A stretch of 64,000 bases of DNA from Saccharolobus solfataricus P2. Its GTDB lineage: Archaea > Thermoproteota > Thermoprotei_A > Sulfolobales > Sulfolobaceae. The notes below the pieces were generated by a model. The model was not told where the DNA came from and made no database searches. It was given only the letters and a program-made list of their open reading frames with translations. Shown here piece after piece: positions 1 to 64,000 of the stretch. The stretch lies in assembly GCF_000007005.1 (NCBI RefSeq), contig NC_002754.1; one strand, written 5' to 3'. The stretch's first letter is position 1. The number at the start of each line of letters is the position of its first letter. The translations under genes and the position numbers were made by a program.

Positions 1-1
1 T

Positions 2-595
2 CATCCGGCAGTTATTAAAAACGCCAAGAGGAGGAATAAAAAGCCGGAAGACACATTACTAGACATTTCCTTACACTATCATGCAATGAAGTATTTAGAA
101 AATAGCCATAAAAGAGGTAGACCGGATATTTTACATCAAGCCTTGCTTGTAATTTTAACAGATCCAGTAATTAAAGGTGATATATTTATACATACAATAC
201 AATCTAAGATAATTAAGGTAAATCCCAATATGAGGCCACCTAAAAATTATTTGAGATTTATAGGTTTAATGGAGCAATTATTGAAATACGGTAAAATACC
301 TATTAATGGAGATGAGACTCTAATGGAGGTTACAAATCTTACATTAGACAACATTGTGAATAGATATGATTTAATACTATTATCAGAAAAGGGAGAGAAA
401 ATTAATCCAGAAGAAATATGTAAATTAGATGAAAAATGGCTATTAGGAATAGGGGCTTTTCCTCATGGAGATTTTTCTGACAAAATTTTGAATTTGGCTA
501 AGAAAATTTATTCTATAAGTGGATTTCCTCTGGAAACACAACAGGTTTTATGTAGAATCTTTTCTGCTTGTAATTCTATTTTAGGTTGGCCTTAG
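2..595 (+). CDS. nep1: 16S rRNA pseudouridine N1-methyltransferase Nep1/Emg1 (5' end outside window)
   Basis: Frame is open from base 2 (HPAVIKNAKRR...LLDISLHYHAM), followed by KRGRPDILH and GAFPHGDF SPOUT motifs. Confidence 0.92.
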   Translation, partial: HPAVIKNAKRRNKKPEDTLLDISLHYHAMKYLENSHKRGRPDILHQALLVILTDPVIKGDIFIHTIQSKIIKVNPNMRPPKNYLRFIGLMEQLLKYGKIPINGDETLMEVTNLTLDNIVNRYDLILLSEKGEKINPEEICKLDEKWLLGIGAFPHGDFSDKILNLAKKIYSISGFPLETQQVLCRIFSACNSILGWP

Positions 596-1151
596 CCTTG
601 ATAGTAACTATTCCACCTGGTACCACATCCACATCTTGTATCGATAAATCGTACGCCTCTGCGATTTTTGAGAAAATTTTTCCAGCACATAAGGTAGAGA
701 TTAAACTAAATCCAGTTCCAGTTATTCTAAATTCTATCATATCTCCAGTATTTTTAATCGAGACATTTCTAATAGGTAGTGCAATCTTTATTGCATTATA
801 AAAATCAAATAGCTCATCTAACGTTGAGGCTTTTGATCTCAAGAACGATCCTATTTGTTCTCCTACTTCTTCACACATATTTTCATATTGCTTATTGTCT
901 TTTTCATAAGCCAATTTAGTTAAGTTCTCAAGAAACCAACTAGTTACCGGAACTATATCTAAGGCCTTTGATATTGTATAATAATCTACCAAACTTTCTA
1001 GCGTATTTGCATCCTCACCCTCCTTGAGTAGTTTCAACAAGGCTTTAAGGGCAGCGTTAGTTAAAGAATAGATAGTATAACCTCTCTTTTTCGCCTCATT
1101 TTCTAATTGCTCTATTAGGTCAGCTTCAGCTGCTATATTAACTCTTGGCAT
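576..1151 (-). CDS. Ribbon-helix-helix regulator with C-terminal V4R-like domain
   Basis: N-terminal MPRVNIAAEADLIEQLENEAKKRG...SLTNAAL fits an RHH pattern; the C-terminal alpha/beta domain assignment is inferred. Confidence 0.55.
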   Translation of the reverse strand: MPRVNIAAEADLIEQLENEAKKRGYTIYSLTNAALKALLKLLKEGEDANTLESLVDYYTISKALDIVPVTSWFLENLTKLAYEKDNKQYENMCEEVGEQIGSFLRSKASTLDELFDFYNAIKIALPIRNVSIKNTGDMIEFRITGTGFSLISTLCAGKIFSKIAEAYDLSIQDVDVVPGGIVTIKAKANLK

Positions 1152-1226
1152 ATCTGTCTATAGAGAGTTTGTAAAAAAGGCTATTTATATTTAGTCATGC
1201 TACCGCTTAAAGTTATTTTAAAAGGG

Positions 1227-1373
1227 TTATGAATGAGGTATGAAAGCAATTAAATCGAAAATTATGAACAGTATTAATAATACTATGAAGCCCCCTAAAT
1301 ACCAATTGTCATTAACAAATAATGCTCTAATTAAATCAGTCCAACTCCTTATCTCATTCTTCTTTTGACTCAA
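1227..1373 (-). CDS. Candidate 48-aa single-pass membrane protein (below ORF-track cutoff)
   Basis: TTG-SQKKNEIRSWTDLIRALFVNDNWYLGGFIVLLILFIIFDLIAFIPHS-TAA, with one strongly hydrophobic helix; TTATAA box upstream near 1409-1414. Confidence 0.4.
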   Translation of the reverse strand: MSQKKNEIRSWTDLIRALFVNDNWYLGGFIVLLILFIIFDLIAFIPHS

Positions 1374-1755
1374 GTAAGTCCACCATATTTATATTTAGGT
1401 TTTCCCATTTATAACTTTTGCTATAATTTATATGCGAAAGTTTATTTATAAAATAAACCATATTTACTAGGGAATAAGATATAAATCCACTAATTTTATA
1501 GCAAGTCTCAGTCTACATATGTAGGCTGACAATTAACGCACTTTCATGAAGATTCAACTGAAACCCAAATCCCCTTAAATATTTACAAAATGTAATTCCG
1601 AAAAGATAAGATAATCTTTGAAGGGAAAATTTAACTAGACATGTAGCTAATTGAAGCAAATTGTTTAGCCCGATAAACTATAAATACCTACATTATCTAA
1701 TAAATACTGTATAGGCTACTCTGTTCTCCTATAAGTTATGGTGTGGTGATGAGAG

Positions 1756-2640
1756 TTGATTTCAGGTAAAGTCCTAAGGAGAGTATCAATAATTTTTCTT
1801 TTCAGTAGTATTTCTTTAATTCCAATATTTCTGTCAGAATTAATTGCTGGAATACTATTTAAATCATATGTGTTAATGGCAGATTCTTATCATACATTAA
1901 TAGACTTTTTAATGTCATTTATTTTTTATTTCACATTAATAAAGATAAATACTAGATCTAAAAGATTTCCTTGGGGACTCTATAATCTTGAAAGTCTTGT
2001 AGTCTTGACCGCGTCCATATTTATCGTATATTTATCAACAAATCTAATACTCAGTATGTTTGACAATGCTATAACTTTATCTATTTCCCCTTGGTATTCA
2101 ATTATATTATTCGTAAGCAGTATTTATTCGCTAACGCTATTCTTAATAGAGAGGAGATACGTAGAGATTCAGATAGTAAAAAACGATATGATTCACTCCT
2201 TATTGGATGGTGTAACTGAAGTAGTCTCAGGTGTAACTTTAATCTTACAAAATACAGTTTTAATGGACACAGTAACACTACTAATACTTGCATTTACCTT
2301 AAGCGACGTAGTTAGGGAAATTAAGGATTCAATTGTCTCGATACTAGGTGCCTCAATTGACTCTCCGATGAAGTTTCAATTAATTAATGAACTTAGGTCA
2401 AAGAATATACCTATAATTAACCTTTATTTAAAAAAATGTGGATCTTTCTACGCAGTATATACTTATATAGGTCTACCTAAAGATATAAGTTTAGAAAAAG
2501 CGTACAAGATTAAGAGAAAAACGAAAAGGATAATTAAGAAATATGATAATATAGCTTACGTTGACGTAATACTCGTACCTCTAACTGAGATTAAGAAAAA
2601 GAAAATATTAGAGCAAGTCAATGTTCTTTACTCTAGGTAA
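1756..2640 (+). CDS. Cation diffusion facilitator (FieF-like) transporter
   Basis: MADSYHTLID and RFPWGLYNLESL motifs, TM helices, C-terminal cytosolic domain. Confidence 0.85.
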   Translation: MISGKVLRRVSIIFLFSSISLIPIFLSELIAGILFKSYVLMADSYHTLIDFLMSFIFYFTLIKINTRSKRFPWGLYNLESLVVLTASIFIVYLSTNLILSMFDNAITLSISPWYSIILFVSSIYSLTLFLIERRYVEIQIVKNDMIHSLLDGVTEVVSGVTLILQNTVLMDTVTLLILAFTLSDVVREIKDSIVSILGASIDSPMKFQLINELRSKNIPIINLYLKKCGSFYAVYTYIGLPKDISLEKAYKIKRKTKRIIKKYDNIAYVDVILVPLTEIKKKKILEQVNVLYSR

Positions 2641-3474
2641 TATTCCTTTTTCCTCAGTTATCTTAAAGAAGAACTCTAGTCCTCTCCTTATCTCATCTAC
2701 TGGAACATTGTACTCTTGTATATCAGCCCAGATCGTCTTTCTTACTATCTCTTCATCAAGGTCCGCCTTTTGTGCCTCTCTCATTATTTGTACATCCTTT
2801 GGTATTATTTCATCTAAATGTTTTTCCGCGTACTTTTTACTTTTCTCATAAGTCTCTTTAAATCTGAGTGCCAGGTCTTTTCCAACTTCTTTAGAAATTA
2901 CTACCATACCCATGGGCATTGGCGTATTGTTGGAAATAGTTTTCCACATATCCCACATACTGCCTATTCTAACTACAGAAATTCCCATTTTCCTTAAAGC
3001 ATACATCATTTTTATCTCATGAACTGCCACTAGCACATCTCCCTCTTTTCCTAAGGCTTTAATTTCATCCAATACTCTTCTAACTATAATTAGTCTTCCG
3101 TATTTTCCAATAAGTAGCCTATATAATGTAAACGCAGTAGTGTTCGGTCCGTGAACAATTAACCTACTTCTCTTTATCTCGTCTTCACTCATTTCCTTTA
3201 TCGCCAAAATTGGCATACCGGTTATACCATCTACTGCAGTCGCTACAGCATTACTTAGAATGTAATAGTCATCTTGTATATATGGGTACATTGCGACAGA
3301 TGGAACTGAAACATCTACTTCTTTTTTCAATACTGCTTCATTAATGTCTTGAACAGTAGGTATTACTTCAAATTCTAGGTTAAACCCTTCTGGCTTAACT
3401 TTTCCCTCCATTAATGGTATAAAAGGATAGAGATCTCCAGAATCCGCTAGTGCACCGACTCTTATTGTTACCAT
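2608..3474 (-). CDS. MqnD/MqnA-fold protein (menaquinone-biosynthesis-like family)
   Basis: GPNTTAFTLYRLL, VAVHE and W...TPMPMG motifs resemble MqnD. Confidence 0.65.
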   Translation of the reverse strand: MVTIRVGALADSGDLYPFIPLMEGKVKPEGFNLEFEVIPTVQDINEAVLKKEVDVSVPSVAMYPYIQDDYYILSNAVATAVDGITGMPILAIKEMSEDEIKRSRLIVHGPNTTAFTLYRLLIGKYGRLIIVRRVLDEIKALGKEGDVLVAVHEIKMMYALRKMGISVVRIGSMWDMWKTISNNTPMPMGMVVISKEVGKDLALRFKETYEKSKKYAEKHLDEIIPKDVQIMREAQKADLDEEIVRKTIWADIQEYNVPVDEIRRGLEFFFKITEEKGILPRVKNIDLL

Positions 3475-3578
3475 AGACTATATTTTAACATAACGATATA
3501 TAAGTGTAATTTAACATACGTCCATAATGCTTTCCATTAATAACTTATTAAAATGCTTGCAAATATTAACTTTACGAA

Positions 3579-4109
3579 ATGGTAACCATTGCCTTAGGTA
3601 GTAAAAACCCTGTAAAAATCAGTGCTACTAAGGAGGCATTGGAGATTTTAAGGTTGAATTGGGACTTAATAGCAACTGATATCGATAGTGGGGTAGATAA
3701 ACAACCTTTTTGTGATCAAACGTATGTTGGTGCTAGAAATAGGGCATTGAACGCGATAAAGGCTACCAATGCAGATATAGGATTAGGGATAGAGGGAGGG
3801 GTTTGCAACGTCTACGGTAAGTTTATAGCAAATGCTGTTGTATATGTTATCACTAAAGAAGGTGTAGAGAACTTTGCAATTTCATCATCTTTTACCTTAC
3901 CTAGTTCTATTGTTTCTTTAATACTTCAAGGAAAGGAATTGGGCGAAGCGTCAGATATTATTTTTAAAACTATTAATAGTAAGACTAAGGAAGGAGCTGT
4001 GGGACTATTAACTAATAATATAATTGATAGAAAAACACTTTATGTCCAACCTATTATTCTCGCATTATATCCAATTTATAATACAATTATCAATAATACT
4101 CTTTTTTAA
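3579..4109 (+). CDS. yjjX: Inosine/xanthosine triphosphatase (YjjX family)
   Basis: [22 protein letters not shown] and GAVGLLT motifs. Confidence 0.9.
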
Positions 4110-4752
4110 CTAGTTTTATAAACAATTCACCTATCTCATGCAGTTTTACGGTCTCATGTTCTGAAGGTCTTGGAATTGTTGCTAGAAATACTCCATAATC
4201 CTCGTGGTTTCCATCTTCATTATCACTCTTTGGTTCGCCATATATAGAAAATATTATAAAATCATCAACATTATTTAAAATTTTTCGTACTGCTGCATCT
4301 ACTAATGAATAGATTTTACACTTTTCTGTAGCATCTTTGTGCAGAAGTCTATCTATAGCAGTTATAGAGGCCACAACTGGAGTTTCTTTCACTGACTCCA
4401 AAACTATTTGTGTTACTTTATTAATTTCCTCTTCTGCATTCACTGAAGTGTCGTATGGAAGACTAAGTTTACCATAAGTCGGATTAGTTATAGGCAAATT
4501 TATAGCTACTGCATTAGTTTCTCTAAGTAGTCTAGGTACTTCGCTATTCAAATTAACTTGTGACAGATCTTTTATATCCTTAAGCTCTAATACTGACATC
4601 CATGAAGTTTGTGGAAATTGTGGTTTTTTATTTAAAACCACTCCCCTATAAGTACTACTAAATAGTGTAAATAATGTCCTCGGGTTACATTTCATGAAAC
4701 TAGTATAGCTTAACCCATCTATTCCTAGTAACAAAGGATTCATTTCTCTCAC
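4090..4752 (-). CDS. Alkaline-phosphatase-superfamily-like protein
   Basis: [10 protein letters not shown] start and late GNHEDYGVF segment. Confidence 0.55.
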
Positions 4753-4755
4753 TTG

Positions 4756-5163
4756 TTACTCTAATAGGGACTTTAGTCTTACCTCTATTTCTTCTCTAGG
4801 TACTGCTCCTAATATTTGGTCTACAAGCTCTCCATTTTTAAAGAACATAATTGTCGGAAGACTCATTATTCCATATCTCATCGCAATATCTTGGCTCTCT
4901 TCAGTGTTTAATTTTCCAAATGCTACTTGAGGGTAGTCATTTGCAAGTTCTTCTATTACCGGAGCCAGTATTAAGCATGGCGCACACCATTCTGCCCAAA
5001 AGTCGACAACCACTATTTTGTTTTTAGTTATGAATTCATCAAAGTTTTTTGAATTGAGATGTTTTACTGGCTCTTTAACTTTCTCTTTTAAATTATTGAG
5101 TATTTGAGTTGTTTTTTTAGAGAGGATTTTTTGTAATTCTGGGTCATTTAGTTCGTCATTCAT
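4756..5163 (-). CDS. trxA: Thioredoxin
   Basis: DFWAEWCAPC active site and SLPT cis-Pro motif. Confidence 0.95.
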   Translation of the reverse strand: MNDELNDPELQKILSKKTTQILNNLKEKVKEPVKHLNSKNFDEFITKNKIVVVDFWAEWCAPCLILAPVIEELANDYPQVAFGKLNTEESQDIAMRYGIMSLPTIMFFKNGELVDQILGAVPREEIEVRLKSLLE

Positions 5164-5219
5164 AAGAGATTATATATAGTATTCATTTAAAAAGTTTTTA
5201 TCATATAAAGAGATTAGAC

Positions 5220-6134
5220 ATGACAAAACTTGTAATTGTAGGCAGTGGAATAACAGGTTTAATTACTGCATTGAAATATGGTGGAGATGTGATAATTTTA
5301 GAGAAGAACAAAATTGTTGCACATAATTCAAAAGCCAGTTTATGGTCAATTATTCCACCATTATGCGGTAACCACAGAGAAGATTGTGAAAAAGGTATAA
5401 GATTTTATGAAGAGATTTGCGAAAAATACGGTATCTATTGTAAAAAGACCCACGTTATTAGGGTCTCCAGTAAAAAGCTAGGTGGTAAGATAATAGACAG
5501 AAAGGAAATAAGAAGTATAGAACCTCAATTGGATATAGAGGAAGCAGAACTTTTTGATGCTGGTCTCTTTGTGGAGGGGGATGAGCTATTTAATACACTT
5601 GGAACTGAATTTAACGTAGAGTCGAATTCCGAGGTTACGGATATAATAGTTAGAGATAATGAAATTAAATCTCTTATAACATCTAAGGGTGAGATAAAAG
5701 GAGAGTTTTATATTTTTGCTACCGGTTACCTAACTCCTAAATTATTCTCCAAATTAGGAATAGAGGTAAATCTATTTAAAGGACATTTAGTAATTACCAA
5801 AAAAACAAGTTTAAATGGAATATTGATCGTAAATGATAGAATTGCAGTTGAGGGCAAGAACTTATACTTAAATGGCGACTCTAAGCCAAATTCCTCTTCA
5901 GCAGTAGATTATGATGAAATTTCTAAGACTATTAATGAAATCGCCAATGTACTAAAGATAGATACAAACAATCTAGAGATTAGGGTAGGATTCAGAAGTG
6001 TAAGTAAAGATGGGGAACCAATTGTAAAGAAGATTTATTCAAATGGCATATTAATTACAGGTCATAGGTTTGGTTTTGCGTTAGCTCCAATTCTTGCTGA
6101 GAAAGCTATACAGATGATCAAATATGGACATTAA
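5220..6134 (+). CDS. FAD-dependent oxidoreductase (D-amino-acid oxidase family)
   Basis: VIVGSGITG Rossmann motif; GFRS and GHRFGFALAP C-terminal motifs. Confidence 0.85.
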   Translation: MTKLVIVGSGITGLITALKYGGDVIILEKNKIVAHNSKASLWSIIPPLCGNHREDCEKGIRFYEEICEKYGIYCKKTHVIRVSSKKLGGKIIDRKEIRSIEPQLDIEEAELFDAGLFVEGDELFNTLGTEFNVESNSEVTDIIVRDNEIKSLITSKGEIKGEFYIFATGYLTPKLFSKLGIEVNLFKGHLVITKKTSLNGILIVNDRIAVEGKNLYLNGDSKPNSSSAVDYDEISKTINEIANVLKIDTNNLEIRVGFRSVSKDGEPIVKKIYSNGILITGHRFGFALAPILAEKAIQMIKYGH

Positions 6135-6840
6135 GCTAGTTTATTCTACTTTGGATCCCGTAGGTGTGACGATAAAGAAATTGGGATATCGATTCGAGGA
6201 AATAAATGAGGATGTAACTGATTTTCACTATGAGAATGGAGAAGCCATAGTAATCTTTTCCAGACATGAAAGTAAAGCAGGTATTCCCTCACTTACCGTA
6301 CATTATCCCGGAAATCCATCTGAAGAAATTATGGGTGGAGAACCTAAAAAGCTTGGAATAGCGTATCCTAGGCTACTTACCTCAATTTTAAGGGAAATTA
6401 AAAAGATCGATCTGAATATAGAGAAAACCATGGAAGCTACTCATCATGGCCCCACCTATCAAAATGTTCCAGTTATATTTGTGGAAGTAGGAAGTAATGA
6501 GACGTATTGGACTAACGACACAATAGTTAAAGCGCTAGTTGATTCAACTATAAGAAGTATTGATAAGGTAGATGAGATAGATTGTGAATATTATATTTCA
6601 GGTTTTGGTGGACCTCACTATTCTAGGCTTTTTACTAAGCTAGCTGACGAGAGTTGCATAGGCCATGTGATTTCTAAGCACTATATTGATAAGTTAGATG
6701 ATAAAGTTATAATTCAAACTATAACCAACTCAGTGAATACCATTAATAAAGTCGTAATCGATAGCTTAAACTCTAAGCAGAAAGAACGAATTATAGCTTC
6801 ACTAAAAAAATTAAATAATATTAATATCGAGTTTCGATAG
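6124..6840 (+). CDS. dtdA: D-aminoacyl-tRNA deacylase (archaeal DTD2)
   Basis: [25 protein letters not shown] and GFGGPHY motifs. Confidence 0.93.
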
Positions 6841-7461
6841 TATTTGTTGAGTTAATAATGGTGAACCTATACTAATGATTCTACAACTATCAATGTTATT
6901 ATCACATCTTAAAATAGTAAAACTAGCATTTGGTATTCTAATTCCCCATCCACTGATATCATCCATGTCCAATAGGTATGTTATTATCGCTCTTATAGGA
7001 TCAGAATGCGATACAGCAGTTATTATTCTGTTATCTTTGTTTATAACTGATTCGAGGAAACTTTTCATTCTCTTGGTAATATCTTCCCAACTTTCTATTC
7101 CTTTAATCTCTATTTGTTTTTTGAAAACCTTTAGCTTCCAGTGGTCGTTTGGATCGAAAGAGGTATTGTTCAGTTCCCCTAGAAACCTTTCTCTTAATCT
7201 TTGATCCACTATTGGTAAAGTTCCTAAGACTTCACCTATAATTAGTGCAGTCTGATATGCTCTCAGAACTGGACTTGTGTAGATTTTTTCAACTTTCAAT
7301 TTAGTGAGCTCTTTTCCAGCTTCTTTTGCCTGGTTTATACCCTCTTCTGTGAGAGGATAAGTGTTAGTATCATGACTAAGTATTTTACTAACGTTAGAGG
7401 TGCTTTGTCCGTGTCTAATGAAAATTATTATAGTCATCACATAGTTGTTATATTTCTCCAC
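6811..7461 (-). CDS. Histidine phosphatase / cofactor-dependent phosphoglycerate mutase family
   Basis: [24 protein letters not shown] and VSHSD motifs. Confidence 0.9.
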
Positions 7462-7504
7462 TTATTAGTTTAAACTTAAATATCATCATGAGAATAGGAG
7501 TAAT

Positions 7505-8482
7505 GTGGTTTCATTATTCAAAAGGAACAAACATTCACTAAATTCCAGTACAAATTTAAGACTACTCTTTACCTCAGATCTTCATGCATCTTATACAGTC
7601 TTCAAAAAGTTCATAAATGCTGGAAAAATCTACAAGGTCAATGCTTTGATAATAGGGGGAGATATAGCTGGTAAGGTACTATTGCCTATTATTGATCTTG
7701 GAAATAATAGTTATAATGTTCAAGAAAAGATTGTAACATCAAGCGAATTAAATAGTCTAATAGAAAGGTTTAAAAGCGAAGGGACTTATTATGCCATATT
7801 AAGCAAAGGTGAATATGAGGAGGCCTCTCAAAATAAAAAAGCTCAAGACGAATTATTTAAGAAGGCAATTATAGAGACTCTTCATGAATGGATTAAAATT
7901 GCAGAGGAGAGATTGAAGGATTATAAAATACCCATTTTTATAAACCTTGGGAACGATGATCCAGAATATCTCTTTGATGTATTAAAGGAAAGCGAGATAT
8001 TTAAAGTTGGAGAAGGTGAGGTTTTTGATCTTAATGGTTACGAAATTGTATCGTACGGTTACGTTAATCCAACACCTTGGAATACGTTTAGGGAGAAGAA
8101 GGAAGAGGATATTTATAGTGACTTAAGTAAGATAGTGTCAAAAATAAATAATTACTCAAAAGCTATTTATAACTTTCATGCTCCTCCTTACAATACTAAT
8201 TTGGATAATGCTCCGCTTTTAGATGAGAACCTAAAGCCCATAATCAGAGGAGGTGAGATCGTATACACACATGTCGGTTCTAAATCAATAAGGAAAATCA
8301 TTGAGGAAACTAAGCCATTATTAGGATTACACGGACATATTCATGAATCGAGAGGTTTTGATAAAATTAACAATACGATAGTTATTAATCCAGGTAGTGA
8401 GTATAGTAGTGGTCTTCTTCATGCTGCTCTAGTAGTATTAGAAGGAGAATTTATTAAGGCTCATCAATTTATCTTAGGTTAG
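7505..8482 (+). CDS. Calcineurin-like metallophosphoesterase
   Basis: SDLH, GGD, GNDD, HAPP and LHGHIHE motifs. Confidence 0.88.
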
Positions 8483-8625
8483 TTCATGTAGGGGCTACTT
8501 AGTCTCTTTAATGCCTTTTCAAATTCTAACTCCATGGGTAGCCTTTATGAATTAGGAAAAGTTAGGCAATTTCGGGTCTAAGTGATGACCAATACTTTTT
8601 TTAAGGTTCGCACTTTCTTCTATTT

Positions 8626-8952
8626 ATGATTATATTTTATGCAATTGGTGAAAGGGAAAGAGCAAAAGAATTGGTTAGAATAATAACAAAAACTAGGTGG
8701 AAGACAATATCAAAGCACGCAATAAAGATAGCTAGTTCCTCAATTGGTCCTTCTGTAGTCATATTTAAGCCAACTATGGCAGGTTTGGCTGTAGCACTAT
8801 GGTTAAAACAAAGAGCGGAAGAATTGGGCATGACTTCCGCAGTTGGATGGTTCCAGCCTATAAATCAGATACCTCCACAAGTTGAAGATGCTATAAGAAC
8901 AGATTTAAACAAGATACTTATGAAAAAACTGGAAATTCCATGGTCCCCATAA
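8626..8952 (+). CDS. Conserved hypothetical protein, convergent on the SMC-like gene
   Basis: 108-aa ORF with a T-rich/TTAA promoter-like element just upstream; no motif recognised. Confidence 0.75.
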   Translation: MIIFYAIGERERAKELVRIITKTRWKTISKHAIKIASSSIGPSVVIFKPTMAGLAVALWLKQRAEELGMTSAVGWFQPINQIPPQVEDAIRTDLNKILMKKLEIPWSP

Positions 8953-8953
8953 T

Positions 8954-10717
8954 TTAGCTAGAGAGTTCTATTTGCTTGGGTGGCAATGTCTTTATCTCAG
9001 TGTTCTCACTGCTTCTAGTCACAATTACGTAGTCCGCAATTTCGGTTAGATATTCTAGTAGCCTGTTAAATCTTTTCTGGTCAAATGTCATTGCAGACTC
9101 GTCAATTATGAAGTATGGAGTCTTGAAATATGCTCTTAATGCGCTTAACACCAATATTAAAGCTAATGTAGTTCTCTCTGATGATGACAACTTCTTTATA
9201 TCAATTATGGCTCCTTTCCTTTTTACAATTAATCTGTAATTACCGTCAATTTCAGCATCCATATCAAATTCGAATCTCTTTAGTAATTGATTAGCTATTC
9301 TGTTAAATTCTTCTCTGGCCTTTGTTAGCCTCCTTATGTATTCTACTTGTAATTCATCTACTTTCTTCTGTAATTGTTCTATATGCTCCTCTTTTTCTTT
9401 CAACTCCTCTAGGATAGAGGATGGTATTCCCAATAGTTGAAGTTCGTATTCGTACTCTTCTCTTTTCTTTCTTAGCTCCTCTATTCTCTTTAAAATACTT
9501 GCACTATCATCATTAGTGGCTATTGCACCTGACAAGGATTCAGATTTACTAAACCTCTCTTCAGTTTCTCTTCTCTGTCTCTCTAAATCGTCTATTTGGA
9601 ACTTAACAGAACCTATCCTATTAATTAACTCTTCCTTTTTAGCCTTTAATTTTGCAATTTCATTCTCTAGAGTCTGTAACTCCTTTAATCTAAGGTCGAT
9701 TTCTTCTTTCCTTTTCTGTAATCCTATTATATCATTACGCAAACTGTCCAAGAGCGAGGTTTTATCTCTTAATTCCCTTGATATTATTTCAGCTCTTTCT
9801 TTCCATATACTCGGATCTACTTTGCTTCCACAGACATTGCATGTATCTAAATGATGTCTATCACTTTCGTTTACTTCTTCTAATACACGTTCAAGTACTT
9901 TGAGTTCTATTTCTAATTCAGATCTATCATTAGTTTTCAGTTTAAGCTTCTCATTTATTTCTTCCATCTCTTTTTCGAGTTGAGTCTTTATGTCGGGAGA
10001 TACTTTACTCTCCTTATTTTGTATCTCTTCCTCTATTTTCTTTAATGCAAATTCCAAATTCGCTAATTCATCTTTCTTAACTTTTATCTTGTTCAAGATT
10101 TCATTTATTTTATTCTGTCTAGTTAGTGTTATTGTGTATGTAGTTTTAGCTACTATATTACTACTGCTTTCCCTTTCCTTCTCTAGCTTGTCTATCTCTT
10201 CGTCTATTGCCCTTATTTTAGCTTGTATTTCTCTAATGTTATTATATTTCTTTTGTAACTCATCTCTAGCATTTATCTCAGCTGTTAAGAGTTTCTGTAA
10301 TTCTTCTTTTTTAGCTTTTATTTCATTTATTTTTGATGTTGTAGATATAAACCACTCTACGTTACCATCTCCAGACAATATTTGAGTTACCAATCTATTC
10401 TCTGGAGAGAAATATGTTAGTAGTAAAGCTCTATCGTCATCCATTATTAGATTTTTCTCTTCGCCTAATCCGTTCCTTATCCTTTTTATCCTCCTATAGT
10501 ATAGTTTATTATCTAATTCTGCTTCTACGTAACCACTATCTGCAAATACGTTAAGTAGATCTTCTGCCTTAATACTAGATGTTAATAGAGATATCAAAGA
10601 TCTTACTAGCGATGTCTTACCATATGCGTTTGGTGCTTCGTAAGATGTTACTCCTTTCTCTAGCTCAAGACTATATTCTTGTGTTATACCACCTATATTA
10701 AATACTCTAACCTTCAT
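8954..10717 (-). CDS. clsN: SMC/Rad50-like ATPase with zinc hook, coalescin (ClsN)/BPS2 type
   Basis: Walker A APNAYGKTS, long coiled coils, central CNVC hook, signature LSSSE, Walker B FIIDE, 587 aa. The ClsN assignment is from memory of the family architecture. Confidence 0.72.
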   Translation of the reverse strand: MKVRVFNIGGITQEYSLELEKGVTSYEAPNAYGKTSLVRSLISLLTSSIKAEDLLNVFADSGYVEAELDNKLYYRRIKRIRNGLGEEKNLIMDDDRALLLTYFSPENRLVTQILSGDGNVEWFISTTSKINEIKAKKEELQKLLTAEINARDELQKKYNNIREIQAKIRAIDEEIDKLEKERESSSNIVAKTTYTITLTRQNKINEILNKIKVKKDELANLEFALKKIEEEIQNKESKVSPDIKTQLEKEMEEINEKLKLKTNDRSELEIELKVLERVLEEVNESDRHHLDTCNVCGSKVDPSIWKERAEIISRELRDKTSLLDSLRNDIIGLQKRKEEIDLRLKELQTLENEIAKLKAKKEELINRIGSVKFQIDDLERQRRETEERFSKSESLSGAIATNDDSASILKRIEELRKKREEYEYELQLLGIPSSILEELKEKEEHIEQLQKKVDELQVEYIRRLTKAREEFNRIANQLLKRFEFDMDAEIDGNYRLIVKRKGAIIDIKKLSSSERTTLALILVLSALRAYFKTPYFIIDESAMTFDQKRFNRLLEYLTEIADYVIVTRSSENTEIKTLPPKQIELSS

Positions 10718-10742
10718 CTAGTGGTATTAAAGATAAACTAGT

Positions 10743-10757
10743 ATAAAAATTCTCTCC
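10743..10757 (-). promoter_or_regulatory. BRE-TATA promoter of the SMC-like gene
   Basis: Minus strand reads GAGAGAATTTTTATA about 25 nt upstream of the ATG at 10717. Confidence 0.55.
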
Positions 10758-10770
10758 TACTGTCTAGTTA

Positions 10771-11550
10771 AGTGTGGACAACAATTTTCTTAATTTAAAA
10801 TAAATTGTGTAAATTGTTTTTGCGCGTGGAATAAGTCCTTTTGTTTAGCGTAATATCTTTTTGGGTGAGCAGAGGATTTTTCTTGGTGAGCAAATCATGG
10901 ACAAATGAAGTAGCCGCGCTCACTCAAGTTATTTTAACCTTAATGGAGTATATTAACCTTAAGCCTAGGTTTCACGTTAGGGAGGAGATTGCTTTAAGCT
11001 TAGCGAGTTATCTAGCTGACTTATCCTCTTGGAGGACTACGTTGTTCCACTTCACCTTACTTTATGAGAGGCTTGGTAGCCTCAGATATGCCGTATCCTT
11101 GAGTTACGCCATTGACGAGACTAAGGTTACTTGCGTTAGGGGTAATTACTACGTTTGGGTTATTAGGGAGGTTGTAGCTAAAGCTATTTCCTTCTTCATG
11201 GTAACAAGCTTGAGGAGTGGTTTTCACGTAGTTATCATGAGGGGATTGCGAGTAAGTACTTTAGAATAGGGTAGTTTACTTGCACGATGGTTTATCAGTT
11301 TACAATGCCTTTGATTGGTTTAATGTTGGGCACAAGAGGGTTACGTTAGGCGATTACACTGAAGAAGGGTCTAGGAAATTAAAGCATAGAGTCTCTTCAA
11401 TGGACTTCGCTTGTAATTCCAATAAGTTAATGAGTTGGTTCTCGACCTTCTTCTTAATCTACAACCTCCTTTACATTCAAGTGTATTTAGTGGATAAGGG
11501 AGTGATGATAAATGCAAACATTTCAACTACATGAAATTGTTGTCCACACT
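10771..11550 (+). mobile_element. IS6-family element (ISC774-like), 780 bp, with broken transposase
   Basis: 17-bp inverted repeats AGTGTGGACAACAATTT (10771-10787) and AAATTGTTGTCCACACT (11534-11550); DDE fragments IDETKV, HDG and YTEEG split across ORFs 10841-11269 and 11280-11534. Confidence 0.85.
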
Positions 11551-11560
11551 CAGATATGAT

Positions 11561-12032
11561 GGGCGATTCATGTTTCCTTTGCGATTTCAATTTGTTTCTC
11601 TAAAAATAGATAATAATAATTGATTCTACATTTAGGGTAATGCTAATAATTTGAAGTAACATTAGCTGGGGACGAGCTTGAGGTAATATTATGAACCAGA
11701 TCACACTAAGCATGAAAGACCTCTACACCCACTCTCCGAGCGAGGATGTAGAGGAGCTCAAGAAGTGGTTTAAGCCCAGCAACCTGGCCGAGTCGTTCAA
11801 CTCCCTCATCGAACGTAGGAGATTCGGCAAGTTCCACTCTCCTTGGATATTCCAGATCGTGCGGACCATAGCCAATAACTACAATCTATCAACCTATTTT
11901 CTCATAATTGCAATATTATTGCATTTTACCTTATTCTTCTCATCATAACTGAAATGTATACAATAATTTCTACATTGAATTATCTTTATACATACGAAAT
12001 ATTACAATTTGCAAAGGAAACTTGAATCACCC
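11561..12032 (+). mobile_element. Internally deleted IS relic (ISC1173-like ends), 472 bp
   Basis: 22-bp inverted repeats GGGCGATTCATGTTTCCTTTGC and GCAAAGGAAACTTGAATCACCC (2 mismatches); ORF 11691-11948 carries a transposase C-terminal NLAESFNSLIERRRF...YN segment. Confidence 0.75.
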
Positions 12033-12348
12033 AGTTCGAGCCATAGTGTAAAAATAATTAAATCCATATAAATATTCTTTCTCAATAATTTGGCATAAAT
12101 CATAAAAGTATTCGTTTATTTTCAATTAAATATGGAAATAAGCCATTATCAAAAAGAAGATGTCGGAATTTTTAACCTTTTTCCACAAAATTTTGTTATC
12201 TAATTAAAGTAATTAACGAAATGGTATTAAAGGAATTTAAACATCGCTTAAATTTGATCTGCTACCCAAATTTTCATGATTTATTAAAGTGCCAGAGGCA
12301 ACTTTAGATACTTACTGTATAATTATATTGTCAAGGTGACATAGCTTT

Positions 12349-13272
12349 ATGAGGAAAGTTATAGTGGATTCAGATACTGCCACTGATGATACTATAGCGA
12401 TATTACTTGCATCCAGATTTTTTCAATTATTAGGTGTAACCATAGTTGCTGGAAATGTAAATTATAATCAAGAGGTTAAGAATGCCCTTTTTACTTTAGA
12501 GTATATTGGTAAGCAGGATGTACCAGTTTATTTAGGCTCACAAAGACCTATCTTAGGAAATTGGAGAACTGTTGAAGAGGTTCATGGAAGTAATGGAATG
12601 AGTAATTGGAACTACCCTGAACCTAATAAAAGGCCAGAGAAAGAGCATGCTATAGATGCCATACTCAGATTATCAAAAGAACATGAAGGTGAGTTGGAAA
12701 TACTTGCAATTTCCCCTTTAACAAATATTGCATTAGCCTATCTTAAGGATCCATCAGTTGTTAAACGAGTGAAAAAGATTTGGATAATGGGTGGTGCATT
12801 TTCAAAGGGTAACACTACCCCCATAGCAGAGTTCAATTTTTGGGTAGATCCTGAGGCTGCTAAAATAGTTTTAGATGCAGGATTTGACATCACCATAGTT
12901 CCTTGGGAAGTTGCCGAAATAAGTGGTTCTTTGAATGAGAGAGACTGGGAATATATCTCTAAGCTTAATACTAAGCTTTCAAACTTTTTTATTAACGTTA
13001 ATAAGACGCTAAAGGAATATACCACTAAGAATCAAGGCATATCTGGCAGTATCCATCCAGATTCCTTAACAGTTTCGATAGCTCATGACAACTCTATTAT
13101 CTTAGATTCTTCTCTAAAGTATGTTGATGTTGAATTATGTTCAAAATCTAGAGGAGCAATGTTAATAGACTGGTACAGTTTACATAAAAACAAGCCTAAT
13201 GCTGAAATTGTACTAAAGGCAGATGGTGGTAAGTTTAAAAATCTTCTATTCAACTCTCTTTCCCAGCTTTGA
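12349..13272 (+). CDS. Nucleoside hydrolase (IU-NH family)
   Basis: [36 protein letters not shown] and HPD motifs. Confidence 0.95.
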
Positions 13273-13656
13273 GCAATCAGCATATACTATAATATTAACG
13301 TTTTTTATATCTAAGCCATTTTTGGTTAGATTTTCCATAAAGTTATCCATTTCAATATCTAGATCAATTATTCTGTTAGAATCGATACAAAAAACATTAA
13401 CGTGAGGCTTTCTATTAATCTCAAACCAAGTTATGCCGTTTGCCTCAAAAGAATTTAATATTCCAGATTCCTTTAATGTCTCTAACGTATTATAAACTGT
13501 GGATAAGCTAATGCTAGGTTCTGTTTTTTTAAGTTCTTCGTAAATTTGTTCCCCGCTATAATGGCCCCCTCTCATTATTAGCTTTAGTATAGCGATTCTT
13601 TGTGGTGTCACTTTTAGGTTTCTTTGCCTCAACAAGTTTGCGAGATCAACTTCCAT
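13246..13656 (-). CDS. fur: Fur-family metal-dependent regulator
   Basis: [20 protein letters not shown] and PHVNVFC motifs. Confidence 0.92.
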
Positions 13657-13759
13657 ACTGTACTCATTTCTATCTTGGAGTAATTTAAAATTTCTCCTAT
13701 CTGCAACTCTCTTATACCTTAAATTTAGGTTTATAAAGTTAAGTGGGTATTATATAATA

Positions 13760-14224
13760 ATGCAGAACTTTAGGGAGCTGTCAATTGATATTGTTCTTTC
13801 GCATAAAATACGGAACTATGACCAAGTAGTTCTTGATGGTACTAAGAAACGTGATTCATGTGCGTTTTTCATTTATGGCTATTGTAAAAAAATTTCGCCA
13901 AGAAGTAAAGTTCTTGCTAGCTGGATATCCAATGGAAAGATTATTCCACATCCCCTATTTTGTTATCTATGCCCATTTTACTCATTAAGAGATGATGACA
14001 AGACTGTAACCGTTGATCTTTTCGATATTTACTTAACATATAAGAATTTAAAGACACAAATTGAAAAAGAATTAGAATTTATAGAGAGTAGGCTCTCAGA
14101 ATTTTCATTTTCCACTTCCATAGCATTGAGAAGAAGAAGAGAGGACTTGATAGCTTTTCTTGATGATATTTCAACTAAGAGTAAAATACTTTTAGAAATA
14201 ATAAGGATGAGTGAGAGAACATGA
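13760..14224 (+). CDS. Cys/His-rich hypothetical protein with C-terminal coiled coil
   Basis: CAFFIYGYC and HPLFCYLCPFY segments; overlaps the next gene's start. Confidence 0.75.
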   Translation: MQNFRELSIDIVLSHKIRNYDQVVLDGTKKRDSCAFFIYGYCKKISPRSKVLASWISNGKIIPHPLFCYLCPFYSLRDDDKTVTVDLFDIYLTYKNLKTQIEKELEFIESRLSEFSFSTSIALRRRREDLIAFLDDISTKSKILLEIIRMSERT

Positions 14225-14892
14225 GGGCAGAAGACTTATTTAATGATCCAAAAAGTTATAAGAGATGGTACGAACTCCACTCTAAGCTATACGAGAATGA
14301 GAGAAATGTAGTTAGAAGTTTTAACCTTAAAGATTGTTTAGATGTAGGATCGGGACCAGATATTTTTCATGAAGAAATTGGAGGAAGAATTGTAGCTCTG
14401 GATATATCGTTACTTATGCTAAAAGAAAGTAAAAGTGACGAGAAAGTGCTAGCTGATGCTTTACATTTACCCTTCAGAGATAACTCATTTAAATGTGTCT
14501 TCAGTTCTGTCACCGTCTGCTTTATAGAAGACGTAAAGGGATTTATAAGGGAGATGGCTAGAATAACTAAAGAAAGAGCAATTATTTGTTTTATAGCCAG
14601 GGATTCTCCGTGGGGTGAATATTATGAGAATCTAGGCAAAAGCGGCCATAAGTATTATTCGCATGCTCGCTTTATATCAAGAAGAGAGTTTTACGTAATT
14701 ATAAACGATTTCATGAAAATTTCTAGAATTAGATCCACGCTAAAAAAGATGAGCGAAACAGAAATCGATGGAGTTTATAACGATGATAGTGGGTCATTTA
14801 TATGTGTGGAAGCTATTCCTATGAAACCGGAGCCCCTTTCATTGAGTCTTAACAGACACTCGGGGGCTGATCCTGCTGACCCTATTTCTTAA
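14221..14892 (+). CDS. Class I SAM-dependent methyltransferase
   Basis: LDVGSGP and ADALHLPFRDNSF motifs; the C-terminal tail overlaps an antisense structured RNA. Confidence 0.88.
   Translation: MRAEDLFNDPKSYKRWYELHSKLYENERNVVRSFNLKDCLDVGSGPDIFHEEIGGRIVALDISLLMLKESKSDEKVLADALHLPFRDNSFKCVFSSVTVCFIEDVKGFIREMARITKERAIICFIARDSPWGEYYENLGKSGHKYYSHARFISRREFYVIINDFMKISRIRSTLKKMSETEIDGVYNDDSGSFICVEAIPMKPEPLSLSLNRHSGADPADPIS
14811..14884 (-). ncRNA. H/ACA-type pseudouridylation guide, predicted target 16S rRNA U8
   Basis: Upper stem AGCCCC/GGGGCU with K-turn-like GA..UGA; pocket strands GCAGGAUC and CCGG complement CCGG-UU-GAUCCUGC at the 16S 5' end; AUA box 14 nt below the stem; upstream BRE-TATA. 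Lower stem is weak. Confidence 0.7.
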
Positions 14893-14906
14893 CTCTAAAC
14901 CTCAAG

Positions 14907-14920
14907 TTTATATTTTTTCC
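14907..14920 (-). promoter_or_regulatory. BRE-TATA element upstream of the antisense guide RNA
   Basis: Minus strand reads GGAAAAAATATAAA about 24 nt upstream of AGGGTCAG. Confidence 0.55.
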
Positions 14921-14929
14921 TAACAACGT

Positions 14930-15060
14930 GCTTCGCGCACTTTTTTGAATTTTTACAAAGAGTTAAGAGGTATCACAAACAGAAATTGTACACTTTAAGA
15001 TTAATTGAAAGGGAAATAATGGCAGTTTAGTGTAAAGATATTCAATAGATCAACTAAGCG
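14930..15060. mobile_element. SM3-like MITE, copy 1 (~131 bp)
   Basis: Aligns end to end with 34681-34810 (8 mismatches over the last 62 bp); flanked by imperfect direct repeats CTAACAACG/TTAACAACA. Size matches Sulfolobus SM3 MITEs as I recall them. Confidence 0.65.
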
Positions 15061-15574
15061 TTAACAACATACCTTTCTTCCCACGCAAGGGGCAATATTA
15101 GTTTAGATTATAAAAACTTAATTGAAAGGTCTAACTACTGAATATTCAAGTCTTATTGACGGTTTCTCAGTCAGTTCCTTATCACTTTTTAAAACTAACT
15201 CTCGTATTATTATTGATTAATCTAGCAAGACGATCTATATTAGTTCTTAGTTCCTCCATTTCTCTTTTTAGAAAAGGTAGAGGAACACTAGAAACGCTTG
15301 AATTCTTTTTTTATCTTATATTTCTTTTTAGCGTACCTATTCTCCTTAGCGAGTTTCATTAGTGTCCGATAACGTAGAAGGGGAACACCAGCTTGTATCT
15401 AGTGATCACGTTTTCGTCGCACTTGCTCTAATCCGTTAGTACTTCTCTTTCTCAAATGTAATATTTGACGTAATTAATTACAAACTTTTGTATAAGTCTG
15501 GAGCGATCACAGCGTAACCGCTTAGGGTAAACCTTAAAAAGGCTTATTTATAATGTTTTTCCATATCTTTACTC

Positions 15575-16390
15575 ATGTTAAGAACTTTTGTACTGATGTT
15601 TTTCACATCCCTTAGTTTTATTGTAGCTTATTATATTACCTTTAGTCCATTAATTTTAGCAGAATTCTCCCACGCTTTGATTGACTTCTTAACAATTGCA
15701 TTTTCTATTATTGCTATAAAATTCATAGGGGAGAATGAAGTAGCTGAGGGGAGATTTTCTTATGGATTACATAGACTAGAAGTTGTTGTTGCTATGATTA
15801 ATCTCATTATAATTATTCTGCTTTCACTTGCCGTGGCATACACTTCTGTAACATCACTGTTTAAGGAAACTACAAATGATTCTTTTACCTTAATCGTATC
15901 GTCAGCTTTGGCGTCATTTTTAACTTATTTCGCATCCCCTAAAGAAAGGAATGACTTAGGCAAGAAGGGACTATATATGCACATCTTATCAGACTTTCTA
16001 GGATATATAATGGGTTTTATCATAGGTATTCTTATCTTTATCTCGGGAATACGTGAATTAGACCCAGTAGGGGCAATTATACTAGTAATACTGAACTTTG
16101 CACTTTCTATTCCGTTATTGAAGGAAGCTTTTTTAATATTTATGGAAGGCTCATCAGTGAAAATCGACCATATTATGGAAGAACTCACTAAAATTTCCCC
16201 TAGCGTTCATCACTTGCATGTGTGGTCAATTTGCGATCACGTTAAGGTTGCGACACTTCACGTTAAAGTATCTCCAAACTTGACTATAGCCGAGGCTGAT
16301 AAAATTAGGGGCTCAATTTGCGATTTTCTTAAAGAAAAATATGGTATCTCTCATGTAACAGTTCAATTTGAGACTAACGTTGACGATTAA
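15575..16390 (+). CDS. CDF zinc/cobalt efflux transporter (CzcD/ZitB-like)
   Basis: AEFSHALID, FSYGLHRLE, HILSD and HHLHVWS...HVTVQFE motifs. Confidence 0.9.
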   Translation: MLRTFVLMFFTSLSFIVAYYITFSPLILAEFSHALIDFLTIAFSIIAIKFIGENEVAEGRFSYGLHRLEVVVAMINLIIIILLSLAVAYTSVTSLFKETTNDSFTLIVSSALASFLTYFASPKERNDLGKKGLYMHILSDFLGYIMGFIIGILIFISGIRELDPVGAIILVILNFALSIPLLKEAFLIFMEGSSVKIDHIMEELTKISPSVHHLHVWSICDHVKVATLHVKVSPNLTIAEADKIRGSICDFLKEKYGISHVTVQFETNVDD

Positions 16391-17406
16391 TAAAACTGGC
16401 TTGGCCACCATTCGATATCTTTGTGAAGTTTACTTCCTACTAGCTTTATTATTTTCTCTCTATCCATTGCTGAAAACCTAACATCCATGTGAGCTTTTAA
16501 GAGTGGAAATGGATAGCCCTTAATACTTACTCCACTCAGACGATCCATTATTTCCTTCACTATTTTCTCATCAACTCTCCCAACTATATCTACTCTAATG
16601 ACTCTCTTGCCATTATCCAATCTAGTATAGAAAGTCGTATATTCCATTTTTCTTAATACCTCAATCTCAGGTATCTCAGAAATTTTTTCTATGTCTATAT
16701 TTTTTATTATAAGTTTGGAAAATCCTCTTTTTTCAGTAAATAATTCTAAAACAGTAATGTCGGGATAATCTGTACCAAATAGATCTCTCCCTCTACTAAC
16801 TTTAGATATCCACAAAACGTTGCCATCATATTCCTCTATTATTTTACTAACAAGAAATTGATTTAGTAGCATTAACAAATCTCGCATTTTTCTTTCATCT
16901 TTTATACTAATAATACCATTTAAATCGACATTCCTAATTAACTTTAACTCTTCATCAGAAAACTGTTGAATATCAACTTTATTACCAATCTTTTTGCTTA
17001 AGCTCCCATCCATAAGAATGTAATCTCCCTTACTACCATCCCTTAAAGCTAGCGATAGTTCTAATGCCTCCATTAATAGTGATATTCTTTCTTGTGCATC
17101 GTTCCCTGGCTTAAATATACCTATTTGGCCATCTTCGCTTAATGTCTTTACTCCTTTATTATCTCCAATTACAGATTCAGCTCCAACTGCGTAAACTATT
17201 CCTATTCTCATAGGTCTACCAAAAGATCCACCGTCAATAGCTACAAATTTACAAGTTTCGCTCTGTTCATGGTTTATAACGTATTCATTCCAATACTCAT
17301 TTACTTTATCTTGTATCTCTTGCTTAAGATAATTGGCAATATTGTAAATCTGATTTTTTATCTCATTATGGCTTTCTACTAACTTATCATATATTTTTCT
17401 TATCAA
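16387..17406 (-). CDS. nurA: 5'-3' nuclease NurA
   Basis: AIDGG, LMDGSL and GYPFPLLKAH motifs; last gene of the repair operon. Confidence 0.95.
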   Translation of the reverse strand: MIRKIYDKLVESHNEIKNQIYNIANYLKQEIQDKVNEYWNEYVINHEQSETCKFVAIDGGSFGRPMRIGIVYAVGAESVIGDNKGVKTLSEDGQIGIFKPGNDAQERISLLMEALELSLALRDGSKGDYILMDGSLSKKIGNKVDIQQFSDEELKLIRNVDLNGIISIKDERKMRDLLMLLNQFLVSKIIEEYDGNVLWISKVSRGRDLFGTDYPDITVLELFTEKRGFSKLIIKNIDIEKISEIPEIEVLRKMEYTTFYTRLDNGKRVIRVDIVGRVDEKIVKEIMDRLSGVSIKGYPFPLLKAHMDVRFSAMDREKIIKLVGSKLHKDIEWWPSQFY

Positions 17407-19997
17407 GTCTCCTCCCTCACAAAACTTTTATTTCCTCTCTTTTCAACACGAATAACATAATCTGCTGCTTGGACTACCTCCTCGTCGTGAGTCACCACTA
17501 TTATCTGAGGCACACTCTCCTTTGCAGCCCTAATTATCTCTATTAAATACGCTTTTCTTTGATCATCTAAGTGGATTGTTGGCTCGTCAAGAATGAAGAA
17601 GTTAGTATTGCTCATTAGTGCTTTTGCTATCGCTAACCTTAAAGCTATAGATAAGGCAATTCTCTCTCCGCCGCTAAGTGATACTATGGGTAAGGTATCG
17701 CCACTATTCGTATATACTAGTATATCCCCACTACTACTCCTTCCTCTGCCAGTTTTCGGCATGATCTCCATCTCAACGTTTTTAATGGATAGATCAAATT
17801 TTGATATTATATCGTTTAGATTATTTTCGATTAATTGTTTTGTTGTCATGATTATATAACTCTGTAATTTGCGTTCTCCTAATGCTGATCTAATTTTCTC
17901 TAACTTATTAATAGCATTGATTATCTTTTCTCTATCCTTTAGCTGTAATTCATAATTCGCAATTCTATTACTTATCTCCTCTATATCTTTCTCTAAACTT
18001 TCCAATTCGCCTTCGATTCTACTCTTTCTATTTTCCTTTTCCTTAAGACTAAGATTATAAGCATCTAAACTGGTTTTAAGTTCATTATATCTATTTTCAT
18101 CAAATTGTATAATATTTACTTCCTCCCTTAAATTCTTAACCTCTTCTTGTAATAGTTTAACTTGACGTATATAGTCTTCTAGTATTCCTTTTTTCTTTTT
18201 CATTTCATCTAACTTTACTCTTTTGTTCTCTAAATCTAGAATTTTACTCTCTAGAGCTTTTCTGTCTAATCCTTTTAATTCGCTTTCTAGTCCTCTCATT
18301 TCTTTTTCAATCTCTTCTTTTTTCTTTTTCATTTCATCTAACTTTACTCTTTTCTTATCAAGTTCCTCCTTGGTATACTTAGATAGCCTCATGAATTCTT
18401 CATAATACAGTTTTAGTTCTTTTACCTCTTCATTTATTTTCTTAATTTCCTCGTCGATATTCTTTAAAGATTCGATCTCACTATGAAGATTTTCTATTTC
18501 CTCATTTAGCTTTTTAAGCTGTCTCATTACATTATCGTAACTTGCCTTATTATTTGAAAGTCTTCTATATTCCCTTTCTATTTTATTTAATTCGTTAGTA
18601 ATCTTCTTCAGTTCTTCTTCTAGTTCATTCTTATTTAATTCTAATTGTAAAATGTAACTTTTTGCTTCTTTTATTATTTTTTGTTTGTGCTCCTCATCTA
18701 GGGGTCTTCCACATACAGGACAAGTTTCCCCCTCAACTTGGCTAATATTATTTATTATCTCATTTTTCTCAGATATTAAGCTTTCAACTTTGGCTAATTG
18801 AGCTCTAAGATTAAGTTGTTTTTTCCTAGTCTCCTCTACCTTTTGTTCTAGACTATTAACCTTGTCTATATCATTAGAAAGCTCACTTGCATCTTTCTCT
18901 AAACGTTCTTTTAAATTTAGTTTAGAATCCAAATCGGATTTCAATTTGAGGTACTGTTGATATTTTGGCTGTAATTCTTCCAGTTTCCTTTCTAATTCCT
19001 TGTATTTTAAGTATTTTGGCTCAAGTTCTTCCTTTCTTCTAATAGCTTTTTCGTATTCCTCAATTTCTTTTTCTAAATTAATTACATTGGCTGACATTTC
19101 TGTATGACTTTTCGCTAAAACTTCATATTTCTCGAATTTTAGCTTGATGTTCCTTAGATTCTCAAGTTCGTTTATCTCCTTTTCGAGTTGATCCATGTTC
19201 TCTGTTTGTTTCCTCAATTCTTCTATACTCCTATTTAACTCATTTAATTCGCCTTCTTTTATCTTTAAGGTAGTTGTCAACTTTAAGTACTGGTTTCTTT
19301 TTTTCTCATACTCATCGAATTGATCCTTTATGTCTTTTATCCGTTTTTCTAGGTTCTTTATCTCATCTTCCAGCTTTTCCTTATCTTTTTTTAACTCCAA
19401 TACTCTAGCTCTTTTTTCCTCCACGGTCTTCTTAAAATTGTTATAGTCTTGTTCTATTCTATCTAGTTCCCTTAATTTATTCTCCAAGTTTTTCCTAAAT
19501 TCTACTATTGGTCCTCTACTATCAATGAGTTTCTCAATTAGTTCCAATTTAAGAATTTTGCCCATAATTTCTTGGAAATTCTCCAAAATTTTATCCAGTT
19601 CTCCTTGCCTAACTATTATTGTTGATAGGGCAATATCTTTATCAATACCTAGAATTTTTTCTATTTCATTAGAGACTACTGTTGCGCTACGTGCGATTGG
19701 GAATTGATTCCTTATTAACCTATCTTCTGTAGTGCTCCTTATATCCCTTATTATTTCTATTTTATCTTTTTCATTGGAAAGGTATAAGGTAACACTACCT
19801 CTATTTGAACCTTTTCTTATTAAGTTGTCGTTATTTCCCCTACTATGGGTTCTAAACAAGCTGAATACTATACCGTCTATTATAGAGCTTTTACCTGCTC
19901 CATTTTGGCCTACTATTACATTTATTTCACCCATGAACTGGATTTCGCTGTGTTCATGACTTAAGAAATTAGTTAAAGTAATTTTATCAATTCTCAT
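17403..19997 (-). CDS. rad50: DNA double-strand break repair ATPase Rad50
   Basis: GQNGAGKSS, CPVCG hook, LSGGE, ILDEPT and VTHD motifs. Confidence 0.97.
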   Translation of the reverse strand: MRIDKITLTNFLSHEHSEIQFMGEINVIVGQNGAGKSSIIDGIVFSLFRTHSRGNNDNLIRKGSNRGSVTLYLSNEKDKIEIIRDIRSTTEDRLIRNQFPIARSATVVSNEIEKILGIDKDIALSTIIVRQGELDKILENFQEIMGKILKLELIEKLIDSRGPIVEFRKNLENKLRELDRIEQDYNNFKKTVEEKRARVLELKKDKEKLEDEIKNLEKRIKDIKDQFDEYEKKRNQYLKLTTTLKIKEGELNELNRSIEELRKQTENMDQLEKEINELENLRNIKLKFEKYEVLAKSHTEMSANVINLEKEIEEYEKAIRRKEELEPKYLKYKELERKLEELQPKYQQYLKLKSDLDSKLNLKERLEKDASELSNDIDKVNSLEQKVEETRKKQLNLRAQLAKVESLISEKNEIINNISQVEGETCPVCGRPLDEEHKQKIIKEAKSYILQLELNKNELEEELKKITNELNKIEREYRRLSNNKASYDNVMRQLKKLNEEIENLHSEIESLKNIDEEIKKINEEVKELKLYYEEFMRLSKYTKEELDKKRVKLDEMKKKKEEIEKEMRGLESELKGLDRKALESKILDLENKRVKLDEMKKKKGILEDYIRQVKLLQEEVKNLREEVNIIQFDENRYNELKTSLDAYNLSLKEKENRKSRIEGELESLEKDIEEISNRIANYELQLKDREKIINAINKLEKIRSALGERKLQSYIIMTTKQLIENNLNDIISKFDLSIKNVEMEIMPKTGRGRSSSGDILVYTNSGDTLPIVSLSGGERIALSIALRLAIAKALMSNTNFFILDEPTIHLDDQRKAYLIEIIRAAKESVPQIIVVTHDEEVVQAADYVIRVEKRGNKSFVREET

Positions 19998-21139
19998 AAG
20001 TTAACACCTGTTAACTTTTTTAATATCTCATTTACTATCTCGTCAGACTCAACGTTCTTTATCATTTGTAAGATCAAATTTGCTTCATCCTCGCTAAACT
20101 TCTCATATTTAGTAAGATATTCAATTATTATCTTATCTAATCCCTTATCTCGTGGCAAGGTGTAGGATAAGTTATCTACTGTTTGAGTAGTTTCATCCTT
20201 ATATATTCTATAATAAAGCGCAACATCGTTCAAAGGAAGTAACTCCTTGTAAAGTAGGTCCTTTCTCATCCTTTCACCCTCTACGATAATATGCAATATT
20301 GGTTTGTTGTTTTCACTTTTATTATGTTCAATTAGATCATCTCTTATCGTTAATATATCCTTCTTTATGTTCTTTGTATTTATAGTTACAACCTTTTGTG
20401 GCCTTACTGTAATATTTATCGTGCTAAGTATAGGTAAGTCTTTTGAAAAGTCTATTAGGTATGCTCCCTTTCCAAATTTTTCATATCCTTCTATCTCCTC
20501 TTCTCTCATTATATCCGGTGAGCCAGCTATTGCAATTACTGAACCGTCATCCTGAGTAAGTCTCCACCTAGTATGTATATGGCCTAAAGCGTAATATCCA
20601 AAACCTTTAGGTAAACTTCCTAATTCCATTTGCCATGAACCATCATATGGCAATATCTGTTTTACTCCTTGATGTAGTAGTAGTATACTCCTACTAGACT
20701 TTGGCCTTAAAGCGGATAACGCGCTAACTAAGATACTTTTTGAAACTGTTGGAATATGAGGGATTCCATACACTTCAATGCCTTTTATTATGTATGGCTT
20801 CTCATAATTCAATATCTTAATTAAATCCAATTCACTTAAAATATTATGAGGAATGAGATAACCTTTCCTCTTTGGAGTGTCGTGGTCCCCCGGTATAGAT
20901 AAGAATGGTATATTGACGTCTTTCAGCCTTTTTAGTATTTTAATAGCCATAACTAATGCATTTGTAGTAGGACTCGAAACGTCAAAAAGATCTCCAGAAT
21001 GTATTATAACGTCAACGTGTTCCTTTATAGCAATATCAACTAGTTGTGAGAAAATATCGTAGATATCCTTCTCTCTTTCAACTAGAGAGTACTGCCTTTT
21101 TCCTAAATGAGTATCAGAAATATGTAAAATTTGTACCAT
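19994..21139 (-). CDS. mre11: Mre11 nuclease
   Basis: SDTHLG, GDLFD, GDHD, LHQ and LGHIH motifs. Confidence 0.97.
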   Translation of the reverse strand: MVQILHISDTHLGKRQYSLVEREKDIYDIFSQLVDIAIKEHVDVIIHSGDLFDVSSPTTNALVMAIKILKRLKDVNIPFLSIPGDHDTPKRKGYLIPHNILSELDLIKILNYEKPYIIKGIEVYGIPHIPTVSKSILVSALSALRPKSSRSILLLHQGVKQILPYDGSWQMELGSLPKGFGYYALGHIHTRWRLTQDDGSVIAIAGSPDIMREEEIEGYEKFGKGAYLIDFSKDLPILSTINITVRPQKVVTINTKNIKKDILTIRDDLIEHNKSENNKPILHIIVEGERMRKDLLYKELLPLNDVALYYRIYKDETTQTVDNLSYTLPRDKGLDKIIIEYLTKYEKFSEDEANLILQMIKNVESDEIVNEILKKLTGVNL

Positions 21140-21141
21140 TT

Positions 21142-22644
21142 TTAATCACCAATTTCTGTTCCAAAGTCAGCAAAACCTTTAGCTATTTTTTCACTTTCCT
21201 CGACTTTCTTCCATTCCCCTATCATGTCAGGGTCTGATCCAAGTAATTTTCCTTCAAACATATCTATCTTTACAACAGCAGGTAATTTTACTATTTTACC
21301 TATAATTATAGCCTCACCAACGTCTAAGGAGGACAATTGCTCAGCCAAATCTTCACTTAAATTATCACTTGACTCTAAGATGTATTTTTTATCAGTTGGT
21401 TCAATTATCTTTAAAATGATCTTATTGGTCATTTGACTTAATATATTTTCGTCCAAACCTTTAGGCCTTTGGCTTACTATTGTTAATCCAACTCCAAATT
21501 TTCTGCCCTCTCTTGCTATCCTGGACGCCCAGTACTTGGTTAATGTATTCTCGTTTTTAGACAAGAAAACGTGAGCTTCTTCTATTACAGCTATTATTGG
21601 GAATTTAAGGCCACTATTTTTGCTTCTTTTAAAATCTTTCCTAGAATCAAGGATTCTTCTTAAATAATGTGAGACTACTGCATCCATTGAGTCTTCATCT
21701 AATTGTGTTAGGCTTACAACGTTTACCTTACCTCTCTTTACTTTCTCAATTATATCTGAAGATGTAAGATCAATGACGTTTGAATACCTATCCATAAATT
21801 CTTCAAACTTATTCAGTACCTCATCCTTTGCACTACTCTTTTTATCACTATTTCCTTGAGTTTCCAATTCGTCTTTCATTAGTTCGTAAAATTGGCTATT
21901 TAGAGTAGAAAATGGTATTTGCCCTTCTTTTAGCTTTTCTCTTATACCATTTGTTACCTTTATGAAAGCTCTTCTTAAAATTCTGTACTGTATAATTGCA
22001 TTCTCTCTTATTTCTAGTAACGTAGAAAATTCCCTTGGGGTCATATAAAGAGGGTTAAGTTTAGGTTCAATACGATTTAGATTCTTTATATCGCTATCAT
22101 AGTACTCTCCATGATAATCGAATATAAGAACAGATCCACCAAGTTCAGAAATTCTTTGAGAAAGAACTGCTACTGTATTTGACTTCCCAGAACCAGTAGC
22201 TGCTAAAATAGCTAAATGCCTTGCAAAGGAATTTATATTTAATTTAACCTCCACATTTTTACCTATTAAGCTTCCTATTCTAATTTGGCCATCTTGAGAA
22301 TAAATACTTTTTAACTCCTCATCTTCAGCCTCTCTAGCTGGGGTTCCAGCGAACGGGGGTATATCGGGCATTAAAAAGTGATTATTCATATCACATAACA
22401 TTTTTACTTTAGCCTTTGTATAAACGGGTATGCTATTGTTGAATTGTTTTAATCTTTGAACGATTTCTATATCATTCATATTATCATCTAGCATAGGGCT
22501 ACCTCTAGTCACGTTTGTTATTAGTCCAAGGGCCTTAACGTTATCATATTCTAGAACAACATAAGTTCCTAATCTAACAGGCCTTTCAGCTAGTATTAAA
22601 GCCTCTTGTGTTGTAGCTTGACCAATTACATAACCAATTATCAT
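21142..22644 (-). CDS. herA: Bipolar DNA helicase HerA
   Basis: HAS barrel, ARHLAILAATGSGKS, IEEAH and REGRKFG...SQRP motifs. Confidence 0.97.
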   Translation of the reverse strand: MIIGYVIGQATTQEALILAERPVRLGTYVVLEYDNVKALGLITNVTRGSPMLDDNMNDIEIVQRLKQFNNSIPVYTKAKVKMLCDMNNHFLMPDIPPFAGTPAREAEDEELKSIYSQDGQIRIGSLIGKNVEVKLNINSFARHLAILAATGSGKSNTVAVLSQRISELGGSVLIFDYHGEYYDSDIKNLNRIEPKLNPLYMTPREFSTLLEIRENAIIQYRILRRAFIKVTNGIREKLKEGQIPFSTLNSQFYELMKDELETQGNSDKKSSAKDEVLNKFEEFMDRYSNVIDLTSSDIIEKVKRGKVNVVSLTQLDEDSMDAVVSHYLRRILDSRKDFKRSKNSGLKFPIIAVIEEAHVFLSKNENTLTKYWASRIAREGRKFGVGLTIVSQRPKGLDENILSQMTNKIILKIIEPTDKKYILESSDNLSEDLAEQLSSLDVGEAIIIGKIVKLPAVVKIDMFEGKLLGSDPDMIGEWKKVEESEKIAKGFADFGTEIGD

Positions 22645-22736
22645 GTATAGATAAAATACTGCTGGCTTCCTAAAATGGCTTACTCATCGTAGAAGAGTAA
22701 TACCTAGAAATGGAAAATTAAAAAGCAAAAATAGCT

Positions 22737-23294
22737 TTACAAGGCTTTGGCAACAGATTTAATTGTTTCTGAGATTTTTGCTTCTTGTTCGGCGAATGCG
22801 CATAGCATTTTTTCAATGTCTTCGTGTCCTTCTTGTTTTGCTGTCATTGCAACCTTATTATACTCACTCACGTGTTGTTCTTGCTCTTCTTTAGCCATTT
22901 CATTTAAGACTTTAGAAACCTTTGCTATCGTTTCTGCAATCTTAGCCTCTTGATCCGCAAAACTGCATAGCATTTTTTCAATGTCTTCGTGTCCTTCTTG
23001 TTTTGCTGTCATTGCAACCTTATTATACTCACTCACGTGTTGTTCTTGCTCTTCTTTAGCCATCTCCCCTACTATTCCTCTTAATTCTTGGTTCTTTAAT
23101 AAGGTCTCGAAGATTGCCTTAGCATGCCCTAATTCTACTAATGCCTTCTCTCTTAATGCCTTAGCTTCTTCTTTCTTTCCTAATTGCTCTAATTTCTCAG
23201 CTACTAGCATTAATGACATAAAATCTTCTGCATTTGCTTTAAATAACTCCTTTAGACCCATTTCGGTTTCCTTTCCGAGAGCCATAACAAACAC
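22737..23294 (-). CDS. Rubrerythrin/ferritin-like protein with internal 55-aa duplication
   Basis: ELGHA (ExxH) motif and two EEQEQHVSEY...EGHEDIEKML repeats. Confidence 0.8.
   Translation of the reverse strand: MFVMALGKETEMGLKELFKANAEDFMSLMLVAEKLEQLGKKEEAKALREKALVELGHAKAIFETLLKNQELRGIVGEMAKEEQEQHVSEYNKVAMTAKQEGHEDIEKMLCSFADQEAKIAETIAKVSKVLNEMAKEEQEQHVSEYNKVAMTAKQEGHEDIEKMLCAFAEQEAKISETIKSVAKAL
22800..23063. repeat. Perfect 99-bp direct repeat, period 165 bp
   Basis: 22800-22898 is identical to 22965-23063. Confidence 0.95.
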
Positions 23295-23456
23295 CTACAT
23301 TAATATACTAATCCAAGGTTTATAAACTTTAATTATACTCTAACTTAATATTGTTATCATTCCATCACACATAATAATACTGTTCCAAGTTACTAGAAAG
23401 CTTACATAAAGAAGTACTAATTAAAATTATTAGTATATTCCTCCTATTTAAGCTTA

Positions 23457-23509
23457 ACGTGATGAATAACTCCAATCCTGATCAATGATGTAGTAACTCG
23501 CGACTGAAT
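23457..23509 (+). ncRNA. Box C/D methylation guide sRNA
   Basis: C GTGATGA (23459), 12-nt guide, D' CTGA (23478), C' ATGATGT (23485), 12-nt guide, D CTGA (23504). Confidence 0.9.
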
Positions 23510-23542
23510 TGCATTTATACCCATTTTTTAATATTCAAGTAT

Positions 23543-25048
23543 ATGATTTCGGTAAAAGAAATGAGGGCTTTGGAAATAAATAGTTCTGCTTTAGGCGTAT
23601 CTACATTATTACTCATGGAGAATGCAGGTAGATCCGTTAAAGACGAAATAGTAAAGAGATTTAACGTAAAGGATAAGGTAGCATATGTTTATGTAGGACA
23701 TGGTGGAAAAGGTGGTGACGGGTTAGTAGCGGCAAGACATTTAGCCGATGAAGGTGCTAAGGTAACCGTAATTTTATTGGGAGAAAATAAACACGAGGAT
23801 GCAATCCTTAATCTTAATGTCATAGAAGAGATGGACTATTCAATAACGTTAGTTGAGATAAAGGATATGGATGAACTAAAGCCAATCTCTGCTGATATTT
23901 TAATCGATGCCATGTTAGGTACGGGATTCTCTGGAAAGCCAAGAGAACCGTTTAGAAGTGCGATAAAAGCGTTCAACAATAGTAAAGGGTTCAAGGTCTC
24001 TATAGACGTTCCCTCCGGGATAAATGCTGATACTGGTGAAGCATATGAAGACGAGTATGTTAAACCGGATCTGGTTGTCACCTTTCACGATATCAAACCT
24101 GGCTTATTAAAGTATAATTTCAATACTGTGGTTACGAAAATAGGTATTCCAGTAGAAGCCGAAATATATGTTGGGCCAGGGGATTTAATAGTTAACGCGC
24201 GTAGTAGACCTTATTACTCTAAGAAGGGTGATAGCGGAAGAGTACTAGTAATTGGAGGAAGTTACACTTTTAGTGGTGCTCCAACTCTAGCCGCTTTGGG
24301 TGCTTTGAGAGCTGGAGCTGACCTAGTTTATGTAGCATCACCAGAGGATACGGCTAGAATTATAGCGGGATACTCTCCAGACTTAATTACAATAAAATTA
24401 AGGGGAAAGAACATTTCTCCAGACAATTTTGAAGAATTGAAATTATGGATAGATAGAGCTGATGTGGTAGTTATAGGTCCGGGAATGGGTCTAGCTGAGG
24501 AGACTATTGAGGCTTCTAAACTAATTGTGAATTATCTTAAAGAGAAGAATAAGCTAGCTGTTATTGATGCTGATGCACTTAAGGCAATAAGTGGGTTCGA
24601 TTTGTATGAGAATGCTGTAATAACACCTCATGCAGGCGAATTCAAAATATTCTTTGGAGAAGAACCAGATAAGAACATAAGAGATAGAATAAGCCAAGTA
24701 ATTACTTATGCTAAGAAATGTAAATGTACAGTTCTACTTAAGGGTTATGTTGATATAATAAGTGATGGTAAAAGGTTTAAATTAAATAAAACTGGTAACC
24801 CAGGTATGACTGTAGGTGGGAGCGGGGATACGTTGACTGGTATAACAGCAACATTAATGGCTCAAAAAATCGAACCATTTATAGCCGCATATTTAGGGGT
24901 TTTCATAAATAGCCTAGCTGGAACTTTAGCATATAATAGGCTCGGAGCTCATTTGACACCTACTGACATAATAAATGAAATTCCAAATGTGATAAATAAT
25001 CCCTTGGATTCTTTCAAAAGAAAATTGTATAAAAGAGTTTTAAGTTGA
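23543..25048 (+). CDS. nnr: Bifunctional NAD(P)H-hydrate epimerase/dehydratase
   Basis: LMENAG, GKGGDG, IDVPSG, KKGDSG, TPHAGEF and GGSGD motifs. Confidence 0.95.
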   Translation: MISVKEMRALEINSSALGVSTLLLMENAGRSVKDEIVKRFNVKDKVAYVYVGHGGKGGDGLVAARHLADEGAKVTVILLGENKHEDAILNLNVIEEMDYSITLVEIKDMDELKPISADILIDAMLGTGFSGKPREPFRSAIKAFNNSKGFKVSIDVPSGINADTGEAYEDEYVKPDLVVTFHDIKPGLLKYNFNTVVTKIGIPVEAEIYVGPGDLIVNARSRPYYSKKGDSGRVLVIGGSYTFSGAPTLAALGALRAGADLVYVASPEDTARIIAGYSPDLITIKLRGKNISPDNFEELKLWIDRADVVVIGPGMGLAEETIEASKLIVNYLKEKNKLAVIDADALKAISGFDLYENAVITPHAGEFKIFFGEEPDKNIRDRISQVITYAKKCKCTVLLKGYVDIISDGKRFKLNKTGNPGMTVGGSGDTLTGITATLMAQKIEPFIAAYLGVFINSLAGTLAYNRLGAHLTPTDIINEIPNVINNPLDSFKRKLYKRVLS

Positions 25049-25489
25049 GTTTTGTCTCTTTATTATCTCTAATGATTTGTCAGCGTGTTCCTCTGCCTTC
25101 TTCAGATTTTTCAAGATATTTACTATTTTGCCATTCTCGTCTATTATGAAAGTCACTCTTTGGGCACTAGTCCCCCTTTCGTTTAACACACTATAAAGTT
25201 TCGATATTGTTTTCTGATCATCGGCAACTATTGGGAATTTAGCTCCATATTTCTCTGCGAATTTTTTCTGAGTATCAATTTTATCTACACTAACGCCTAT
25301 TACCTCAGCATTCAATTTTTTGAATTCGTCATAGAGTTCAGTAAATCTTTGTAGTTCCCTTGTACAACCACTGGTAAAGGATTTTGGGTAGAAGTATAAT
25401 ATTACTTTTTTTCCTCTAAAATCTGATAACTTAATTTTTCCGAGAGTGGATTCAGCCTCGAAATCTGGTGCTTCTTCTCCTACGTTCAT
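25040..25489 (-). CDS. bcp: Peroxiredoxin, BCP family (1-Cys)
   Basis: YFYPKSFTSGCTRE motif. Confidence 0.93.
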   Translation of the reverse strand: MNVGEEAPDFEAESTLGKIKLSDFRGKKVILYFYPKSFTSGCTRELQRFTELYDEFKKLNAEVIGVSVDKIDTQKKFAEKYGAKFPIVADDQKTISKLYSVLNERGTSAQRVTFIIDENGKIVNILKNLKKAEEHADKSLEIIKRQNST

Positions 25490-25569
25490 ACTAATTTAAC
25501 TCTTGCGTAATTCGGATATAAGAATTTAGACAAAATATTTTTACTTCTTACTCATAGTCAGTTAGTAAA

Positions 25570-27105
25570 ATGAGAATCATACCACGCACTATGTCAACAC
25601 AACATCCCGATAATGCAAAAGTACCAGAGTGGGCAAAAAGCGAAGTTATTGAAGGAGAAGACGAAGTTAAAGAAGCCTTCCTAGCTTATAGTATGTATGG
25701 AGTTCATGAGGTAATGTGGGATGCTGAGGGAAAAGATGTAGATACTCATGTGGTAAGAAAGTTATTGTCAAATTATCCAGACTACTTTAGAGAACATATT
25801 TTAGGTAAAGATCTGTTTCTAACTTATAGGTTACCTAACCCAAAGGTGGAAGGTGCTGATAGAAAAGTTTTTGCCGAAACCATGGAGAGTATTCCAATAA
25901 CTTATGATTTGGCAGAGAAATTTTACGGTAATGGGATTACGATACCAGTTTTTGAAGTAATTTTACCAATGACAACTAGTAGTTTAGAGATAATAAGTGT
26001 GGCTAGGTATTACGAAAAGGCAGTTGCAAATGAAGATGAACTAGAACTTTACGATGGTGTAAAAGTAAAGGATTTAGTTGGAGAAATATATCCTAAAGTA
26101 ATAGAAGTTATACCACTAGTCGAAGATAGGGACTCTCTTCAAAATATTAACAATATAGTGGAGGGGTATTATAAGGTAATTAAACCTAAGTATATGAGAG
26201 TCTTTTTAGCCAGATCGGATCCAGCAATGAATTATGGAATGATAACAGCTGTTCTGTCAGTAAAGATTGCCTTAAGCGAGTTATACAAACTTTCAGAATC
26301 GTTAAACTTTGAAATATATCCAATAATTGGTGTTGGTTCACTTCCATTTAGAGGTCATTTATCTCCTGAAAACTATGAAAAAGTATTGGAAGAGTATAAG
26401 GGAGTTTATACATATACGATTCAATCAGCGTTTAAGTATGACTATGATTACGACAAAGTAAAAAGTGCTATTTCTTCAATAAATAACTCAAGGATTAGCC
26501 CAGCTAGAATATTGGAAAAGTATGAGGAGGATGTTCTAAGAAAGATAACGATCTTATATACTGAACGTTACCAGCCAATTATAGAAAGTCTTGCAAACGC
26601 TATAAATGACGTCTCCGTGTTACTTCCTAGAAGAAGGGCCAGAAAACTTCATATTGGTCTTTTTGGATATTCTAGAAGCGCAGGCAAGGTTAGCTTACCT
26701 AGGGCAATCTCTTTCGTGGGTTCATTATATTCAATAGGAATACCACCAGAACTAATAGGAATTTCGTCTTTAAGCAATTTAGATGAGAAAGAATGGGATA
26801 TATTCAAACAGAATTACGTTAATTTTAAACATGATCTACAAACTGCTGCGAGATTCCTTAATTGGGAGTCGTTCAAATTAATTAAGGATATATGGAAAAT
26901 TAGTGAGGATACTATAGCAAAGATCAAGGAAGATATCGATTACGCTGAGAGCGTGATAGGCATAAAATTAGGCGGCATAGATTACGATAGTAGAAAACAC
27001 ATCCTAATGTCTTCGCTATTTTTACTATCATTTAAAGAGAAAATACTTCAAGAATCTAAGAAGTATTTATATGAGATGGCATTAATTAGAAGATCCTTGG
27101 GATGA
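25570..27105 (+). CDS. ppcA: Archaeal phosphoenolpyruvate carboxylase
   Basis: [24 protein letters not shown] and LPRAI motifs. Confidence 0.96.
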
Positions 27106-27911
27106 GAATACTAGTAAACGGTCTACTACCACTGGATTCGGGTAAGACAACGTTTTCATTATCCATAATTAGACTATTTAATCAAGTAGGAATCAGATTG
27201 TTTCCATTCAAGCCAATTGCCGGGCATAATGCTTGGTATAGCTTTAACACTCTCATAAGGAGTGAAGAGTTAGGAATATTGGTTGGGAATGATGCTTTAA
27301 AGTATTATGATGAAACAAAATATGATATTAGGAGAATTAATCCATTTGCTGTCCTTTTCGTTCCTATAGATTTGGAAAAGATAAGCTACAACGTATCTCT
27401 ATATAATATGATAATGGAGTATGGATTTCCATATTTAATAAGGTTAAGTGACTGCATTAATGGGACAGATCAGTATTTTGTAAACAGTAGTGCAGATATA
27501 TATGTGCCGAAATCAATGCTGAAATTTACTAGAAACCTAGCCCTAAAATTTAACGCAAAATTATATGATAAAATGAGAGAGATAATAGACGCTTCTCCAC
27601 AACTAGTAGACAATTGTACTATAGATGTATTTAGAAACTATGAAAACGTGATAATAGAGTCCTATAATGACTCGGCTTCTCCTACTTATAATTCGACTAA
27701 CGTAGATTACGTATTTACAGTCTCCCCTACAAAAGCGTTTCTCATAAAAGGTCAGGAATTTAAGAAGGCCTTATCGTTATTTTCAATCCCGCCATGGAAT
27801 GTTAGAGTCTCCACTCTTATGAAGTATCTAAAAATAGGGAAAAGTTTTGAAATAGATGTAGGAGAAAGAGTTGCTAAAGACGAGATTCTAGATATATTAC
27901 TTAAGTCTTAG
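27102..27911 (+). CDS. Predicted P-loop ATPase (dethiobiotin-synthase-like fold)
   Basis: [23 protein letters not shown] and IESYND motifs. Confidence 0.8.
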
Positions 27912-28570
27912 AGTTTTTTCTCTACCTCAAAAGCTAATCCCTTGTCGGGTACGTACAATTTTCCAATGCGTTTTAGTACAGATGCAGCTACTCCCAATCC
28001 TCTTTGAATATCTGGATCCTTTAACAACTTGTAAATTTCCCAAATACTGGTTATGGGTTTTACATTTTCGGTTTTTAAGGCTTCTCCAGTTGCAGAAACC
28101 AATAAAGTATAATATTTGAAGTTAGTTAGATCTATTCTTGACAGATCATTAATGATCTCCTCCCAATGGTTAATTAGGTTTAATGTGAAATCATTTATTA
28201 GAGCATTTATTATCTTTCCTAAGCTTTCTTCATCTTCTAATAGTCCAATTATGGGGTCTAAAATTCCTTTGCTCCTAACTTTATCTATAAGATTTATTAA
28301 AAATTGTATATTGTATATATTGTCCTCATTAATAAATAACTTAGTGGTCTTTATGACTTTATCCCAATTCACTAATAATTCTAAAACATCATCACTAGTA
28401 AGTGACCCTATTATCTTTCCTATTGTGTTTTCATCTTCTAATATTCCTTTAATTACGTCAAGTATGCCAAGTCTATCAGTAGTGTTAATTACGTCTAGGA
28501 TTTTGTTAAGACTGTTAAGTTTTTCATCTTTCAGTAAATTGTCTAAAGCATAGAATTCTCCATTAGTCAC
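27908..28570 (-). CDS. DUF1641-family protein downstream of sqr
   Basis: C-terminal LLKDPDIQRGLG motif. Confidence 0.8.
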   Translation of the reverse strand: MTNGEFYALDNLLKDEKLNSLNKILDVINTTDRLGILDVIKGILEDENTIGKIIGSLTSDDVLELLVNWDKVIKTTKLFINEDNIYNIQFLINLIDKVRSKGILDPIIGLLEDEESLGKIINALINDFTLNLINHWEEIINDLSRIDLTNFKYYTLLVSATGEALKTENVKPITSIWEIYKLLKDPDIQRGLGVAASVLKRIGKLYVPDKGLAFEVEKKL

Positions 28571-28576
28571 TTTAAT

Positions 28577-29830
<1,254 letters not shown>

Positions 29831-29954
29831 TTAAAGTTAATAAATGTTTGTTTCTATAAACTTTAATCTCTCCCTTTTTATAAAGTCATCATTAACTATT
29901 TCATTTTGTTAAAAATGTAAAAAAGCTTATAACTTTTTGAACCAGTAATTAGTT

Positions 29955-30548
29955 ATGCAGCAGTTAATAGATAAGTTCATAAATGTAAAAGGACGTAAAA
30001 TTCATTACATCGAGAGTGGAGACGGTTCTCTTGTTCTTTTATTTCATGGTGCGAGGTTCAACGCAAGAACGTGGGTAGAGACTAATACAGTTGACTCAAT
30101 TTCGAGTATAGGGTACAAGGCAATTTCGGTGGACCTTCCGGGATTTGGATCTTCCGAAAAGATTGAAGGCATTAGTCTCTCAGAGTTCATAAATCTCTTC
30201 ATGAATTCTCTAGGTATCGATAAGGCAATATTGCTGGGTGCCTCAATGGGTGGGAAGGCAGTACTAGAATTTAGTCTTAAATATACTGAATCTGTTTCTG
30301 GGCTAGTACTAGTAGGTGCTGTGGGTGTAGAGGAGTTTGAGGTTCAATTATCAAAACTAAATAAGATTCCCTTACTATTAATTTGGGGTTCTCGTGATAC
30401 CGTTTCTCCTAAAAGAAATTATAAGTTAATATTAGATAAAGTCAAAAATGCGAAACTAGAAATTGTAGGTAAAAATCACGCTTGTTATTTAGATGATCCA
30501 AACACGTTTAATGAAAAAATTGTTAATTTTCTCAAGGGGATGAAATGA
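29955..30548 (+). CDS. Alpha/beta hydrolase
   Basis: FHGARF, GASMGG, WGSRD and HACY motifs. Confidence 0.9.
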   Translation: MQQLIDKFINVKGRKIHYIESGDGSLVLLFHGARFNARTWVETNTVDSISSIGYKAISVDLPGFGSSEKIEGISLSEFINLFMNSLGIDKAILLGASMGGKAVLEFSLKYTESVSGLVLVGAVGVEEFEVQLSKLNKIPLLLIWGSRDTVSPKRNYKLILDKVKNAKLEIVGKNHACYLDDPNTFNEKIVNFLKGMK

Positions 30549-31186
30549 GTGATAGAGAGGAATTAAGCGCTAAACTTAGGATAATATTGAGGGATATAAG
30601 ATATCTTACTGTTCTAAAACACTTGAAAATTGCTAATGTAGACTATGGTAAGTCGATAATGCTAAACACTAAGATTCCATTGACTGAGATAGTTGAGATA
30701 TTGGATGACCTTGAAAAATTAGGTTTAATAGAGAGAGTTCACGGTGCAACCCTAAAGAATACTGAAGCCAAATTTAAGCTTAGTTCTGAGGTACACAAGC
30801 ATCACACGTATTATAGACTCACCAGAGAAGGAGATCATCTATTAAGGCATTTAGATGATAGAATGTTAATCGATGTCTATATGGATATCGTCAAGAATGA
30901 TAATCTAGCGTTAAATATTCTTAGACTAGCAGATGAACTTAACGCAGATCATGCCCTAACGTATGCAAAATTGACTCATAAGAGACTAGAAGAGATTACA
31001 CCAAAGATTGAGGAGTTAGTTAAGATGGGATTATTAGAAGAAAAGAATTCGAAGATAATTAAATTTGCCGATAGAAAAGCTAAGCCGAAAAAGGAAACAA
31101 GGACTCACCATAAATATTACGGTCTGTCAAGGATTGGAGAATTAGTGGTTAGGGAGATGAAAAGAAGGGGGATTTTACCTAAGTAA
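30545..31186 (+). CDS. Tandem winged-helix protein (DUF2250-like)
   Basis: Two homologous units, each ending in H(K)H.YY.L(T/S)R.G. Confidence 0.7.
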   Translation: MSDREELSAKLRIILRDIRYLTVLKHLKIANVDYGKSIMLNTKIPLTEIVEILDDLEKLGLIERVHGATLKNTEAKFKLSSEVHKHHTYYRLTREGDHLLRHLDDRMLIDVYMDIVKNDNLALNILRLADELNADHALTYAKLTHKRLEEITPKIEELVKMGLLEEKNSKIIKFADRKAKPKKETRTHHKYYGLSRIGELVVREMKRRGILPK

Positions 31187-32122
31187 TTCTTTTACATTAT
31201 GTATGACTTTTGGTATAGCTTCTGTAATATCTTCATTTATAATTGTGTTGTAATTCTTTTTAACTATTTCACTTATTATTTCATCTATTTTTCTTCTCGC
31301 TATTAACTCAACTATTTTAGCTCTTCTGTCTATTATTCTCTTTTTAAATAACTCTTTTTGTTTCAAATAATTAAGATGATCCTCTATTTTGTTCACTAAT
31401 TCAATAATTCCCTCATTTTTTATTGCTACAGTCTTAACAATAAGTGGTTTCCATCCATTTCTGTAGGAAATCTCTGCACTATCAATAGCGAATTTTAGTG
31501 TATTAAATGCCAATTCAGCATCTTGTCTGTCAGCCTTATTTAAAACGTATATATCTCCAATTTCCATTATTCCAGCCTTCAACGCTTGTATATCATCTCC
31601 CGCACCGGGTATTGATACTACTAAAATTGTGTGAACACTCTGCTCTACTTCCGTATCTGTTTGTCCAGCCCCTACGGTCTCTATTATTATTTTATCATAT
31701 CCTAATCCATCTAGAGCTTCAGTAAGCATTAGTGCTTCTGCTGAAATTCCACCAAGATATCCTCTAGATCCTATACTTCTCACGAAAACGTTTTTGAGCA
31801 TTGTCTTATCTTGAAATCTTAACCTATTTCCCATAAAGGAACCCATAGTGTATGGACTAGATGGGTCTATTACTATCACTCCAACTCGATGCCCTCTAGA
31901 TACGTATTCTTGGATTAATCCGCCTATTATGGTACTCTTCCCTGACCCGGGGATTCCGGTTATGCCAATAACATGTGCATTTCCCGATCTTTTTGAGAGA
32001 GTTCCTAATGCACTTATTCCTTCATCGGTCATGTACTCAATCTTTGTTAATAACCTAGCTATTGCTAATTCATTTCCATTTAATGCTTCTTCTATTAATT
32101 TTGATAAATTGTTATTCAACAC
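31175..32122 (-). CDS. meaB: Methylmalonyl-CoA mutase GTPase chaperone MeaB/ArgK
   Basis: [21 protein letters not shown] and NKAD motifs. Confidence 0.93.
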
Positions 32123-32537
32123 TTATACCTCTTTTTTCCCTTGCTACCTTTTTAACCTTCTCTACTATTTCTTTAAGACTACTACCAGGCAGAAAGACTT
32201 CATCAACTCCCATTTCTTTTAACTTTTTAATATCCTCTGGCGGTATTACTCCTCCAACTATTAATCCTACATCATTTAATCCATTTTGTTTCATTATCTC
32301 TACTACTTTTGGTATCAACTCCAAATGAGCTCCGCTTAATATGCTAATTCCTATAACGTCTGCGTCTTCCTGCAATGCAGCTCTTACTATCTGTTCTGGA
32401 GTTTGTCTTAATCCAGTATACACTACCTCCATTCCCGCATCTTTTAGTGCTCTTGCAACTACTTTTGCCCCTCTATCGTGCCCATCTAAACCTAATTTTG
32501 CCACAATAACCTTAATTCTTTTTGTTGTAATCATCAT
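32112..32537 (-). CDS. Methylmalonyl-CoA mutase, B12-binding subunit
   Basis: [10 protein letters not shown] and GLRQTPE motifs. Confidence 0.95.
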
Positions 32538-32647
32538 TATTACTAATACTTAAAACGTTTAAACTTTTTGCTAATCGTTTTGTTTACCCTTAAGGTCGAT
32601 AAATATGGGTAAAAGTTTAATAATCACGCTTATTAAACACTCATCAT

Positions 32648-32935
32648 ATGTTTAAGATGTGGTATCTTCATATCTCTATTGCAATAATTGCACTGATTCT
32701 ATCTAGCTTAGTAGTGTTGGAATTCGTTAGAATGAGAAAAGAATTTAGAGGGAAGTTAACTACAGTCCTAGTATTGCTTGGTAGCTTTTTAATTGCTCAA
32801 TTTGGATCCTTTCTCTTAGACTTTATCATGTGGTCAAATGATAAGAATCCTTTATATATTTATCCATCTTTGTTGACTATTTCCCTTTCATTCATTACTA
32901 TACTTTTATTCTACTATTATGTTACAAAGATTTAA
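32648..32935 (+). CDS. Small three-helix membrane protein
   Basis: Three hydrophobic segments in 95 aa. Confidence 0.7.
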   Translation: MFKMWYLHISIAIIALILSSLVVLEFVRMRKEFRGKLTTVLVLLGSFLIAQFGSFLLDFIMWSNDKNPLYIYPSLLTISLSFITILLFYYYVTKI

Positions 32936-33329
32936 GTTTTTTATATTTTCTACCCACATCATAAACTGATATCATAGTAATTATGAAAATTATTATTAAT
33001 GAAAATATGTCAGCTGAAAAGGGATGGCTTATAATAAGATATATTAGGATTATAAGTGAGGAGGCTAGAAAAGAAGTAAGAAACACGGATCTAGGAATAA
33101 GTGCACTTCTAAACCTTACGTAATCTTCTAATATTACTTTAGTAACTATATACCCTTCATCAACTTCCTTAACTAGCCCATCTTCGATCAGTTTCTTAAT
33201 ATGATAACTTACGATGGATGGAGAACTCAAATTAAGATCCTTTTGTATTTTCCTAATTCCAACTGGCCTTCTCTGCCTAAGAAGGTATAGGTATATTCTC
33301 TTAGCAGTCCCTGTCAACTCCTCTTCCAT
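32922..33329 (-). CDS. Membrane-anchored winged-helix regulator
   Basis: GIRKIQKDLNLSSPSIVSYHIKKL wHTH followed by two TM helices. Confidence 0.8.
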   Translation of the reverse strand: MEEELTGTAKRIYLYLLRQRRPVGIRKIQKDLNLSSPSIVSYHIKKLIEDGLVKEVDEGYIVTKVILEDYVRFRSALIPRSVFLTSFLASSLIILIYLIISHPFSADIFSLIIIFIITMISVYDVGRKYKKLKSL

Positions 33330-33511
33330 TAACTACATATAGTTTTACGTTACAAATAAGGTTTTCTATCTAAAAATCTAGTTTCCCCTAATTCCAAATA
33401 TCTTCTGTTCACATAAATAAGCAAATTGGAAAATTCTCATAACTTGATAAACTCAAAAAAGATTGCTAGGGTAGGGCAGTTTCTTACAATCGTAAATAGT
33501 AGATAGCTGTA

Positions 33512-34072
33512 GTGAATAGATATATATACCATGTGGATATCGTAGTTAATGTGAAGCAGTACTTAATGGTTATCGCTGGCGTGTTAGTTAGCTTAGCCAT
33601 TGCGTCTTTAGTAGTTTATATCTCTCATATGTTTATAATATATAATATAAAGAAGCCTAACATAGTGGAGCGACAATCTGGTTATTTTCCGGAAATGTAT
33701 GAGTTAACTGTAAATATAACACCAGCAAAGGCAAGCTATGCGAATTCCTATCTTATCTGGTCCCCTCTCCAATCTTCTTTAGTAGTTAACAAAGATCCGA
33801 TATTTCACGTTTATCCGAGTATAATTGATTTGAATTCATTTAATAATTCTGTTATAATAACTCTTTATTACTCGGTTCAAGATAGAGTAAATATAGCTAT
33901 AACTCAGCAAATTTTTAATGTTAGCGTAGTTAATACTACTGTAATTAACGATGAGATTGTAGCTACTCAACTAAAAGTTACATTCTATAACGCGTCTCCA
34001 AATACGATATATTTAATTCCGATATGGAACCAGTATAATGTTACGTACTATGTTCTAGTCTACTATGAGTAG
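33512..34072 (+). CDS. Membrane-anchored exported protein
   Basis: N-terminal TM helix and many N-x-S/T sequons; start uncertain. Confidence 0.7.
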   Translation: MNRYIYHVDIVVNVKQYLMVIAGVLVSLAIASLVVYISHMFIIYNIKKPNIVERQSGYFPEMYELTVNITPAKASYANSYLIWSPLQSSLVVNKDPIFHVYPSIIDLNSFNNSVIITLYYSVQDRVNIAITQQIFNVSVVNTTVINDEIVATQLKVTFYNASPNTIYLIPIWNQYNVTYYVLVYYE

Positions 34073-34123
34073 GTCAGTCCATCGACCTTTCTTCACTAAT
34101 CAAGATGATGTTGGCATCATCAT
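34072..34123 (-). ncRNA. Box C/D guide sRNA (3' module of possible composite RNA)
   Basis: Minus strand reads ATGATGA-TGCCAACATCATC-TTGA-TTA-GTGAAGA-AAGGTCGATGGA-CTGA. Confidence 0.82.
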
Positions 34124-34193
34124 GTGCCCCGTTCGGCTGTGAGCCTTTCACTCGTTTTATAATTTCTCGTCAGGCCCAGATAGGGAACGGGGC
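34123..34193 (-). ncRNA. H/ACA guide hairpin (5' module of possible composite RNA)
   Basis: 9-bp lower stem GCCCCGUUC/GAACGGGGC, pocket CCUAUC/CAGCC, 7-bp upper stem, K-turn-like CUGA..GUGA, ACA 14 nt below the upper stem. Confidence 0.78.
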
Positions 34194-34678
34194 TTTCTCA
34201 ACCTTTTATATAATCTATACAAGAATATAACAATTACTATCTGACCTATATCCAACTGTAATGTAGCAGCATGGTTATAAACTATTTCAATGAGAAAAGG
34301 TAGCATTTGCATCTGCGGTCTCCATACGTACCATATGAGGTAATAATTAAGGTAATTTAGAAATACAAAACTTATAGCAGATGTGTCTATGATCATGTTG
34401 TAATAATCATTTTTAAAAGTAGAGATTAATAGAATAGATATTATAAATATAATTAGCGCTATAAATGCAGAAAATGAGACTCCTACCGGAATCGTAAGAT
34501 TATATGTTACTCCACTACTTGCTCTATATACAAGCGGTTCATCTATTGGAACTAAAGGAGCCATTGAAAGTAGTATAATCGTCAATATTATTGAACCCAC
34601 TAACACCCAAATATAATATTCAGAATTTTTCATAAGCGATATGGGTATATAATAAATTATAACTTTATTCCTCATCAT
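34157..34678 (-). CDS. Hypothetical multi-pass membrane protein
   Basis: About four hydrophobic segments; the stop codon lies in the loop of the H/ACA hairpin. Confidence 0.7.
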   Translation of the reverse strand: MMRNKVIIYYIPISLMKNSEYYIWVLVGSIILTIILLSMAPLVPIDEPLVYRASSGVTYNLTIPVGVSFSAFIALIIFIISILLISTFKNDYYNMIIDTSAISFVFLNYLNYYLIWYVWRPQMQMLPFLIEIVYNHAATLQLDIGQIVIVIFLYRLYKRLRKPRSLSGPDEKL

Positions 34679-34680
34679 CT

Positions 34681-34810
34681 GCTTTGTGGACTTATTGAAT
34701 TTTCACATAGGGTTAATATTTATTGCAAACCTAAATTGTATATCTTCAGATTAATTGAAAGGGCACTAATAGTGGTTTAGTGTAAAAATATTCAACAGAT
34801 TAACTAAGCA
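34681..34810. mobile_element. SM3-like MITE, copy 2 (~130 bp)
   Basis: Starts GCTTTGTGGACTT and is homologous to 14930-15060; imperfect flanking repeats CTCATCAT/CTCAGCAT. Confidence 0.65.
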
Positions 34811-34864
34811 TCTCAGCATTAAGTATATCTATATATAAAATCCTTTAGCAAGTTATTTCATGTT

Positions 34865-35170
34865 ATGTCTACCACAAAAAAATTCTATGAACTTCAAGAT
34901 TTAATTTTAGCCAAGGTGTCCTTAGAAAAGGTAAAGTTGCATATCGAAGAAAGGAAAGATAGAACAATTTTCAAATGGGTTAGAAAAGAGTTAACAGGGT
35001 TTTTCAGAAAATTTTCTAACGTAGAAGAATTTAGAGAATTGGTGAATAATATTAATAAAGGGCTAGAAGAGGAAAACTATGAAGTAGTTCTTGAAAATAT
35101 CAAAAGATCATTGGATATTATATCAGAGGAAATCGAAAAATTCTATCAAGATTTACAGAAAATGCAATAA
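34865..35170 (+). CDS. Hypothetical helical protein
   Basis: 101-aa charged amphipathic ORF. Confidence 0.7.
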   Translation: MSTTKKFYELQDLILAKVSLEKVKLHIEERKDRTIFKWVRKELTGFFRKFSNVEEFRELVNNINKGLEEENYEVVLENIKRSLDIISEEIEKFYQDLQKMQ

Positions 35171-36034
35171 TTCTACTACTCCTACTCTATTTATGTACAT
35201 CGTATATATAGCAACTACTATAATAATTATTGCAAATAGTTTCCTTAAAGTTTGTCTTGGCATTCTTGACGCAATTGTGGATCCAGTATATCCACCAACT
35301 ACTCCTCCTAATAGGTATAGTAAGCTTATCACTATATCAACATACCCATACACCGCGTATGTAATTGCTGCCGTAACACCAAACGTACCTACTGCAATTA
35401 GTGATGTACCGACAGCCCTAAGCATATCTAAACCAGTGCTGAACAATAAACCTGGAACTACCAGAAACCCTCCTCCTATTCCGAAGTATCCAGAGGCAAA
35501 CCCTACTAAAAACCCTGCTGGGATTACTTTAGTTACTTTTATTCTTTCACGTAGACTCAATTTATGAGAGTTATTGTATAATACGCTTCTATTAGGATTG
35601 CATTTAGATCTCCACATTCTAATTGCTACTGCGATCATCAGAAAGCCGAAGAGAAATAGGATTAACGCCCCCGACATTAAATGGCTCAGATAAGCCCCTA
35701 TTACATCCCCTATTACTCCTGGAATTGTGAATATTATTCCTTCTGGTACTCTAACATTACCTCTCCTAAAATGCATATAAGAGTTGATGTAGGAATTTAG
35801 ACCGACCGCAAGTGCTGTAGTTCCTAAGGTAAGATGTGTTATATAGGTATATTCTGGTGATCCAGGTGGAATTCCATTTGCTAAACCTACAAAGTATAAT
35901 AGAAGGGGAATTGCGAGAATCGAACCTCCTCCTCCAATAAGACCGAGGCTGAATCCTACCAATATTCCAGAAATGATAGAAAGCAAGTATTGTAATTGAG
36001 TTACGGTGATTTGAAATGTTGGATCTTGAAACAT
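35153..36034 (-). CDS. Sulfite exporter TauE/SafE family permease
   Basis: GLIGGGGSILAIP and GYFGIGGGFLVVP repeats. Confidence 0.9.
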   Translation of the reverse strand: MFQDPTFQITVTQLQYLLSIISGILVGFSLGLIGGGGSILAIPLLLYFVGLANGIPPGSPEYTYITHLTLGTTALAVGLNSYINSYMHFRRGNVRVPEGIIFTIPGVIGDVIGAYLSHLMSGALILFLFGFLMIAVAIRMWRSKCNPNRSVLYNNSHKLSLRERIKVTKVIPAGFLVGFASGYFGIGGGFLVVPGLLFSTGLDMLRAVGTSLIAVGTFGVTAAITYAVYGYVDIVISLLYLLGGVVGGYTGSTIASRMPRQTLRKLFAIIIIVVAIYTMYINRVGVVELLHFL

Positions 36035-36182
36035 AATAACTAAATCTTGTTTTAACTTTAAAAAGTTTATGATTATGTAAAACTTTGTAAGTCCTTTTAA
36101 AGCTAACTTTATTAAATTTGTTAGACTTTTCTTTAATAAATGATTTTTAAGCCAAGTTATAATATCATTATGTAGAGATGAG

Positions 36183-36605
36183 AGTGTTGATAGTAATTTT
36201 ATTAATTTAAAATAAATTGTGTAAATTGTTTTTGCGTGTGGAATAAGTCCTTTTGCTTAGCGTAATATCTTTTTGGGTGAACGTAGTTATCATGAGGGGA
36301 TTGCGAGTAAGTACTTTAGAATAGGGTAGTTTACTTGCACGATGGTTTATCAGTTTACAATGCCTTTGATTGGTTTAATGTTGGGCACAAGAGGGTTACG
36401 TTAGGCGATTACACTGAAGAAGGGTTTAGGAAATTAAAGTATAGAGTCTCTTCAATGGACTTCGCTTGTAATTCCAATAAGTTAATGAGTTGGTTCTCGA
36501 CCTTCTTCTTAATCTACAACCTCCTTTACATTCAAGTGTATTTAGTGGATAAGGGAGTGATGATAAATGCAAACATTTCAACTACATGAAATTGTTGTCC
36601 ACACT
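36183..36605 (+). mobile_element. IS6-family (ISC774-like) deletion derivative, 423 bp
   Basis: Near-identical to 10771-11550 but lacking 10869-11225 (357 bp); left inverted repeat decayed, right repeat intact. Confidence 0.88.
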
Positions 36606-36615
36606 CAGATATGAT

Positions 36616-36778
36616 GGGCAATTCAGGTATCCATTATGAATTCACTTTATTTCAAAGAAGCTACGAAATTAACTAAATGAAGGCGACTAACTAGCAGAGA
36701 TACACGATTACCAGTATTAACATTTTTATAACTGCATTATTCGCAAATTGCAATTCGCAAAGAAGAGCTGAATCGCCC
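36616..36778. mobile_element. SM4-like MITE (163 bp)
   Basis: Inverted repeats GGGCAATTCAG/CTGAATCGCCC; 8-bp target duplication GATATGAT/GAAATGAT; same end type as the 11561-12032 relic. Confidence 0.75.
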
Positions 36779-36844
36779 GAAATGATAAATTAACGCTTTA
36801 GATCCAAGGTTTATGATTAAAAACTCTTGCATGAATTCGCCAAA

Positions 36845-37243
36845 TTAGAGCGGTATCTCTAACCCGTGTGGACAGTAAGAAGGCTTTCCTAAGTAATTAT
36901 ACAATTTATCGATAATCTCCTCGGGTATAAGATAGTCAAACTGTTTGGAATATTCACAAGCTGTTTGTTTATCTATTCCAATATTAACAAGTAGTATCTC
37001 TATCACTCTATGAGCTTTTATTAGGTAATTTATACTTCTCGTTCCATTATTGGTAATCCACACGCCATCTTCTTTCTTTTTCACTAATCCTTTCTCTTCT
37101 AAATGGGATACTTCCTCAAAAACGCTTGACGGAGCTATTTTTAGATCCTTTGCAATTCTATTTATCTTTGCACCTTCCCCACTGTCATTGTATCTTTTTA
37201 TGGTAAGCAGATATGAGAATTCTCTTCGTGATAAGTTAGACAT
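36845..37243 (-). CDS. DtxR/MntR-family metal-dependent repressor
   Basis: YLLTI, IAKDLKIAPSSVFE, HRVIEILL and CPHG motifs. Confidence 0.92.
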   Translation of the reverse strand: MSNLSRREFSYLLTIKRYNDSGEGAKINRIAKDLKIAPSSVFEEVSHLEEKGLVKKKEDGVWITNNGTRSINYLIKAHRVIEILLVNIGIDKQTACEYSKQFDYLIPEEIIDKLYNYLGKPSYCPHGLEIPL

Positions 37244-37298
37244 CTGTGAATCAACTCTCAATAAAAATAAATAAAGTTTTGTTCTAAAACATACAATC

Positions 37299-38168
37299 GT
37301 GAAAGAGAATATTTCCGCTCTTGTTACACCCTATGACGATAAGGAAAATATAAATACTGAAGCGTTACAACAGCTATTGGACTTTTTAATTAAAAAAGGA
37401 ATTAAGGACTTTTGGGTTCTTGGCACTAGTGGAGAGTTTAATATGCTTTCTCAAGATGAGAGAATATTAGTAGTTAGTAAAATACGTGAGATGGTTAAAG
37501 GTAAAATATATGTAGGTGTCAATGAGAACTCAACCAGAAATAGTCTAATATTAGCTAAAAAATACTATGATCTAGGTGTTGATTATATTTTTTCAGTTCC
37601 ACCTATTTATCATAAACCTTCAGAAAAAGGACTAATATCGTATTTTAGCGAGTTGCGTAATGCTATAGATTTACCATTATTCATATATAATATACCCTCC
37701 TTTACAGGATATAATGTTCCTCTTCATATAATTGAGAAGCTAGCGAGAGAGTACGTATTAGATGGTATGAAGTACTCAACTACAGATTTTGTCTCTTTTC
37801 TAAAGTATTTAAAGGCACTAAAAGGAGTAAATAAGAACTTCAAAGTATTCATTGGCGAGGATAGGATGATCCTTTCCGCTCTTATTTTAGATACTGATGG
37901 TGCAGTTTCTGGTATTTCCAATTTAGTTCCTGAATTAGTCACCAATTTATTCTTGGAATTTGATAGAGGTAACATTCAGAGGGCTATAGAGATTCAGAGA
38001 ATTTTGAACAAATTGGTAGACGTGGTAAGTTTAGGCGATTATCCCAGTGGTATTAAGATAGGTTTAAGGTATAGGGGAATTAATGTCGGTAGTGTTAGGA
38101 AACCTTTATTAGAGGATAGTAGAGCCGAAGGTGAAATATATAATGTACTGAAAGAATTAGGTATATAG
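37299..38168 (+). CDS. DapA/NAL-family class I aldolase
   Basis: GTSGEF, YNIPSFTG and GMKYS (Schiff-base Lys) motifs. Confidence 0.88.
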   Translation: MKENISALVTPYDDKENINTEALQQLLDFLIKKGIKDFWVLGTSGEFNMLSQDERILVVSKIREMVKGKIYVGVNENSTRNSLILAKKYYDLGVDYIFSVPPIYHKPSEKGLISYFSELRNAIDLPLFIYNIPSFTGYNVPLHIIEKLAREYVLDGMKYSTTDFVSFLKYLKALKGVNKNFKVFIGEDRMILSALILDTDGAVSGISNLVPELVTNLFLEFDRGNIQRAIEIQRILNKLVDVVSLGDYPSGIKIGLRYRGINVGSVRKPLLEDSRAEGEIYNVLKELGI

Positions 38169-38226
38169 GAATGATGAAGGTCGATGGGAATTACTGGATA
38201 ATGAGGAAAATTATCCCCGGCTGAGG
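38169..38226 (+). ncRNA. Box C/D guide sRNA inside the dapA-like/udg operon
   Basis: C ATGATGA (38171), degenerate D' (CTGG 38194 or ATTA), C' ATGAGGA (38201), guide AAATTATCCCCGG, D CTGA (38221). Confidence 0.85.
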
Positions 38227-38230
38227 AATT

Positions 38231-38881
38231 ATGGATAACTTGGATCTTATTGCAGATGAGGTAAGAAAATGCCAAAAGTGTAAGTTATGGAAATTTAGGA
38301 AAAATGCTGTACCCGGAGAGGGTAATAGCAAAGCCGAAATTATGTTTATAGGAGAAGCACCTGGAGAGAATGAGGATATTGAGGGCAAACCTTTTGTTGG
38401 GGTAGCCGGTAAACTTCTAACTAGACTTATAAATGAGATCTTAGGTCTCAGTAGAGAAGACGTGTTTATAACGAATTTAGTCAAATGCAGGCCTCCAAAT
38501 AATAGGGATCCGGAAGAAGATGAAATACTTGCTTGCTCTCCATATTTAACTAGACAAATTGAATCTATAAGACCTCATATTATAATAACTTTAGGTAGGC
38601 ATTCTACGTCTTATCTATTTAAGAAAATGAACATGAAAATGGAATCCATCGGGAAAGTTAGGGGAAAATTTTATACGTGGAATATATACGGATATAAGAT
38701 TCTAGTATTTCCCACATATCATCCAGCTGCAGCTCTTTATAATCCCCCTATTAGAAAAGTACTAGAAGAAGACTTCAGAAAAGTTAAAGAAGCATTAAGT
38801 TCAAAACCTATTACTCTGGATAATTTCTTGTATGGATCTGGGGATAAAGGGGAAAAAGGTAATAGTAACAGCGGCAAGTAA
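38231..38881 (+). CDS. udg: Family 4 uracil-DNA glycosylase (4Fe-4S)
   Basis: CQKC, GEAPG, FVG, KCRPP and HPAA motifs. Confidence 0.95.
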   Translation: MDNLDLIADEVRKCQKCKLWKFRKNAVPGEGNSKAEIMFIGEAPGENEDIEGKPFVGVAGKLLTRLINEILGLSREDVFITNLVKCRPPNNRDPEEDEILACSPYLTRQIESIRPHIIITLGRHSTSYLFKKMNMKMESIGKVRGKFYTWNIYGYKILVFPTYHPAAALYNPPIRKVLEEDFRKVKEALSSKPITLDNFLYGSGDKGEKGNSNSGK

Positions 38882-39617
38882 AGGTATAGGTTTGGCCATA
38901 GCTAAGCGTTTTTTAGAGGAGGGTGCTAAAGTCATCATTTCATCTAATGACGAATCAAACTTAATGAAAGCATACAATAAACTAAAGGAGATTCATAGTG
39001 AAAATGTAAGTTACATAAAAGCAGATTTGATGAATCCACACGAAGTTAAGTCTCTAGTTCATGAGGGCTATAGAAAACTTGGAGGTTTAGATGTTTTAGC
39101 TTACGTTACTGGTAGTCCAAAACCTGGAAATTTATTTTCCTTATCAGATAAGGACTGGATGGATGCGTTCAATCTACTCTTGTTAAGTGCAGTTGTTGCA
39201 GTTAGAGAAGCTGGTCAGCTAATGCAAAGTGGTGGTAGGATAATACTATCCACGTCAACCACATTAAGGCAACCTATAGATAACCTCGATTTGTCAAATG
39301 TTGTAAGGCTTTCATTAGCAGGGCTAATAAAGGTTGCGTCGAGGGAACTAGGACCTAAGGGTATTTTAGTAAATGGAGTAATGCCTGGTTGGACAAAGAC
39401 AGAAAGATTGCTTCAGATTATAAGGGATAGAGCAATAAGGGAGGGTAAGAGTGAAGATGAAGTTCTTAAGTCAATTGTCGCGGATGTGCCTCTAGGTAGA
39501 GCAGGGGAGCCTGAAGAAATTGCTAATGTTGTATTATTTTTAGCGTCAAATCTTTCTACTTATGTTACCGGTGCCCTAATACCGGTAGATGGTGGGAGTA
39601 TAAAAGGAGTCTTTTAA
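38832..39617 (+). CDS. Short-chain dehydrogenase/reductase
   Basis: TAASKGIG, SNVVR, NGVMPG and DGG motifs. Confidence 0.9.
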   Translation: MDLGIKGKKVIVTAASKGIGLAIAKRFLEEGAKVIISSNDESNLMKAYNKLKEIHSENVSYIKADLMNPHEVKSLVHEGYRKLGGLDVLAYVTGSPKPGNLFSLSDKDWMDAFNLLLLSAVVAVREAGQLMQSGGRIILSTSTTLRQPIDNLDLSNVVRLSLAGLIKVASRELGPKGILVNGVMPGWTKTERLLQIIRDRAIREGKSEDEVLKSIVADVPLGRAGEPEEIANVVLFLASNLSTYVTGALIPVDGGSIKGVF

Positions 39618-39728
39618 GTGTTTTTGCAGATAATACTCCGTTTTTTCTCTATTTATAGACTAACGTGGAAAAAAGCTTGCTAACGATTATATTTTATTCT
39701 GCTAAGTATTACCGTAGAGTGATCTGTA

Positions 39729-41216
39729 GTGAGGATTACTGAATTTTACGTTTCCAACTTTAGGAGTCTCAGTGAGGTGAATTTAAAGGATCTGGGTGGT
39801 TTTAACATAGTCGTTGGTTATAATGGATATGGAAAGACTAATTTGCTTTCATCCATCTTCTTATTTGTCAAAAATTTATCAGCTGGAATAGAAAAAAGGT
39901 CAATAGAGGATAGAAATCAAGAGTTTATATTATTATGGCAAGGTTATGATGTTTCAAAACCTATTATGATAGGAGGAAAAGTAGAATTCTCTCCTGAAGA
40001 ATCAAATAAAATTGTAGGTAAAAATCAAAAGATAACACTAGAGATAATAAATAAAATGAGGTATAATAATAAGTTTGTCGAATGGAATTTGGACACCCTT
40101 TATATAAACGGCTCTCCTCCTGGAGAAGATGATTTAAAGGTCGCGAAGAAATTAGCTGAGTATGCATCTCAAGCTATTGAATACGTACCAATTTTTGACC
40201 AGACTTATTTCGATGAAACGTTAAAGAGAATGACTGAAATGAACAAGTCACCAATTAACTTAAGAAAGTATTGGTACGATTTCGTCAATTTAGTAGCAGC
40301 TACAATACCTGAAGTTAAGGGTATGGAATTTTGGGACGGGAGAAGACTAGTACTTAATGTGTATAATTTACCAATATATATTGACTTAGCAGCAAGTGGC
40401 TTCCAGAGAGTCATACTCATGTTATTTATAATCTGGCTAAGCGGAAATAAGATACTATTAATTGAAGAACCAGAGGTGAATATGCATCCAACTCTTCAAG
40501 CTAAAATTATGAAATTAATTAAGAATTGGACAGATAATAACATATTACAGTCTTTCCTTACTACACACTCCCCATATATTGTGGAAATGGCAGCAGATAG
40601 CTATGTTGTTATGAGAAGAGTTAATGGAAATTCAACTGCGATAACAGTAAAACCTACACCAGACTTAAGGGGTACCATAAGTTTGTTAAATGCTAGTTTA
40701 AGTAATATTTTGTTTAGTAGGATCATAATACTCACAAGTGAGTTAGCAGAACCTTCAGTTATAGTGAATTGGTTGAAGAGACTTAATATAAATGTAGAAG
40801 ATAATGGGATATCTATTTATAAAGTGTCCTCAGACTTAGAATTACAGCACTGGCTTAAATTGAAGAACATGTTGAACTTGGACGTAATATTCCTTGGGTT
40901 ATGCGATAAGTTAGATATGAGCTTAAAGGATTACTGTGTTCCTTTAAGTCGCGAGGTAGAGAATTTCTATAGTAAACAAGCCCTATTAGAGGTCTTAAGA
41001 AGACTTGGCATATATCCAGATGAAAAAGAAATAAGAGATTTAGGCAAAGAGGAAAACTTACGATGGATTATAAATGTTTTGAGGAAAAGAGGCATAGAAT
41101 ACGAGAAACTTAGGATGTCAATAGGAGAACTTATAACTGATGTTGACAGTATCGAAATACCTAAAGAAATAGAGATATTAGCGAATAAAATTAAATCCCT
41201 CCAAGCTACATTATAA
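39729..41216 (+). CDS. OLD-family-like ABC ATPase with degenerate TOPRIM domain
   Basis: GYNGYGKTN, ASGFQR, IEEPEVNMHP and TTHSPY motifs; C-terminal IIILTSELAE...GISIYKV...LCDK segment. Confidence 0.75.
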   Translation: MRITEFYVSNFRSLSEVNLKDLGGFNIVVGYNGYGKTNLLSSIFLFVKNLSAGIEKRSIEDRNQEFILLWQGYDVSKPIMIGGKVEFSPEESNKIVGKNQKITLEIINKMRYNNKFVEWNLDTLYINGSPPGEDDLKVAKKLAEYASQAIEYVPIFDQTYFDETLKRMTEMNKSPINLRKYWYDFVNLVAATIPEVKGMEFWDGRRLVLNVYNLPIYIDLAASGFQRVILMLFIIWLSGNKILLIEEPEVNMHPTLQAKIMKLIKNWTDNNILQSFLTTHSPYIVEMAADSYVVMRRVNGNSTAITVKPTPDLRGTISLLNASLSNILFSRIIILTSELAEPSVIVNWLKRLNINVEDNGISIYKVSSDLELQHWLKLKNMLNLDVIFLGLCDKLDMSLKDYCVPLSREVENFYSKQALLEVLRRLGIYPDEKEIRDLGKEENLRWIINVLRKRGIEYEKLRMSIGELITDVDSIEIPKEIEILANKIKSLQATL

Positions 41217-41219
41217 ATT

Positions 41220-41468
41220 ATGGAGCTTAATGTTTTATTTGATATAGGTTTTCTCCTCATATTTATAGGAATTATACTGCTTTTTGTAGGTATGATACGG
41301 GAAGCGAATAAGTCATCTGATAATGATCAAAAAGCACAAGTTGGTGGCGTAATTTTCATTGGCCCAATACCTATAGTGTTCGGCTCGTCAAAGGGTATAG
41401 CTAAATGGATGATTATAGTTGCAGTGATATTGTTCGTTCTAATTGTAATATTTTACTTCTTAGTATAG
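41220..41468 (+). CDS. DUF131 (TIGR00304-like) membrane protein
   Basis: GGVIFIGPIPIVFGS motif. Confidence 0.88.
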   Translation: MELNVLFDIGFLLIFIGIILLFVGMIREANKSSDNDQKAQVGGVIFIGPIPIVFGSSKGIAKWMIIVAVILFVLIVIFYFLV

Positions 41469-41489
41469 AATAGTTAGAATGAAAAAATC

Positions 41490-42770
41490 TTAATCTCTTT
41501 TATGCAATACTACGAGTATTGCCACGATTATTATAGTAATTACTATTGAGATTGTAAATGAAAGATTAGGAGCGATTACTTTATATGGTAATGATGTATT
41601 AGTATAGTTAAACACGTTAGGATAGGTCTCGAATGGACTTATATAAGTGTTGCCAGCAAAACTTAAGCTAAAAGATGGGAGTGTGGTGGAATTAATAATC
41701 TCAACTACTTCCTCCTTTATTAATGTTCCATTAGGCGTAAAATATAGAACTTGTTGTGCTTGGTTTTGTGAAATGTTATGAACATATTGATACGCAATGA
41801 AGGTTCCTATTGGAGTTGAAACTTTACTTTCTCCAACTAATGTGAATACATTACTGTTCCACGTAATGTTTTTTGCTCCTACATTCACTATGAAGCTAGT
41901 TGGTATGTTTTGAGGTTGATTAATGTATAATACGAAGTTTACTGGCTCTCCTAATAATGAAGCAGGTAATGCTAACTGTTTTCCTGCCCTTAACTGTATT
42001 TGGGTTATCTGTGCAGTTATAGTATTATTGCCAATAACAACTGGATAACTTATTTGTAAATAACCTTCGGGGATAAGAGAGTTTGACAATGGTGAGTAGT
42101 TATACACTGCGTACAAGTATGATCTATTTAAGAAGTTCATATATTGACTGTTTGTTACAGTGGTAAGTGGAATGGTAGAAAGATTTGAGAATGATTCTAA
42201 GATTAGCTCTAAAGATCCATTCTCTAGTTTGGATATTATGCCATTTTGGAGTATATTTACACTAATCTGTTGACCATTTACATTCCCTGAGTAATTGTAG
42301 GAAGTATAATTAACTCCATTAATCATATTAAACGTCTTACCTTTATAGACTAGCGCTATCGTCTCATTCGGAGATATTATCCCATATGAGGTATTAAAAA
42401 TTATACTAGGTTCTATGAAAGGGTAATAAATTGATAAGGGTTGATACAATAAATTTACTTCGTATACTCCTTTTTTAATATAAACAGTGTTTCCAAGTTT
42501 TAAAGTACCGTTAGTGAAGTTGCCACTTATATTGACGTAAACCGTATTTTGAACAAACTTAGTTACTTGATAATATAGCGTATAATTGTAAACATGGGTT
42601 ATTGTCTTATTTGCGACGGTGGTACTATTTATTAGTTTTACAGTATACGTTATGGAAGTAGGTATAGTTGTAGTATTAACGATAGTAGTATTGGCTTGAG
42701 TAATTATCAATGAACCTAAAATTCCCCATGTAATTATTAGGGCCAAGATTGATATTGTTACTGATCTCAT
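41490..42770 (-). CDS. Secreted glycoprotein with C-terminal membrane anchor
   Basis: Signal peptide, Asn/Thr-rich body with many sequons, terminal TM helix ending HKRD. Confidence 0.8.
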   Translation of the reverse strand: MRSVTISILALIITWGILGSLIITQANTTIVNTTTIPTSITYTVKLINSTTVANKTITHVYNYTLYYQVTKFVQNTVYVNISGNFTNGTLKLGNTVYIKKGVYEVNLLYQPLSIYYPFIEPSIIFNTSYGIISPNETIALVYKGKTFNMINGVNYTSYNYSGNVNGQQISVNILQNGIISKLENGSLELILESFSNLSTIPLTTVTNSQYMNFLNRSYLYAVYNYSPLSNSLIPEGYLQISYPVVIGNNTITAQITQIQLRAGKQLALPASLLGEPVNFVLYINQPQNIPTSFIVNVGAKNITWNSNVFTLVGESKVSTPIGTFIAYQYVHNISQNQAQQVLYFTPNGTLIKEEVVEIINSTTLPSFSLSFAGNTYISPFETYPNVFNYTNTSLPYKVIAPNLSFTISIVITIIIVAILVVLHKRD

Positions 42771-42817
42771 ACACAATACACCATAAATCACTTAATATTA
42801 ACTTTTATCATTATTTT

Positions 42818-43243
42818 ATGGATAGGCCTTTAGTAGCTGTAGGTTGCCTTATTGTTGAAGAAAACAAGGTTCTTCTAGTCCAAAGGAAGAACCCTCCAAA
42901 TGCTGGGTTATGGGCGATACCAGGCGGTAAAGTAGAGTACGGGGAAACGTTAGAAGAGGCGTTGAAGAGAGAGATGAGGGAGGAAACTGGACTTGAAGTA
43001 GCTGTGGGTAACATTATATCTATTGTACAAGTAATAAATGAAGGTTTTCACTACGTGATTCTAGACTTTGAATGCAAACCAATAGGCGGGAATCTTCGTG
43101 CCTCCACTGATGCCGTAAAAGTAGAATATGTACCTTTTGACAAATTAAATATTATACAAACTACAAAAACTACCTACGACATGCTGAGTATGTACTTTAG
43201 AGGAGAAAAGCCACCATATTTCATCATTCAAATCTCCAAGTAG
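42818..43243 (+). CDS. Nudix hydrolase
   Basis: [24 protein letters not shown] Nudix box. Confidence 0.95.
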
Positions 43244-44636
43244 ATTTATCCTTACTGTCTAATATCCTTACTCCAGCCTTTAGTAATTCTTCCCTTATCT
43301 TATCTGAAATTTCGTATAATTTCATCTGTCTCAATTGATTTCTTATATCTACAACTGCATCTATTATTTTATACATCTTATCATATGTGGGATAGAATTC
43401 TTCATCCATTACTCCAAATACTTCATTGAATTGTTTAAGGGTTTCGAAGGCTAACATAGCCCCAAGGAAATCTCTACTATATTGTAATGTGGAGAATACT
43501 AATCTTACTATCTCGTGTATATATGATAAGGCTGTAGATGTGTCGAAATCATTACTCATGGCTGTATGGAAGTTATTTAGATTATTAAGTATCTCTCTAT
43601 ATACTTTGATATCATCATCTTTAACATAGAACTTAGGTCCCTCAGATATTACATCTCTAATTATTGCCATTGAATCTTTTATTCTCTGTAAAGCGGATTT
43701 TGCTTGCTCTAAGGCTTCCTCAGAAAAGTCTATTGGTGATCTATAATGAGAGGTCAAATACCAATATCTCAAAACCGAGGGTCCCCATTTCTTTATAGCC
43801 TCATTTAATGGTATTATATTACCCAAGGATTTACTCATCTTTTCTTTTCTTATGGTTACAAAAGCGCTATGAACCCAGTATGTAACCCATTTCTCCCCAA
43901 TTAATGCCTCAGTCTGAGCTCTTTCATTTTCATGATGCGGAAATATCAAATCAGCTCCTCCTCCATGAATATCAAATCTTTCACCTAGATACCTAGTTGA
44001 CATAGTTGAACATTCGATGTGCCATCCAGGTCTTCCCTTACCCCAAGGTGATTCCCAATAAGGTTCACCCGGCTTCCACGCTTTCCATAATGCGAAGTCG
44101 TAGGAATGCTTCTTCTCCTTGACGAATTCTTCTCCTTGATTCCATTCTTCTTTTTTAGTGTTTGAAAGTTCCCCATAATTAGGATAAGTATCAACATCAA
44201 AGTACACACTACCACTAGGCGCTACATATGCATGTCCCTTATCTATCAGTCTCTGTACGAAATCAATGATTTCCCTTATATGCTGTGTTACACGTGGGTG
44301 TATATCTATTTTGACTTTAAGTTGAGACAGCATATCTAAGTAATCCTTTGTGAAATAATCAACGATTTCATTCCAATCTTTTCCAATCTCTTGTGATTTT
44401 TTAATTATTTTGTCATCAATGTCTGTAATATTCTGAACTCTAATTACGGTATAGCCTCTTAACCTTAAATATCTTGAAATGGCGTCAAATACCACGAAAG
44501 TTCTTCCATGACCTATATGAACATAGTCATAAACTGTAGGGCCGCAGACGTACATTTTCACTAGATTCGGCTCTACTGTACCAAATTCCTCTAGCTTTCT
44601 CCCAAGCGAATTGTATACCCTAATTCTAAAATCCAT
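43224..44636 (-). CDS. cysS: Cysteinyl-tRNA synthetase
   Basis: CGPTVYD, HIGH, WHIECS and KMSKS motifs. Confidence 0.98.
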
Positions 44637-44648
44637 TATCTGTTCACA

Positions 44649-45539
44649 CTAGTTTATTTTAAATAAATTTGAAGTTAGTTGCCTAGCTTTGGGTATGTTA
44701 TACAGCTTATCTGGTTTCTCGTTAAGTTTTTTAGCCATTTCAAGTGATGTAACTCCGGCTAGTGCAAGTAGACTAGAAATGTTTTTCTCATCACTATTAA
44801 AATATGGTTTTATGACTATTGAGTTTAATACATCTTCAGTAATTTTGTCGATTTCTGAGCTTTCAACGATGACTGATACTAGAGAAGGTCCATGAACATA
44901 GCTTTCTATTTCATTATGATTTATTTCTGGTATTTCGCCATAAAACGCAGGATGCTTAGCGTTCTCATTTATCTCTTGTTTGAATCTTTTTGCGATTGCT
45001 AAGTATTTTGACGAGTAAATTACAGGTATTCTGTTTATTAGTAATTCAGCTAATCGTGTAGCATCGGCCTTTATTTGTTCTTTGGCCTCTATTACTCCTT
45101 CTTTTAATTCCATCTCGTTTATTTTGATACCTCTTCTTTTAGTAGTCATTTTTATTAAGGGTGTGAAAAGATATGGGAAAGCGTATCTAGTCTGAAAACC
45201 CGAAGGTATCTTGATAAGTTTTAAACTCTTCTCTTTAGCTAACTTTTCAAGTATTCCACCAGATGTTATTATTATAACTTCAGATCCAGCTTTTACTGCA
45301 TTTTCTACATCATTTATCGTCTCTGAAGTAGTCCCAGAATAACTTACGGCTATTAGTGACTCTTTTCCCGTGAACTTTCTCTTAAAGGATAGTTCAACCC
45401 CTAAGATGTTTGCTATTTCTCCAACGATTCCACTCCCGCCAATTCCAGAGAACACTATGTTATCGTTCTTAATTTCATGAATGGGAATTCTAAATGCTTC
45501 ATCAAACATTTTATCCCAATTAAGGTAAATTTCATCCAC
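44649..45539 (-). CDS. Bifunctional phosphoglucose/phosphomannose isomerase
   Basis: [19 protein letters not shown] and EINHNE motifs. Confidence 0.93.
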
Positions 45540-45969
45540 CTTTTATCACCACAGATATGGACATGGACGGAGGATTTGAGGACATATTAATAGTTATCGT
45601 ATCTATACCCAGCGATTTATTGTTTTGTTTTAGTACTATGATCATTTCTGAAATCGAGAACGCTAATGAATCTATTATATTCTCTATATTTTCTGAAAGT
45701 TTACTTTTAGAGATTATGGAGAAGACAGCTGGTTGTACTAGGTAACCGAAGATTGAGTTGACTCGCTGTGATATTTGAAAAGTGTAAGAGAGCACATCGT
45801 CCCATCTCTTTTCATCGATACTTTTAGAGAAGGATTCGAACAGAGATTTGGATTTTGATAGCTGGTTTTTTAAGAATCTTAAAAGATCTAACTCATTTAT
45901 TCCTAGTTCACTTTCATTTATTTTATTTAGTTCGACCATAGTATTATCTAATCTTTCAACAGCTTTCAT
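45532..45969 (-). CDS. Hypothetical protein
   Basis: 145-aa ORF overlapping the PGI/PMI start. Confidence 0.7.
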
Positions 45970-46021
45970 GTGTTATATTTTGACCGTAAATATAATAAGG
46001 TTTCTGTGGATTTAATCAGTT

Positions 46022-47347
46022 ATGGAAAGGCTTATTATTATAGGTGGTGGAGCTGCTGGAATGACAGCCGCCTCATGGGTTAGGAGGCTTAAGCCAAACA
46101 TGCATGTAACAGTGTTCGAATCCACTAAGATGGTGAGTCATGCACCTTGTGGTATTCCCTATTTTACTGAAGGTCTCTTCGATGACGAAAACCTATTCAT
46201 GACCTACACTCCAGAATATTTTATTGAAAAGAGAAAGATAAATGTTAAGACAAATTCTAAAGTGGAAGAGGTAGATTTAAGGTCGAGAATTGTCGTGGTA
46301 AGAGAAAATCAAGAGAAAAGGAAATACGAATTCGACTATCTATTATTTTCCACAGGTGCTAGACCTAAGAAGATAAATGCAGAGGGAGATAGAATTTTCT
46401 ATGTTCATCATCCTGCAGAAGCCTCTTATATAAGGCAAAAATTATGGAGTTTTAATAGGATTGCAATAATTGGTGGGGGTATATTAGGCATAGAAATGGC
46501 TGAAGCATTAAGAGCTAGAGGAAAGAAAATAGTTTTGATTCATAGAGGGAGATATTTGCTCAATAAAATGCTAGATGAAGATATGGGTAAGATCGTAACA
46601 GATAAGGTTGAAAGCGAAATAGAGCTAAAGTTGAATGAGAGTCTCGTAAGTGTAATAGAGGAAGGAAGAGTCGTAATAACAGATAAAGGAAAATATGATG
46701 TAGACGCCACTGTAGTTGCTATTGGAGTTGAGCCAAATATTGATCTAGTTAAAGATCAATTAAAAATAGGGCAGACTGGTGCCATATGGGCTGATAACCA
46801 TATGAGAACTAGTGTCGAAAATGTTTATGCAGCTGGGGATTCTACAGAATCGATAAATATCATTACTAAAAAACCCGATTGGGTTCCTTTTGCACCAGTT
46901 GCGAATAAAATGGGTTTCGTCGCTGGAAATAACATAGGTGGTAAAGACGTGACTTTCCCTGGGGTAGTAGGAACAATGATAACTAAATTTGAAGAATTTA
47001 TAATTGGTAAAACTGGTGTTACTGAGAACGAGGCTAAACGATATAACATTAAAACAGTTTCAGCAATAGTTCATCATAAGACTAGGGCTAGATACTACCC
47101 TGGATCTAAAGACATTATAGTGAAGTTAATAGCTGAGGCTGACACTATGCGAATAATCGGCGCTCAGATTGTAGGAGAAGAAGAGGTTCTAGGAAGGCTA
47201 AACATGATGGCTGCTGTTATCCAAAAAGGTTTTACGGCAGAAGATCTATTCTTCGTAGAAACTGGGTATGTTCCACCCGTAAATAGGGTATGGGACGTGG
47301 TTACTTTAGCAGCGAGAAAATTATTTTCCGGTATTAGTGGAGAATAG
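46022..47347 (+). CDS. CoA-disulfide reductase / NADH oxidase family flavoprotein
   Basis: GGGAAG, HAPCG (redox Cys), GGGILG, YAAGD and YVPP motifs. Confidence 0.9.
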   Translation: MERLIIIGGGAAGMTAASWVRRLKPNMHVTVFESTKMVSHAPCGIPYFTEGLFDDENLFMTYTPEYFIEKRKINVKTNSKVEEVDLRSRIVVVRENQEKRKYEFDYLLFSTGARPKKINAEGDRIFYVHHPAEASYIRQKLWSFNRIAIIGGGILGIEMAEALRARGKKIVLIHRGRYLLNKMLDEDMGKIVTDKVESEIELKLNESLVSVIEEGRVVITDKGKYDVDATVVAIGVEPNIDLVKDQLKIGQTGAIWADNHMRTSVENVYAAGDSTESINIITKKPDWVPFAPVANKMGFVAGNNIGGKDVTFPGVVGTMITKFEEFIIGKTGVTENEAKRYNIKTVSAIVHHKTRARYYPGSKDIIVKLIAEADTMRIIGAQIVGEEEVLGRLNMMAAVIQKGFTAEDLFFVETGYVPPVNRVWDVVTLAARKLFSGISGE

Positions 47348-47421
47348 ATCTAGGTTTTATGAATGTTCTTTCAGTATTACCTCATATTTAAATATTACTA
47401 TAATAAAATATGATATGAAAG

Positions 47422-48543
47422 ATGCCTAAAAAGTTAGAGCTTCAAGTATTACTAAAGGACATAATCTCAAAGTATATTGTGAATTATTTAAGTTCCTCCA
47501 GTAATATAAGTCCTAATATCGAGAATCTAGTAGGAGAGGACGATAATAGGGGGATTTTGATTTCTCCTTTAAATGAATTTATCAGAACTGTAAGCTTCGA
47601 GAAACATAGCCAATCTTTGATTTATTCCTTAGACGGCAGTAGTAGAAGTTTTATCTCGTCTAAAGGTATTGTTAGTCTTGCATCTGTAGTAGTATCATCA
47701 ACCATTTCTCCTATTTTAGGCGTCTATCCTCCCATTTCAGGTTTTCCAGAACTAGATCTGAAAAAGCCCTTTTTAGCTTTGGCCTCTTCAGCTCATCAGA
47801 GCCCCCTAATCCCTTTCTTTTATAGCTCCGAATATGTTACAACTTTATCTTTAGATGGTTCTTTCTTTACTTCAGTGAATTCTCCAGAGGAGATAGAAAC
47901 TGAAATAAGAACAATACTTGAAACTGAAGCTCTTAAAAAAATACCAAATGATGGTTCTATTATATTAGATGGCCCCTTAATACCTCCGTTGATTTTCTTA
48001 AGAAGTAAGCCTAGAGATGATATATTAAGTTTACGATTACAAGCCATCAAGGGGAGAAACGTAATTGGTATTGTTAAGAGGTTAGACAAAAGCCGATTAT
48101 TAATCTCTAGCCTTTATAAATTATCCTCTAAATTTATGGAAAAATTTAGGGTTGATCCTAGTAGATATTTTAGTGATGAATCGTTTATACTTGATTTGCT
48201 CAAAGCTAATTTATCTCCTCCTTATTCTCCTATATCTTTAGGTCCCATATTAAGAAATATAGGTAACACGCCAGTCTATGTTAACTATTTGATTTATCCT
48301 CTTCATCCCTACGTTTTCAAATTTGCCATATTGAGAGTAGAGAGTCTTAATAACGATTCCGGAGTAGTAGACCAGATATCTTCCTTAAAGTTTACTAAAG
48401 ACGGTATTCCATTTATCCTTGCAATTGCTGATAGAACTGCAAAGGAGATAACAAATGCCATATTAAAGATTATTATGACCTCATTGGAGAGCATGGGGGT
48501 GCAAGCTAGTTTTTACAGTAAACTTGAGCAGGTGAGAATTTGA
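47422..48543 (+). CDS. NurA-family nuclease paralog
   Basis: SLDGSS, ILDGPL, GIVKR and IADRTAK motifs. Confidence 0.85.
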   Translation: MPKKLELQVLLKDIISKYIVNYLSSSSNISPNIENLVGEDDNRGILISPLNEFIRTVSFEKHSQSLIYSLDGSSRSFISSKGIVSLASVVVSSTISPILGVYPPISGFPELDLKKPFLALASSAHQSPLIPFFYSSEYVTTLSLDGSFFTSVNSPEEIETEIRTILETEALKKIPNDGSIILDGPLIPPLIFLRSKPRDDILSLRLQAIKGRNVIGIVKRLDKSRLLISSLYKLSSKFMEKFRVDPSRYFSDESFILDLLKANLSPPYSPISLGPILRNIGNTPVYVNYLIYPLHPYVFKFAILRVESLNNDSGVVDQISSLKFTKDGIPFILAIADRTAKEITNAILKIIMTSLESMGVQASFYSKLEQVRI

Positions 48544-50369
48544 GCTCAGATGTTCCGTTATATAATGATATAAAGGATAGGATATCTAGGGCAAGAGCAT
48601 TAGCCTTAACGTTGGGTGATTTGGTAGGAAAGGTTTCTAGATATATTCCTAACAAACTTGATGAGGAAAATAATGTCGTAAACGTAACTGTAGATCCGAA
48701 TACTTACTATAAATATCCCTTTCTGGGTAAGATAGGTATCTTTTTGGGTGCTATAGATATAAAGACATTATATTTTGTTTTACTGAGAGTTATAGGTTAT
48801 GAAAGAAATGACGCATCATCTCTCTTTATGGGAGATTCTAATGTATTAAATAATATAGGATTAAGTGATGATGAACCGGGATCATTAATAACTAATGTTA
48901 CCCTAAGATGTGAAATGTTAACTAAGGTAGACTTTCTTTCCTCTTCTGAACCCGATGGTGCAGACATTATATTAGAGCCGCAATCACCGGTGATAATCCC
49001 TAAGGCGGAAGTTATAGAGAGATCTCTAGGTACTACTAGAGGATTATTAAGATTAGGTTTTTTAGATGTTGCATATAGTAAAGTTAGAGTAAGTACAAGC
49101 CTTGATGATCTGAATTTCCATATGCTAATATTAGGGACTACTGGAGCAGGTAAAACTTCATTTATAAAAGACTTAATAGCTGGTCTTAATGTAACTAATG
49201 AGGAAGGTAGTAAGATCTTTATCCTTGATGCTACCGGTGATTATTATCATATTTTCCTGCCTCCAGATAAATCCGATAAGGTAGTTATGAAAGGCGTAGA
49301 GGAATTTACTCAATTGTATGGGGCAATAGTTAAGGGCATCAATGTAGATATCATCTATCCTATCAGCAAATCCTGGGTAAAAAAGTATTTAGATGGTGCC
49401 AAATCTGCTGGGTCTATAACTAAAATGTACTTCGATATGTTTGTAAAACCAATACTTAACCATTTAAATAATAAGGGTATTTCCATTTACGCTTCCATAA
49501 TAAATAATAAGATTATTATTTCCAATGCAGATTGGTCATCTCAAGTTACAGTTTATCCATTTTATTTTAGATTTAAAGATGTAAAGACAATTTTACATAA
49601 GCTTAATCCTTATTTTACTGAGCAGGCGTCACATTTTATAAAAATAATGATAAGAAAAAAGGGTAAAGATATAGCAAATCTAGACGATTTGATAGATCAA
49701 TTTAATGAGAATAGTTTAGAAGGTGTCGAAATTCATAAAAGCACAAGAGAAAATATCGTTAGAGGCTTGTATTTGCTAAAGGAGACCCAACTTTTCGATG
49801 TCGGTGTAGAGAGGTTTCCATTAGGTAAGATTCTTAAAGATTCTTCTTCATCTACACTAATTTTTGATCTATACAATAGTGAGCTTGATGATTTCTCTCA
49901 GAAAATTTTAACATATTATTTCCTAGACCGCTTATTTGAATTTAGGGAGAGGCAAATGCGTAGTGGAAATGTGAAAGGAAGAAATGTGATAATTATTGAT
50001 GAGGCGCATAGGTTCTTTCCATCATCTAAAGGAGGTGAAGAGGATACCAACTATATTAGAAGGGTTGCGGGTAAAATAGCTACCATGATGAGATTGGGTA
50101 GGAGGAGGAAGATTGGTTTTGTGTTTGCCACTCATAATCCTAATGACTTAAGTGATATAATTATACAGTTAGCAAATACTAAGATTATATTTAGAATTAA
50201 GTCAGAAGTTGCTGAAGCTTTAGGTCTGTCTAAGACTGAGGCTAAGATATTAAACTGGGAGAGAAATGGTGTAGCCTATTTGCTGACACCTTGGCTTAGA
50301 GAAGGTAAAATTAAGATAAAAGCTCCGGTGCCTCCTCCATTAGGTCATTACGATTTGTCTAAAACATAA
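48540..50369 (+). CDS. HerA-family ATPase paralog
   Basis: HAS-like N-terminus, FHMLILGTTGAGKT, IIDEAH and LGRRRKIG...ATHNP motifs. Confidence 0.9.
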   Translation: MSSDVPLYNDIKDRISRARALALTLGDLVGKVSRYIPNKLDEENNVVNVTVDPNTYYKYPFLGKIGIFLGAIDIKTLYFVLLRVIGYERNDASSLFMGDSNVLNNIGLSDDEPGSLITNVTLRCEMLTKVDFLSSSEPDGADIILEPQSPVIIPKAEVIERSLGTTRGLLRLGFLDVAYSKVRVSTSLDDLNFHMLILGTTGAGKTSFIKDLIAGLNVTNEEGSKIFILDATGDYYHIFLPPDKSDKVVMKGVEEFTQLYGAIVKGINVDIIYPISKSWVKKYLDGAKSAGSITKMYFDMFVKPILNHLNNKGISIYASIINNKIIISNADWSSQVTVYPFYFRFKDVKTILHKLNPYFTEQASHFIKIMIRKKGKDIANLDDLIDQFNENSLEGVEIHKSTRENIVRGLYLLKETQLFDVGVERFPLGKILKDSSSSTLIFDLYNSELDDFSQKILTYYFLDRLFEFRERQMRSGNVKGRNVIIIDEAHRFFPSSKGGEEDTNYIRRVAGKIATMMRLGRRRKIGFVFATHNPNDLSDIIIQLANTKIIFRIKSEVAEALGLSKTEAKILNWERNGVAYLLTPWLREGKIKIKAPVPPPLGHYDLSKT

Positions 50370-50393
50370 ATACTATTGTACTAATTTAGACTA

Positions 50394-50783
50394 GTGGAGT
50401 CTAACTTAGGAAATGTTATAAATACATTAAAGAGAAAGAAAGATAAGGAAGTTGTTATAGAGTTTTTGAAAACTATTAGGAAATACTTGCCACCCTCAGA
50501 CGACTTTTCCATAACATTATGGAAATCGGGAATTTACGAGTATATTCTAGATAGGAATGGTATAGCAATTATGAGAATAGCTGAAGACGAGTATCTGCCA
50601 TATATGACAGCATATGAGAAAAGAATGGATTACTCACAACTTCCCGATAATCTTGTAAATAACCTTGATTGGAAAGGAATTTTAAGGCAACTAAGGGATA
50701 TTGCCTTGGAGTACGCAAAAAGAGATAAAAGTTTTGACAAGATAGCTGATATGGTTAATAATGTCATACTTGAAAATCTCTGA
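50394..50783 (+). CDS. Hypothetical protein downstream of the herA paralog
   Basis: 129-aa ORF starting 24 nt after the herA2 stop. Confidence 0.7.
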   Translation: MESNLGNVINTLKRKKDKEVVIEFLKTIRKYLPPSDDFSITLWKSGIYEYILDRNGIAIMRIAEDEYLPYMTAYEKRMDYSQLPDNLVNNLDWKGILRQLRDIALEYAKRDKSFDKIADMVNNVILENL

Positions 50784-51717
50784 TACTATTGTTGAAACAT
50801 TTAGATTTATCCATTATGAACAGTCTAATTTTTTAAATAGGCTACATGGAGGTGATATGCTATTCTTCCTAGTGGAGACTGGTATGATATCTGCTTCAAA
50901 AGTTGCCATGGGTACTACGCTCTTAGCCTCGTTAGACGATGTTGTATTTAAGAAACCAGTTAGATTAGGTGATATAGTTAAAGTAAGGGCTAAGACGGTG
51001 TATATAGGTAATACATCCTTGGAAGTTGAAGTTAGAGCGTTTGTTAGAGATGAAGAAGTAGTTTCAGCTTATGCTACGTATGTTAAAGTTGATGATCTAT
51101 TAAGGCCCACTCCAGTTAACGTGAAGATTATGGCAGAGAGTGAAGATGATAAGAGGAAAATAGATGAGGCAAAGAAGAGAAGAGAAAATAGATTATCTAA
51201 AATAGTAAATAGACAGAAGATGAGATTTTATGTTGATGATATTACTGATGGATTAAGATATAGGATAAGTAATGTGATTCATGTATCTCCCGAGCTGACA
51301 TATGATGGAAGAATAATGTCTGCTGGTAAATTACTGAAACTTATGGATGATCTTGGAGGAATAATCTGCTTACGCTATTTAGATCATAACAGTAGTAATC
51401 TTTATGACAATTCTTTTAACGCCGTAGTTACAGTAGCAGTTAAGGGACTAGCATTTTACTCTCCAATAAGGCTTAATGATATAATCCTAATTAGAGCCGG
51501 ACTGGTTTATGTAGGTAATACCTCTGCTGATATTTTAATAAACGTGGTTAGGGAAGATCTGAACGGTGCAAAGGAACATGTAGCTACTGCGTACTTTACA
51601 TATGTTAGAGTGGATAAGGATGGTAAACCTATAAAAATACCAGAATATACGCCCGTTACAGAAAGAGAAAAAAGGCTTTATGAGGAGGCACTAACTCGTC
51701 GAGGTCTGCGTAAATAG
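50761..51717 (+). CDS. Double hot-dog acyl-CoA thioesterase
   Basis: Two repeats: LHGG...FKKPV...GNTSLEV and SAG...FYSPI...GNTSADI. Confidence 0.9.
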   Translation: MSYLKISDTIVETFRFIHYEQSNFLNRLHGGDMLFFLVETGMISASKVAMGTTLLASLDDVVFKKPVRLGDIVKVRAKTVYIGNTSLEVEVRAFVRDEEVVSAYATYVKVDDLLRPTPVNVKIMAESEDDKRKIDEAKKRRENRLSKIVNRQKMRFYVDDITDGLRYRISNVIHVSPELTYDGRIMSAGKLLKLMDDLGGIICLRYLDHNSSNLYDNSFNAVVTVAVKGLAFYSPIRLNDIILIRAGLVYVGNTSADILINVVREDLNGAKEHVATAYFTYVRVDKDGKPIKIPEYTPVTEREKRLYEEALTRRGLRK

Positions 51718-52781
51718 AAATACAATAGGAATAACGAAAGCGCGAAAGAATAGAAGGAAATTTGGTAGCTTGACACTATATTATTGGTAGAACCTGATAA
51801 GAATCCTCCAACAACATTAGCTATATCTTCACTTACATTGAATATTCCAATAATTGTTGCCTTATTTCTTTTTAATCCCTTTATTAATAGTGAGAAGAAA
51901 GAGATATTGTATATTGGAAAAAGTGGACCGAAAACTAGGAACAACAACATCGTACCTTCATATATTTTTAATCCCATAAGAATGATGTAAACTATTGACA
52001 TGACTATCAACGATCTAGCAAACGTCACTAGTAACATAAAATATTCTTCTTTTCCTTTAACTATGTTAATTCCCTTACTGTATATTAATTCTTCTATAAT
52101 ATAGAGAAAAGTATAACTAATAAATATTATATAAGATGGATTTAACATTAGATAGTTTAAAGGCACATATAAGGTATAGAATATTTCAGCTGCCATATTA
52201 AACCAGAAATAAGAGATAATTGGAATGAATAAAATTCTAAGTATTTTGTTTCTGTCAGCAACATCGTAATTAATCCCACCGTCATATTTAGGAATATGAA
52301 TCATATTGAATGCAAGAGAAATTGAGAAGAATATGAGTATAAGGTAATCATTATGATAGAAAGCTGAAAGTAAACTACCTGTAACATTCCCAGCCAAAGA
52401 TATTTGTGATAGTCTAGTATTTCCCAAAACCAACTTTTCTTGGGGAGTCGTTTCAAGTAGTATTGCTGAATATATAGGACCATCTAATGCTGAAACAAAA
52501 CCGCTTAACTCGTAAGCGATTAATTTATTATAATGATATGTTAGGCCAATAATTATACCAAATAATGATAGTAATACAGCATACTCTTTTCTTAACCTTG
52601 TCTTATCAATAAGATACCCCCATATGTAAGATCCTAACGCATTTAACGCGTTATAAATCCCAGTAATTACACCTAATAAAATCAATGATTTGGTCTCGCT
52701 ATAGAACTCTACGGGAAATAATAGACCTATCATTGTGAAGCTTGTTATGATAAAATACTGTCCAATATACTTTCTAATCAC
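51678..52781 (-). CDS. MFS transporter
   Basis: About 12 TM helices; WGYLIDKTRLRK motif A-like segment. Confidence 0.85.
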   Translation of the reverse strand: MIRKYIGQYFIITSFTMIGLLFPVEFYSETKSLILLGVITGIYNALNALGSYIWGYLIDKTRLRKEYAVLLSLFGIIIGLTYHYNKLIAYELSGFVSALDGPIYSAILLETTPQEKLVLGNTRLSQISLAGNVTGSLLSAFYHNDYLILIFFSISLAFNMIHIPKYDGGINYDVADRNKILRILFIPIISYFWFNMAAEIFYTLYVPLNYLMLNPSYIIFISYTFLYIIEELIYSKGINIVKGKEEYFMLLVTFARSLIVMSIVYIILMGLKIYEGTMLLFLVFGPLFPIYNISFFSLLIKGLKRNKATIIGIFNVSEDIANVVGGFLSGSTNNIVSSYQISFYSFALSLFLLYFYLRRPRRVSASS

Positions 52782-52837
52782 AATATTTCAACTAGTAAAG
52801 CAAAACGTTAATAAGAGATATGGTAGTGTCTTATCAT

Positions 52838-53599
52838 ATGAGGTTTAAAGATAAAGTTATTCTAATAACAGGAGGTACTAGAGGGATAGGAAGAGCAATC
52901 ACGGAAGCATTTTTAAGGGAGGGAGGATTACCAATAGTTCTTTATAATTCTGCAGAAGATGAAGCTAAAAAACTGAGAGAGAAAGGAGTTTTTACAATAA
53001 AATGTGATGTAGGAAACAGAGAAGATGTAAAAAAATCTAAGGAAATTGTGGAGAAGGAATTTAGAAGAGTTAATGTAGTAGTCAATAACGCAGGAATAAT
53101 GCTCACAATGCCATTTGAGGAATTTGATGAGGAGAAGTACAATAAGATGATAAGAATCAATTTAAACGGTACAATATATACTACCTACGAGTTCCTTCCA
53201 TTATTAAAGGCATCAGAGAACGGTGCAATAGTTAATATAGCCTCCAATGCTGGTATTGGGACTGCTGCCGAAGGTACTACATTTTACGCAATAACCAAAG
53301 CAAGCATTATAATTCTCACAAAAAGATTAGCCTTTGAGTTAGGAAAATATGGAATAAGAGTTAACGCTGTAGCACCGGGCTGGGTAGAGACTGACATGAC
53401 CTTATCCGGAAAAAGCAAGGAAGAAGTTGAGAGGTTGAGGGATTTATTTAGGAATAAAACAGTTCTAAAAACTACTGGAAAGCCAGAGGATATAGCAAAT
53501 ATCGTATTATTCTTGGCAAGTAATGAAGCGAGATATATTACTGGACAAGTCATAGTTGCGGATGGTGGTAGAATAGACAATTTAACTCATTCATTATAA
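52838..53599 (+). CDS. Short-chain dehydrogenase/reductase
   Basis: [17 protein letters not shown] and NAVAPG motifs. Confidence 0.93.
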
Positions 53600-53609
53600 T
53601 CTTCTACAT

Positions 53610-54353
53610 GTGAAGATAGTAAGTTGGAACATTAATGGTTTACGTTCAGCTTTAAAGAAGAATCTAGTAAACTTCCTAGAAAGTAATACGTTCGATATTG
53701 TAATGTTTCAAGAGACTAGAGGTGATATAGTTCCGCTTGATTTCATTATGATGGGCTATGAAGTAATTTCATTTCCAGCAAGGAGAAAAGGTTACAGCGG
53801 GGTAATGACATTAACCAAAATAAAACCCATAAAAGTGATTAAAGGTCTTCAAATCAAGGAGTTTGACGATGAAGGGAGAACAGTTAGCTTAGAACTGAAA
53901 GACTTCTACCTTATTAACGCGTATTTTCCTAGAGCTGGAGATAACTTGGAAAGATTGGATTTTAAGCTAAAATTTAATAACGGGATCGAGAACTTCCTTC
54001 TTAAATTAAGAGAAGTTAAACCAGTAATACTTTGCGGAGATTTCAATATTGCACATCAAAGCATTGATGCGGCTTTTTCTGATCCAAAAATCCCAGGGCT
54101 CACACCACAAGAGAGAGCGTGGTTTACTCATCTTCTCTCTTTAGGTTTCATAGACACTTTTAGATATTTACACCCAAATGTTAGAAAATATAGCTGGTGG
54201 AGCTATATGGGAAATGCTAGAGAGAAGAATTTAGGACTAAGATTAGATTATTGTATTGTGTCAGAAGAGTTAAAAGATAGTATAAAAATGGCTGACATTC
54301 TGACAGATGTACAAGGCTCTGATCATGCACCAATTATCTTGGAATTAACATAA
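53610..54353 (+). CDS. xth: Exodeoxyribonuclease III / AP endonuclease
   Basis: SWNING, QE, GDFN, RLDY and SDHAP motifs. Confidence 0.95.
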
Positions 54354-56009
54354 GTTATATTCTATAGTAGTATAGATTGCTCTAGCGTTAGTTCTTTGTA
54401 ATAACATATCATACAAAAGGTTATTTAACCATGATGGTATAGTATTTATTTTAGGTAATACAGCGTACTGCCTAGCCATTTTTAAATAATTCAGATAACT
54501 CCCTCTACCCATTTGAAAGTCTTCTATTGCCCTTTCAACTATTTCATAATACTCTTTAGGATATACATAACTATCGAATAGAAGCTTATAAGCTGTAGCG
54601 CCTAAAGCAAATATATCCATACTAGGTAATGCTCCTTTATTCTTTAGCATGGCTGCTTCTATTTGATCTATAGGGCAGTAAAATTCTGTAAATTCCCTAA
54701 CATCTTCGCCAATTTTTCTAGCCGATCCTAAATCTCCTAATTTTACTGTTACTTTACCACTGGTTAAATTACTAAGAATTTCTTTCTCTTCATTGCCTGG
54801 GGATCTGTTGAAATAGATATTTTGTGGTTTTACATCTAAATGAACATAGCCAGAGGAGTGAATGACATCTAAAGCCTTTGCTACATCCCTAATTAGTACT
54901 CCTACAATTCTATACCAATTTTTACTTCTCTTAGCGTTTAAAAGTTGTAGAGCATTACCACCCTCCATTAGTTCCATTACTATATAAGGTGGTTTAGCGA
55001 GGTAGAGATAACTCTCTCCCTTCTCAATTTTTATTATATTATTAATATCTATCTCACTTATTGCAAATAATTGTACAACATTTTTAGTCTTGCTTCCGAC
55101 CTCTTGTAAATTAATAAATTCCTTACTAAGATCCAGTATTATATTATTAGTACTAATCCTAGTCTGTCCTGGTGCGCTCTTATTAATCTTCGGTATCTTC
55201 ATCGCATAGAACATATTTCCCTTTCGAACTTTTAGAATATAAGAGCTCCCACCTATAGCTATTAAATCAACAACTTCGTAGTCACCTATTTTATTTCCTA
55301 TCCATAACTTTGGATCCCAATTATTGATATCTGGTAATCTGCTACTTTTCGTGAAGTAAATTTCTAGTAAATTACTACTTATAATCCCATAAGTCGGTTT
55401 TGGTAGATATATATTATATCCCTCTAAAACATTACCAACATAAAAGCTAGGATTTTTCTTCCGAACTTTTACTTTTACTTGAGAACTAGTGAAAGTGTAA
55501 TTTTTCCCATCAATATTTATGTTCCACTTCAAGTTATCCGGTAAGCCATAGATTTTTATCCTTATCGTTCTTGAACCCGTTCTCCACGCTAATAATTGTA
55601 CTATATTACCTATTTCGTAAAATCCTATTAAAATCCAAATCATTATAGATTCTTGGATTAATTCGGCTATGAAGAAATTATATGTATATAATACGACGTA
55701 AGATATTGATAATAGAACAGTTATAATCCCGTATTTCCTTACCGTCTTGCATTTGAAAGCCTTATAAAGAAATATTGAAGCCAATAAATAGGATATTGCG
55801 GAAAGTGATAATAAAGGGGGTAATAAGAAAGGCGAGTATAAAGTAAATGTATAAAGTATCCCAGCTAATGTGGAATATCCAATTGAGGAGAGTGAGCCTA
55901 AGGCTATTCCATACATTACATAACCAATAAAAGGAATTACTGTTGACACAAATACGCTATTTCTAGCAAGGGCTATCCTCACTTTATCATCTTTTATGCC
56001 TCGTCCCAT
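54345..56009 (-). CDS. Membrane-bound Hanks-type Ser/Thr kinase
   Basis: N-terminal TM helices; [20 protein letters not shown] and DIFALG motifs. Confidence 0.93.
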
Positions 56010-56239
56010 TGCTATCGTATACGAATTACAATTTAAAAATTTCTATTATGAACTTTGAGTAGATTATCATTAACCATTTATTCAGTTAAAATATGCTAGT
56101 ATATACTAGTACTAGCACATCGTTGTTACTATGATCGATAGGTTAGATTTATTTAACTAAGTAAAAACATGTCGGAGATCTCTCCTTTAAATTTTTGTGT
56201 CTAAGTAAATTTTATTAATCTAAAGTTTAGAGTGTCAAT

Positions 56240-57778
56240 ATGGAAAGAAAGCAAGTATTTGTTAGGGAAACTTCTGGTCTTATAAAGCACGTGTCCCTTA
56301 CAGATGCAGTTATGCTCAATATAGCTAATATGTCAATAGGTATAGCACTATTTCAATCTATATCACCTTACATAACGCGAGGAGGAGTACTATGGATAGC
56401 GTCATTAATAGGACTGTTCTTAGCTTTACCTCAAGCATTAGTTTATACAATATTCAATAGAAAGATTGGTAGAACTGGTGGAGATTATGTTTGGATTTCA
56501 AGGAATTTGGATGGGGCAATTGGTACTATTTTCGCAGTAGCATATCTCTTGGAGTCCACAGCGTTTTATGCTATTATCTCATTCTTCTCAGCATCATCAG
56601 TCAATTCTGTCTTACTGACTATTGGTTATCTTAATCATCAAAATTCGTTAATTTACATTGCAGAAAATGTAATCGTCAATCCTTATGCTACTCCAACATT
56701 TCAACAAAGACTAATATTTTACGGAATCTCAGCGTTTGCTTTTGCAATAATAGTACTTATAAATATTCTACATTCTAAATGGGGATATAAGTTAGTGACA
56801 GGTTTAGGAATGTTCTCAATGCTTACCGTAATACTAGCTATGATAGTAATGGCGATCAACGCTAAGCGTTTTGATTCCTTAGTCTTGCCTTTACTGAAAG
56901 ACTTTAATGTGACCGTATCTTCAAATCTACCTAAAACGATTTTACCCTATTCAATATCAATTCCAGCTACACTCTTTCTTTTACCATTATTTGCTCTTTA
57001 TACGTATCCTTGGATGAATGCCGGTCCTGCTGTATCTTCAGAGTATAGGGGAGATCGCGTATCAAAACTCAATGTGTTTCTCTCACTCCTAATTACCGGA
57101 ATTTTCGTAACAATAGGATTCTTAGAGATGGATCTTATTGCTGGGTATTACTTTAATCTAAACGCCTTTCCATCCGCAATTTACAACTTCTGGACAGTAG
57201 CTATGGCGTTATCCTTAAATCCGATAATAGAATGGATATTGGGGCTGGGGCTGATAATGTGGAATTACTACGTCTTATCATATGGCGTTTTAGTATTTTC
57301 AAGATACGTATTTGCCTTATCATTTGATAGAGTGTTCCCAGAGAAATTCTCACAACTGAACGCAAATGGATCGCCAGTTTACGCTCACGTTTTCGATTTG
57401 ACCTTAACGTTATTATTCCTCTTAATTCCAGTATTTTCAATAGATGCGGCTGTATCATTGTATGGCGCTTCAATAGTTGGGATGCTATATTTCTTAGCAG
57501 TGGGTATTTCAGCAATCATATTCGGACGAAAAATCAGAAGCGGGCTGATGAAGATTGCGGGGATTTTAATGACAGTCTATTTCGTGTATCTGACCTATGA
57601 AGCTGCAAGAAATCCTCTATTTGGTTTTTCAACAACATCTGGCGTAAACGTTACAACTTTATCATTTGTTCTAGGTTCTTTTATTGCAGGTATAGTAATA
57701 TGGAATATCACAAGGTATGTGAATTCAAAGAAAGGAATAGATCTATCTTTAACTTTTAAGGAGATCCCCCCAGAGTAA
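56240..57778 (+). CDS. APC-family amino acid permease
   Basis: FVRETSGL, TGGDYVWISR and SFDRVFP motifs; about 12 TM helices. Confidence 0.9.
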   Translation: MERKQVFVRETSGLIKHVSLTDAVMLNIANMSIGIALFQSISPYITRGGVLWIASLIGLFLALPQALVYTIFNRKIGRTGGDYVWISRNLDGAIGTIFAVAYLLESTAFYAIISFFSASSVNSVLLTIGYLNHQNSLIYIAENVIVNPYATPTFQQRLIFYGISAFAFAIIVLINILHSKWGYKLVTGLGMFSMLTVILAMIVMAINAKRFDSLVLPLLKDFNVTVSSNLPKTILPYSISIPATLFLLPLFALYTYPWMNAGPAVSSEYRGDRVSKLNVFLSLLITGIFVTIGFLEMDLIAGYYFNLNAFPSAIYNFWTVAMALSLNPIIEWILGLGLIMWNYYVLSYGVLVFSRYVFALSFDRVFPEKFSQLNANGSPVYAHVFDLTLTLLFLLIPVFSIDAAVSLYGASIVGMLYFLAVGISAIIFGRKIRSGLMKIAGILMTVYFVYLTYEAARNPLFGFSTTSGVNVTTLSFVLGSFIAGIVIWNITRYVNSKKGIDLSLTFKEIPPE

Positions 57779-58255
57779 GTCGAAGATCCTTTCAGCAAAT
57801 TTTATCAATTTCTCAGTGTCCTTTTCATTAAGCTCTAAGGGTATTGAATATCCTAATCTAATTTTAATGTCATCTAACAAGCTTATGATATCCCTCTCCT
57901 TAATTCTAATTTCGGCAATTCTATCATCATTTGAGTATCTTGATATTACTCTAAAAAGCCCATCAAAATCAAGGTACCAAGGTATGTCGGCCCCTATTCT
58001 TATTAATGTTGCATTCAATAGTAAGTATAGGGACTCTACGGCAGCTATTGCCGCGATTTCATAAAAACCAGAATTAAAATTGAATTTTGAGGCACGTAAA
58101 AGTTCATTAGCCCTTTGGAATAATGGTTCTAAGTTCACAATTCTAATGATAAAATTACTCTTTTTAATTTTCTTTACACTCACTAGTGCTTTCAGAAAGT
58201 TTATAGCTTTAGGCAAAGGATATACCACTAGATCATAGTCTAAGAACTTTTCCAA
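57749..58255 (-). CDS. HEPN-domain protein, probably degenerate
   Basis: RANELLRAS...GFYEIAA...LLLNATL...P pattern; canonical tH and RY residues absent; TTG start next to a MITE. Confidence 0.6.
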   Translation of the reverse strand: MEKFLDYDLVVYPLPKAINFLKALVSVKKIKKSNFIIRIVNLEPLFQRANELLRASKFNFNSGFYEIAAIAAVESLYLLLNATLIRIGADIPWYLDFDGLFRVISRYSNDDRIAEIRIKERDIISLLDDIKIRLGYSIPLELNEKDTEKLIKFAERIFDLLWGDLLKS

Positions 58256-58262
58256 AATACTA

Positions 58263-58385
58263 ACGTTGTGGGTCGGTCCAAGAGCGTTGAGGTCAAGGGT
58301 TAGGGTAATAAACGTAAGAAAATATTTATTCTCTATTACTTTATGATATAATTCTATTGAAAATTATTGAAGTGACCCACAAAGC
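58263..58385. mobile_element. MITE-like element (~123 bp) with GCTTTGTGG-type end
   Basis: Inverted repeat TTGTGGGTC (58266-58274)/GACCCACAA (58374-58382); the right end reads GCTTTGTGGG on the minus strand, like the SM3-type ends. No clear target duplication. Confidence 0.5.
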
Positions 58386-58399
58386 ATTACACTCAATCC

Positions 58400-58804
58400 C
58401 TACTTTATTGACAGCTTATCCATAATTTCCTTGGGCATCTCAGTGGATTTCCATATTTTTGGGTTAATTGCTATCTGTATTACATACCCTTCAGTAGTTA
58501 GTTCTCCATCTTTTAAAACCTTGAACTCGAACTTAATCGTCTTATTGGACAAGATTTTTGGGTTTAATAAAACTGTAAGCTTATCACCTAACTTGACTGG
58601 TCTATGGTATATAGCGTGTGACTCCGCTATGACAAACCACAAGTTCTCATTAACTATAGGATATGGAATTCCGACCTTTTCCTTAATAAATTTTTCTATA
58701 GTATTAGTGAAGAATCTATAATATGCAGCGTAGTGTGCAATGCCTTGAGCGTCAGTATCGTATATTCTAACTACATCTTCAAAAACGTACTCTATGTTCT
58801 CCAT
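58400..58804 (-). CDS. 4-hydroxybenzoyl-CoA thioesterase family (hot-dog fold)
   Basis: VRIYDTDAQGIAHYAAY motif. Confidence 0.92.
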   Translation of the reverse strand: MENIEYVFEDVVRIYDTDAQGIAHYAAYYRFFTNTIEKFIKEKVGIPYPIVNENLWFVIAESHAIYHRPVKLGDKLTVLLNPKILSNKTIKFEFKVLKDGELTTEGYVIQIAINPKIWKSTEMPKEIMDKLSIK

Positions 58805-58863
58805 AATTTATGCGTTAGCTATCATTGATTTTATCTTTTTTCCTTTTAACGTAGATTGTTTGC

Positions 58864-59547
58864 CTAGAATTTAGGAAATATTACCATCATTGTGAGATCA
58901 CTGAAGTCATTTTTCTCATTCATTAACGATACTAAGTTATCATAGACTCTTCTTTTTTCATCATCGTAACTAAGTTTCTCAAAGACAACTATCCTACAGT
59001 TTAAGTTATTATCATAAAGGAATTTAGCTACCTTTTGTGGCCCATCTTTATGAGGTTCTGGTATTACTATAGCCACACGGCCCATCCTCAATATGTTAAG
59101 AATATCATTCAGAAATTTCGATATATCTCCCCTTACATGTAGCGTTACAAAGCCGATAAAATTTATGTCAAGACCTAATCTAGAAAGTGCAATATTTAGG
59201 GAGGATACTCCAGAGATTATATTTACCTTAACACCTTTACTTGCAGCAATGTTCTTTATTTTTTCCACGAATTGCCAGTCGGATACTGAAGGATCCCCAT
59301 GATCAAGTATTGCCACATTTTCAGTTTTCCCGATTTCAATAACCTCTTCTAGCGTTTCACTCTCATTTTTATAGGTTAATACTACTGTTCTTTTACCTTC
59401 CAATATTGGTGAAAATCTTTCTAAGACTGATTTCCATCCAGCTACTACTACACTATCCCTTATTGCCTTATATCCCTTTAATGTAAGATATTCCGGGTCT
59501 CCAGGACCTACCCCGACAATGTAAACTGTAATTTTACTCACCCTCAT
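58864..59547 (-). CDS. cbiE: Cobalt-precorrin-7 C5-methyltransferase
   Basis: GVGPGDPEY, GDP, GVSS, TLHVRG and EKLSY motifs. Confidence 0.85.
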   Translation of the reverse strand: MRVSKITVYIVGVGPGDPEYLTLKGYKAIRDSVVVAGWKSVLERFSPILEGKRTVVLTYKNESETLEEVIEIGKTENVAILDHGDPSVSDWQFVEKIKNIAASKGVKVNIISGVSSLNIALSRLGLDINFIGFVTLHVRGDISKFLNDILNILRMGRVAIVIPEPHKDGPQKVAKFLYDNNLNCRIVVFEKLSYDDEKRRVYDNLVSLMNEKNDFSDLTMMVIFPKF

Positions 59548-60523
59548 AAGTTGCTACTGCAATAGTAGAATTCCTACTTATAGCTATTTTTCTCAATATT
59601 AATTTTGAATTTCTTCCACCAGCTATTAATGCGGAAATTTCAGCAACCCCTTTCAAACCAACTTCGATTAGGGTTTTACTTGGAGGTGTAAGACAAGGAT
59701 TCATAAAGTTGTTTATCTCTTCCTCATTTACTAATCTAAATCTAACATTAAATTCGTCAGCGATTTTCTTAACCTCTTCTCGAATAGACGCAATTATCCC
59801 AATCCTTTCTCTTTTAAGGTTGAGCCTTTCTAAAACCTTGTATATTCCATCTCTTATCTCTTCCATTTTTACATCTTTTTTAGAGCCTATCCCTATCGAT
59901 ATCTTCAGCGGCTTTAGCCATACTACGATCTTATCCTTATACTCTTTATCACCTCTTAACGATATAATGTAACTACATTCCTCACTATTTACCTTTATAT
60001 TTTCAGGGAAATTAACGTTAACATCGATACCATCTATACAAATACTCTCATCTCTTAATAGGGCTGCATTTATCTTTACAATATTTTCAGGATTTATTAT
60101 TTTAGCTATTAGGATATTGGCTATTCTCTCGATACTTAACTTGCCTTTTATCTCAGCAGCTGTAGTTATTATTGGTGTAGAGTTTAAAATTACAGATAAT
60201 TCTCTTGCAATATCATTGGCACCCCAATGACCACCTAGAAGGGGTATAACGTAGTTTATCTTATCGTCTATGCATACTATTGCAGGATCCTCAGTCTTAG
60301 ACTTCGCATATTTGCAAACAATCCTCGTAGCTCCTTCTAGGGCCATTACAAATACGATTGCATCATAACATTTCCATATTGTTTCAATTTCTGCATCTTT
60401 ATACCTGTAATGGACTACGGGTATTTCGAAACTTTTCAACTTCTCCTTAATAGTTTCGCCTGCGCTAAAAGCGTCTTCAGAGGCAGATATTATGCAAATT
60501 CCTCGCCATAAGTTTTCTATCAT
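59534..60523 (-). CDS. cbiG: Cobalt-precorrin-5A hydrolase
   Basis: KTEDPAIVCID, LLGGHWGAN, ITTA and GVAE motifs. Confidence 0.92.
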   Translation of the reverse strand: MIENLWRGICIISASEDAFSAGETIKEKLKSFEIPVVHYRYKDAEIETIWKCYDAIVFVMALEGATRIVCKYAKSKTEDPAIVCIDDKINYVIPLLGGHWGANDIARELSVILNSTPIITTAAEIKGKLSIERIANILIAKIINPENIVKINAALLRDESICIDGIDVNVNFPENIKVNSEECSYIISLRGDKEYKDKIVVWLKPLKISIGIGSKKDVKMEEIRDGIYKVLERLNLKRERIGIIASIREEVKKIADEFNVRFRLVNEEEINNFMNPCLTPPSKTLIEVGLKGVAEISALIAGGRNSKLILRKIAISRNSTIAVATYEGE

Positions 60524-60525
60524 TG

Positions 60526-61314
60526 TTAGTCTTCCTCCACTTTCCAAGGCCTATACGAGTGATTATGTTTGGGATCGTATACACTAGATCTTACCATATT
60601 CTTGATCTGTTGGGGATCTGCTGAAAGTCCTACTATTATTACTGAATCCCTATATATCTTAGCTTCTCTAACCTTACTTACGATATCAGCCAAAGTTCCT
60701 TTGATTATCTTTTGCTCCGGCCAAGTAGCACGATAGACCACTATTACTGGAGTATCGTCAGTCAATCCTCCCTCCTTTAGATCATTAACAACTCTGTCAA
60801 TGATATGTATTCCAGTATATATTACCATAGTAGCTCCAATCTTTACCATTTTGGCGAAATCCTTTATGGAACCTTGCATTGGGACTCTTAGTGAAGCCCT
60901 TGTTATAATGACAGTTTGGGAAAGCTTAGGGACTGTTAACTCAATCGGTATTACAGAAGCTGCGGCAATAGCTGCAGTGATACCCGGTATAACTTCAAAT
61001 GGAATCCCCGCAGCCTCCAATGCCCACATCTCTTCAAATAATGCTCCGTATATTGATGAATCTCCAGATTTGAGCCTAGCAACCAGTTTTCCTTCACTTG
61101 CCTTCTTCACCATTATTTCCACTATCTCATTTAAAGTAAGTGATGAACTATTGTATACTTCAGCGTCCTTACGAGACCACTTTAATATTTCTGGATTTAC
61201 AAGGGAACCCGCATAGACTATTACGTCAGCTGTTTCTATATACTTCTTCGCTTTTATCGTAATTAGCTCTGGATCTCCTGGACCAGACCCTATGAAAACC
61301 ACTTTTCCTATCAT
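60526..61314 (-). CDS. cbiF: Cobalt-precorrin-4 C11-methyltransferase
   Basis: GSGPGDPELIT, YAGSLV, RLKSGD and RATWP motifs. Confidence 0.93.
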   Translation of the reverse strand: MIGKVVFIGSGPGDPELITIKAKKYIETADVIVYAGSLVNPEILKWSRKDAEVYNSSSLTLNEIVEIMVKKASEGKLVARLKSGDSSIYGALFEEMWALEAAGIPFEVIPGITAAIAAASVIPIELTVPKLSQTVIITRASLRVPMQGSIKDFAKMVKIGATMVIYTGIHIIDRVVNDLKEGGLTDDTPVIVVYRATWPEQKIIKGTLADIVSKVREAKIYRDSVIIVGLSADPQQIKNMVRSSVYDPKHNHSYRPWKVEED

Positions 61315-61320
61315 TTATAA

Positions 61321-61989
61321 TCACCTTTTCTTTCTCAAAGCTATTATCATCGAAAAGTAATCCTTATCATTAATAATCTCCCTTTCCATATTAACTAATT
61401 TTTCATCACTCATGAAACATCTTCTAGCATAAATTAAGTCGTATTTTTTGGAAAGTATGTCAGCTATTTCCTTAATGTTCTCATTAGCCTTAAGTACTAT
61501 TATAGTCTCAAACACTTCGCTAGCTTTGGCAATAGTGTCCAGTCTTGAAGCTGGTATTATACTTATAGAATCCTCAGAATTCGCTAAAGATATCATGGCT
61601 TTTGAAGCACAAGCTGTTATGGAAGAAACGCCTGGGACTATTTCCACGTCAATACTACACGGTAATTTATTCTTTATTCTGAAAAAGGTGCTATATAATG
61701 TTGGATCGCCTAATGTGACGAACGCAGAATCGCCTTCACTTTCACTACAGATCTTCTCTCCTAGCTTTTTTAACTCATTCTCACTAACGTCCTTTGCCAT
61801 AGGGAAACCTAATAGGACTAGCTTTGAATTGTTGTCAGCGTATTTCTTAACTATGTTCTCCGCTAAACTTCTATTGGTTCCAGTAGAATAAGGGATGAAA
61901 ATAGTTCTAACCTCCTTAAGAATTTTCGCTCCTCTTAAAGTTATTAACTCGTCATCTCCTGGTCCTAAACCAACCACGTAAAGTTTCAT
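61321..61989 (-). CDS. cbiL: Cobalt-precorrin-2 C20-methyltransferase
   Basis: GLGPGDDELIT, LGDPTLYST and DYFS motifs. Confidence 0.9.
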   Translation of the reverse strand: MKLYVVGLGPGDDELITLRGAKILKEVRTIFIPYSTGTNRSLAENIVKKYADNNSKLVLLGFPMAKDVSENELKKLGEKICSESEGDSAFVTLGDPTLYSTFFRIKNKLPCSIDVEIVPGVSSITACASKAMISLANSEDSISIIPASRLDTIAKASEVFETIIVLKANENIKEIADILSKKYDLIYARRCFMSDEKLVNMEREIINDKDYFSMIIALRKKR

Positions 61990-62585
61990 GGCTTTTCACC
62001 AGAAATTATAAATATCGGATTTCTCGCCATCATTGCGGTGCCCACTTTGGTTTTCATACCTTTTGCGATTATCACCTCGGTTATTTCTAAATTCACGAAT
62101 CCAATTTTTTCCATCGCTGATAAGGCATTATTCACAGTTTCCAATAGTATAGCATCAATAACTATTCTTCCACCCTTATTTATTATTTCCCAAGAGGCTG
62201 ATATTATTTCCTTAATTTTTTCCGATCCGCCTCCAATGAAAATCCTATCAAATTTCTCATTAATCGTGGACAATATCGCTGGTGCCTCACCCTTAATGAG
62301 CACTATATTGTTTAAAACTCCAAACTTTTCAGCATTTCTTCTTGTCAAGTTAATAGCCTTTTCCTCCTTATCTATACCGTAAACTCTACCACTGTTTCCA
62401 ACCAATAATGAAGCCTCTACAGTAATGCTACCTGTACCACATCCAATATCTAATACCTTATCACCTTTTTTTATCCTTAATTTGGATAAAGCCAAAGCCC
62501 TTATCTCCTCTTTAGTCATTGGTATTTCTTCATCTCTTTCAAAGAGGTTATCTGGAATTCCAGGTATAACGTAATTCCATTCCAT
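61986..62585 (-). CDS. cbiT: Cobalt-precorrin-6B C15-methyltransferase (decarboxylating)
   Basis: PMTKEEIR, DIGCGTGS, FIGG and NPIFI motifs. Confidence 0.93.
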   Translation of the reverse strand: MEWNYVIPGIPDNLFERDEEIPMTKEEIRALALSKLRIKKGDKVLDIGCGTGSITVEASLLVGNSGRVYGIDKEEKAINLTRRNAEKFGVLNNIVLIKGEAPAILSTINEKFDRIFIGGGSEKIKEIISASWEIINKGGRIVIDAILLETVNNALSAMEKIGFVNLEITEVIIAKGMKTKVGTAMMARNPIFIISGEKP

Positions 62586-63635
62586 TTAACATCCCACCCT
62601 ACTCAAAGACTCACCGTCATAATCGAAGATAATTACGCAGAAGTTTATATTGTCATTAAAACTTTTTATCCTACTCAATATTTTCTCCGCTACAATGTTC
62701 ATAACTTTTCTCCTTTGTTCTTTTGTCATATACGTAAAAGCTTCCTCAACTGACAAAGCATTTGATATTTTAGTTAGAGTACCGTAAGGAAGTCCTGCTA
62801 AAACTGAGGCATGAGTTAGCGATTCCAGTCTAGCATCACCTTGTGAATAATGAGTATTAAAAATCCCCGCATACACTTTAAGAAGCTTTGCAGGCAATCC
62901 AGCCAATATTACCTTCTTAAAAAGATTACTCGCTAACTTTATTGAATCCCCTATCCTATCTCCTACTTTTATGATACAGTTACTATCAAATAGCTCTGCT
63001 GCATACTTCGCAGCAGAATTCCCAGGCGCAATTACTACATAGTCGTAAGACTGCCTAATTACGTTAAGCTCACATCTAATGTGTTCTAAGTAATCATCAT
63101 CACTAACTGGTGTCTCAATACCAGTCGTACCGAGTATGGAAATCCCACCGACTATTCCGACCATTTTGTTTAATGTCTTTTCAGCAATGGTCTCTCCATT
63201 TGGCACTTCGATCGTTATTTGTATTCCCTTATCTGTAACTTCCCTTATTGCGTTGATTATCATTTCTCTTACAGTAGGACTTATTGCCATCTCACCCATA
63301 GTTGCTTTTAACCCACTTCTAGTAACTTTACCAACTCCCCTTTCTCCAATTATTACAATTTCATTATTCTCATTCAATTTAGCACAGCACCTTATTACTA
63401 ATCCATCTAATATATCCGGATTATCTCCGGAAAATTTCTTAACCTCAGCGCACGATATTTCACTATCTATCTCAACTTTTTCCACGGGAATTTCCAGTCT
63501 CAATCCTATGGGTGTTGGTATTACTACTGTACTTCTTTTCTCCTTATTAAGTAGACCTATAACTGCTGCCTTTGCGGCTGCAGAGGCTGCCGCTCCAGTG
63601 GTTATTCCAAATCTCTTCAAAGAGTTTATTATCAT
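62586..63635 (-). CDS. cbiD: Cobalt-precorrin-5B C1-methyltransferase
   Basis: [24 protein letters not shown] and KLLK...HYSQ motifs. Confidence 0.95.
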
Positions 63636-64000
63636 AGCTCATATTTCCTCTCGTAACCTCTTGGTGTTATCATGTAATTTTTATATCTATATGTCAATGA
63701 GTTTCCTATTATCATTGTAGTACTCATACTTATTTCATTCATATATTCTTTCCATGACGATAAAGTCGTAATTATTATGTTCTCATTATTCCTATACGCG
63801 CTCTTGACTAGTCCCACTGGGGTATTTGGCTTTCTATGTTTTGAAATTATATCCATAACCTCTATTAGTAAATTCTCATTAATTAAATTATAAAATACTA
63901 TTACAAAGTCAGCTTCAGCAGCCTTAGTTACTTTATGTAAAATCTCCTCTCGTGGGATTAGTAAATCGCTTAAGCTTATTACTACAAAGTCAAGAGAAAG
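63632..64000 (-). CDS. cbiH: Cobalt-precorrin-3B C17-methyltransferase (5' part outside window)
   Basis: Frame open from 64000: ISLSDLLIP...[12 protein letters not shown]...TPVG...MITPRGY. Confidence 0.9.

Follow-up and report, generated by a model that had tools for sequence, protein, structure and literature searches.

The minus strand of a 64,000-nucleotide stretch of the Saccharolobus solfataricus P2 genome (the window) carries, from 14883 to about 14820, what is very probably the S. solfataricus orthologue of the H/ACA-like guide RNA known as sR109 in S. islandicus and as sR209 in Pyrobaculum (Rfam RF02807). The RNA is not new, being already known as the orthologue of a characterised guide and as a member of an Rfam family. 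It is the annotation that needs to be corrected: the orthologue of a validated pseudouridine 8 guide sits unannotated in S. solfataricus, within the tail of a methyltransferase ORF. Our analysis covers the sequence of the RNA gene, its family match, its structure by covariation, its orthology and its complementarity to a Sulfolobaceae 16S 5' end; the expression of the RNA, its ends and the modification of 16S in S. solfataricus are inferred.

Layout of the RNA gene

Read on the minus strand from 14920 to 14810, the elements follow each other in the order TATA-like box, 5' arm, stem, K-turn, apical hairpin, CCGG and tail, and the letters are exactly those given in the first-pass annotation of this DNA. 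The sequence places the guide RNA gene at about 14883 to 14820. Its parts and the convergent ORF are as follows.

14918-14907, minus strand: TATA-like promoter element AAAAAATATAAA, some 24 nt upstream of where the RNA is predicted to start (from the sequence)
14883-14869, minus strand: 5' guide arm AGGGUCAGCAGGAUC (AGGGUCA-GCAGGAUC; from the sequence and duplex prediction)
14882-14878, minus strand: 5' arm extension GGGUC, can pair with 16S 20-24 over a 1x2 internal loop
14876-14869, minus strand: 5' arm core GCAGGAUC, pairs with 16S G10-C17
14868-14863, minus strand: 5' strand of the pocket-side stem, AGCCCC, pairs with 14836-14831
14862, minus strand: C14862, opposite A-A of the other strand
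14861-14860, minus strand: GA of the K-turn, non-bulged strand (from the sequence)
14859-14844, minus strand: apical hairpin with C-stem GUGUCU/AGACUC and loop GUUA (from the sequence)
14843-14841, minus strand: 3-nt bulge of the K-turn, AAU (from the sequence)
14840-14839, minus strand: second GA of the K-turn, G14840-A14839 (from the sequence)
14838-14837, minus strand: A14838-A14837, mismatch and bulge beside the K-turn
14836-14831, minus strand: 3' strand of the pocket-side stem, GGGGCU, pairs with AGCCCC
14830-14827, minus strand: 3' guide arm CCGG, pairs with 16S C4-G7
14826-14812, minus strand: 3' tail UUUCAUAGGAAUAGC; its AUA (14816-14814) is 14 nt away from the pocket
14221..14892, plus strand: ORF of a class I SAM-dependent methyltransferase, 223 aa, convergent with the RNA gene

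The minus-strand promoter that had been proposed is present as the TATA-like AAAAAATATAAA, and A14883 would be the transcription start. A TATA-like box is also found about 20-30 nt upstream of the 5' arm in most homologues, in Sulfolobaceae as well as in Pyrobaculum. The sole T-run nearby is the UUU that directly follows CCGG. The minimum free energy (MFE) of the RNA is not lower than that of shuffled sequences (z = 0.17), as expected for a K-turn RNA, and neither the MFE fold nor the centroid fold contains 5'-3' pairing that closes the pocket of the GCAGGAUC/CCGG guide. The weak lower stem described at first pass, as in atypical crenarchaeal guides, agrees with a family that is defined as being without a lower stem.

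Pattern and family match

Searched as a pattern, the pair of guide arms plus the K-turn dinucleotides turns up a single time in the window and never in 100 shuffles that preserve dinucleotides, which is far beyond chance. The Rfam search recommended in the first-pass annotation returned a known family at its gathering score: on the minus strand, RF02807 (PyrR209, Pyrobaculum sRNA 209, H/ACA-box) matches 14877..14819 along the full model (positions 1-65 of 65). The score is 42.6 bits against a gathering score of 42, hence a margin of 0.6 bits, and E is 8.6e-5 over the 64 kb of the window. Aligned to the family consensus, GCAGGAUC, CCGG, the GCCCC/GGGGC stem and the K-turn GA...UGA are all identical. 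The other Sulfolobaceae copies score 31.8-37.3 bits, under the gathering score. Between 14500 and 15200 no family besides PyrR209 was found at E <= 1, U3 included, and a scan of the whole window at E <= 0.5 gave no U3 match. A purpose-built covariance model detected no second copy of the guide RNA in the window. Weak matches of the covariance model elsewhere are antisense of 16S 5' ends.

Structure and covariation

The covariation analysis that had been called for supports a single hairpin with an internal K-turn (tandem G.A pairs and a 3-nt bulge), with both stems covarying across 16 distinct homologues from Sulfolobaceae, Pyrobaculum and Thermofilaceae. With pairs counted on a hand-specified structure, standard pairs occupy 95.5% of the cells and 10 of 11 pairs show changes on both sides; in a control in which the 3' partners were slid by 1-3 columns, 33-58% were paired. 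In the pocket-side stem compensatory changes occur at 5 of 6 pairs, and all five pairs of the apical stem covary, the second one being a conserved non-Watson-Crick pair (U.U, U.C or A.C). Compensatory examples are GCCCC/GGGGC versus CGCCC/GGGCG, CACCU/AGGUG and CCCUCAC/GUGAGGG. The K-turn GA...UGA, the L7Ae-binding motif of archaeal H/ACA RNAs, is invariant in 16/16 homologues, while the flanks beyond the guide arms are neither conserved nor complementary among them.

Counted from the pocket up to the second G.A, the stem of the window RNA consists of six pairs, a C.A, a bulged A and two G.A pairs, and the RNAs of two metagenomic Sulfolobaceae (L071, L072) have an A.G, seven pairs and two G.A pairs. 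Both stems would thereby count ten layers. Ten layers from pocket to K-turn are needed for productive guides and correspond to the 'GA stem' of the unified H/ACA(-like) model (Toffano-Nioche et al., PMC4652768). Across the family, this stem appears to hold its roughly ten layers in differing ways.

Pairing with the 16S 5' end

The Rfam scan found no rRNA gene within the 64 kb window. Our reference is the 16S of Sulfurisphaera ohwakuensis (AP031374.1), another member of the Sulfolobaceae and not S. solfataricus itself; it was reached through spurious ORFs inside rRNA genes, which also led to a much-sequenced Sulfolobaceae rRNA operon, and its position 1 was set at L135:2028 with the Rfam archaeal SSU model. 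The 16S gene of P2 has been placed at about 871.7 kb (PMC3326292). This 16S begins AUUCCGGUUGAUCCUGCCGGACCCGACC, i.e. AUUCCGGUUGAUCCUGCCGGACCC at the 5' end, and thereby matches letter for letter the 16S 5' end that the first-pass annotation had given. A literature search for the 16S 5' sequence string gave no match. Against the S. ohwakuensis 16S, the core GCAGGAUC pairs with G10-C17 and the 3' arm CCGG with C4-G7. This leaves U8-U9 without partners at the base of the stem, and the duplex of the 5' arm with the 16S 5' end is predicted at -24.2 kcal/mol (37 C). In H/ACA RNPs the substrate is the 5' member of two unpaired bases, so that the arrangement fits pseudouridine 8. C4-C5 was present in 60/60 crenarchaeal 16S genes from metagenomes, whose positions 1-3 are variable (AUU, ACU, AAU and others) and whose positions 6-59 are not independent evidence because they were fixed by the search pattern.

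The two arms are conserved to different extents. In its fourth position the 3' arm has G in the window RNA, A in S. islandicus, U in S. tengchongensis and C in Sulfolobus sp. A20, whereas C4 of the 16S does not vary; what is conserved of the 3' duplex is therefore limited to CCG:CGG (C5-G7), with a predicted -2.3 to -5.6 kcal/mol at 37 C. A conserved 3'-arm pairing of 3 bp is an extreme case among H/ACA guides. The 5' arm measures 9 bp in P. oguniense, 10 in L072, 13 here and 14 contiguous bp in Thermofilaceae, and its GGGUC extension is lineage-specific. The additional pairing of GGGUC with 16S 20-24 that had been suggested is possible in three Saccharolobus/Sulfolobus species but is no property of the family, in which the length of the arm varies.

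The same holds for the claim of an exact H/ACA geometry with an AUA box. The pocket is there, and AUA lies 14 nt past the pocket-closing pair in the window RNA and its S. islandicus counterpart (15 nt in Sulfolobus sp. A20), but the box is not conserved in the family. Where it is kept, its bases are antisense to the conserved E-A-I-P codons of the methyltransferase (14812-14817 being antisense of codons Ala198-Ile199). No ANA occurs at 14-16 nt in S. tengchongensis, L071 and L072, where the tail is free of coding constraint, and most Thermoproteales copies are without the AUA box.

Orthologues and genomic context

In the window the gene order is nucleoside hydrolase, Fur, methyltransferase, cation efflux, NurA and Rad50. 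The methyltransferase is residue-for-residue identical, in the same gene order, in LT549890.1 and CP033235.1, which we take to be S. solfataricus genomes. A truncated member of the protein cluster likewise bears the name S. solfataricus. Homologues of the methyltransferase protein led to further Sulfolobaceae loci, and syntenic ones were found in five lineages: Saccharolobus sp. (L068), S. tengchongensis (L069), Sulfolobus sp. A20 (L070) and the two metagenomic Sulfolobaceae. The RNA adjoins the methyltransferase gene in all five. Four S. islandicus loci (L136-L139, including that of LAL14/1, CP003928.1) carry AGGGUCAGCAGGAUCAGCCCCCGAGUGUCUAUUAAGACUCAAUGAAAGGGGCUCCGA, and the RNA there is identical to the window RNA at 56/58 positions, the two differences falling in the loop and at position 4 of the 3' arm. 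The S. islandicus proteins fall in the cluster of an 86%-identical methyltransferase, which presumably includes the accession range of strain REY15A.

The RNA unit of S. tengchongensis is inverted as a whole, together with its TATA-like box, and the RNA is therefore an independent gene; in L071 and L072 it is intergenic. Outside the Sulfolobaceae, a pattern scan with one genome per species gave four copies in Pyrobaculum, one in another member of the Thermoproteaceae and five in Thermofilaceae; some 50 bacterial matches of the same scan were discarded as chance. The genomic neighbours of the Pyrobaculum and Thermofilaceae copies are unrelated to the methyltransferase locus. Since the neighbours differ outside the Sulfolobaceae, we rejected a functional link between the RNA and the methyltransferase. 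The sR109/sR209 family ranges over Sulfolobales, Thermoproteales and Thermofilaceae. H/ACA-like sRNAs of Pyrobaculum were reportedly described by Bernick et al. in RNA in 2012.

Relation to published guides

The literature search proposed at first pass led to a published guide for 16S pseudouridine 8 (PMC11077068), and the reading of the RNA as an H/ACA-type K-turn guide for U8 is borne out both by RF02807 and by S. islandicus sR109. Li, Wu and Ye (Nucleic Acids Res 2024, PMC11077068) report six H/ACA RNAs among the Cbf5-bound RNAs of S. islandicus. According to that paper, sR109 is an atypical H/ACA RNA without an ACA motif that guides 16S-U8, its deletion abolished pseudouridine 8 and slowed growth, and the reconstituted sR109 RNP modified U8 in vitro and required L7Ae and Gar1. 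The evidence in S. islandicus comprises RIP-seq, EMSA, deletion and in vitro assay. Cbf5 also modifies two uridines of sR109, U5 and U14, and the authors point to a homologous guide predicted in P. aerophilum.

The S. islandicus RNA shares with the window RNA the locus (methyltransferase and cation-efflux / NurA / Rad50), the K-turn hairpin, the target and, save for one loop base, the first 57 nt through CCG. In contrast, the fourth base of its 3' arm is A (3 bp with 16S) instead of G (4 bp), and about 600 bp of extra DNA lie directly upstream of the promoter in S. solfataricus. A literature search found no expression or modification data for the guide RNA in S. solfataricus. The link between the window RNA and the published sR109 is drawn from function, from the locus, from the uniqueness of the guide irrespective of synteny, and from U5/U14: a start at A14883 puts U at positions 5 and 14 of the RNA (counted from the first letter of AGGGUCAGCAGGAUC), in agreement with the published self-modified sites, which we consider good evidence for orthology. 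Each of these uridines follows a GG(G/A) that may pair with UCC of the 3' side, in line with the description in PMC11077068.

To Pyrobaculum sR209 (RF02807) the RNA is linked by a full-length model match, the arms GCAGGAUC and CCGG, the GCCCC/GGGGC stem, the missing lower stem and a K-turn with a bulged base beside the G.A pairs. It differs from sR209 in an A/U-richer and shorter apical hairpin, in the extra, interrupted GGGUC extension of the 5' arm and in its genomic neighbours. With canonical archaeal H/ACA RNAs (Pyrococcus Pf9, S. islandicus sR115 and sR435) it has in common the K-turn in the upper stem, a bipartite guide that spares the target U and one further base, and about ten stacked layers from pocket to K-turn, and the same protein set is expected. 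The lower stem of 7-9 bp that closes the pocket of the canonical RNAs is, however, not present in the window RNA, and an ACA/ANA box is not conserved among its homologues. In the S. islandicus study, the activity of the atypical guide leans more on Gar1 and L7Ae than that of canonical guides (PMC11077068).

In the proposed mechanism, the RNA would be transcribed from its own TATA promoter and fold into one hairpin, with L7Ae bound to the K-turn of the stem and Cbf5-Nop10-Gar1 assembled along the stem. Without a lower stem, the single-stranded GCAGGAUC and GGGUC could pair with 16S 10-17 and 20-24 and the short 3' arm CCGG with 16S 4-7. U8 and U9 would then be left unpaired at the foot of the stem, where Cbf5 would turn U8 into pseudouridine.

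A possible chaperone function

The 5' segment of small-subunit rRNA forms helix 1 and the central pseudoknot, and box A/A' of U3 pairs with the 18S 5' end. The RNA could act as a U3-like chaperone on top of its guide function, with the RNP also delaying the folding of helix 1 (4-8 / 16-20) and of the pseudoknot (12-14) while the small subunit assembles, in the manner of box A of eukaryotic U3; we consider this unlikely. By base-pair logic the arms occupy both strands of helix 1 and the pseudoknot loop, and since they cover 16S 4-7 and 10-17/20-24, a bound guide has to leave before helix 1 or the central pseudoknot can form; this holds for the published sR109 too. Any guide RNA, however, transiently blocks local folding. 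With 13 bp here and 14 contiguous bp in Thermofilaceae, the 5' arm is of unusual length, but this length varies between copies (9 bp in P. oguniense, 10 in L072) and has a simpler explanation: the nearness of the 16S 5' end restricts the 3' arm to 3-4 bp, which a long 5' arm would make up for at about 80 C, and no lower stem constrains the 5' arm.

Like eukaryotic U3, the RNA pairs with the homologous, universally conserved 5' segment of small-subunit rRNA (GAUCCUG...). It has no U3 hallmarks, no C/D features and no Rfam U3 match. Whereas U3 has C/D and B/C boxes, hinge pairing with the 5'-ETS and a fibrillarin-type RNP, the window RNA is of the H/ACA type, with a single K-turn within its hairpin and no terminal C/D pair, and the demonstrated job of the sR109 group, unlike that of U3, is modification. 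The tail (UUUCAUAGGAAU) resembles yeast U3 right after box A; we took this likeness for chance, since it does not extend even to S. islandicus and the coding sequence places constraints on it. A U3-like RNA of S. acidocaldarius was reportedly described in 1995 and later withdrawn, and we know of nothing that ties it to the locus in the window. A review deems chaperone roles of archaeal sRNPs possible (PMC3608112); according to the same review, Dennis et al. 1997 assign U3-like sequences to the pre-rRNA leader, in cis, and Archaea appear to lack sRNAs of the U3 type.

The slow growth of the S. islandicus sR109 deletion would agree with a chaperone function, although in that study the loss of pseudouridine 8 and the loss of binding are not separated (PMC11077068). 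That an sR109/sR209 RNP clamping 16S 4-24 is the archaeal functional analogue of U3 box A, and that this rather than pseudouridine 8 itself explains the slow growth of the deletion, appears to us more doubtful still. Only if the chaperone idea were true would the RNA bear on the evolution of ribosome assembly.

The convergent methyltransferase ORF

The first-pass annotation had described the RNA as antisense to the 3' end of the methyltransferase gene. The overlap exists in the window, where about the last 23 codons of the ORF (about 14821-14889) are read antisense through the RNA gene, but the ORF tail is not conserved and the unit is inverted in S. tengchongensis. The conserved methyltransferase ends ...GSFICVEAIP, and most homologues have 200-206 aa and stop about 22 codons earlier; a tail of about 23 residues (...SGADPADPIS) is found only in the S. 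solfataricus/islandicus/shibatae group and on one short contig. The antisense overlap arises where the reading frame of the methyltransferase continues into the RNA gene, and its last 23 or so codons are probably a read-through artefact of that gene.

Read differently, the RNA would be a cis-antisense regulator of the 3' end of the convergent methyltransferase mRNA. Such a role would suit S. solfataricus and S. islandicus, in both of which the RNA lies wholly within about the last 24 codons of the annotated ORF, and it would account for the linkage to the methyltransferase retained across the Sulfolobaceae. We nevertheless find it highly improbable: the overlapped tail is missing from most homologues, which end ...VEAIP, the RNA is co-directional in S. 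tengchongensis owing to the inversion and intergenic in L071 and L072, the Pyrobaculum and Thermofilaceae copies adjoin unrelated genes, and conservation is limited to the guide arms and the K-turn.

A chance resemblance within coding sequence, without any RNA gene, would agree with an MFE no better than that of shuffles and with an Rfam score marginally above threshold, but compensatory changes in three orders and the experimentally validated, published orthologue refute it in practice, and the pattern's occurrence in 0/100 shuffles and the RNA's own TATA box further oppose it.

Two further observations concern other RNAs. At the gathering score the Rfam scan of the whole window returned two matches, RF02807 and sR9, the latter a C/D box sRNA at 23455-23509 that is unrelated to the guide RNA. 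In addition, an older 'H/ACA box sR109' of S. solfataricus P2 was placed at 595,510-595,579 (PMC3326292); it differs from the window RNA, and the shared designation is a name clash only.

Genomic surroundings of the sRNA gene

The methyltransferase ORF ends in a tail of ~23 codons, MKPEPLSLSLNRHSGADPADPIS (window 14821-14892, plus strand), which lack conservation in the protein family and are the sRNA gene read in antisense. The annotated C-terminus of the methyltransferase is therefore probably accidental, the sRNA gene offering no stop codon to the frame that runs into it. In S. tengchongensis the entire sRNA unit, TATA box included, has the opposite orientation to that in the other Sulfolobaceae and sits ~120 nt past the methyltransferase stop codon:

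L069 (S. tengchongensis locus, CP146016.1) 3228-3290, plus strand: sRNA unit

On the promoter side, starting just ~7 nt upstream of the sRNA TATA box, the window carries ~600 bp (14925-15521) that are missing from the loci of S. islandicus and Saccharolobus sp.; there the corresponding gap measures ~52 nt. Because positions 14942-15059 are 80% identical to 34692-34809 in the same window, the sequence suggests that this segment is a repeated or mobile element; a search for terminal inverted repeats at the segment found none.

P. oguniense and two of the metagenomic Sulfolobaceae each have a Thiamine_BP (PF01910) gene no more than ~2 kb from the sRNA, a proximity that is probably coincidental:

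L028 (P. oguniense) 3301-3600, minus strand: Thiamine_BP gene
L071/L072 (metagenomic Sulfolobaceae) ~903-1200, plus strand: Thiamine_BP gene

K-turn stem, nomenclature and genome scan

Within the canonical stem of the K-turn, the second pair (window 14858 and 14845; columns 27/45 of A1, our alignment of 16 sRNA homologues) is a conserved non-Watson-Crick pair flanked by covarying pairs. Sulfolobaceae have U.U at this position, Thermofilaceae either U.C or U.U, and Pyrobaculum A.C.

The name sR109 has been used for two different RNAs. In S. solfataricus P2, "H/ACA box sR109" denotes an RNA at 595,510-595,579, also reported in a circular form (PMC3326292 Table 1), which differs from the S. islandicus "sR109" that guides 16S U8 (PMC11077068); as a guess, the P2 RNA may be the homologue of S. 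islandicus sR435.

Scanning species-representative genomes with the sRNA pattern returned 0 matches in Sulfolobaceae although the window fits the pattern; that genome set seems to lack or mask the window's own genome and perhaps its close relatives.

A second guide RNA

The window also contains a C/D box methylation guide, matched over the full length of the Rfam model with 44.2 bits (gathering score 36):

23455-23509, plus strand: C/D box methylation guide sRNA sR9 (RF01312)

Follow-up and report, generated by a model that had tools for sequence, protein, structure and literature searches.

We are nearly certain that the minus strand of the window (the whole 64-kb stretch of DNA that was analysed) carries the Sso1/Sso-159 gene of Saccharolobus solfataricus, one transcription unit with two tandem guide modules. 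Judged by its sequence, the region 34072-34193 encodes a classic archaeal H/ACA guide and a box C/D guide in tandem. The element is real and ordinary, and it is not new: publications since 2005-2009 cover the locus, the fact that it is composite, its expression and what its H/ACA half does, and a homolog was genetically confirmed in 2024. The pseudouridine target of the H/ACA half is U35 of the tyrosine tRNA precursor, not 16S rRNA. New here are the covariation between guide and intron, the exact complementarity of guide and target, and the finding that the 23S sites of the two C/D guides are separated by 24 nt, in agreement with the published positions. The remaining value of the work is modest: it is an independent confirmation at the sequence level, this covariation included, and has little weight as a discovery.

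Layout of the locus and fold of the hairpin

The first-pass annotation had described an H/ACA hairpin fused to a box C/D guide on the minus strand, and we located every element of it at 34193-34072. The 5' start of the hairpin had to be moved from 34195 to 34193. The region 31157-37678 was 100% identical to LT549890.1 (Saccharolobus solfataricus P1), a record whose proteins bear the name S. solfataricus. The following features were assigned.

34072..34193, minus strand: composite sRNA gene, Sso1 H/ACA and Sso-159 C/D, approximately 122 nt (sequence, fold, identity with LT549890.1)
34185..34193, minus strand: H/ACA lower stem, 5' strand GCCCCGUUC (fold; 4 of 9 lower-stem pairs changed on both sides)
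34179..34184, minus strand: 5' guide CCUAUC (pairs with G37 and intron AUAGG of pre-tRNA-Tyr)
34172..34178, minus strand: upper stem, 5' strand UGGGCCU (fold; 6 of 7 upper-stem pairs changed on both sides)
34147..34171, minus strand: K-loop, GA (34171-34170) ... UGA (34150-34148) (GA and UGA invariant, n = 7 orthologs)
34140..34146, minus strand: upper stem, 3' strand AGGCUCA (fold and covariation)
34135..34139, minus strand: 3' guide CAGCC (pairs with G30 G31 C32 U33 G34 of tRNA-Tyr)
34126..34134, minus strand: H/ACA lower stem, 3' strand GAACGGGGC (fold and covariation)
34123..34125, minus strand: ACA box (target U position at 14 nt, the same as the published Sso1 distance)
34117..34123, minus strand: box C AUGAUGA (A34123 common to ACA and box C; UGAUGA invariant in orthologs)
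34104..34116, minus strand: D' guide UGCCAACAUCAUC (complements the 23S GAUGUCGGC region imperfectly; E. coli A2503 / U2506-C2507)
34100..34103, minus strand: box D' UUGA, degenerate (sequence, ortholog alignment)
34090..34096, minus strand: box C' GUGAAGA (sequence, ortholog alignment)
34078..34089, minus strand: D guide AAGGUCGAUGGA (pairs with 23S CAUCGACC, E. coli U2479 equivalent, Sso U2621)
34074..34077, minus strand: box D CUGA (invariant in orthologs)
34157..34678, minus strand: upstream membrane-protein ORF (shares its final 12 codons with the 5' half of the hairpin)
33512..34072, plus strand: convergent ORF (stop codon adjoins the sRNA 3' end)

In the MFE fold, an internal-loop pocket separated a lower from an upper stem, as the H/ACA class requires (z = -4.1 for the whole RNA, z = -3.8 for the H/ACA part; equally good folds in 0 of 200 shuffles). 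For the comparison we used eight orthologs, namely the window, five further Saccharolobus-like sequences (L015, L016, L040, L041 and L042), S. metallicus and S. acidocaldarius. Changes on both sides were observed in 10 of the 16 stem pairs among seven orthologs, a number that was reached in none of 500 shuffles. The CUGA ... UGA elements around the apical loop were kept in 7/7 orthologs, and the loop varied in both sequence and length. This agrees with a K-turn or K-loop, for which tandem GA is expected at 5-6 bp from the pocket. A 5-nt guide and a 9-bp stem place the target U 14 nt from the ACA, within the expected 14-16 nt, and S. metallicus and S. acidocaldarius had this same distance. The K-turn heptamer UGAAAGG had been said to recur in another RNA of the window, and we found it in the RNA at 14819-14877. 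The boxes of the C/D module follow the order that an archaeal box C/D sRNA requires (C AUGAUGA, D' UUGA, C' GUGAAGA, D CUGA), with a D' guide of 13 nt and a D guide of 12 nt, in line with a guide length of approximately 12 nt, and a D'-C' linker of 3 nt.

The hairpin overlaps the end of the upstream membrane-protein gene, as had been annotated: the TAA stop codon of ORF 34157..34678 (34159-34157) sits inside the apical loop. This overlap was found in the six Saccharolobus-like orthologs; neither S. metallicus nor S. acidocaldarius had it. In the six orthologs counted, a TATA-like TATATAA preceded the hairpin by 20-27 nt; its spacing was compatible with a start at the hairpin in S. acidocaldarius only.

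A search of Rfam at gathering thresholds gave no match on the locus. At relaxed thresholds there were weak C/D matches only (13-19 bits), to Sulfolobus C/D families; Rfam has no H/ACA family for the Sso1 RNA. The plasmid collection that we searched held no match, and a literature string search for GGCUGUAG returned unrelated miRNA papers only.

Identity with the published Sso1/Sso-159 RNA

According to Muller et al. (2009, PMC2651775), the H/ACA sRNA Sso1 is directly flanked on its 3' side by the C/D sRNA Sso-159 in S. solfataricus. Sso-159 was reportedly cloned as a 120-nt RNA by Tang et al. (2005). On the Northern blot of Muller et al., there was a long form, read as H/ACA and C/D together, and also a short form, read as H/ACA alone. 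The clone and the long form agree with the earlier claim that both modules lie on one RNA of approximately 120 nt, and the short form speaks against the view that this is the only RNA. The first-pass annotation was not aware of an archaeal precedent; this very locus has been published as Sso1 and Sso-159, and Pab21 with snoR9 of P. abyssi is a second precedent.

The RNA of the window shares with Sso1 and Sso-159 (PMC2651775; Tang et al. 2005) the species, the K-turn hairpin, the 5-nt 3' guide, the 9-bp stem, the distance of 14 nt, the C/D sRNA directly 3', the total length of approximately 120 nt, the pre-tRNA-Tyr U35 target and the 2621/2645 spacing. We did not detect any difference, and the two are presumably identical letter for letter. 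We identified the locus as Sso1/Sso-159 because organism, architecture, target and target spacing agree, and not by letter-by-letter comparison. The 5-nt 3' guide and 9-bp lower stem are those of the '10/5/9' fold under which Sso1 was published. As in the Sso1/sR115 family, the hairpin pairs with the anticodon arm and intron of pre-tRNA-Tyr(GUA) with U35 in the pocket, and it is followed directly 3' by a C/D sRNA whose predicted 23S targets, separated by 24 nt, fall in the segment of 2621/2645. That both modules are transcribed from a single promoter, that the transcript is partly processed where they meet, and that the C/D guides bring about methylation are inferences.

The S. islandicus homolog is sR115, a classic Cbf5-associated H/ACA RNA that guides tRNA-Tyr(GTA) U35 across the intron; an attached C/D module is not mentioned in the main text of PMC11077068. 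Sto1 with sR4 and Sac1 with sR39 are the published orthologs of Sso1 with Sso-159. These pairs of S. tokodaii and of S. acidocaldarius (sR39 = Sac-sR103) have the same order of H/ACA and then C/D, the same 3' guide CAGCC and the same D-guide core GGUCGAU. The S. acidocaldarius pair differs from the window RNA in its 5' guide (UCCUCC), its 3-nt spacer (ACA GUU AUGAUGA), its canonical D' box CUGA, its D' guide, which pairs without mismatch on 23S (one G.U), and its lack of an ORF overlap. P. abyssi Pab21 and snoR9 (PMC4652768) form a single archaeal transcript with H/ACA 5' and C/D 3', as here; unlike here, they belong to a euryarchaeon and have rRNA targets, and no sequence relationship was found.

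The junction and the long form

The last A of the ACA was claimed to be the first base of box C, and A34123 is indeed common to both in S. solfataricus. It does not look like a design feature. Among the eight orthologs, ACA and box C overlapped by 1 nt at one extreme and stood 5 nt apart at the other; the common A was present in two of them (S. solfataricus and L040), the remainder having spacers of 0-5 nt. The expected conservation of the junction in Sulfolobales was seen for the tandem order and the short junction (8/8), but not for the one-base overlap (2/8).

It is conceivable, though in our opinion improbable, that the RNA of approximately 120 nt is the functional species, which would load Cbf5 and fibrillarin RNPs simultaneously in a scaRNA-like manner and couple both modifications. 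The long form exists (Muller et al. 2009; Tang et al. 2005), and the tandem order with a junction of -1 to +5 nt is kept in eight Sulfolobales orthologs. The same 5'-to-3' order is found on the single transcript of P. abyssi Pab21/snoR9 (PMC4652768), and the common A of S. solfataricus and L040 excludes two intact products per molecule. Further, purification of Cbf5 also recovered fibrillarin, Nop5 and many C/D RNAs, which the authors ascribed to indirect binding (PMC11077068). These observations are opposed by the short form on the Northern blot of PMC2651775, by RNA-seq of S. acidocaldarius, in which an abundant sRNA of approximately 59 nt (Sac-sR103) is annotated that comprises only the C/D part, and by the activity of Sso1 by itself in vitro. 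The overlap of ACA and box C is not conserved, and no functional coupling is evident because one module acts on pre-tRNA-Tyr and the other on 23S, which are unrelated.

Whether the long form is more than a precursor is to be judged in the same way, and we think it doubtful that it is a working particle. Such a particle would contain Cbf5-Nop10-Gar1, Nop5-fibrillarin and up to three L7Ae, and the H/ACA lower stem would take the place of the terminal stem that the C/D K-turn lacks. A terminal stem for the C/D K-turn was not generally conserved among the orthologs and was seen in L041 (UAAUA/UAUUA) and S. metallicus (AGUU/AACU) only. If real, the bifunctional long form would be an archaeal counterpart of eukaryotic composite guide RNPs.

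In the U85 scaRNA, the H/ACA domain reportedly lies inside the C/D domain, with C/D boxes at both termini; both guides are said to act on the same snRNA, and Cajal-body signals are said to be present. The resemblance to U85 that had been proposed extends to the presence of C/D and H/ACA guide domains on one RNA. It does not extend to the nesting or the common substrate, as the modules described here are in tandem, are at least partly separated and act on pre-tRNA-Tyr and 23S, respectively.

Targets of the two modules

We observed that the pocket perfectly complements the U35 site of the organism's own intron-containing pre-tRNA-Tyr (5 + 6 Watson-Crick pairs). The sequence of this tRNA-Tyr (contig L164, 1925-2014) is GGCUG-UA-GAUAGG, that is, a complement around U-N such as a bipartite guide needs. 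The pattern occurred 0 times in the 64-kb window, once in L164 and 0 times in shuffles of both. In S. metallicus, the guide UUCCAUC pairs with the intron GAUGGAA of its own tRNA, with A-U to G-C and G-C to A-U changes. Intron nucleotides 1-7 were constant among four tRNA-Tyr variants, and the rest of the intron differed. The CAG of the 3' guide was kept in seven of the eight orthologs, L040 having UAG.

On an S. islandicus-like metagenome contig (L045), the tRNA-Tyr gene was identical to that of S. solfataricus, and the adjoining spermidine synthase had 99% identity with its S. islandicus counterpart. We also scanned genome contigs for tRNA-Tyr with the T-loop GTTCRAATC and obtained bacterial or chance matches only; Sulfolobales tRNA-Tyr was missed because its T-loop is GGUUCAAGUCC. 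The scan of viral contigs for tRNA-Tyr gave no Sulfolobales match, and tRNA-Tyr of S. acidocaldarius was absent from the syntenic site; its intron is predicted to start with GAGGA following G37, so that GGAGGA would pair with UCCUCC. Guide activity and association with Cbf5, Nop10, Gar1 and L7Ae have been published for Sso1 in vitro and for sR115 in vivo. In S. islandicus, sR115 co-purifies with Cbf5, and its deletion slows growth and leads to the loss of tRNA-Tyr Psi35 only (PMC11077068, 2024).

The target had earlier been placed in 16S rRNA, at CAGGCUG-UC-GGUGGG. This string does occur in S. acidocaldarius 16S rRNA; its role as the target was not upheld, given the perfect match at pre-tRNA-Tyr U35 and the need of sR115 for tRNA-Tyr Psi35 only. 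That the pocket guides pseudouridylation of 16S GGCUG-U-C-GGUGGG, alone or besides the tRNA, is very unlikely. Pairing with the pocket is possible (5 Watson-Crick pairs on one side, 4 Watson-Crick and 2 G.U on the other), and by our own estimate the chance of such a match in approximately 4.5 kb of rRNA is about 1 in 1000. However, none of the eight pseudouridines mapped in S. islandicus 16S (U8, 58, 477, 747, 930, 943, 1009, 1162) is near this site, and all eight are assigned to other guides (PMC11077068). No rRNA target of Sso1, Sto1, Sac1 or Mse2 was found by Muller et al. 2009 (PMC2651775). The 5' guide differs by species (CCUAUC, UUCCAUC, UCCUCC) and in S. metallicus follows the tRNA intron, and the S. 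acidocaldarius guide UCCUCC, if paired with the 16S site of that species, would have a U.U mismatch in the centre.

The D-guide core GGUCGAU was invariant (8/8 orthologs), and GGUCGAUG was found in 6/8. Eight base pairs form between the D guide and CAUCGACC of S. acidocaldarius 23S, the fifth guide nucleotide facing a U as judged on that rRNA. The D' guide pairs imperfectly with S. acidocaldarius 23S, with an A.C mismatch at the universally conserved C2507, and the fifth-nucleotide rule points to the A2503 equivalent (Sso 2645). The two fifth-nucleotide targets are 24 nt apart, which equals 2645 minus 2621, the published positions. In the literature, methylation of 23S by the Sso-159 guides is a prediction only. 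We saw no complementarity between the C/D guides and tRNA-Tyr by eye.

In the mechanism that we propose for Sso1/Sso-159, L7Ae would bind the K-loop of the 5' module, and Cbf5-Nop10-Gar1 its lower stem and ACA box. This module would pair with pre-tRNA-Tyr(GUA) along the anticodon arm and into the start of the intron, and U35 would be converted to pseudouridine before splicing, the H/ACA guide probably standing in for the aPus7 of Sulfolobales, which is crippled. The 3' module would act as a box C/D sRNA with L7Ae, Nop5 and fibrillarin. Its D guide would direct 2'-O-methylation of a U in the 23S peptidyl-transferase region (Sso U2621 = E. coli U2479), and the weaker D' guide may aim 24 nt downstream (Sso 2645 = A2503 equivalent).

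We give next to no credence to an accidental juxtaposition of two independent sRNA genes with their own promoters and ends: H/ACA occurs in a short form of its own, C/D has been annotated separately and the junction varies in length, but a spacer of -1 to +5 nt is too small for a promoter, the long transcript is documented (Muller et al. 2009; Tang et al. 2005), and the arrangement is kept in Saccharolobus, Sulfuracidifex and Sulfolobus acidocaldarius despite different flanking genes. In three or more Sulfolobales genera, the modules stay in tandem while the precise junction between them shifts.

The Sso1/Sso-159 locus

All the H/ACA and C/D elements listed by the first-pass annotation were found on the minus strand by sequence inspection. 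The hairpin itself was present, with its first base at 34193 and not at 34195 as claimed. The modules and the flanking reading frames are the following.

34193 onward, minus strand: H/ACA module, GCCCCGUUC-CCUAUC-UGGGCCU-GA-(19-nt loop)-UGA-A-AGGCUCA-CAGCC-GAACGGGGC-ACA
to 34072, minus strand: C/D module, directly after ACA, UGAUGA-UGCCAACAUCAUC-UUGA-UUA-GUGAAGA-AAGGUCGAUGGA-CUGA-CC
34157..34678, minus strand: upstream ORF, 173-aa product; its stop TAA (34159-34157) lies within the apical loop
end at 34072: convergent ORF

A34123 serves two boxes: it ends ACA and supplies the R of box C (AUGAUGA). Thermodynamic folding gave exactly the H/ACA shape, with a lower stem of 9 bp, a pocket of 6/5 nt and an upper stem of 7 bp, and z-scores of -4.1 for the entire RNA and -3.8 for the hairpin on its own. 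No Rfam model reached threshold for the locus, and the only sub-threshold matches were to Sulfolobus C/D families, over 34072-34131. Window positions 31157-37678 were 100% identical to 6,522 bases of LT549890.1, where the 173-aa product is unchanged; NCBI assigns a protein of this record to Saccharolobus solfataricus.

The locus is an already known element. Its H/ACA part is Sso1, the guide for pseudouridine 35 in intron-containing pre-tRNA-Tyr(GUA), with a distance of 14 nt from ACA to the target U (Muller et al. 2009, PMC2651775). Psi35 was formed in vitro by the reconstituted Sso1 RNP. The coding DNA of Sso1, of Sto1 in S. tokodaii and of Sac1 in S. acidocaldarius is "directly flanked" by a C/D motif (PMC2651775). 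In S. solfataricus this motif is Sso-159, which was cloned as a 120-nt RNA (Tang et al. 2005, as cited in PMC2651775). Northern analysis detected two forms, the long one read as H/ACA plus C/D and the short one as H/ACA alone (PMC2651775). The clone and the long form bear out the composite nature and the length of about 120 nt proposed earlier. The presumed novelty of an archaeal composite was mistaken, since the locus is in print and P. abyssi Pab21 H/ACA with snoR9 C/D is a second published case (Toffano-Nioche et al. 2015, PMC4652768). The observation was confirmed, and its interpretation was partly right. The published Sso1 fold is labelled "10/5/9" (PMC4652768), and the RNA in the window agrees with it in the length of the 3' guide (5 nt) and of the lower stem (9 bp).

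Target of the H/ACA module

The pocket predicts the target GGCUG-U-N-GRURGG. This pattern did not occur in the 64-kb window, nor in shuffles of the window or of L164 (the S. solfataricus tRNA-Tyr region). A metagenome scan yielded low-GC, intron-containing tRNA-Tyr genes, and the adjacent spermidine synthase gene was used to reach the S. solfataricus copy.

L164 1925-2014: tRNA-Tyr gene, CCCGCCGUAGCUCAGCCCGGUUUAGAGCGCCCGG-CUGUAG / AUAGGGGACAGUA / A-CCGGG...

Within it, GGCUG-UA-GAUAGG pairs with both guides in Watson-Crick fashion, over 5 pairs with CAGCC (3' guide) and 6 with CCUAUC (5' guide), leaving U35 and A36 in the pocket. In S. metallicus the 5' guide is UUCCAUC and the matching tRNA-Tyr (records L165/L166) has GGCUG-UA-GAUGGAA; compared with S. 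solfataricus, A-U is replaced by G-C and G-C by A-U. In the sequences compared, the 5' guide tracks the tRNA-Tyr intron. Among 4 variants of tRNA-Tyr that carry the S. solfataricus-type target, the first 7 intron bases, AUAGGGG, were kept and the remaining intron differed, as expected if the guide constrains those nucleotides. S. islandicus has only two classic H/ACA RNAs; one of them, the Sso1 homolog sR115, co-purifies with Cbf5, and upon its deletion tRNA-Tyr Psi35 was "specifically abolished" (PMC11077068).

The target proposed in the first-pass annotation, 16S CAGGCUG-UC-GGUGGG, is very unlikely. The string does exist, as CAGGCUG-UC-GGUGGGG in S. acidocaldarius 16S, at about E. coli 240-260 in the alignment (PMC4644070 supplement), and it can pair with the Sso1 pocket, 2 G.U pairs included. 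By our estimate, about 4.5 kb of rRNA would contain a match of this kind by chance with a probability near 1 in 1000, which makes it non-trivial. However, the complete S. islandicus rRNA pseudouridine map has 8 sites in 16S, all with other guides and none in this region, and tRNA-Tyr alone was affected by deletion of sR115 (PMC11077068). Muller et al. identified no target in rRNA (PMC2651775), and on its own 16S site the S. acidocaldarius guide UCCUCC would be left with a U.U mismatch in the centre. The match could be fortuitous, or it could be left over from an earlier rRNA target.

In most Sulfolobales copies of tRNA-Tyr(GUA) (L164, L045, L066, L079, L093, L165) the T-loop is GGUUCAAGUCC, and position 59 is G; intron length in these records is 13-15 nt. 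Near the S. solfataricus gene lie tRNA-Met(CAU) (L164 3906-3981, minus strand) and tRNA-Leu(CAG) (L164 5357-5443, minus strand). The surroundings (FKBP, LSm, L37e, spermidine synthase, AdoHcy hydrolase) are common to L164 and the S. islandicus-like metagenome contig L045, and the LSm, L37e and spermidine synthase portion is also present in the S. metallicus-like L165. No tRNA-Tyr was found at the syntenic site of S. acidocaldarius.

Orthologs and the junction between modules

Orthologous loci were traced through homologs of the upstream membrane gene and the neighbouring UDG gene. They were found in S. tengchongensis (L015), uncultured Sulfolobaceae (L016, L040, L041, L042), S. metallicus (L018, whose UDG is 100% identical to the Sulfuracidifex metallicus protein) and S. 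acidocaldarius (L167). In a 7-sequence alignment excluding S. acidocaldarius, 10 of the 16 stem pairs had both partners changed, and pairing was kept in 94.6% of cells; none of 500 shuffles and no slid register came near the observed value. The K-loop GA/UGA, box C UGAUGA, box D and the D-guide core were invariant.

Spacing between ACA and box C in the orthologs
S. solfataricus, L040: 1-base overlap
S. tengchongensis, L042: abutting, overlap 0
L016: spacer of 2 nt
S. acidocaldarius: spacer of 3 nt (GUU)
S. metallicus: spacer of 4 nt (GUUA)
L041: spacer of 5 nt

The significance given to the shared A was misplaced: among these loci it is restricted to S. solfataricus and L040, and spacers of 0 to 5 nt occur elsewhere. 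The exact junction thus varies. As judged from these loci, the conserved trait is tandem order with essentially no spacer.

In S. metallicus (L018 2590-2700) the final A of ACA and GUU pair with AACU past box D, forming a canonical 4-bp C/D K-turn terminal stem, and in L041 (about 800-880) the spacer UAAUA pairs with UAUUA past box D. No such stem was seen in the other orthologs, S. solfataricus included.

In the Saccharolobus-like clade (window 34157-34195, minus strand; L015, L016, L040, L041, L042) the membrane-protein ORF runs into the hairpin: its final ~12 codons are the 5' half, and its stop codon falls within the apical loop. In L016 this stop is the K-turn UGA itself. The ORF ends ahead of the sRNA in S. 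metallicus and is absent from S. acidocaldarius. The protein tail therefore seems to have been extended into the RNA gene.

The C/D module and other small RNAs

Domain V of S. acidocaldarius 23S served as reference; it was taken from an rRNA alignment that Dennis et al. 2015 provide as supplement (PMC4644070). The D guide core GGUCGAUG is complementary to CAUCGACC, and the fifth nucleotide upstream of box D is opposite a U, the counterpart of E. coli U2479. For the D' guide GCCAACAUC the partner is GAUGUCGGC; this pairing contains an A.C mismatch at the universally conserved C2507, and the fifth nucleotide of the guide is opposite the equivalent of E. coli A2503. Sso-159 was proposed to guide methylation of 23S U2621, plus 2645 and 2648 (PMC2651775); our predicted sites are 24 nt apart, exactly 2645 minus 2621. 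The numbering offset agrees within 2 nt with S. islandicus 23S U2597, equivalent to E. coli 2457 (PMC11077068).

Directly downstream of the Sac1 hairpin lies Sac-sR103, an abundant ~59-nt C/D sRNA of S. acidocaldarius (PMC4644070 supplement). In that species the D' box is CUGA and no mismatch interrupts the pairing of the D' guide with 23S; the S. metallicus D' guide matches 23S too, and the D' box there is AUGA. The Saccharolobus-like clade has UUGA or UAGA and 1-2 guide mismatches, and therefore the D' half looks weakened there.

In S. solfataricus, box C is complementary to the D' guide (34104-34122, minus strand; 7-bp hairpin GAUGAUG/CAUCAUC). Hairpins of 5-7 bp occur in the four closest orthologs (L015, L016, L041, L042); L040, S. 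metallicus and S. acidocaldarius lack one. The clade with this hairpin is the one whose D' box is degenerate and whose guide is mismatched to 23S at U2506/C2507. Decay of the D' half is one possibility, masking of box C by the hairpin another.

Both modules are probably transcribed as one RNA, because -1 to +5 nt between them leaves no space for a second promoter. The RNA accumulates as the ~120-nt form and also as separated modules. Most likely, the H/ACA half modifies pre-tRNA-Tyr ahead of splicing, as its guide requires the intron, and the C/D half would act on the 23S peptidyl-transferase region. We regard the long form as an unlikely candidate for carrying both enzyme sets simultaneously.

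Two other small RNAs were recorded in the window.

14819-14877, minus strand: Rfam PyrR209 match (Pyrobaculum H/ACA-like sRNA), 42.6 bits, just over the gathering score of 42
23455-23509, plus strand: box C/D sRNA, full-length Rfam sR9 match, 44.2 bits (gathering score 36)

The first reads GCCCC...AAUGAAAGGGGCU and contains UGAAAGG, in agreement with the earlier remark that the composite RNA shares this heptamer with an RNA at 14811-14884. It is probably the counterpart of an atypical, ACA-less S. islandicus H/ACA RNA (sR109, sR136, sR148, sR563).
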